From a virus (Duplodnaviria; Heunggongvirae; Uroviricota; Caudoviricetes): a stretch of DNA of 11,202 bases. The translations under genes were made by a program, and so were the position numbers. The notes below the pieces were generated by a model. The model saw only the letters and a list, made by a program, of their open reading frames with translations. It had not been told where the DNA came from and made no database searches. Positions 1-11,202 of the stretch are shown here, piece after piece. Numbering within the stretch: the first letter of the stretch is position 1; the number at the start of each line of letters is the position of its first letter. The DNA lies in the IMG/VR virus record IMGVR_UViG_3300002026_000057; one strand, written 5' to 3'.

Positions 1-1932
1 TTCAACTTTTGGAACAATAGCTTTTCCATTTATCATCAATGGAACTTTTATTATTTCTGTCGGATTGATGTTAAAAGGAATTCTCTTAATCCTTTCATCT
101 AATATTTCTAGTGCCTTTTTGTAATAATCGGGAGGGTTTTCATTAGTAAAATATCTAGCCTGTTTACATCTTCTACCGTGAGTAGAAGTTGAATATTCAC
201 ATGTTACCCTATCAACTGTCCCACATCTTAATGAAACTATCATAGAATCAGGGTTTCCAATATATCCCGCAACACAATGGTGCATATATCCACCTTCATC
301 CGAATATTCTTCACTTGTTTTTAGTAATTTAGGATAAAAAATATATTTTGTAAATGAAGGGACAAAATTCATATACATTCTTTCATATTCTCTTTGATCC
401 TTCAGGTCTGGAAGATATGCTAATGGACGTTCGTTGGCAACAACAAACTCAATAGGTTCTTCAATTTCATCAATCACTTGTTTTTCATATAAAAGGTGTG
501 TGGAATATCCTTTCTTAACACTTCTTTGTAGTACTGAAAGTCTAGTATGTTCGGTCATAAAATTATCCTTTGTTTTTACAGATAATGATAAATCGGGATA
601 ATACTGACGTAATTCTTCAATCATATTAAAATGATCATAAAACTGTTCAATAATACCGAAGACGGGTGAAGTTTGTGCTGTACTGTCATTTATAATATGA
701 ACTAAATTTTCTATTTCAGTCTTAGACAAATCACGATTTTTGTAGTTCTTAGCCTCTATCAATAAACGTCGAAATCCTGAACCTGGTTCATCAAAAGGCG
801 ATGCAGTTATTCTTTTGAAGAACACATCATTAATACTACCAATATGTTTTGAGAAATTATCACCCAATAATAAACACAGCAACATTAATTGTCTTAAATC
901 CGTATTTGGATGGTTATGTAATATTTTTACAGTAACCTTAGACAATATTCCAACCCTATCAAGAATGGCTGCAACTAATTTCCTATCATTCTTTTTTAAA
1001 TACCTTTCGGAAGGATAATAAGATCTCATTAACTTCAACCCATCGTTTGGAAGTTTAATTCCTTTTAACTCAGCAAATTTAACCATCCAATAGGTTATAA
1101 AATCTTTAACATAACTATCATAGCCCATATTATTAATCATTAAAGTATCAGAGATGGCGTCTTTAAATTGCCGATCATCAAATATTTCAATGAAATCTTT
1201 ATAATATTTCGACCCATTAGTTAATGAAAATGTACCCGCTTTCAAAATTGAAAGGAGTGCGTGTTCTAAAGATCCAAAAGAGTTTGAAAAAAATGATTTA
1301 TTCTTCCTGCGTGATTCGAATATTACAACCAAGAAATTTCCCTTTACCATATCAATTTTTATCGTGGTACTAGTGGAAGTCTTCCGAAAATATTTTGAAT
1401 TTACATTCCGGGTTTTTGAAATATTGTATTGTTTTATTGTAACTATATTGGCTTCCCGTTTTATCCATCGTTCAGTTTTAAAAATTTCAATTGAGGAAAA
1501 TGGATTATTATAATGCCTTTTAATTTGTTTGTCCTTTATTGTTTCGAAATTATCAAATTTAGAATTCGTGGTTATTTTTTTTGCTGACACTAATTTAATA
1601 ACTTCGCGTTCAATTTCAGGTTGTCCTTTTATTCCATAATGTATCGATTTACTGTTCGGAGTAGTTGTGTAAAAAAAATGTCTACTATTCTTACGAAAAA
1701 GATTAAGTGTCTTAATATTGGGGGTTGAATCGTTATTAATAACCGCAGATACAACAAACTGTTCTGGTTTTACAAGTAGTGTTTTTGGTAAAGTTCTATC
1801 ATCAAACGGGTCTACGTGATCTAGTTCCAAATCGTCACTATCGAATATTATACTTTTCTTGCCTAAATTCGAATAATTTTTGAACGGATAAATCCGTGCA
1901 TAACTAAACTCCTGTTTATACTCACTATTCAT
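1..1932 (-). CDS. Large PcfJ-like domain protein (at least 644 aa; 3' end runs off the window)
   Basis: Manual translation from ATG at 1932 (MNSEYKQEFSYARIYPF...) stays open to position 1, and the Dam TAA at 1948-1950 is the in-frame upstream stop. C-terminal PKLLKTSEEYSDEGGYMHHCVAGY (motif at 262-297) followed by SLR...RVTCEY...CKQARYFTNENP matches the PcfJ signature EG-x2-M-x-HCV-x2-Y. Absent from the ORF track because no stop lies in the window. Confidence 0.85.
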   Translation of the reverse strand, partial: MNSEYKQEFSYARIYPFKNYSNLGKKSIIFDSDDLELDHVDPFDDRTLPKTLLVKPEQFVVSAVINNDSTPNIKTLNLFRKNSRHFFYTTTPNSKSIHYGIKGQPEIEREVIKLVSAKKITTNSKFDNFETIKDKQIKRHYNNPFSSIEIFKTERWIKREANIVTIKQYNISKTRNVNSKYFRKTSTSTTIKIDMVKGNFLVVIFESRRKNKSFFSNSFGSLEHALLSILKAGTFSLTNGSKYYKDFIEIFDDRQFKDAISDTLMINNMGYDSYVKDFITYWMVKFAELKGIKLPNDGLKLMRSYYPSERYLKKNDRKLVAAILDRVGILSKVTVKILHNHPNTDLRQLMLLCLLLGDNFSKHIGSINDVFFKRITASPFDEPGSGFRRLLIEAKNYKNRDLSKTEIENLVHIINDSTAQTSPVFGIIEQFYDHFNMIEELRQYYPDLSLSVKTKDNFMTEHTRLSVLQRSVKKGYSTHLLYEKQVIDEIEEPIEFVVANERPLAYLPDLKDQREYERMYMNFVPSFTKYIFYPKLLKTSEEYSDEGGYMHHCVAGYIGNPDSMIVSLRCGTVDRVTCEYSTSTHGRRCKQARYFTNENPPDYYKKALEILDERIKRIPFNINPTEIIKVPLMINGKAIVPKVE

Positions 1933-1947
1933 TTTAAATGATTTTAA

Positions 1948-2748
1948 TTAAACAACATAGTTGTAATATAAAAATTCTGTTTTTGTTTTTGGTTTAAAAT
2001 TTCCGTCTATGGTCTTTACTTCAAAACTAACCCTCTTAAATCCATTATCCATCAACTTGTCATAAAGGTCACAATGATATCCACTAATAAGAATCTTTGC
2101 CTCACTCTTAATGACAGTGTCTATGAACTCAATATGTCCCTGTCTGTCCATATCAACCTTATATCGGGTACTGGTTCGTGTGGATTGTTCATATGGAGGA
2201 TCAGCATAGATAAAAACATTTTTCCTGTTATATTTTTCGATTAATTTTGTCCCATCCATATTGGTTACAATAACTTTGGAAAGTCTATCATGTAGTTCTG
2301 ACAACCTATCAATAGAAGACAAAAAATCGGAAATCGATTTACTCATTCCTCTTCTGATGTATGTATTCTTTGAGAAGCCTCCAACCCCATTATGAGATGT
2401 ACGATTCACATAAAAAAAACAAAAAGCCCGCTCGTCTATTGGTAAGTCGTTACGTTTTAGTTTTTCCTTGAGTTCTGATCGAATGTCTTCTGAATAAAAG
2501 GCAAGATCACATCTTTCTTTAAATACTTTAAACATATCCGGGTCAGATAACACCTTATATAAAGAATATACATTTTGATCCATATCATTGTATATCTCAA
2601 TAGGAACGGGATCTTTCTTTAATCCAATGCTGTATGAACCCCCAAATGGTTCTATGTATGTGTCATATTCTTCCCTGTTTGGGAAATATTCAATTATATT
2701 GTTGAACATTGTTCCTTTTCCTCCAAAATACTTAATGGGTGAATTCAT
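1948..2748 (-). CDS. dam: Dam/D12-class N6-adenine DNA methyltransferase (orphan; target unknown)
   Basis: N-terminal SPIKYFGGK (motif X), YIEPFGGS (SAM-binding motif I), EIYNDMD (motif II) and IYADPPY (catalytic motif IV) in alpha-class order. The start overlaps the upstream stop (TAATG at 2746-2750). Symbol denotes family only; GATC specificity is not established. Confidence 0.92.
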   Translation of the reverse strand: MNSPIKYFGGKGTMFNNIIEYFPNREEYDTYIEPFGGSYSIGLKKDPVPIEIYNDMDQNVYSLYKVLSDPDMFKVFKERCDLAFYSEDIRSELKEKLKRNDLPIDERAFCFFYVNRTSHNGVGGFSKNTYIRRGMSKSISDFLSSIDRLSELHDRLSKVIVTNMDGTKLIEKYNRKNVFIYADPPYEQSTRTSTRYKVDMDRQGHIEFIDTVIKSEAKILISGYHCDLYDKLMDNGFKRVSFEVKTIDGNFKPKTKTEFLYYNYVV

Positions 2749-3935
2749 TAAATTAAATTATTTTCAATCATTTTATCAATTACCATTTTAGGTGATATCT
2801 TTCTAGTACATTCAAAATTTTTATTAGTGGGGCAAAAATCTTTATGATGACAACATAAATTATCTGCATGTTCTTCAGAGTTATAGCACCCGCCACAAAC
2901 ATTCTCATTTTTGATTCTTATATTATCTTCTTGGAATTCATTCGACACAACGGTAAATCCAGAAATCATAACTGTTTTTTTACCAAGAGCCCAATTTAAC
3001 CAAGATAATCCTGAGCTAACACCAATGAAAAATTCAGCATGTTTCATATATTGCATCCTATCAATTAATGTGTAGTCACCGTTTCTTTTAATAATACCAT
3101 TTAATTCTGATTTTTCCTTAGAAATTGATATAATTTCATATCCCCTACTTTTTAATTCACTTATAAGATTCTTCCATCCCACTTGATTGTTCCACAATTT
3201 CATTGTTGGCCCTGAAGCGAATTCTGAAATACAAATATATTTCCCCATTATTGGACGATCTAAATTTATCTCAAAATGTGGCCTTATTTCTTTATATTCC
3301 AACCCCAGTACATTAGACACCTGTTTTTGTATTGGTATCAATAAAGGATGTTCGGGATTATTATCCACATCAAAAAATGTTAGTCCCTTAATATATTTTA
3401 CGGGTACTTTATTATATATGTTATTGTGGGAGTTATTAATTTTATCAATTCCTTTATCAAATGTATCCATATCTATTCCAATGGACACACTATAATGTGC
3501 GTATTGTACACCATATTCATTTAGTGGTAATCCAATATTCATCCATTTAATATTAGGATAATAATCTTTAAGAAACCACCAAAAATTAGTTGCAACCGTT
3601 AAATTACAATTATGTTTTTTTCTAAATTCTTCAAAATATGGAGCGTGGGCTATATTATCCCCCAAAGCCCTACTCGTTGAAGCTATTAGAACATTTTTCC
3701 CTCGACAATCAAATGTTTCAGTAAATACCTCAATCCCATTATGGAGAACAACAATCTTCCATTCCGTAAAATATTTCCTATTTGATCTTGTCCAATGATT
3801 ACAAGTAATTTCAGATTGATGAATTAATGTATTAGTTTTATTATCAAAAAATTGAACCAAATATACGTTATTATCTTCTCCAAGAATTTCAAGAGATGCA
3901 CCATAATTAAAATCTGAAATAAATTTAGTTTCCAT
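2748..3935 (-). CDS. Autotransporter strand-loop-strand O-heptosyltransferase (Aah/TibC, BAHT family) homologue, divergent paralogue 1
   Basis: SRALGDNIAHAPYFEEFRKKHNC (catalytic Asp loop), KLWNNQVGW, FIGVSSGLSWLNWALG, VMISGFT and C-terminal Cys cluster VCGGCYN...FCP...FECTRKISP. The N-terminal beta-rich segment aligns by eye with paralogue 2 (NHWTRSNRKYFTEWKI vs NHWTRANKKYYIDWKI). Confidence 0.88.
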   Translation of the reverse strand: METKFISDFNYGASLEILGEDNNVYLVQFFDNKTNTLIHQSEITCNHWTRSNRKYFTEWKIVVLHNGIEVFTETFDCRGKNVLIASTSRALGDNIAHAPYFEEFRKKHNCNLTVATNFWWFLKDYYPNIKWMNIGLPLNEYGVQYAHYSVSIGIDMDTFDKGIDKINNSHNNIYNKVPVKYIKGLTFFDVDNNPEHPLLIPIQKQVSNVLGLEYKEIRPHFEINLDRPIMGKYICISEFASGPTMKLWNNQVGWKNLISELKSRGYEIISISKEKSELNGIIKRNGDYTLIDRMQYMKHAEFFIGVSSGLSWLNWALGKKTVMISGFTVVSNEFQEDNIRIKNENVCGGCYNSEEHADNLCCHHKDFCPTNKNFECTRKISPKMVIDKMIENNLI

Positions 3936-3939
3936 CTAT

Positions 3940-3971
3940 AAAATATAATTAAAATAATCTATATTACCAAA
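3940..3971 (-). promoter_or_regulatory. Near-consensus Bacteroidota sigma-A promoter for the heptosyltransferase-dam-PcfJ unit
   Basis: Minus strand TTTG (3968-3971), 20-nt spacer, TATATTTT (3940-3947; consensus TAnnTTTG with the last base mismatched), ending 4 nt before the ATG at 3935. Confidence 0.45.
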
Positions 3972-3978
3972 TATTTAT
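3970..3978 (+). promoter_or_regulatory. AATAYTTAY motif, copy 1 (candidate phage promoter) upstream of DUF192
   Basis: AATATTTAT, 4 nt before the ATG at 3983; part of the 12-mer CCAAATATTTAT (3967-3978), which recurs exactly at 9265-9276. Confidence 0.5.
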
Positions 3979-3982
3979 AACC

Positions 3983-4357
3983 ATGAGTGTACACATAAAC
4001 GGAAAAACTTTTAACGCTGAATACCTTAAACCCGACCAATTTTCAAAGGGTATGCAAGGTCGAAATAACCTTGATGGTTGTATGGTATTTAAAATGGGAA
4101 AAGGTCACCATTCATTTTGGATGAAAGGTTGCATAATTCCATTAGATATCATTTTTGTATTAAACAAACGAATCAGTATGATTCATCATAATTGTCCAAT
4201 TGAAGACCCTCATCGGATGAATCCGCCTCGTTATACTGGATTAGGGGATCATGTCCTCGAATTCCCTGGCGGAACGTGTAAAGATTGGAAAGTGGGGGAC
4301 AGAGTTAATATGTATCTCGGAGCCCCACAAAATCCTATTAGTCCGAGAGTAGTGTAG
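3983..4357 (+). CDS. DUF192 (COG1430) family protein
   Basis: KGMQGR...GCMVF...HSFWMKGCIIPLDIIFV...YVLE-like HVLEFPGG...KVGDRV matches the DUF192 pattern GLM-x-R...GMLF...FWMKN-x2-IPLDI-x-F. The 3' end overlaps the convergent gene by 20 nt (4338-4357). Confidence 0.9.
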   Translation: MSVHINGKTFNAEYLKPDQFSKGMQGRNNLDGCMVFKMGKGHHSFWMKGCIIPLDIIFVLNKRISMIHHNCPIEDPHRMNPPRYTGLGDHVLEFPGGTCKDWKVGDRVNMYLGAPQNPISPRVV

Positions 4358-4769
4358 ACAGTTTTTCGAGCTCTATATTAGTTCTCTTGTCTTCACTCAT
4401 CAAACTATTTAATTTCTTTTCAACTTCCCTCAATTCATTAACCTGACGTTGTGCCTGATTTTGTTTAATCTTTAATACAATATCATCCCTCCAATCTTCC
4501 AAAGTGAATCCGTGCCATGCGTTGTTAAAAACAACATCATATTTTTCAGCAACACTTTGAGATTTTTCAATTCTTGTTTCTAGATCCACTAGAATACTGA
4601 ACAAGAGTTCCGGGGTTGCAACGTTCAAATTTATCCTTGTTTGTGTACCATCTATCGGTAAGGATAAATTGGTTTTAAATGAAGGGTTTTTTATCTTTGA
4701 GATTTGAGCCTTCTTTTCTTCAACTTTCGTTAAAAGTTGTAACACTAAGTTGTCATTTTTCTTTGCCAT
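4338..4769 (-). CDS. Hypothetical 143-aa protein, coiled-coil at both ends
   Basis: Open frame coupled to the upstream gene by TAATG (4767-4771). Heptad-like VNELREVEKKLNSLMSEDKRTNIELEKL and a central GFTLEDWRDDI segment. Confidence 0.8.
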   Translation of the reverse strand: MAKKNDNLVLQLLTKVEEKKAQISKIKNPSFKTNLSLPIDGTQTRINLNVATPELLFSILVDLETRIEKSQSVAEKYDVVFNNAWHGFTLEDWRDDIVLKIKQNQAQRQVNELREVEKKLNSLMSEDKRTNIELEKLSTLLSD

Positions 4770-5920
4770 TATACTATTTTTTTAAATCCATTTTTATATA
4801 CTCTTACTAACATTCCATAATTCTGCATTAATTCTTCTTTGGAGAAAGTTCCTTCGGAAGTAGTATTATTTCTTGTGTGCCAAGAATATACCGAATTAGT
4901 ATCCCGATAAATTTCATATTCTTCGAAAGGCGCGTTGGTTCTTTTTATATTTTTCCTTGAGTTCACAAAATCCTCAAGAGTTCTTATATTCCCAAACCTA
5001 TAAACATAGGTACTATAATACAAACCCCTTTCGAAATGTTCTTTCAACCATTTTTCACTAAAAGGCTCAACCACCAAATGATCCGCCAAAGAAGCATAAA
5101 TGGAATTCAAGAATGTATCAACATAATCAGGAAACTTAGGATTTGGCGATTCGGAAATACATTTCTTTATCAAATTCATTGAAGAAACAAATTCATATCT
5201 TAATCCTTCTTCCTCAGTATCATGTGTAACAAAAACATGCTTCTTTTGGGGAGTAACAACGTAGTTTCTATCTTTTTCTATTTTTGTAACATTATTGTAT
5301 GTGTCTTCATATACATTGTATCGACCTATATAAACCCATTCTTGCATTCTGCCAGTAAGATAGGTATATCCCTCTTTCAGATCTCTTGCACTGAATTTTA
5401 CTGACTGCAAATCTGTGAATTCTTTACACATTTTATAATCGGGGGAAGATACAGGTAATAACACCAAATCCTTACCATCCCAAGAATAAACAAATTCACC
5501 CTCTAGTCCTTTACCCTTATAAGAACTACATTCTTGAAGGATATAAAGAAGATTTGGAATTGTAATTTCAAACTCCCATCCCCTTGGGTCATAAACCCTG
5601 GAATAGGTTTGACGATGATTCCAACCACTACTGTAACCTCCGGCTTTTTTGTTTAAGACAAACCCTTCGGTTGGAACATTATCAAATTCAATTGGTTTAA
5701 CACTATCATCGTGAATACCCTCTTCACGTACTCCGGATTCAGAATTCCACGTAGCATAAGGACTACCTTCTTTATGCCTCCAACTCTCCCAAGACCCCTC
5801 TTTCCTCCAAACTTTACCATCGTGATAAATGATATAACCTAACTTACCTGTGTAAGTGTCACCGCGTTTCTGTAACCCGACTTTACATTTTTCGGGAATA
5901 AATAATTGTGTTTTTGACAT
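4769..5920 (-). CDS. Hypothetical 383-aa phage-type protein with a Trp/Gly/Tyr/Arg-rich N-terminal domain
   Basis: Long open frame with TAATG overlaps at both ends. The N-terminal segment (RKEGSWESWR, GFVLNKKAGG, WNHRQ, RVYDPRGWEFEIT..NLL.IL, GEFVYSWDGKDLVLLP) looks like a conserved domain; no function recognised. Confidence 0.85.
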   Translation of the reverse strand: MSKTQLFIPEKCKVGLQKRGDTYTGKLGYIIYHDGKVWRKEGSWESWRHKEGSPYATWNSESGVREEGIHDDSVKPIEFDNVPTEGFVLNKKAGGYSSGWNHRQTYSRVYDPRGWEFEITIPNLLYILQECSSYKGKGLEGEFVYSWDGKDLVLLPVSSPDYKMCKEFTDLQSVKFSARDLKEGYTYLTGRMQEWVYIGRYNVYEDTYNNVTKIEKDRNYVVTPQKKHVFVTHDTEEEGLRYEFVSSMNLIKKCISESPNPKFPDYVDTFLNSIYASLADHLVVEPFSEKWLKEHFERGLYYSTYVYRFGNIRTLEDFVNSRKNIKRTNAPFEEYEIYRDTNSVYSWHTRNNTTSEGTFSKEELMQNYGMLVRVYKNGFKKIV

Positions 5921-7062
5921 TATAATTTTACTTTAGAATTAGACATTACTCCCTGAACAATAAGTTCAACGAAATCGATTGAATCGGGGGAATATGAATT
6001 ATATATTTTTTTGAATTTTGTATTCAATTTCTCATATTCAAACCGGAAATTTTTTCTTTGATCAAGGCAGGTTACCACAAGATTTTTGGGTAAACCATCG
6101 GAATATATATTATCGAGTTCGAATGAATGGTTAAGCAAGTCATAATCAATTTCACTAACCTTGAAATTCTTTTGCCATTCGTTGAACTTATTAATTTCAT
6201 CTTCAGTGTTAATGAGTTCAATTTTATCTTCGTTACTCATCCACCCAGCCCCATGTCTTGTTTGATAACAACGTGTGATATAGAATACTTCAATATCATC
6301 TATTCCAAGATTTCTGGCAATTGTAATAGCGTTTTTTGATGTGGTGTTGGAATATGTGACATTAGGAAATATTCCATGATCCATATCCAATAAAATACCC
6401 TGAGAACCTTCGAAAACTATGTTCTCATATTGTTTTAAGAAACTGTAAGGTTTAACATTGAATTCAATCTTTTCAACGTACTTCCAGAAGTATGTTGATT
6501 CCTCATCATAGATTTCTTTTAATTTCTTTAATTTCGGATAATCGTCTCCGATTAAATCCACATAATACTTGTATACCGAATTAACCTTTTCTTTAAGTGA
6601 AGGTAAATGTAATAGATCAACGCCATATACTTTATAAGGAGTTTCGATATTTCTTTTCATTGTTGCTCCCACACCAAGGCCACACGACCCATGATTAGTG
6701 ATTGGGGCAATTAATCGGTTGTATGCAACATCGGCAGGCGTCGTTACATTAACCAATGGATGGATATAAAATTCAATTTGACCGATTTTTTCGTACAACT
6801 CATATGCTTCTCGATACATCGTAACAGGATATATACTGCAATAATGAGATAAATAGGAGGGCACACCTCTCAGTGTGCCACTCCCAAAACTTGAATGAAT
6901 ATGACTAACGCCATTGATTTTAACATTATGACCAGCCTGTTGACCACCAGAAAATCTGACGACAATAGTTGATTTTGGATTTTTACTACAAAGGAAATCG
7001 GTTGTTATACCTTTTCCTTCATCACCCCAAATTGATCCGATTACAATCTTAGCGTTATTCAT
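5920..7062 (-). CDS. purA: Divergent adenylosuccinate synthetase (PurA)-like GTP-dependent ligase
   Basis: P-loop WGDEGKG, RFSGGQQAGH, HGSCGLGVG, FEGSQGILLDMDHG.FP.VT.SNTT, YQTRHGAG and VTCLD all align to PurA motifs. The aspartate-binding loop (EFGATTGRxRR in E. coli) is replaced by EINKFNEWQKNFK. Family is certain, canonical activity doubtful. Confidence 0.9.
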   Translation of the reverse strand: MNNAKIVIGSIWGDEGKGITTDFLCSKNPKSTIVVRFSGGQQAGHNVKINGVSHIHSSFGSGTLRGVPSYLSHYCSIYPVTMYREAYELYEKIGQIEFYIHPLVNVTTPADVAYNRLIAPITNHGSCGLGVGATMKRNIETPYKVYGVDLLHLPSLKEKVNSVYKYYVDLIGDDYPKLKKLKEIYDEESTYFWKYVEKIEFNVKPYSFLKQYENIVFEGSQGILLDMDHGIFPNVTYSNTTSKNAITIARNLGIDDIEVFYITRCYQTRHGAGWMSNEDKIELINTEDEINKFNEWQKNFKVSEIDYDLLNHSFELDNIYSDGLPKNLVVTCLDQRKNFRFEYEKLNTKFKKIYNSYSPDSIDFVELIVQGVMSNSKVKL

Positions 7063-7068
7063 AGTTTC

Positions 7069-7221
7069 TTATTCAGCAGGTTCGTTTTCCTGTGGTTCAG
7101 TCGTTACAACATCTTCAGTAGTTTCATTAACTACTTCAGTTGTTTCTTTAACCACTTCTTTTGCGTCGTCGGCAGCCATTTCCTCGAAAGACTGCGGATT
7201 GTTTCTGTTAACAGTTCCCAT
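7069..7221 (-). CDS. Small acidic protein, 50 aa (MGTVNRNNPQSFEEMAADDAKEVVKETTEVVNETTEDVVTTEPQENEPAE)
   Basis: Fills the gap between vWA and the PurA-like gene: ATG 2 nt after the vWA stop, TAA 6 nt before the PurA-like ATG. 14 D/E vs 3 K/R. Below the ORF-track length cutoff. Confidence 0.7.
   Translation of the reverse strand: MGTVNRNNPQSFEEMAADDAKEVVKETTEVVNETTEDVVTTEPQENEPAE
7099..7158 (-). repeat. In-frame 21-bp tandem repeat (EVVKETT / EVVNETT / degenerate EDVVTT)
   Basis: Units 7138-7158 and 7117-7137 are 18/21 identical; a degenerate third unit lies at 7099-7116. Confidence 0.75.
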
Positions 7222-7223
7222 AG

Positions 7224-8117
7224 TTATAACATAATTTTTGGTTCATCTTTTTTCTTAGTACCACTATCTGTGTCACTGATAACAGGTGACGACTTAGTGT
7301 CGTGAGAGATTCTTGACTCATAGTGAGAGACAATTGTATTTGCAATAACTTCACCTACTTTGGTGTAATCATTAACCTGAATACAACGTTGCCCAAGAAG
7401 TTTTTGCCAATATCCAAGTGAAGAGTGACCATTAGATCCTTCCATAATATGGATGTGGAAAACTTCATATTTCTCCTGAGCCATTTCAAGGAGTTCTTTA
7501 TCGGTATAATTTGACTGAGCACCGTTACCCATAAGTTCATCGATCGCGTTTTTCGGCAAAGTCCTCAAACAAGGTTCATCACCAATGGTAAAAAGGAAAC
7601 CCTTCTCACCACGCTTTTCAAATGCGTCGGTAACGGTATGTTTAGCTGCGAAATACCAAGCCAAAAAATAACTTTCACCAGCGTTACCACCACCACGACC
7701 TTCAAGCCATGTCCGGGTTAACCACAAATCAAGTTCTTCATCACCGCTTTCGAATTGACCAACCTGTAATGGAGCGTTATCATATTCATGATCACCAATT
7801 CCTAAGAAAAGGATGGAAGGATCAGAAATACCTTTTTGAATGAGATTACCAACCATATTTGGAAGTCCGTCCTTTACTAATTCGTGAGGAATTTTCCTCA
7901 TAGAACCAGTCTCATCAAGACCTATAATGATCGGTAAAGATTTTGGATGTGCAACGGAATCTCTGGCTTCACGAATAAGAGCCTTTGAAGGTACCATTGA
8001 CTCATGGATCTCACCTTTCTTATTTTGTACAAAAATATCGTCAGCGGATTTGGTGTAATAGCCCATTGAGGCTCCGCGAACTGTACGACTTTCGTGGCTA
8101 TACGAGCTATGACCCAT
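7224..8117 (-). CDS. von Willebrand factor A (vWA) domain protein with intact MIDAS
   Basis: Beta1-MIDAS PIIIGLDETGSM, then FLGIGD, EGRGGGNAGESY and FLFTIGDEP in vWA order. N-terminal MGHSSYS extension and REARDS..HP.S segment. Confidence 0.85.
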   Translation of the reverse strand: MGHSSYSHESRTVRGASMGYYTKSADDIFVQNKKGEIHESMVPSKALIREARDSVAHPKSLPIIIGLDETGSMRKIPHELVKDGLPNMVGNLIQKGISDPSILFLGIGDHEYDNAPLQVGQFESGDEELDLWLTRTWLEGRGGGNAGESYFLAWYFAAKHTVTDAFEKRGEKGFLFTIGDEPCLRTLPKNAIDELMGNGAQSNYTDKELLEMAQEKYEVFHIHIMEGSNGHSSLGYWQKLLGQRCIQVNDYTKVGEVIANTIVSHYESRISHDTKSSPVISDTDSGTKKKDEPKIML

Positions 8118-8476
8118 TATTCAACTCCTCCCGTAAAAAGTTCGGAATATCTTTTGGAAGCGATATCCAACTTAATTTCAAGTTCACGAATCCTAAGACC
8201 GAGTTCGAGGTCTTTTGCAACAAATGCTTTTGCATTGAAATCGGATTGTGAAATAATTGTGGTTGTTGAAGTTCCTCCGAGATCCAACATAGCATCACGT
8301 TCCCGTTTTGCAACTTTGAGTTCGGTTAAAATGTCTTCAACTTCACGTTTGAAAATGAGTTCAGCGTCTTCGGCAATTGCCAAGGCACGGTCGTCACGAA
8401 TCTGTTTGTTGTTCCTTCTTAATGAGGACACGAATGAACCTTTAAGTTCATTTAATTGTTCTGATGGTGTTTCCAT
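8117..8476 (-). CDS. Hypothetical 119-aa helical/coiled-coil protein, first gene of the operon
   Basis: A-rich initiation region (AAAAATTAAAAAAA-ATG), downstream of a consensus promoter, TAATG-coupled to vWA. Amphipathic heptads (REVEDILTELKVAKRERDAMLDL; LGLRIRELEIKLDIASKRYSELF). Confidence 0.85.
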   Translation of the reverse strand: METPSEQLNELKGSFVSSLRRNNKQIRDDRALAIAEDAELIFKREVEDILTELKVAKRERDAMLDLGGTSTTTIISQSDFNAKAFVAKDLELGLRIRELEIKLDIASKRYSELFTGGVE

Positions 8477-8501
8477 TTTTTTTAATTTTTAATTGTTATT
8501 A

Positions 8502-8515
8502 TGTGATTTATCACA
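8502..8515. promoter_or_regulatory. Palindromic operator-like site TGTGAT-TT-ATCACA
   Basis: Perfect 6-bp inverted repeat with a 2-nt centre, lying between the -7 element (8527-8534) and the first ATG (8476) of the operon; no U-tract follows on either strand. Confidence 0.5.
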
Positions 8516-8526
8516 AATTGAAAGTA

Positions 8527-8558
8527 CAAAAATAAATAATGTTTTTGAGACTGCCAAA
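8527..8558 (-). promoter_or_regulatory. Bacteroidota sigma-A consensus promoter for the vWA/PurA-like operon
   Basis: Minus strand TTTG (8555-8558), 20-nt spacer, TATTTTTG (8527-8534); an exact match to the Bacteroides/Flavobacterium consensus TTTG-N19-21-TAnnTTTG. Confidence 0.8.
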
Positions 8559-8561
8559 TTT

Positions 8562-9206
8562 TTAGAAAAGATATTTTACTTTAGGTTTAGTTTTTTCGAG
8601 AACTATGAAATAAGAATGAAATTTTCTGGCATGTTCTTGTTTATTCCACTTGCCGCCAAAACTATTAATACGCATTTTTGCTACTAAAATAAACAGGTCT
8701 CTTGGATAAAACCCAATTTTCAACGCCATATTCATAATCATCACATGAGTAAAATGATTTTTACCACCTGAAACGGTATCCTGACATTTCATTATTACTA
8801 ACCCATCTTTCTCGCAGACCCGATAAAGCTCTTGTAATGTATTATAATAGTTGGTGGTTAATTTCTCATATGTGGTATAGCCCTCGAATCTCTTGGCAAT
8901 AACTGAACTACCCTCTTTGTTTTCTTTGTACATTTTACCACTTATTACAAATGGTGGATCATACATTATACTTTTCATTGTTCCGTCTTCAAACGGTAAA
9001 TTCTCAGAATCGGCTTGGATTGTATCTTCGGTTATTGGCACTAAATCGGTTTTAATTTTCGGCCCCTTTATATCTTTCCAAAATAATCCACGGGAATATG
9101 TACAATCAAGATCAAACTGTTCAATGTTATACAATTCCATTATATTCTTAATAACATCGTGGTTTGTATAATACACACTCCTTACGGGTACAAAGTCTTT
9201 ATCCAT
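8562..9206 (-). CDS. Small phage-type amino (m6A or m4C) DNA methyltransferase (orphan)
   Basis: SAM-binding DLDCTYSRGLFW (DxTY-G/S-xGxFW type), ADSENLPFEDG, and catalytic SIMYDPPF, in motif I then motif IV order. DNA as the substrate is inferred from the family. Confidence 0.8.
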   Translation of the reverse strand: MDKDFVPVRSVYYTNHDVIKNIMELYNIEQFDLDCTYSRGLFWKDIKGPKIKTDLVPITEDTIQADSENLPFEDGTMKSIMYDPPFVISGKMYKENKEGSSVIAKRFEGYTTYEKLTTNYYNTLQELYRVCEKDGLVIMKCQDTVSGGKNHFTHVMIMNMALKIGFYPRDLFILVAKMRINSFGGKWNKQEHARKFHSYFIVLEKTKPKVKYLF

Positions 9207-9237
9207 TTACTTTTTATTTTAATTTTAGTATCTTGGA

Positions 9238-9269
9238 CAAAGATAACGCAAATAAATAATAATTCCAAA
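9238..9269 (-). promoter_or_regulatory. Bacteroidota sigma-A consensus promoter for the second methyltransferase
   Basis: Minus strand TTTG (9266-9269), 20-nt spacer, TATCTTTG (9238-9245); an exact consensus match, followed by a short A-rich leader to the ATG at 9206. Confidence 0.82.
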
Positions 9270-9276
9270 TATTTAT
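9268..9276 (+). promoter_or_regulatory. AATAYTTAY motif, copy 2, upstream of GIY-YIG
   Basis: AATATTTAT, 15 nt before the ATG at 9292; within CCAAATATTTAT, which is shared with 3967-3978. Confidence 0.5.
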
Positions 9277-9291
9277 TAAAAAAGAACTAAT

Positions 9292-9879
9292 ATGGGTTGT
9301 GGGATATACAAGATTGAAAATTCAATTGATGGTAAAATTTATATTGGTAGTTCAGTTAATATTGAATCTCGACAATACAAACATTTTTGGATGTTGAAAC
9401 GTGGATGTCATGATAACCAACATTTACAAAACGCTTTTAATAAATTTAAAGAAAAATCTTTTAATTTTCAAATAATTGAACAGTGCAATGAAACAAAATT
9501 AATTGAAAGAGAAAACTTCCATATTGCCACACTTAAATCGAATACATCCGAATTTGGCTATAATCTTGCGACTGTTAATGAATTTAGAAGAAACACATAC
9601 AATGACTCTGTTAAAATAAAACTTTCGAGATATAATAAGATTAAAAATGGAAATTTTAATACATTTTCATTAACGAACATTAAAACAAATGATATGTTTA
9701 TGTTTGACACATTGGTTGAAGGAGCTAATTATTTAATTTTAAATGGATTTGCAAAAGGAAAACCTCGAAATGTGAGAATGTCAATTTCCAATTGCTTGCG
9801 AGGAATAAAAGTGGATAACGGATCTAAGGGATCAATACGGAAAACTTGTTATAAACATAATTTTGAAATAATAAACTAA
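9292..9879 (+). CDS. Free-standing GIY-YIG homing-type endonuclease with C-terminal NUMOD1/HTH-like DNA-binding module
   Basis: GIYKIENSIDGKIYIGSS, then R and H (ESRQYKH), HDNQHLQNAFNK, catalytic Glu in LIERENFHI, and EFGYNL: the I-TevI/Seg-type catalytic domain. C-terminal FDTLVEGANYL...SISNCLRG...KTCYKHNF resembles a NUMOD1-type HTH. Confidence 0.93.
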   Translation: MGCGIYKIENSIDGKIYIGSSVNIESRQYKHFWMLKRGCHDNQHLQNAFNKFKEKSFNFQIIEQCNETKLIERENFHIATLKSNTSEFGYNLATVNEFRRNTYNDSVKIKLSRYNKIKNGNFNTFSLTNIKTNDMFMFDTLVEGANYLILNGFAKGKPRNVRMSISNCLRGIKVDNGSKGSIRKTCYKHNFEIIN

Positions 9880-9882
9880 ATT

Positions 9883-9891
9883 AATACTTAC
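9883..9891 (+). promoter_or_regulatory. AATAYTTAY motif, copy 3, upstream of the MGCGC protein
   Basis: AATACTTAC, 4 nt before the TTG at 9896, the same spacing as copy 1. AATACTTACTAAA is 11/13 identical to AATATTTATTAAA at 9268-9280. Confidence 0.45.
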
Positions 9892-9895
9892 TAAA

Positions 9896-10087
9896 TTGGG
9901 TTGTGGATGCAAGAAAAAGAAAGATACGGCTGAAGTTGCAACAAGAACAGCAACGGTTGTCGTTACTGAAGGACAAATAAAAGAGGTACCCCAACGTCCA
10001 CCTCAAGTTGTGACACCCCCAACATCACAACCAAAAAATGATGTTGAGAGTATCGTAAATAAGCTTAACAATATTTTAAAACCTTAA
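9896..10087 (+). CDS. Small 63-aa protein with an N-terminal MGCGCKKKK motif and a Thr/Pro-rich linker (TTG start)
   Basis: Fills the gap between GIY-YIG and the convergent gene; its TAA (10085-10087) abuts the opposite-strand TAG (10088-10090). Structured composition: CxC plus polybasic, T/V/P-rich middle, amphipathic C-terminal helix (VESIVNKLNNILK). Confidence 0.7.
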   Translation: MGCGCKKKKDTAEVATRTATVVVTEGQIKEVPQRPPQVVTPPTSQPKNDVESIVNKLNNILKP

Positions 10088-11200
10088 CTATAATCCGAGT
10101 GCAAGGTTTATTTGTTCAATAACGGTATCGGATGTAATCATTTTAGTACACTCGAATTGTCTATCTGTACCTTTATGGTCGGGACACCAATTCCAATCTC
10201 CAGCGTCCAAAATATGTCTATTAAAACAACCATGACACACATCTTCATTTATTATTCTTCGAATCCCATTTAATGGTTCACAATATGGTTCAGAAAACCC
10301 TGAGATTAATATGGTTTCAGTTCCAACCGCCCAAGCTAACCAAGACAAACCACTACCAACACCAATAAACAATTCTGATTCTTGAAGAATTTTAATAACA
10401 TTCTCAAGAGATCCTGATGGAACTTTGGTAATGCCTTTAGGGTGTTTGTTTCCCATATATCCGTCTTCTTCTTTAGAGACAAGTTTTACTTCGTACCCTT
10501 TTAATACTAAATAATCAACAATTTCTTGCCAACCAGTTGGATTGTTCCAATATTTGGATTGTGCGGTTGAATGAATACCTATTGAAACCACTTTCTTTTT
10601 TTCTGTACTTAATACTGGTAGTAACGGTCTTAATTCAACATAATCTAATCCAAGTATGTCGGATGCGGTTTTACTTAGTGGTTCAGTTTTTGGGTCAAAT
10701 TTGTTTTTATCAAAATCCACTTTATTATCTTTACGAAACCAACCCACTCTATATAGTGCGTAGATATCCTTAACCGTTGATCCTGGTTCAACAAATTCAA
10801 TATTTGGGTATTGATCTTTGAAAAGATTATTATGAAATGTTGAACAAATCACAGTACAATTATGCTCTATTCTAAATTTTTCAACATATGGAATCCACGC
10901 TAATGTGTCTCCTAATGATTTAGACTCAAACCCAATTAAAACCCTACGATTGTTAAAGTCCATTTTATGTTCATAGAAAAAATCAGTATCTAACCCTCTT
11001 ATTCGTATTTTCCAATCAATATAGTATTTCTTGTTTGCCCTTGTCCAATGATTACTTTTAAGATCTGTTTGATGATGAACCTCCCCAGTTTTTAAATCGA
11101 TAAACTCAACATTATAATATCTCGTATTTTTGTCGATAATTTCGACGAAGGGCCCATCTATAAAATTAATATTTAACTGATCTGGGGCGTTCTTTTCCAT
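10088..11200 (-). CDS. Autotransporter strand-loop-strand O-heptosyltransferase (Aah/TibC, BAHT family) homologue, canonical paralogue 2; may extend 5' beyond the window
   Basis: SKSLGDTLAWIPYVEKFR..HNC, STAQSKYWNNPTGWQ, FIGVGSGLSWLAWAVG, ILISGFS and Fe-site VCHGCFN...WCPDHKGTDRQFECTKMIT. Only 2 nt lie upstream of the ATG at 11200, so an N-terminal extension cannot be excluded. Confidence 0.93.
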   Translation of the reverse strand: MEKNAPDQLNINFIDGPFVEIIDKNTRYYNVEFIDLKTGEVHHQTDLKSNHWTRANKKYYIDWKIRIRGLDTDFFYEHKMDFNNRRVLIGFESKSLGDTLAWIPYVEKFRIEHNCTVICSTFHNNLFKDQYPNIEFVEPGSTVKDIYALYRVGWFRKDNKVDFDKNKFDPKTEPLSKTASDILGLDYVELRPLLPVLSTEKKKVVSIGIHSTAQSKYWNNPTGWQEIVDYLVLKGYEVKLVSKEEDGYMGNKHPKGITKVPSGSLENVIKILQESELFIGVGSGLSWLAWAVGTETILISGFSEPYCEPLNGIRRIINEDVCHGCFNRHILDAGDWNWCPDHKGTDRQFECTKMITSDTVIEQINLALGL

Positions 11201-11202
11201 TT

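Follow-up and report, generated by a model that had tools for sequence, protein, structure and literature searches.

Two divergent TibC/Aah-like glycosyltransferases encoded on a phage contig, with tail fibres as candidate acceptors

Gene content of the contig end

The window, i.e., the whole stretch of DNA analysed here, represents the final 11,202 nt of a 75,202-nt contig (64,000 + 11,202) and carries two minus-strand open reading frames (ORFs) that encode full-length TibC/Aah-type glycosyltransferases. GT1 (P0001, 395 aa; 2748-3935) is a stand-alone protein, assigned on the basis of its TibC match, the TIGR04414 profile, its structural model and its clade, while GT2 (P0002, 370 aa as read; 10088-11200) is a TibC/Aah-like domain, assigned from its TibC match, TIGR04414, its model and its orthologues. 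The two genes are separated by 6.15 kb (7.3 kb from stop codon to stop codon), and their products share 34% identity. The contig ends 2 nt from the GT2 ATG, which is the first complete codon there. Because the window stops at this point, GT2 is probably 5'-truncated, with the remainder of its module absent from the contig, and judging from its sequence relatives the ORF may be no more than the C-terminal domain of a larger fused protein.

A Dam-type DNA adenine methylase gene (1948-2748, minus strand; PF02086, phrog_56) follows GT1, and its start overlaps the GT1 stop codon in the sequence TAATG, while a DUF192 gene (3983-4357, plus strand; Pfam PF02643) is located directly upstream of GT1 on the opposite strand. 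Between the two transferase genes lie an N6/N4-type DNA methylase gene (8562-9206, minus strand, 214 aa; Pfam PF01555, phrog_24333), a PurA-like gene and a homing endonuclease gene, i.e., DNA- and nucleotide-related rather than structural genes; the N6/N4 methylase and DUF192 genes serve as syntenic landmarks. The translational coupling of GT1 to the Dam methylase, like the content of this interval, speaks against the fibre-glycosylating role that is considered below for the pair. None of the window ORFs contains an autotransporter, collagen-like or Ser/Thr-rich region, in agreement with the statement of an earlier note on this DNA that the window holds no autotransporter substrate, nor was any acceptor, sugar-nucleotide or further glycan gene found among them.

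Family, fold and ligand residues

Whole-length matches to TibC (PDB 4RAP/4RB4) were obtained for GT1 (E 1.6e-38) and GT2 (residues 6-363, E 3.1e-55), and both proteins exceed the curated equivalog cut-off of NCBIfam TIGR04414 (200 bits), scoring 241.2 and 292.5 bits, respectively, as compared to 622 bits for an E. coli plasmid homologue. Pfam matches were weak, namely to PF21129 (TibC_1st) for GT1 and to PF01075 (GT9, the LPS heptosyltransferase family) for both. AlphaFold (AF2) models of GT1 and GT2 (pLDDT 90 and 92, respectively) superimpose over their full length on all 4RAP and 4RB4 chains with TM values of 0.78-0.88 (GT1 ~0.8; GT2 0.86-0.88), the next fold being that of WaaC with a TM of only ~0.5 (0.45-0.56). 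Each model displays the architecture of the BAHT protomer, i.e., an N-terminal beta-barrel, a GT-B catalytic domain and an iron-finger module. Both genes of this phage contig encode true members of the BAHT family, and the earlier note's description of two Aah/TibC-like genes some 6 kb apart, each with an LGD motif and a Cys metal site, is borne out by family cut-off, fold and residues alike.

Two other identities were rejected. Profiles of LPS heptosyltransferases (WaaC/WaaF/WaaQ type) returned 19-32 bits versus cut-offs of at least 185 (TIGR02193: 19 and 32 versus 185), the TM values are those given for WaaC, and beta-barrel and iron finger are present; WaaC and WaaF themselves (GT9; PDB 2H1H, 1PSW) share the GT9 catalytic fold and the ADP-heptose-type donor region, yet are devoid of beta-barrel, thumb and iron finger and modify lipid A-Kdo rather than protein. 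DNA glycosyltransferases of the T4 alpha/beta-GT type were absent from the Pfam, PHROG and NCBIfam hits as well as from the top 50 fold matches.

Residues were mapped to TibC numbering via a 406-aa E. coli plasmid homologue, which carries every named residue and has Ser at position 300, as in AAH. In TibC, Asp110 is the catalytic base, Thr226 and Lys230 are beta-phosphate ligands, Arg286 contacts adenine N1 and provides ADP specificity, Trp305 contacts heptose O4, and Cys 339, 342, 358 and 370 bind iron (PMC4358343). Asp110, Lys230, Trp305, Phe368 and the four Cys are retained in both GT1 and GT2 and are invariant across both of their clades. The catalytic base corresponds to Asp93 of GT1 (codon 3657-3659, minus strand) and Asp98 of GT2 (codon 10907-10909, minus strand), each within an LGD motif and, according to the alignments, invariant in 91 and 57 clade members, respectively, while Trp305 corresponds to W312 and W287. 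The beta-phosphate ligands are represented in GT2 by T212 and K216, and in GT1 by a Ser at the Thr site, as also observed in an E. coli plasmid BAHT, and by K246, within a loop that is one residue longer (SGPTMK versus STCQAK). Arg286 is matched by R293 in GT1 (kept in 89 of 91 clade members) and by Val268 in GT2, throughout whose clade V, L, I or T occupies this position. An Ala mutation of TibC Arg286 abolished or largely diminished activity (PMC4358343); the lack in GT2 of a residue needed for TibC activity is likewise a point against the fibre-glycosylating role.

The predicted iron-binding Cys of GT2 (10148-10237, minus strand; C322-x2-C325-x13-C339-x11-C351) exhibit TibC-like spacing and are invariant in 42 clade members. 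Those of GT1 (2808-2897, minus strand; C347-x2-C350 and C368-x7-C376) are invariant in 46 members and differ in spacing (x2/x17/x7), the second metal knuckle being remodelled relative to TibC, with two additional Cys (C361, C362) and His residues in the region. The TibC thumb, a beta-hairpin with a hydrophobic Phe265-Val266 tip, is required for dodecamer formation (PMC4358343); its GT2 counterpart reads GYMGNKHPKG opposite GFVWNHIPWG in the phmmer alignment, a stretch that MAFFT shifted, while GT1 has an Ile-Ile tip on a hairpin nine residues shorter than that of TibC. Although GT1 and GT2 resemble TibC and Aah (E. coli BAHT; TIGR04414; PDB 4RAP, 4RB4; PMC4358343) in beta-barrel, GT-B domain, a putative hairpin thumb, four-Cys iron finger, key residues and predicted cytoplasmic location, they are only 26-32% identical to these enzymes, and GT1-type proteins further differ by ~55 residues inserted behind the first Rossmann-like half.

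These peculiarities, i.e., the Val of GT2 at the Arg286 position and the phosphate loop, shortened thumb and Cys spacing of GT1, might indicate that one copy is catalytically dead, acting as a scaffold or substrate-binding partner or decaying. Each of them is, however, clade-wide in dozens of diverged sequences in which Asp110, Lys230 and Trp305 are invariant, and both ORFs are intact and both models confident, so that a dead copy appears highly improbable. Both enzymes would instead be active, GT1 most likely with ADP-heptose as donor, since it has each of the five TibC ligand residues or a conservative substitute, and GT2, without the adenine-contacting Arg286, possibly with a differently recognised nucleotide-sugar; the altered donor envisaged in the earlier note is therefore possible for GT2.

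Clades and synteny

Judged by their sequences, GT1 and GT2 are not the outcome of a recent duplication and belong to two old, divergent clades, from both of which TibC/Aah is set apart by a long branch. The GT1 clade (92 rows, support 100) consists of stand-alone proteins of 390-400 aa that occur on phage-like contigs only. Members of the GT2 clade, which differ from TibC/Aah in lacking Arg286, are usually the C-terminal domain of fusions of 700-1300 aa with GT4 and methyltransferase domains; GT2 itself was placed in the fused GT4/FkbM-TibC group, its orthologues (58-60% identical) form the C-terminal or an internal domain of 701-, 913- and 1125-aa proteins, and ~85% of 81 phage homologues have an N-terminal extension of at least 300 aa. 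Because each gene type is present without the other in some phages, the hetero-oligomer suggested earlier for the two paralogues is unlikely to be an obligate one. Nor does the idea of a self-contained pair hold, given the two old clades and their separate occurrence. The module itself runs off the contig.

In three syntenic relatives the gene order runs from a Ser/Thr/Pro-rich LamG tail-fibre gene through a B12 radical-SAM gene, GT4-FkbM and methyltransferase genes and a fused GT2 orthologue (with the domain terminal or internal) to the DNA methylase, DUF192, GT1 and Dam genes. One relative, L184, has no GT1, and its Dam is 83% identical to that of the window, while the GT1-Dam junction is also found in L185; conservation of this neighbourhood is confined to the present lineage. 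Orthologues of the N6/N4 methylase (80% identical) occupy the equivalent site in L184 and L081, as do DUF192 orthologues (70-73% identical), whose position is also kept in L185. All three relatives are without the phrog_2475 and phrog_2574 genes, and two of them, L081 and L184, also lack the vWA/PurA block. The N6/N4 methylase lies outside the glycosylation system, and the 6-kb gap between GT1 and GT2 is due to unrelated genes inserted between them.

The Dam overlap, with its junction conserved in L185, and the DNA-related genes between the transferases are what would be expected if one or both enzymes glycosylated a modified base in the phage DNA. However, the window encodes no enzyme of base hypermodification, be it a hydroxymethylase, a base kinase or another, its PurA-like protein is distinct from PurZ (44 bits versus a cut-off of 300), and the intervening genes vary among the relatives as described above. 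Furthermore, both clades occur beyond this lineage in sugar and fibre clusters rather than DNA clusters, and the enzymes fold like a protein O-glycosyltransferase, with no phage DNA glucosyltransferase among the top 50 structural matches. DNA hypermodification is consequently regarded as very unlikely.

Fibres, sugar genes and candidate acceptors

The fibre genes of the three relatives encode 30-46% Ser, Thr and Pro, with TPSITPS-type repeats, and their LamG_3 and Peptidase_S74 domains were confirmed; a Peptidase_S74 chaperone adjoins the LamG fibre in one relative, and a collagen-like (Gly-Thr/Ser-Ser) ORF occurs only in another of the three, L184. The LamG/Peptidase_S74 fibre with TPS-type repeats is a candidate acceptor for this GT1/GT2 lineage, a link drawn from DNA that the window does not contain and from three relatives with GT orthologues of only 58-73% identity.

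Wider context was obtained from 79 IMG/VR loci with GT2-type genes, drawn from 448 contigs with a confirmed relative. The GT2-type domains in these loci are fused to GT4, FkbM, GT2-family and CmcI domains and neighboured by 2OG oxygenases, a radical-SAM enzyme, a GT2-family enzyme, an NDP-sugar epimerase and a cytidylyltransferase-like protein, with a collagen and Peptidase_S74 fibre directly downstream; 31 of the 79 loci have a fibre gene immediately 3' of the transferase gene. GT1-type genes are located in glycan clusters with GT4, FkbM, CmcI, DegT, PglD-like, carbamoyltransferase and other GT9 genes, and are adjoined by LamG_3 proteins. Proline-free Gly-Ser/Thr collagen-like ORFs, defined by G-X-Y runs of at least 10 triplets, were identified in 59 of 103 dereplicated TibC-like loci, with 64% Ser and 22% Thr at the X and Y positions. 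In 16 of these 59 loci such an ORF is within 500 nt of the transferase, against ~5% expected under an even spread over the flanks, proximity being judged from the distance distribution inside TibC-like loci only.

Of the 79 loci, 16-20 encode a split HldE-like kinase (TIGR02198, 110 bits) and adenylyltransferase-like protein (TIGR02199, 85 bits) next to a TibC-like gene. Both scores fall well short of the equivalog cut-offs, and a glycerol-3-phosphate cytidylyltransferase is a slightly better match for the small protein. The phage-made donor proposed in the earlier note is plausible in the form of heptose, based on these genes in other phages. Of the sugar genes and Ser/Thr-rich fibre genes for which it recommended a search, none lies in the window; HldE-like and NDP-sugar enzymes and fibres are encoded in related phage loci.

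Because the relatives place both genes at the end of a sugar module that starts beside a Ser/Thr-rich tail-fibre gene, GT1 and GT2 most likely coat the phage's own virion fibres, to which we assign a probability of about 60%. The context, i.e., GT4/FkbM/methyltransferase fusions, NDP-sugar neighbours and Ser/Thr-rich collagen-like or LamG/Peptidase_S74 fibre genes, favours fibres as the virion proteins whose glycosylation had been suggested earlier. On this reading, the large uncultured phage would have in GT1 and GT2 two active protein O-glycosyltransferases of the TibC/Aah type that work in the cytoplasm. Their genes would close, on the downstream side, a glycan module for fibre decoration, the upstream genes of which presumably lie past the contig end. 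Late in infection, with the LGD Asp as base, they would transfer sugar from an NDP-sugar to Ser/Thr hydroxyls of repetitive fibre segments, after which GT4, GT2-family and methyltransferase domains, either fused to them or encoded nearby, would extend and methylate the glycan. The paralogues would work separately or one after the other, differing in the sites that they modify or in the sugars that they add.

Alternatively, the enzymes might remodel the host surface by altering LPS core, O-chain, capsule or a surface protein, resulting in a superinfection block or receptor masking. Their GT9 membership (the weak PF01075 matches) and the lack of a visible acceptor in the window are compatible with such a role, and glycosyltransferases among the tail-fibre genes of pelagimyophages have been interpreted in this manner (PMC7029224). 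Against it stand the low LPS heptosyltransferase scores beside those exceeding the cut-off of the protein-glycosylating TIGR04414, the retained N-terminal beta-barrel and iron finger, the parts of TibC that bind its protein substrate (PMC4358343), and the Ser/Thr-repeat fibre genes nearby. Moreover, multi-pass membrane proteins (flippase-, polymerase- or ligase-like) indicative of a lipid-linked export route are absent from 73 of 81 loci and from the window. Host-surface remodelling is on balance unlikely. A protein target other than a fibre, be it an internal or non-structural phage protein or a cytoplasmic host protein, with fibre adjacency incidental in this lineage, is also doubtful: GT1-type genes do occur away from fibre genes (L187), the LamG proteins adjoining them in L177 and L186 are without Ser/Thr-rich tracts, and GT1 and GT2 are each found alone, yet the order of module plus fibre is kept in all three syntenic relatives, and a fibre gene directly follows the transferase in the 31 loci noted above.

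Fibre glycosylation by GT1 and GT2 would resemble mycobacteriophage virion glycosylation in that phage-encoded glycosyltransferases decorate the phage's own structural proteins. The mycobacteriophage enzymes reportedly fall outside the GT9/BAHT type and modify the C-termini of capsid and tail-tube proteins; they are not known to have an iron finger or a link to heptose. A literature search retrieved no experiment on any phage member of the family and no paper on the pairing of phage TibC-like genes with fibres. A title on virion glycosylation appears in published papers (see the genome note PMC11256854). As compared to phages with TibC-like genes beside collagen-like fibres, the present window has no fibre gene and two paralogues of different clades. 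A partner autotransporter adhesin is absent from the window and from the examined neighbours in related phage loci, whereas an E. coli plasmid homologue adjoins an autotransporter adhesin gene; in place of an autotransporter, Ser/Thr-rich tail-fibre repeats of a collagen-like or mucin-like kind are the candidate acceptors.

Gene content and the contig end

The minus strand carries every long ORF of the window but two. In transcription order, the first gene is that of GT2, the 370-aa TibC/Aah-like glycosyltransferase (10088-11200, -), followed by a GIY-YIG homing endonuclease gene (9292-9879, +), a 214-aa N6/N4-type DNA methylase (8562-9206, -), a 119-aa ORF, a phrog_2971 protein of 297 aa containing a DxSGS-like motif, and a PurA-like protein (5920-7062, -), which scores 122 bits against the PurA cut-off of 402 and 44 bits against the PurZ cut-off of 300. 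Two function-unknown genes, phrog_2475 (383 aa) and phrog_2574 (143 aa), occupy 4338-5920 and precede DUF192 (3983-4357, +), GT1, the 395-aa second TibC/Aah-like glycosyltransferase (2748-3935, -), a Dam methylase (1948-2748, -) whose start overlaps the GT1 stop in the sequence TAATG (2746-2750), and a PcfJ-like protein that continues past the window edge. PHROG matches and hundreds of IMG/VR relatives agree on a large uncultured phage as the source. Searches returned no near-identical phage record, exact matches were found in neither viral nor metagenome contigs, and exact-protein look-ups with GT1 and GT2 came back empty. Scanning for promoters and terminators gave no informative signal, with 73 promoter-like sites versus 55 expected and 3 terminator-like sites versus 5.9 expected.

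The GT1 protein cluster is recorded on a 75,202-nt contig, of which the window represents the last 11,202 nt, and features touching position 11202 are cut by assembly rather than by biology. The ATG of GT2 is the first complete codon of its frame, situated 2 nt from the contig end; approximately 85% of 81 phage homologues possess at least 300 additional N-terminal residues, and all three syntenic orthologues are fusions (701, 913 and 1125 aa). A contrary sign is that a few stand-alone homologues begin at the same point as GT2 with a similar MEDN... sequence. Taken together, these data indicate that GT2 is probably a 5'-truncated fusion, in which case the "pair" of enzymes perceived in the window would, as newly recognized here, represent the cut-off tail of a larger module. 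The window itself is of limited value, since the putative acceptor and most of this module would lie off the contig.

Two clades of TibC-type enzymes

The earlier note had described two TibC/Aah-like genes, each with an LGD loop and a Cys metal site, and these assignments were borne out: GT1 and GT2 both match TibC over their full length, both exceed the curated cut-off of TIGR04414 in a profile search, and their high-confidence models adopt the TibC architecture (TM 0.78-0.88), with WaaC as the next fold (~0.5). TibC numbering was carried over via a 406-aa E. coli plasmid homologue that possesses every residue named in the TibC paper (PMC4358343) and has Ser at position 300, as AAH does, rather than Pro. 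The LGD Asp corresponds to D93 in GT1 and D98 in GT2, while the four iron-finger Cys as well as Lys230, Trp305 and Phe368 are retained in both; with these residues in place, the possibility that one of the copies is dead is a very remote one. The window ORFs do indeed include no autotransporter, and they also lack any collagen-like or Ser/Thr-rich region; neither an acceptor nor a donor of GT1/GT2 is evident within the window itself.

GT1 and GT2 are 34% identical and, in a 161-row tree, fall into separate clades: the GT1 clade (support 100) consists of 92 stand-alone proteins of 390-400 aa, and the GT2 clade (support 99) of 57 proteins, including 47 that form the C-terminal domain of a longer protein, with both E. 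coli BAHTs forming a long branch outside the two. A recent tandem duplication as the origin of GT1 and GT2 is rejected in view of this low identity and of the separate clades. Metagenome protein sets contain many GT1-type proteins (45-84% identity), while the best match among 185,579 bacterial and archaeal species, each represented by one genome, is only 40% identical; as far as these collections show, the GT1 clade is confined to phage-like contigs. A single-protein query for GT1 relatives in IMG/VR returned no match, and an alignment query recovered only two true GT1-type loci.

The two-clade structure, described here for the first time, is accompanied by clade-specific changes predicted to lie at the donor site and in oligomerisation elements. 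GT1-type proteins keep Arg286, the TibC residue that reads adenine N1 (PMC4358343), and carry Ser in place of Thr226, within a loop that is longer than in TibC; their thumb hairpin is shortened by 9 residues, ~55 residues are inserted, and the second metal knuckle has altered spacing and two extra Cys. GT2-type proteins keep Thr226 and a putative TibC-like thumb (GYMGNKHPKG), and have Val, Leu or Ile at the Arg286 position. An Asn-Lys thumb tip suggested for GT2 by a MAFFT column proved to be an artefact, as block inspection and a phmmer alignment revealed a 3-residue shift; the thumb comparison was consequently taken from the phmmer alignment.

Syntenic relatives and their fibre genes

The window backbone is shared with three contigs, i.e., L184 (IMG/VR, 20 kb), L081/L188 (ENA, 342 kb) and L185/L189 (NCBI assembly, 89 kb). 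Dam (83% identity in L184, 74% in L081/L188), the 214-aa methylase (80% in both) and DUF192 (73% and 70%) are also present in L185/L189; the GT2 domain is 60%, 59% and 58% identical in the three relatives, respectively, and GT1 is absent from L184, 73% identical in L081/L188 and 58% identical in L185/L189. The gene order in these relatives starts with a fibre gene, a B12-binding radical-SAM gene, a 210-239-aa protein, a GT4 protein with FkbM and a small methyltransferase, and continues with a protein ending in or containing the GT2 domain, the 214-aa methylase, a variable insert, DUF192 on the opposite strand, GT1, Dam and PcfJ.

The 119-121-aa, vWA-like and PurA-like genes of the variable insert are common to the window and L185 only, where they form a conserved three-gene block (window 5920-8476; L189:10284-12676) encoding proteins of 119-121 aa, 293-297 aa (vWA-like DxSGS, phrog_2971) and 378-380 aa (PurA-like). 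The phrog_2475, phrog_2574 and GIY-YIG genes are absent from all three syntenic relatives. The spacing of about 6 kb between the two transferase genes, which the earlier note had mentioned, holds as a distance and stems from unrelated inserted genes. The gap between GT2 and the 214-aa methylase, occupied by the GIY-YIG gene in the window, holds a different endonuclease in the IMG/VR relative (L008:11157-12113), namely a NUMOD3 protein of 318 aa encoded on the other strand, and looks like a recurrent homing site. The 1-nt GT1-Dam junction is also found in L185 (L185:11173), though its GT1 is only 58% identical, while L081 has a 52-aa ORF between GT1 and a Dam gene in two pieces. In each of the three relatives the glycan module begins with the B12-binding radical-SAM gene (L184:8612-9904, L188:6008-7241, L189:1193-2425), and a radical-SAM family recurs in ~30 other loci.

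The fibre genes of the relatives encode Laminin_G_3 proteins (30-46% S+T+P) that contain long Thr/Ser/Pro repeats, that of L189 ending in a Peptidase_S74 chaperone domain. L184 also possesses a giant version of 2563 aa (L184:927-8618), which combines three Laminin_G_3 domains and a Pel9A-like beta-helix with TPSLSIS-type repeats extending over hundreds of residues (18% Ser, 16% Thr, 11% Pro), and directly before this gene lies a collagen-like Gly-Thr/Ser-Ser ORF. The LamG/TPS-repeat fibre, newly proposed here, would constitute the syntenic candidate acceptor in this lineage.

Putative glycosylation of tail fibres

The context of GT2-type genes was assessed in 79 IMG/VR loci, in which GT4, FkbM, GT2-family and CmcI-type domains occur as fusion partners of the TibC-like domain, and where neighbours include several 2OG-Fe(II) oxygenases, a radical-SAM enzyme, NDP-sugar epimerases/dehydratases, an aminotransferase and a cytidylyltransferase-like protein. 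A fibre gene combining collagen and Peptidase_S74 directly follows the TibC-like gene in 31 of these loci. GT1-type genes occur in comparable glycan clusters with adjoining LamG_3 proteins, save for one in an unrelated context. Runs of at least 10 G-X-Y triplets were detected in the examined flanks of 59 of 103 dereplicated loci, the control set of 6 Dam-gene loci being too small to yield a background rate of collagen-like ORFs; at the X/Y positions of these runs, Ser accounts for 64% and Thr for 22%, with Pro nearly nil, and in 16 of the 59 loci such a run is no more than 500 nt away from the transferase gene. Upstream of TibC-like fusions, up to four or five paralogues of a small 2OG-Fe(II) oxygenase (156-200 aa) follow one another (L012:3365-3841 and alike in ~40 loci), though the neighbouring collagen-like repeats are nearly Pro-free. 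Furthermore, 16-20 of the 79 loci have a split HldE-like pair next to their TibC-like genes, which hints at ADP-heptose made by the phage; the pair scores far below the equivalog cut-offs.

Cytoplasmic glycosylation of fibres by GT1 and GT2 best fits these observations, given that the BAHT family acts on proteins, that substrate-binding modules are retained in both enzymes, that the partner domains are of the types expected for glycan assembly and methylation of sugars, and that the recurrent neighbours are fibres with Ser/Thr-rich repeats; the link to fibres is drawn from relatives and from DNA beyond the contig end. Glycosylation of DNA by GT1 and GT2, even with two DNA methylase genes in the window, is highly improbable, and a protein target other than a fibre is quite unlikely in view of the recurrent fibre neighbours. 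Where large aquatic phages carry glycosyltransferase and methyltransferase genes in their tail-fibre regions, the usual interpretation is that these are host LPS genes. Multi-pass membrane proteins, which lipid-linked export would require, were absent from 73 of 81 loci by a crude hydrophobicity count. Remodelling of the host surface by GT1 and GT2, in line with the usual literature reading of such genes (PMC7029224), is considered unlikely.

In the more specific form of the fibre reading, to which we assign a probability of 0.3, large aquatic phages would O-glycosylate their own tail fibres by means of two BAHT-derived enzymes, with a GT2-clade fusion enzyme that lacks the adenine-binding Arg and a stand-alone GT1-clade enzyme with a short thumb and a six-Cys metal knuckle adding distinct sugars, or one sugar at separate sites, to mucin- or collagen-like Ser/Thr repeats from phage-made ADP-heptose or a derivative. 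Sequential action or a hetero-oligomer had been suggested for the pair. GT2-type genes stand alone in most of the 79 loci, and a second paralogue lies within 10 kb of GT1-type genes in five of nine contexts; as each occurs without the other, the two enzymes probably work independently or in succession rather than as an obligate hetero-oligomer.

To our knowledge, enterobacterial autotransporter adhesins are the only case of protein O-heptosylation by BAHT enzymes, and the two-enzyme fibre reading, if true, would represent a first system for the heptosylation of virions and would give the BAHT fold a new class of acceptor. Use of this fold by phages on their own fibres would extend virion glycosylation well past the few mycobacteriophage cases, provide a function for the many glycosyltransferase and methyltransferase genes in such tail-fibre regions, and add a further factor to fibre recognition, stability and host range. 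For enzymology, the two clades offer naturally occurring variation at the donor site and in the oligomerisation elements of TibC. Our literature searches found no paper on phage BAHT/TibC-like enzymes, on a heptosyltransferase with collagen-like fibres or on a phage HldE with a glycosylated tail fibre, and none of relevance on Microcystis phage Mel-JY01. This cultured cyanophage encodes a 1226-aa FkbM-TibC fusion (L001:4750-8430), annotated as 'methyltransferase FkbM', with 50% identity to GT2 over its final 360 residues; the gene lies two genes downstream of an annotated structural protein, with a 'cytidylyltransferase like' gene nearby, and Mel-JY01 is a possible experimental model.

What the first reader, a model, noticed from the sequence alone, without database searches (positions are those of the whole stretch)
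4338..8558. Six-gene, promoter- and operator-delimited vWA + PurA-like operon: candidate new nucleotide-modifying or counter-defence system
Seen: one consensus host promoter, a palindrome, then 119 aa coiled coil > vWA > 50 aa acidic > PurA-like > 383 aa > 143 aa over about 4.1 kb, with three TAATG overlaps and gaps of only 2 and 6 nt. Knowledge: vWA MIDAS domains capture acidic residues of partner proteins through a metal; phages encode nucleotide-level countermeasures to NAD+/nucleotide-depleting and signalling immunity. I also recall vWA + divergent purA neighbourhoods near NAD/NUDIX genes in bacteria, but cannot verify this here. Inference: an immediate-early complex in which vWA recruits a protein substrate or scaffold for the PurA-like ligase, making a modified nucleotide or a nucleotidylated protein that rewires purine pools or blocks host defence.
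Basis: inference. Interest (0 to 1): 0.75.

Follow-up and report, generated by a model that had tools for sequence, protein, structure and literature searches.

The report
Phage vWA plus PurA-like gene module
The six tightly packed phage genes are real, but only three of them (a small helical protein, a metal-binding vWA protein and an adenylosuccinate-synthetase-like enzyme that has lost its aspartate pocket) form a conserved, undescribed module shared by many large phages and bacteria, where it sits among NAD+/ADP-ribose recycling genes.

Summary
Observation confirmed: six minus-strand genes (8476-4338) with three TAATG overlaps and gaps of 2 and 6 nt. They sit behind a Bacteroidota-type promoter (TTTG-N20-TATTTTTG) and a short palindrome, and end at a hairpin.

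Interpretation partly supported.
- The 297-aa protein has a vWA fold (AF2 pLDDT 92.7; every top PDB hit is a vWA/I-domain).
- The 380-aa protein is neither PurA nor PurZ. It keeps the GTP and phosphotransfer core, but the aspartate loop and the IMP 5'-phosphate ligands are replaced.
- The six genes are not one system. The conserved unit is g119 + vWA + PurA-like. vWA and PurA-like lie next to each other in Mycobacterium cluster C, Rhizobium and Vibrio phages, in jumbo-phage contigs, and in hundreds of bacterial species.
- The 50-aa acidic gene occurs only in the nearest relatives.
- The 383-aa and 143-aa genes are a separate pair, also found in Bacillus phages that lack the PurA-like gene.
- In Flavobacteriia the triad lies in NrtR-headed clusters with NADAR, Macro, PARG, Tpt1, ARH and NAMPT/Prs-like genes.

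The function is untested. My best guess is a GTP-driven purine-C6 ligase that uses a non-aspartate amine, acting in the NAD+/ADP-ribose conflict.

This scan has noted the same module before on other DNA (282 notes, at least 207 genomes). I found no published description.

The parts
8527..8558 (-). Bacteroidota-type promoter, TTTG-N20-TATTTTTG, oriented into g119
   Evidence: Sequence. Pattern count is 4 against 0.41 expected. The -33 and -7 elements are conserved in L006/L007 while the spacer varies.
8502..8515 (.). Palindrome TGTGAT-AA-ATCACA just downstream of the -7 element; a possible operator or 5'-UTR element
   Evidence: Sequence. Only a GTGA-N3-TCAC core is kept in L006/L007. Weak on its own.
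8117..8476 (-). g119: small, presumably helical protein; the first gene of the conserved triad (adaptor slot)
   Evidence: Homologues lie directly upstream of the vWA gene in L006, L011, L012 and L013, in 76 of 80 Flavobacteriia loci (median 46% identity) and in 17 of 38 diverse bacterial loci (43-58% identity). Alignment A9. No Pfam, PDB or Atlas match.
7224..8117 (-). vWA-fold protein with a MIDAS-type motif (D68-x-T70-x-S72, D180) and an invariant N-terminal Met-Gly
   Evidence: AF2 pLDDT 92.7, pTM 0.88. All top Foldseek PDB hits are vWA/I-domains (E 1e-6 to 6e-5). Matches phrog_2971. The family has 1533 clusters at 50% identity. Invariant residues from A2. Starts ATG-GGN in 166 of 166 loci.
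7069..7221 (-). g50: acidic 50-aa ORF; a lineage-specific insert between the vWA and PurA-like genes, not part of the conserved module
   Evidence: pI 4.05. Only L006/L007 have a relative, which shares the first ~15 residues but has a non-acidic tail. Vibrio and Mycobacterium phages have unrelated small ORFs in this position, and L004 and L011 have none. Found in 0 of 80 bacterial loci.
5920..7062 (-). PurA-like enzyme with the GTP-dependent phosphotransfer core intact and the aspartate loop and IMP 5'-phosphate ligands replaced
   Evidence: PF00709 matches residues 6-281 only (4.5e-41). NCBIfam PurA scores 122 bits against a cut-off of 402; PurZ scores 44 against 300. Residue census over 162 vWA-linked homologues. 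Alignment with E. coli PurA.
4769..5920 (-). g383: mostly beta multidomain protein of unknown function (phrog_2475); a separate module
   Evidence: PHROG match 9.6e-79. Distribution: Bacillus 139 records, Pseudomonas 42, Prevotella Lak phages 15, Vibrio 7. AF2 pLDDT 89.7, but no clear structural relative. Absent from bacterial triad loci.
4338..4769 (-). g143: phrog_2574 protein of unknown function; partner of g383
   Evidence: PHROG match 6.2e-22. tblastn finds 50 Bacillus phage records, each within about 1 kb of the g383 homologue. A 142-aa gene follows the g383 homologue in L006.
4292..4328 (-). Hairpin (GUGGGG...CCCCAC) followed by a U-rich tract just after the g143 stop, inside the 3' end of the convergent DUF192 gene; the likely 3' boundary of the transcription unit
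   Evidence: Inverted repeat. RNA fold -17.1 kcal/mol, z = -2.7.

Best explanation
The stretch is one probable early transcription unit, driven by a host-type Bacteroidota promoter. It strings together three separable pieces.

(1) A conserved, mobile three-gene module: g119 (small adaptor), a vWA/MIDAS protein and a PurA-like enzyme.
(2) A lineage-specific 50-aa insert.
(3) An unrelated two-gene pair, g383 + g143.

The module's enzyme belongs to a third branch of the adenylosuccinate-synthetase family, distinct from both PurA and PurZ.

Shown here:
- It keeps the P-loop, the catalytic Asp13 and His41, Gln224, and the guanine-specifying Asp333.
- It has lost the arginine-rich aspartate loop, which is replaced by an invariant [Y/F/W]-Q.
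- It has lost two of the IMP 5'-phosphate ligands (T129 to C, R143 to P).
- It has gained an invariant His at position 273.

Inferred from this:
- It still uses GTP to phosphorylate the O6 of a hypoxanthine- or guanine-type base.
- That base sits on a substrate that is not plain IMP.
- An amine other than L-aspartate displaces the phosphate, giving an N6-substituted adenine-type nucleotide.

Also inferred: the vWA protein (intact MIDAS-type motif, invariant N-terminal Gly) works with the enzyme, either presenting the co-substrate or being the target. The slot upstream of vWA, filled here by g119 and elsewhere by a J-domain/kinase-like protein, acts as an adaptor.

In Flavobacteriia, the closest cellular relatives, the triad sits inside NrtR-headed NAD+/ADP-ribose salvage and de-ADP-ribosylation clusters. 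So the phage copy most likely serves the contest over NAD+/ADP-ribose (counter-defence or nucleotide repair). It is unlikely to serve AMP synthesis or DNA base replacement.
For: Architecture.

vWA fold.

Enzyme identity:
- Pfam matches the N-terminal 280 residues only.
- Scores fall below the NCBIfam PurA and PurZ cut-offs.
- The closest PDB relatives are true PurA enzymes, again over residues 1-280 only.
- Census over 162 vWA-linked homologues: G12, D13, G15, K16, G17, H41, Q224, T239 invariant and D333 kept in 161 of 162; N38 to Q in 160; T129 to C in 157; V273 to H in 162; T301 to Q in 162; R303 deleted in 162; R304 and R305 non-basic.

Coupling of the two genes:
- 218 phage records carry the vWA-like gene and 236 carry the PurA-like gene, with matching host tallies: Mycobacterium 200 vs 201 (plus 1 Mycolicibacterium), Rhizobium 10 vs 10, Vibrio 6 vs 6.
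- Most of the remaining PurA-family hits look like host PurA fragments, with 46-99% identity to E. coli PurA.
- The two genes are adjacent in L001-L007, L011 and L013, in 79 of 80 Flavobacteriia loci and in 36 of 38 diverse bacterial loci.

g119: homologues in 76 of 80 and 17 of 38 loci, at 43-58% identity. The alternative J-domain (HPD) plus kinase-like partner is homologous to the mycobacteriophage I3 'kinase'.

Independence of the other genes: g50, g383 and g143 are in 0 of 118 bacterial loci. g383 and g143 are paired in Bacillus phages that have no PurA-like gene.

NAD/ADP-ribose context, Pfam on L075 and L015: NrtR, Prs-like, NADAR, Macro, DUF4291, Tpt1, PARG, ADP-ribosylglycohydrolase, SIR2, NAMPT-family. 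Counts over the 80 loci are. In phages, a NADAR gene lies near the pair in Vibrio phage phiKT1024, and PRTase-like and NMNAT/NUDIX genes lie near it in a Rhizobium phage.
Against: - No member of the family has any biochemical datum that I could find. Substrate, nucleophile and product are all inferred.
- The 11-kb window itself holds no NAD/ADP-ribose gene. Its neighbours are DNA methyltransferases, DUF192, glycosyltransferase-like genes and a GIY-YIG endonuclease.
- In related jumbo-phage contigs the neighbours are ThyX, methyltransferases and PcfJ-like genes. The NAD link therefore rests mainly on bacterial copies and a few phages.
- The 80 Flavobacteriia loci are close kin and do not count as independent observations.
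- Loss of T129 and R143 could mean that no nucleotide is bound at the IMP site at all.
- Co-transcription is inferred from gene spacing only.
Confidence: 0.6

Rival explanations
1. All six genes form one dedicated system. vWA captures the acidic 50-aa protein or another substrate for the ligase, and g383 and g143 complete the pathway.
For: Tight translational coupling of all six genes behind one promoter. The same six-gene order is kept in the closest relatives L006 and L007. g383 homologues share contigs with PurA-like homologues in this lineage: 12 contig lengths recur between the lists.
Against: - g50, g383 and g143 are absent from all 118 bacterial triad loci. They are also absent from the neighbourhoods of the pair in Mycobacterium, Rhizobium and Vibrio phages and in L004 and L011.
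- g383 and g143 occur together in Bacillus phages that lack the PurA-like gene.
- The acidic tail of g50 is not conserved even in L006.
Confidence: 0.06
2. The PurA-like gene is an ordinary auxiliary metabolic gene: a working adenylosuccinate synthetase that boosts AMP supply during infection.
For: The PF00709 match. All residues of the phosphotransfer step are conserved. Databases annotate its relatives as adenylosuccinate synthase.
Against: - R303 is deleted and R304, R305 and T301 are replaced in 162 of 162 homologues. T129 and R143 are replaced as well.
- The NCBIfam PurA equivalog scores 122 bits against a cut-off of 402.
- No purB or other purine-synthesis neighbour was seen.
- An obligate vWA partner has no counterpart in purine synthesis.
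Confidence: 0.07
3. It is a PurZ-type enzyme that makes 2-aminoadenine (Z base) or another replacement purine for the phage DNA.
For: PHROG 1211 and RefSeq label the relatives '2-aminooxy adenylosuccinate synthetase'. DNA methyltransferases flank the operon.
Against: - Position 13 is Asp in 162 of 162 homologues, whereas PurZ has Ser there and S14D abolishes selectivity (preprint 10.1101/2025.10.22.683976).
- The NCBIfam PurZ model scores 44 bits against a cut-off of 300.
- The aspartate loop that PurZ also needs is gone.
- No DatZ, MazZ or DpoZ gene lies in the window.
- The module is common in bacterial chromosomes.
Confidence: 0.03
4. The enzyme acts on a purine base within a polymer or protein-linked nucleotide (tRNA or RNA inosine/guanosine, or ADP-ribosylated guanine), not on a free nucleotide. 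The vWA protein would act as the substrate-recognition subunit.
For: - The IMP 5'-phosphate ligands T129 and R143 are lost. This would open the site to a larger substrate.
- Carriers are large phages rich in tRNA and RNA-repair genes (earlier notes of this scan; polynucleotide kinase near the pair in phage I3; a TROVE gene in the Vibrio phage).
- NADAR, a guanine de-ADP-ribosylase by published work that I recall, and Tpt1 are frequent neighbours.
Against: No nucleic-acid-binding domain was detected in any of the three proteins. No precedent exists in the PurA family. Wholly inferential.
Confidence: 0.12
5. The pair is non-catalytic. It would be a nucleotide-binding sponge or regulator that sequesters a signalling or toxic nucleotide.
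For: Phage sponges for immune nucleotides are common (my own knowledge of the field). The substrate sites are remodelled.
Against: Every residue needed for GTP binding and phosphoryl transfer is invariant across 162 divergent homologues. That argues for retained catalysis.
Confidence: 0.07

Closest known systems
Adenylosuccinate synthetase PurA (EC 6.3.4.4; Pfam PF00709; E. coli PurA, PDB 1ade/1kjx; Legionella 6bs7)
   Same: Same fold and same N-terminal 280 residues (E 3e-24 to 6bs7). The GDEGKG P-loop, catalytic Asp13 and His41, Gln224, Thr239 and the T-x-L-D guanine motif are kept.
   Different: - The aspartate loop TTGRRRR is replaced by [Y/F/W]-Q-[K/G].
- T129 to C, R143 to P, V273 to H, K331 to C.
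- The insertion that follows the TKLD guanine motif in E. coli PurA, and the STGP motif near its C-terminus, are absent.
- It scores below the equivalog cut-offs.
- It is always paired with a vWA gene and is never in a purine-synthesis context.
PurZ, the N6-succino-2-amino-2'-deoxyadenylate synthase of Z-genome phages (S-2L, PhiVC8; NCBIfam NF038379)
   Same: A phage-borne offshoot of the PurA family with altered substrate choice. Automatic pipelines give both the same label.
   Different: PurZ has Ser in place of Asp13 and still uses aspartate; this family keeps Asp13 and has lost the aspartate loop. PurZ travels with DatZ, MazZ and DpoZ; this family travels with a vWA gene. PurZ model score is 44 against 300.
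vWA/MIDAS domains (integrin I-domains, collagen VI and VWF A domains; prokaryotic vWA partners of MoxR ATPases or TerY)
   Same: Rossmann-like vWA fold. A DxTxS motif ends strand beta-1 and an Asp follows strand beta-4.
   Different: - No Pfam VWA model matches at the sequence level.
- It carries a conserved extra N-terminal 50 residues beginning with an invariant Met-Gly.
- No AAA+ MoxR partner is present; the partner is a PurA-like enzyme.
Phage and bacterial NAD+ reconstitution and ADP-ribose processing clusters (NARP1 Adps + Namat; NrtR regulons)
   Same: In Flavobacteriia the triad lies inside NrtR-headed clusters that hold Prs-like and NAMPT-family genes plus NADAR, Macro, PARG, ARH and Tpt1. 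PRTase-like and NMNAT/NUDIX genes lie near it in Rhizobium phages.
   Different: The triad is not a described component of NARP1 or NARP2. It is absent from the survey of viral NAD/ADP-ribose systems that I searched (PMC9503650). In this window no NAD gene is adjacent.

Membership tests
Adenylosuccinate synthetase PurA (EC 6.3.4.4) | PF00709 fold with the GDEGKG P-loop, catalytic Asp13 and His41 | tested here: met
   Pfam 4.5e-41 over residues 6-281. D13, K16, H41 and Q224 are invariant in 162 homologues.
Adenylosuccinate synthetase PurA (EC 6.3.4.4) | L-aspartate-binding loop (T300-T301-G-R303-R-R305 in E. coli; roles as I recall them from the Fromm/Honzatko structural work) | tested here: not met
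   R303 is deleted, T301 is Q, and R304 and R305 are non-basic in 162 of 162.
Adenylosuccinate synthetase PurA (EC 6.3.4.4) | IMP 5'-phosphate ligands (N38, T129, R143 of the partner subunit, T239) | tested here: not met
   N38 to Q (160 of 162), T129 to C (157 of 162), R143 to P or other; only T239 is kept.
Adenylosuccinate synthetase PurA (EC 6.3.4.4) | Score above the curated equivalog cut-off | tested here: not met
   NF002223 scores 122 bits against 402; TIGR00184 scores 104 against 395.
PurZ (Z-base pathway) | [quoted passage not shown] | tested here: not met
   Asp in 162 of 162. The role of S14 is taken from 10.1101/2025.10.22.683976.
PurZ (Z-base pathway) | NCBIfam NF038379 score above cut-off | tested here: not met
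   44.3 bits against 300.
PurZ (Z-base pathway) | Companion genes datZ, mazZ and dpoZ in the genome | tested here: inconclusive
   None lies in the 11-kb window or in the related loci examined. The whole phage genome is not held.
vWA / MIDAS domain | vWA alpha/beta fold | tested here: met
   AF2 pLDDT 92.7. The top 50 Foldseek PDB hits are nearly all vWA/I-domains, with probability 1.00.
vWA / MIDAS domain | MIDAS motif: DxSxS after strand beta-1 and Asp after strand beta-4 | tested here: met
   D68-x-T70-x-S72 (Thr replaces the first Ser) lies at the end of strand 61-68, and D180 follows strand 173-179. All are invariant in 66 sequences. Metal binding itself was not tested.
vWA-MoxR (AAA+) chaperone pairs | Adjacent MoxR-type AAA+ ATPase gene | tested here: not met
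   No ATPase lies in the window or next to the vWA gene in any locus examined.
NARP1/NARP2 NAD+ reconstitution pathways | The genes encode Adps (Prs-like) + Namat, or Nampt + Nmnat | tested here: not met
   None of the six proteins matches these families. Such genes are neighbours of the triad only in bacterial loci.

The most novel reading that the evidence does not exclude
The PurA-like enzyme may not make a free metabolite at all. In this reading it activates a 6-oxopurine nucleotide with GTP and joins it, through purine C6, to the alpha-amine of the invariant N-terminal glycine of its vWA partner. After Met removal, that glycine would stand in for the alpha-amine of L-aspartate. The result would be a protein-nucleotide conjugate of a kind not described before, used as a decoy, sensor or carrier in NAD+/ADP-ribose-based phage-host conflict.

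The observations behind the idea:
- The vWA gene starts ATG-GGN in 166 of 166 loci, and 131 of 150 cluster representatives start Met-Gly, with an aromatic residue at position 6.
- The aspartate loop of the enzyme is lost.
- The two genes are inseparable across the loci examined.

Nothing tests the idea directly. An earlier check in this scan priced the same idea at 14 in 100.
Probability: 0.1. Interest if true: 0.9.

Novelty: new variant of a known kind. Interest (0 to 1): 0.6.

Why it matters
Databases label thousands of these genes 'adenylosuccinate synthase' or even 'PurZ-like'. This includes every cluster C mycobacteriophage, which are cultured and genetically tractable. The evidence here says both labels are wrong.

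The genes mark a third functional branch of a textbook enzyme family. It is tied to a vWA partner and, in bacteria, to the ADP-ribose-sensing NrtR regulon. Working out its product could add a new reaction to the NAD+/ADP-ribose arms race between phages and bacteria. It could also reveal a new N6-substituted purine nucleotide or protein-nucleotide adduct.

For annotation, it matters that tight operon packing does not define a system. Half of this 'operon' is unrelated cargo.

Tried and rejected
- Complex prediction of vWA with PurA-like: no verdict (score 0.00, mark 0.32). It is not evidence either way.
- Megablast of the operon against phage records: no match.
- A viral-contig scan with the PurA-like protein: no confirmed relative.
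- tblastn of g119 against cultured phages: no match.
- No whole genome is held for the window, and the window's own contig could not be fetched.
- Sequence and profile searches of the PDB for the vWA protein, g383 and g119: nothing meaningful.
- The g383 structure model is confident. Foldseek found nothing at E <= 0.001, and VIA-align gave only Z 5-6 matches of residues 175-278 to small SH3/Tudor/MazF-like barrels, which is within background. The Atlas gave no lead for g383 or g119.
- PADLOC: only a marginal hit of g119 to PD-Lambda-2_C (E 8e-4 over 40 residues). I treat it as chance.
- hhalign of the g119 family against the J-domain/kinase-like family: no relation (probability 0.2).
- Pfam scan of longer vWA-family members for fused domains: none found.
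- Literature searches for vWA + PurA in phages, PurA-like, Kongming counter-measures and the viral NAD/ADP-ribose survey: no description of the module.
- Sequencing runs: no RNA holder listed. The DNA comes from microbial-mat metagenomes, so co-transcription could not be checked.
- The E. coli-type promoter and terminator scan: not above shuffled expectation (26 against 20.9 promoter-like sites; 1 against 3.0 terminator-like sites).

Full report
**What is in the sequence.** The window is AT-rich phage DNA (GC 0.27-0.42) from a microbial-mat metagenome. No whole genome is held for it. On the minus strand there are six ORFs:
- g119, 8476-8117
- a 297-aa protein, 8117-7224
- g50, 7221-7069
- a 380-aa protein, 7062-5920
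- g383, 5920-4769
- g143, 4769-4338

Three junctions are 1-nt TAATG overlaps, and the other two are gaps of 2 and 6 nt. The 85-nt gap upstream holds TTTG-N20-TATTTTTG (8558-8527), which is the Bacteroidota primary-sigma consensus and not the E. coli one. The window has four such sites against 0.41 expected, and none of 200 shuffles reached four. Two of them sit in intergenic gaps and point into genes. In the close relatives L006 and L007 both promoter elements are conserved while the spacer differs.

Just downstream lies TGTGAT-AA-ATCACA (8515-8502). Its arms are short, and only a GTGA-N3-TCAC core recurs in L006/L007, so calling it an operator is weakly founded. A hairpin followed by a U-rich tract sits immediately after the g143 stop (4328-4292; z = -2.7). 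Co-transcription itself could not be checked, because no RNA run is listed.

**The vWA protein.** No Pfam, NCBIfam or PDB sequence match exists. An AlphaFold2 model built on 66 homologues is very confident (pLDDT 92.7, pTM 0.88). Its best PDB matches are almost all vWA/I-domains (E 1e-6 to 6e-5, probability 1.00).

D68-x-T70-x-S72 ends strand 61-68 and D180 follows strand 173-179. These residues are invariant, along with D109, D113, Q118, E123, E148, D164 and K168. This is a MIDAS-type arrangement.

The family is large: 1533 clusters at 50% identity and 3869 at 90%. Predicted-structure relatives include one fused to a U-box.

One striking feature is the N-terminus. The gene starts ATG-GGN in 166 of 166 loci, 131 of 150 cluster representatives start Met-Gly, and position 6 is aromatic.

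**The PurA-like protein.** PF00709 matches residues 6-281 only. The best solved relatives are true PurA enzymes, again over the first 280 residues only. The NCBIfam PurA equivalogs score 104-122 bits against cut-offs near 400, and the PurZ model scores 44 against 300.

I aligned 162 vWA-linked homologues to E. coli PurA. Residue roles are as I recall them from the E. coli structural literature.
- Invariant: P-loop G12, D13, G15, K16, G17; His41; Gln224; Thr239. Asp333 of the guanine motif is kept in 161 of 162.
- Aspartate loop rebuilt: T300 to Y/F/W, T301 to Q (162 of 162), R303 deleted (162 of 162), R304 and R305 non-basic.
- IMP 5'-phosphate ligands changed: T129 to C (157 of 162), R143 to P or other, N38 to Q (160 of 162).
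- V273 is His in 162 of 162, and K331 is Cys in 157.

Asp at position 13 rules out PurZ, which has Ser there. So the first half-reaction, GTP-dependent O6 phosphorylation of a 6-oxopurine, is probably retained. Both the non-base end of the acceptor and the amine donor must differ from those of PurA.

**Which genes belong together.** tblastn against cultured phages finds the PurA-like gene in 236 records and the vWA-like gene in 218, with matching host tallies:

| Host group | PurA-like | vWA-like |
|---|---|---|
| Mycobacterium cluster C | 201 | 200 (+1 Mycolicibacterium) |
| Rhizobium | 10 | 10 |
| Vibrio | 6 | 6 |

Most of the other PurA-family hits look like host PurA fragments, with 46-99% identity to E. 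coli PurA. In annotated examples the two genes are adjacent or separated by one unrelated small ORF. Metagenomic relatives from 124-kb to 345-kb contigs show the same pairing.

In bacterial genomes, at least 578 species carry a vWA relative. The PurA-like gene follows it in 79 of 80 Flavobacteriia loci and in 36 of 38 taxonomically diverse loci. The diverse set includes Saprospiraceae, Chitinophagales, Ca. Electronema, Acidimicrobiales, Hahella and Methylococcales.

g119 is also part of the unit. Homologues at 43-58% identity lie directly upstream of the vWA gene in 76 of 80 and 17 of 38 loci and in L006, L011, L012 and L013. That is unusually strong conservation for a small protein. Where g119 is missing, the slot holds a protein of about 290 aa with a J-domain HPD motif and a kinase-like body. 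This protein is homologous to the 'kinase' upstream of the vWA gene in mycobacteriophage I3. It is unrelated to g119.

**Which genes do not belong.**
- g50 has a relative only in L006/L007, and the acidic tail is not conserved there. Other lineages have unrelated small ORFs or nothing at that position.
- g383 (phrog_2475) and g143 (phrog_2574) are absent from all 118 bacterial loci.
- g383 and g143 occur as a pair in Bacillus Herelleviridae phages, which have no PurA-like gene. g383 is also found in Lak megaphages, Pseudomonas phages and others.
- In Vibrio phage pv27 the g383 homologue is about 10 kb from the vWA gene.
- g383 folds confidently but matches no known structure above background.

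So the 'six-gene system' is a three-gene module with two kinds of hitch-hikers.

**Context and likely role.** The closest cellular copies (54-59% identity for vWA) are in Chryseobacterium and Flavobacterium. This fits the Bacteroidota promoter.

There the triad lies in same-strand clusters headed by NrtR, the Nudix-type ADP-ribose-responsive NAD regulator. These clusters also hold Prs-like, NADAR, Macro, DUF4291, Tpt1/KptA, PARG, ADP-ribosylglycohydrolase, SIR2, calcineurin-like phosphoesterase and NAMPT-family genes.

Counts over the 80 Flavobacteriia loci:

| Neighbour | Loci with it (of 80) |
|---|---|
| NrtR | 75 |
| Tpt1 | 67 |
| ARH | 62 |
| NADAR | 61 |
| Macro | 50 |

These loci are close kin and are not independent observations. 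In phages, a NADAR gene lies near the pair in Vibrio phage phiKT1024, and PRTase-like and NMNAT/NUDIX genes lie near it in a Rhizobium phage.

The window itself has no NAD gene within 11 kb. Related jumbo-phage contigs place the pair next to ThyX, methyltransferase and PcfJ-like genes. The NAD/ADP-ribose link for the phage copy is therefore an inference from relatives.

**Mechanism, with status.**
- Shown: fold assignments, residue conservation, gene linkage, neighbourhoods.
- Inferred: the enzyme phosphorylates O6 of a hypoxanthine- or guanine-type base using GTP and passes it to a non-aspartate amine, and vWA and g119 act with it.
- Speculative (about 10%): the amine is the invariant N-terminal glycine of vWA.

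A structure-based test of vWA/PurA-like binding gave no verdict and counts neither way.

**Novelty.** I found no paper that describes the module. Public annotation calls it PurA or '2-aminooxy adenylosuccinate synthetase', and both labels fail the tests above. This scan has flagged the same module many times on other DNA (282 notes in at least 207 genomes). Earlier follow-ups reached similar conclusions. I re-derived the main ones independently here: the vWA coupling, the loss of the aspartate pocket, the kinase-like alternative partner and the NrtR/NAD context.

I rate it a new variant of a known enzyme kind, embedded in an undescribed three-protein system. Interest is 0.6.

Noticed in passing
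window 3983-4357 (+): A DUF192 gene (Pfam 9.3e-14) converges on the operon and overlaps the g143 stop by 20 nt. A DUF192 gene also lies near the vWA/PurA-like pair in L004, L006 and the P0063 contig, so it is a recurrent neighbour in this phage lineage.
   Followed up: partly
window 1-1932 (-): A 644-aa ORF with a PcfJ-like domain (PF14284, 5.4e-8). In L004 and L005 a PcfJ-like protein of 568 aa lies just downstream of the PurA-like gene, separated from it by one short opposite-strand ORF.
   Followed up: no
window 2748-3935 (-) and 10088-11200 (-): Two paralogous proteins of 370-395 aa with similar N-terminal halves and Cys-rich C-termini (translations). No PHROG hit for the first. Earlier notes of this scan call them BAHT-type glycosyltransferases; I did not test that.
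   Followed up: no
window 4993-5024 (-): A third exact TTTG-N20-TAnnTTTG site lies inside g383, 224 nt upstream of the g143 start. It is either an internal promoter or chance.
   Followed up: no
window 9292-9879 (+), 8562-9206 (-), 1948-2748 (-): A GIY-YIG endonuclease gene (Pfam) and two DNA methyltransferases (phrog_24333 and phrog_56) flank the operon. The methyltransferase at 9206 has its own Bacteroidota-type promoter at 9269-9238.
   Followed up: partly
g383 family (window 4769-5920; L009, L010): g383 belongs to a very large uncharacterised phage family: 3535 clusters at 90% identity. The first ~200 residues are strongly conserved. In Bacillus and Vibrio phages the gene follows a metallo-beta-lactamase or HD phosphohydrolase gene and lies near an ATPase gene.
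   Followed up: partly
AlphaFold DB relatives of the vWA protein: One predicted-structure relative (28% identity over residues 1-302) carries a C-terminal U-box domain. Other vWA hits are fused to alpha-kinase domains. This hints that the family works in protein-targeting contexts.
   Followed up: no
L111, L132, L157, L096, L145 (about 6000-7000) and L003 4655-5785: The alternative upstream partner of the vWA gene is a ~290-aa protein with an invariant HPD (J-domain-like) motif and a kinase-like body. It is homologous to the annotated 'kinase' of mycobacteriophage I3.
   Followed up: partly

Follow-up and report, generated by a model that had tools for sequence, protein, structure and literature searches.

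Our analyses support the conclusion that P0001, a PurA-like protein encoded in the window (the whole 11,202-nucleotide stretch of viral DNA analyzed here), is neither PurA nor PurZ and represents a distinct, vWA-linked branch of the adenylosuccinate synthetase fold. The initial annotation had proposed that it is neither enzyme, and the proposal is borne out by failed curated cutoffs, a lost aspartate loop, a retained P-loop aspartate, a clade of its own, and the coexistence of the gene with a host purA. We favor, with slightly better than even confidence, a model in which members of this branch use GTP to phosphorylate a 6-oxopurine, resolve the intermediate with a nucleophile other than aspartate, and act within an ADP-ribose-linked cassette that serves phage counter-defense.

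P0001 matches PF00709 in Pfam over residues 6 to 281 only (E = 4.5e-41; 141 bits against a cutoff of 27), and its AF2 model (pLDDT 95.4) confidently shows the full adenylosuccinate synthetase fold. When the model was compared with PurA and PurZ structures, as the initial annotation had suggested, the top PDB matches were the ligated E. coli PurA structures 1cg3 and 1cg4 (Z of 39.2 over 346 residues, rmsd 2.6), and PurZ structures were farther away (Z of ~31). The protein fails both PurA equivalog models (NF002223, 122 bits against a cutoff of 402; TIGR00184, 104 bits against 396) as well as the PurZ model NF038379 (44 bits against 300). In a tree of 29 vWA-linked rows with a small outgroup sample of 7 canonical PurA sequences and 1 PurZ, a single branch with support of 100/98 separates the vWA-linked group from canonical PurA and PurZ. 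P0001 also differs from PurA in being paired with a vWA gene and in coexisting with a true purA, since a canonical copy (545 to 612 bits) is present in all five host genomes checked.

The PHROG label of P0001 is "2-aminooxy adenylosuccinate synthetase," the gene is phage borne, and DNA methyltransferases and glycosyltransferases lie nearby, all of which would suit an enzyme of the PurZ type that serves 2-aminoadenine (Z) DNA or some other modification of DNA bases. The succino-amino-deoxyadenylate synthases PurZ and PurZ0 (6FM1, 7ODX, 7VF6) are likewise phage borne and shortened, have the same fold, and may act on a 6-oxopurine nucleotide through the same kind of chemistry as P0001. However, the P-loop of φVC8 PurZ reads GSTGKG, with Ser, whereas P0001 has the Asp of GDEGKG; replacement of this Asp by Ser (or Gly) is the rule for PurZ (PMC12884076). 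PurZ also keeps a Thr-tipped aspartate loop (TTVTKKVRR) that P0001 does not have, and it is accompanied by DatZ, MazZ, and DpoZ, none of which was found in the window, where no ORF matched HD, MazG, or PolA. Moreover, the same cassette stands under NrtR in bacterial chromosomes, and no link between the P0001 cassette and DNA modification was found. The PurZ or Z-genome reading was rejected on the curated model score, the structure search, and the alignment, and we regard it as highly improbable.

Compared with E. coli PurA (EC 6.3.4.4; 1cg3, 1cg4, 1ade), P0001 is 50 residues shorter but has the same fold, the same catalytic residues, and the guanine-specifying Asp of TKLD (Asp333 in E. coli). 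The motifs GDEGKG, AGH, EGSQG, VTYSNTT, and TCLD named by the initial annotation all stand in the 380-residue translation where it had placed them (Table 1). The phosphoryl-transfer set Asp13/Lys16/His41/Gln224 is complete as D14/K17/H45/Q221, and T236, the equivalent of Thr239, is kept in 141 of the 144 diverse relatives of P0001 over which conservation was counted. Because these catalytic residues are retained, the proposal of the initial annotation, a GTP-driven C-N ligase that would join another amine to a 6-oxopurine nucleotide, is reasonable. P0001 most likely binds GTP-Mg2+ together with an IMP-like 6-oxopurine nucleotide and would move the gamma-phosphate onto the purine ring oxygen. 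In this step Asp14 would serve as the base and His45 as the acid, while Gln221 would hold the oxygen.

Table 1. Features of the P0001 locus; positions are those of the window, and conservation refers to the 144 relatives unless stated otherwise.
Feature	Position	Strand	Length	Basis or remark
Coiled-coil-like protein, first cassette gene	8117..8476	-	119 aa	Overlaps vWA start by 1 nt
vWA/MIDAS partner protein	7224..8117	-	297 aa	AF2 and fold search
vWA N-terminal M-G-x3-[YWF]	8097-8117	-		74/75 viral, 43/43 bacterial copies
vWA MIDAS D68-x-T-G-S	7902-7916	-		Plus T161, D180; invariant-residue analysis
vWA hydrophobic C-terminal tail	7227-7244	-		After acidic linker
Small acidic ORF, candidate gene	7069..7221	-	50 aa	ORF list; between vWA and PurA-like genes
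PurA-like enzyme P0001	5920..7062	-	380 aa	PF00709, AF2, PDB match
P-loop GDEGKG	7009..7026	-		D14 (E. coli Asp13), K17 (Lys16); D14, K17, G18 invariant
AGH	6928..6936	-		H45 (E. coli His41) invariant; Q42 just before, at Asn38 position
HGSCG in place of IGTTG	6679..6693	-		C127 at Thr129 position, L129 at Arg131 position
EGSQG	6397..6411	-		Q221 (E. coli Gln224); E218, Q221, G222 invariant
VTYSNTT	6340..6360	-		Motif located in translation
TRHG	6250..6261	-		H270 at E. coli Val273, invariant; Val in canonical PurA and PurZ
Rebuilt third-substrate loop EINKFNEWQKNFK	6160..6198	-		At E. coli 298-306 GATTGRRRR; hhalign and MAFFT
TCLD in place of TKLD	6061..6072	-		D334 (Asp333) in 140/144
p383, phrog_2475, unknown function	4769..5920	-	383 aa	PHROG; start-stop coupled
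p143, phrog_2574, unknown function	4338..4769	-	143 aa	PHROG

The loop that would hold the third substrate is rebuilt. Aspartate is contacted in PurA by R303 and a Thr-tipped loop (PMC8342488), and the ligand-contact roles used throughout this work were taken from that source, PDB entry titles, and general knowledge. Both hhalign and MAFFT agree with the initial annotation on the replacement of this loop and on its exact position: Thr301, Arg303, and Arg305 are missing, and P0001 reads NEWQK-NFK there, with a deletion of 1 to 4 residues relative to TTGRxRR whose size varies by aligner. The motif x-T-G-R-x-R-R is common to the 7 canonical PurA proteins in the alignment, which come from three phyla, and is retained in canonical PurA paralogues from the same genomes, whereas all aligned vWA-linked proteins carry [WYH]-Q-[GK]-x-[FLI]-[RK] at this place (W-Q-K-N-F-K in P0001). 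Across the 144 relatives the loop consensus is E-x-N-x-x-N-x-[WYF]-Q-[GK]-x-F-[RK], in which Q297 is invariant. In the alignment, the site that binds aspartate in PurA is filled with hydrophobic residues.

Profile and multiple alignments also uphold the altered IMP contacts that had been read from the sequence. Asn38 is replaced by Gln (Q42 in 137 of the 144 relatives) and Arg131 by Leu; the lost Arg143 is Thr in P0001, at a position that is variable in the family. At the Thr129 position the relatives have Cys (99), Val (34), or Thr (9), so that Cys is not universal. Thus, the IMP 5'-phosphate ligands Asn38, Thr129, and Arg143' are replaced and the Thr239 equivalent alone is kept, which means that the acceptor may not be IMP. 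Lys331 and Val273 of E. coli PurA differ as well, the former being Cys in most relatives (C332 in 137 of 144), and R137 is invariant. P0001 carries the entire family signature of Q42, R137, H270, Q297, F300-[RK]301, and C332, and the residue changes are conserved family signatures rather than drift. Since the pocket that accepts free L-aspartate in PurA and PurZ is rebuilt, we infer a GTP-dependent ligation at C6 in which a different nucleophile would resolve the phosphorylated intermediate. This nucleophile could be ammonia, some other small amine, or an amine that a protein partner presents; the [RK]301 and the polar N291, N294, and Q297 kept in the loop leave room for a carboxylate-bearing amine, even aspartate.

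The same residues bear on whether P0001 is a working adenylosuccinate synthetase with a divergent loop, an auxiliary metabolic gene product that would combine IMP, Asp, and GTP and leave completion to the host PurB, so as to supply more AMP and ATP. As the initial annotation had noted for purB, no PurB-like gene occurs among the ORFs of the window. The PurA fold is entire, the phosphoryl-transfer residues are all kept, the PF00709 cutoff is passed at the domain level, [RK]301 and the polar loop residues persist, and a supply of adenylate would fit contexts in which NAD+ is rebuilt. Yet Thr301, Arg303, and Arg305 are absent in every member, the score of 122 bits is far from the equivalog cutoff of 402, and the hosts already have a canonical purA. 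Such a simple metabolic reading also leaves the constant pairing with a vWA protein and an adaptor, and the roles of these two proteins, unexplained, and we consider it unlikely.

Alternatively, P0001 could be a phosphotransferase or a nucleotide-gated GTPase without amine ligation. It would either place a phosphate on an oxygen of its substrate, nucleotide-like or not, or serve as a switch that cycles GTP, and would act jointly with the vWA protein and an Hsp70-recruiting adaptor on a protein client. PurA is a member of the SIMIBI P-loop class, and SRP GTPases are the next structural neighbors of the P0001 fold (Z of ~12 to 13). The partners resemble protein-handling modules (a MIDAS vWA and a J-domain), and the hydrophobic filling of the aspartate site also favors this reading. 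However, the PurA equivalents of Q221, T236, D14, and H45 hold the purine O6 and the nucleotide in place, and the invariance or near-invariance of these residues argues for PurA-type substrate chemistry. The new invariant polar residues H270, Q297, and R137 suggest a specific small-molecule site. We judge a role limited to phosphotransfer or GTP cycling to be improbable and retain the model of ligation to a non-aspartate nucleophile.

P0001 is the last gene of a conserved cassette whose first gene encodes either a J-domain pseudokinase or, as here, a coiled-coil protein, and whose second encodes a vWA/MIDAS protein. In 77 of 80 viral loci the vWA gene lies directly 5' of the PurA-like gene in the same orientation; contig ends cut the other 3 loci. 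It also stands 5' of the PurA-like gene in all resolvable bacterial loci, and most gaps fall between −4 and +20 nt. The vWA protein has no Pfam, NCBIfam, or PDB match by sequence and was identified by fold search only, its AF2 model (pLDDT 91.5) having integrin beta I-like domains as top PDB matches (Z of ~16 over ~191 residues, rmsd ~2.8). A predicted complex of the vWA and PurA-like proteins scored 0.01, a value that speaks neither for nor against binding, and neither protein had a PADLOC match. Homologues of the coiled-coil protein stand directly 5' of the vWA gene in 48 of the 80 viral loci and in 12 loci of Flavobacteriia/Chitinophagales. This protein belongs to no known family, with no match in Pfam, PHROG, or NCBIfam and a marginal PADLOC match to PD-Lambda-2_C (E = 8e-4). 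In other lineages its place is occupied by the pseudokinase, which has a kinase fold in which another residue stands in for the catalytic Asp and, in 9 of 14 members, a J-domain (best E = 2e-8); hhalign found no relation between the two. P0001 probably acts jointly with the vWA/MIDAS protein and the adaptor, which would be the coiled-coil protein here and the J-domain pseudokinase elsewhere.

The small acidic ORF had no homologue in the 80 viral loci. The downstream genes for p383 and p143 were ruled out as cassette members; none of the 80 viral loci carries them, and they are lineage specific. The p383 gene also occurs in the near-identical contig L001, and Pfam and Atlas gave nothing usable for its product. 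A scan for sigma-70 promoters and terminators returned 24 hits where 21 were expected, which is the chance level.

Cassette membership and a tie to ADP-ribose and NAD in bacteria go beyond what the initial annotation had read from the sequence. An NrtR gene (NUDIX plus NrtR_WHD) lies directly upstream of the cassette in 9 loci of Flavobacteriia and at least 9 actinomycete loci, and the cassette islands of Flavobacteriia contain NARP1-like, Prs-like, NAMPT-family, NADAR, Macro, Tpt1, ARG, and Sir2 genes. The position of the cassette behind the ADP-ribose-sensing repressor NrtR in bacteria implies its induction upon NAD+ cleavage. Among phages the neighbors are heterogeneous: a Pfam scan of 150 immediate neighbors revealed no dominant family and only a few related to NAD. 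NAMPT-like, Prs-like, Macro, or NADAR genes adjoin the cassette in viral loci L043, L014, and L053, and NAD+ reconstitution genes lie beside it in no more than some of the related loci (these three and L086, L088, and L089). No NAD or ADP-ribose gene, including Adps/Namat, NAMPT/NMNAT, and PnuC/NadR, was found among the ORFs of the window, and a role in conflict is thus based mainly on the bacterial context. In large phages the cassette is probably a countermeasure to NAD+-targeting or ADP-ribose-based immunity.

Several known systems share parts of this arrangement. In Flavobacteriia and a few phages, NrtR, Prs-like, and NAMPT-family genes stand in one operon or island with the cassette, which, like NARP1 (Adps plus Namat), is found in phages as well as in bacteria. 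No enzyme of NARP1, NARP2, or NARP3 is homologous to P0001, and a role in NAD+ rebuilding is suggested by gene context. Parts of the account by Iyer et al. (Viruses 2022, PMC9503650) present ARG-centered NrtR/WYL anti-ADP-ribosylation systems that likewise have a Nudix ADP-ribose sensor, stand-alone vWA "chaperones," and Macro, NADAR, or ARG genes; in those parts the systems are described without a PurA-like enzyme, unlike the cassette. TerY-P kinase/vWA triads likewise place a kinase-fold protein beside a vWA protein, but in the cassette this protein has a degenerate kinase fold with a fused J-domain, or a coiled-coil protein takes its place, and the PP2C phosphatase is absent. The fixed pairing of the PurA-like enzyme with a MIDAS protein and an Hsp70-recruiting pseudokinase, in a setting of NrtR, NAD salvage, and ADP-ribose removal, points to an unstudied player in the NAD+ arms race between phages and bacteria.

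In a more specific version of this chemistry, P0001 would apply PurA chemistry to a protein by joining the C6 of a purine nucleotide to the invariant N-terminal Gly of its vWA partner. After GTP-dependent phosphorylation of the 6-oxopurine nucleotide, this Gly, which has a conserved aromatic residue after it and would be exposed once Met is removed, would attack through its amine, and the linkage between the vWA N terminus and purine C6 would be deployed when ADP-ribose signals NAD+ cleavage. We offer this version as a long shot; if true, it would represent a novel form of protein modification. More generally, ligation of a new nucleophile to a purine would extend a textbook enzyme fold to a further reaction.

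A literature search found no description of the PurA-like family or of its cassette. A survey published in NAR in 2026 counted 481 phage PF00709 homologues, of which only a 151-member PurZ group was characterized. The family comprises 2205 clusters at 50% identity (E < 1e-30), and its carriers include hundreds of isolated phages; ~200 of these are mycobacteriophages of cluster C, for example Bxz1 and Alice. Its members are routinely labeled adenylosuccinate synthetase or even PurZ, though they are without the residues that define either enzyme.

Our results show that P0001, the PurA-like enzyme of the window, carries all the phosphoryl-transfer and guanine-specifying residues on a PurA fold in which the third-substrate loop is rebuilt and the nucleotide-phosphate contacts are altered. 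Its family forms a separate clade for which a vWA partner is obligate and which also has an adaptor, and in two bacterial phyla the cassette is found with NrtR control and ADP-ribose-processing neighbors. The reading that we favor, if by a modest measure, is that GTP would phosphorylate a 6-oxopurine-type oxygen via the enzyme, that something other than free aspartate would attack the phosphorylated intermediate (candidate nucleophiles are ammonia, some other small amine, and an amine borne by a partner), and that the module would answer NAD+ cleavage in bacteria and counter NAD+-centered immunity in phages. Full-text literature searches returned no description of the vWA-linked PurA-like family or cassette; of the 481 phage PF00709 homologues counted in a 2026 survey, only the 151 members of the PurZ group were treated there (PMC12884076).

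The Pfam family PF00709 (adenylosuccinate synthetase) matches P0001 with an E value of 4.5e-41, over residues 6-281 only, the model having 416 positions. Likewise, in a PDB sequence search bacterial PurA aligned with only the first ~280 residues, and PurZ structures reached an E value of 0.002. A very confident AlphaFold2 model built from 144 relatives (pLDDT 95.4) can be superposed along its whole length on E. coli PurA in the fully ligated state (1cg3/1cg4; Z 39.2, 346 residues, rmsd 2.6), and thus the whole PurA fold is present, with about 50 residues deleted. Archaeal PurA, PurZ0, and PurZ scored lower (Z 31-34). Modeling against PurA and PurZ structures, a check proposed with the initial annotation, therefore returned a PurA fold closest to the E. 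coli enzyme.

Residues were compared among P0001, E. coli PurA (NC_000913; numbering without the initiator Met), phiVC8 PurZ, and the canonical purA products and PurA-like paralogues of the same five bacterial genomes, and the multiple alignment agreed with a profile alignment. P0001 retains the equivalents of Asp13, Lys16, His41, Gln224, Thr239, and Asp333. In the vWA-linked family Asn38 is replaced by Gln, Thr129 by Cys, Arg131 by Leu, Arg143 by Thr, Val273 by His, and Lys331 by Cys; the first three had been called from the DNA and hold in both alignments, whereas Arg143, described then as absent, has an aligned Thr. The motif coordinates proved exact throughout, including those of the rebuilt loop, EINKFNEWQKNFK. 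In published structures, aspartate is contacted by E. coli Arg303 and by the Thr-tipped loop of PurZ (PMC8342488). This loop reads x-T-G-R-x-R-R in seven canonical PurA proteins from three phyla and TTVTKKVRR in phiVC8 PurZ; in P0001 and all its relatives the position reads [WYH]-Q-[GK]-x-[FLI]-[RK], with a deletion. Q297, H270, and R137 occur in 144/144 sequences whose identity to P0001 is only 36-80%, and Q42 and C332 each in 137 of the 144; the substitutions are family signatures. The Thr129 position holds Cys in 99 relatives, Val in 34, and Thr in 9, and is therefore not the site of a universal catalytic Cys. We regard it as unlikely that the enzyme only transfers phosphate or cycles GTP.

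Judged by its sequences, the P0001 family is neither PurA nor PurZ, as the initial annotation had proposed. P0001 scores 122 bits against the NCBIfam PurA equivalog (cut-off, 402) and 44 bits against NCBIfam PurZ (cut-off, 300), and in a maximum-likelihood tree a single branch with 100/98 support parts 29 vWA-linked sequences from seven canonical PurA proteins and PurZ. All five cassette-bearing bacterial genomes checked encode a canonical purA (545-612 bits, PF00709) alongside the PurA-like paralogue (142-210 bits). In view of these scores, the clade, and the coresident purA genes, it is improbable that P0001 is still a PurA, close as its fold is to the E. coli enzyme. PurZ identity or a role in DNA modification is very improbable: P0001 falls far below the PurZ cut-off, PurZ structures are more distant from it than E. 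coli PurA, and no DatZ, MazZ, or DpoZ was found within the window. No PurB was found there either, which agrees with the earlier statement that purB is missing from its genes. One Chryseobacterium genome (G001) has two full-length canonical purA copies (L170 and L174; 608 and 490 bits) plus the PurA-like paralogue.

To delimit the cassette, 80 IMG/VR loci (34-60% identical) were compared. In 77, the PurA-like gene is preceded on its own strand by a homologue of the window's 297-aa ORF, and the other three end at a contig edge. This protein had no Pfam, NCBIfam, or PDB sequence match; its model (pLDDT 91.5) matched integrin beta I-like domains (Z about 16, about 191 residues, rmsd about 2.8), and its MIDAS is complete (D68-x-T-G-S, T161, D180). 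Between the vWA and PurA-like genes, most gaps measure -4 to +20 nt, and larger ones reflect an inserted GIY-YIG homing endonuclease. Inserts of 750-1040 nt separate the two genes in L006, L015, L016, L026, L042, L045, L056, and L072-L076, and in at least five split loci the insert is kin to the window's own GIY-YIG gene. All-against-all clustering identified a sole further conserved neighbor, a ~125-aa protein like the window's 119-aa ORF (48/80 loci). In 10 other viral and 24 bacterial loci this first position is occupied by a ~300-aa protein with an invariant HPD motif, DnaJ matches in 9/14 members (best E 2e-8), and a C-terminal kinase fold with Gly in place of the catalytic-loop Asp, features that make it a J-domain pseudokinase. 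Mycobacteriophage Alice has gp246 (annotated "serine/threonine kinase"), vWA-containing gp247, and PurA-like gp249 in succession. The window's downstream genes p383 (phrog_2475) and p143 (phrog_2574), start-stop-coupled 3' of the PurA-like gene, were considered as members and rejected, as neither occurs in any of the 80 viral loci; both are present in the near-identical contig L001.

The vWA N terminus reads M-G-x3-[Y/W/F], with the aromatic residue at position 6, in 74/75 viral and 43/43 bacterial copies, and Gly2 is invariant in a 63-sequence alignment. The C terminus of most copies consists of an acidic low-confidence linker and then a short hydrophobic tail (-IML, -IIL, -EVL, or -FY) that looks like a docking peptide. 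The N terminus is a possible nucleophile and the tail a possible docking peptide, and because the N-terminal glycine is invariant, a protein-directed reaction on a partner-borne amine may be worth a direct test.

In a scan of one bacterial genome per species, the vWA gene was upstream of the PurA-like gene in every locus with resolvable DNA. The pair occurs in Flavobacterium, Chryseobacterium, Tenacibaculum, Saprospiraceae, Chitinophaga, and Dyadobacter, and in Chloroflexota, many actinomycetes, Planctomycetota, Myxococcota, and others. NrtR (NUDIX plus NrtR winged helix) precedes the cassette in nine Flavobacteriia loci, whose islands include Prs-like, NAMPT-family, NADAR, Macro, Tpt1/KptA, ADP-ribosylglycohydrolase, and Sir2 genes, as well as DUF4291, 2OG oxygenase, and calcineurin-like phosphoesterase genes. 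The Prs-like and NAMPT-family genes are the pair of the phage NAD+ reconstitution pathway NARP1, and they flank the cassette in L086, L088, and L089; the NARP3 pair, PnuC/NadR, is unrelated (PMC13464706). The NrtR/WYL-regulated ARG-centered systems (Viruses 2022; PMC9503650) are described with a vWA "chaperone," Macro, and NADAR, without a PurA-like enzyme. The Flavobacteriia NrtR islands also have 2OG-Fe(II) oxygenase, DUF4291, and DUF2971 genes (L087: 4186-4746, 7126-7719, and 8708-9760). In at least nine actinomycete loci, a bona fide NrtR lies directly upstream of the J-pseudokinase, vWA, and PurA-like genes; the flanks are housekeeping genes, so the cassette there is a self-contained chromosomal unit, not a prophage.

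Among viral contigs, L043:706-5510 carries Prs-like, NAMPT-like, vWA, PurA-like, and Macro genes contiguously and head to tail along a single strand; no phage example of a cassette joined to a NARP1-type pair is clearer. L014 has Macro, coiled-coil, vWA, PurA-like, and overlapping NADAR genes, with NAMPT-like further along; L053 shares the NAD/ADP-ribose theme, and in Rhizobium phages PRTase-like and NMNAT/Nudix genes occur no more than 5 kb away. In an unbiased Pfam scan covering 150 immediate neighbors in phages, no partner dominated, and genes for NAD (NAD synthase, NADAR, NAMPT) and RNA repair were only scattered. Ties to NAD/ADP-ribose are therefore strong in bacteria but no more than occasional in phages. 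Phage contig L166 (9145-11745) has separate MoxR-type AAA_5 and CobT_C-type vWA genes immediately downstream of its cassette, a second vWA system unrelated to the cassette's own.

An exhaustive HMMER search yielded 2205 clusters at 50% identity (E < 1e-30); the best 150 of those matches all exceeded 217 bits, against ~78-89 bits for solved PurA chains. Carriers among isolated phages include about 200 cluster C mycobacteriophages, Rhizobium RHph phages, and Vibrio phages. The window's closest relative on a long contig is L010, a 310-kb IMG/VR contig with the same flanking methyltransferase and DUF192 genes, and the window thus derives from a large phage; a PcfJ-like protein gene is also common to both. 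The G+C content of 29-40% and the Flavobacterium and Chryseobacterium copies (50-53% identical) suggest that the host is probably a member of the Bacteroidota.

Coordinates of features in the window
Feature	Position	Strand	Remark
PcfJ-like	1-1932
Dam-type (D12) methyltransferase	1948-2748
GT9/TibC-like (heptosyltransferase-type) glycosyltransferases	2748-3935 and 10088-11200	minus	paralogous pair
DUF192	3983-4357
p143	4338-4769	minus
p383	4769-5920	minus
PurA-like gene P0001	7062-5920	minus	380-aa translation
Rebuilt aspartate-binding loop	6160-6198	minus	EINKFNEWQKNFK, in P0001 ORF
vWA C-terminal tail	7227-7244
vWA protein	8117-7224		297 aa
vWA N terminus	8097-8117
First cassette gene	8476-8117		119 aa
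Palindrome	8515-8502	minus	TGTGAT-AA-ATCACA
-7 box	8534-8527	minus	TAnnTTTG
N6/N4 methyltransferase	8562-9206
GIY-YIG homing endonuclease	9292-9879

A sigma-70 scan of the region at 8502-8534 was at chance level; there, ahead of the 119-aa gene, a Bacteroidota-type -7 box precedes a perfect palindrome that is a candidate operator. The window's glycosyltransferases may form a glycosylation module, and GT9, GT4, and methyltransferase genes also adjoin DUF192 on a related contig of a large phage.
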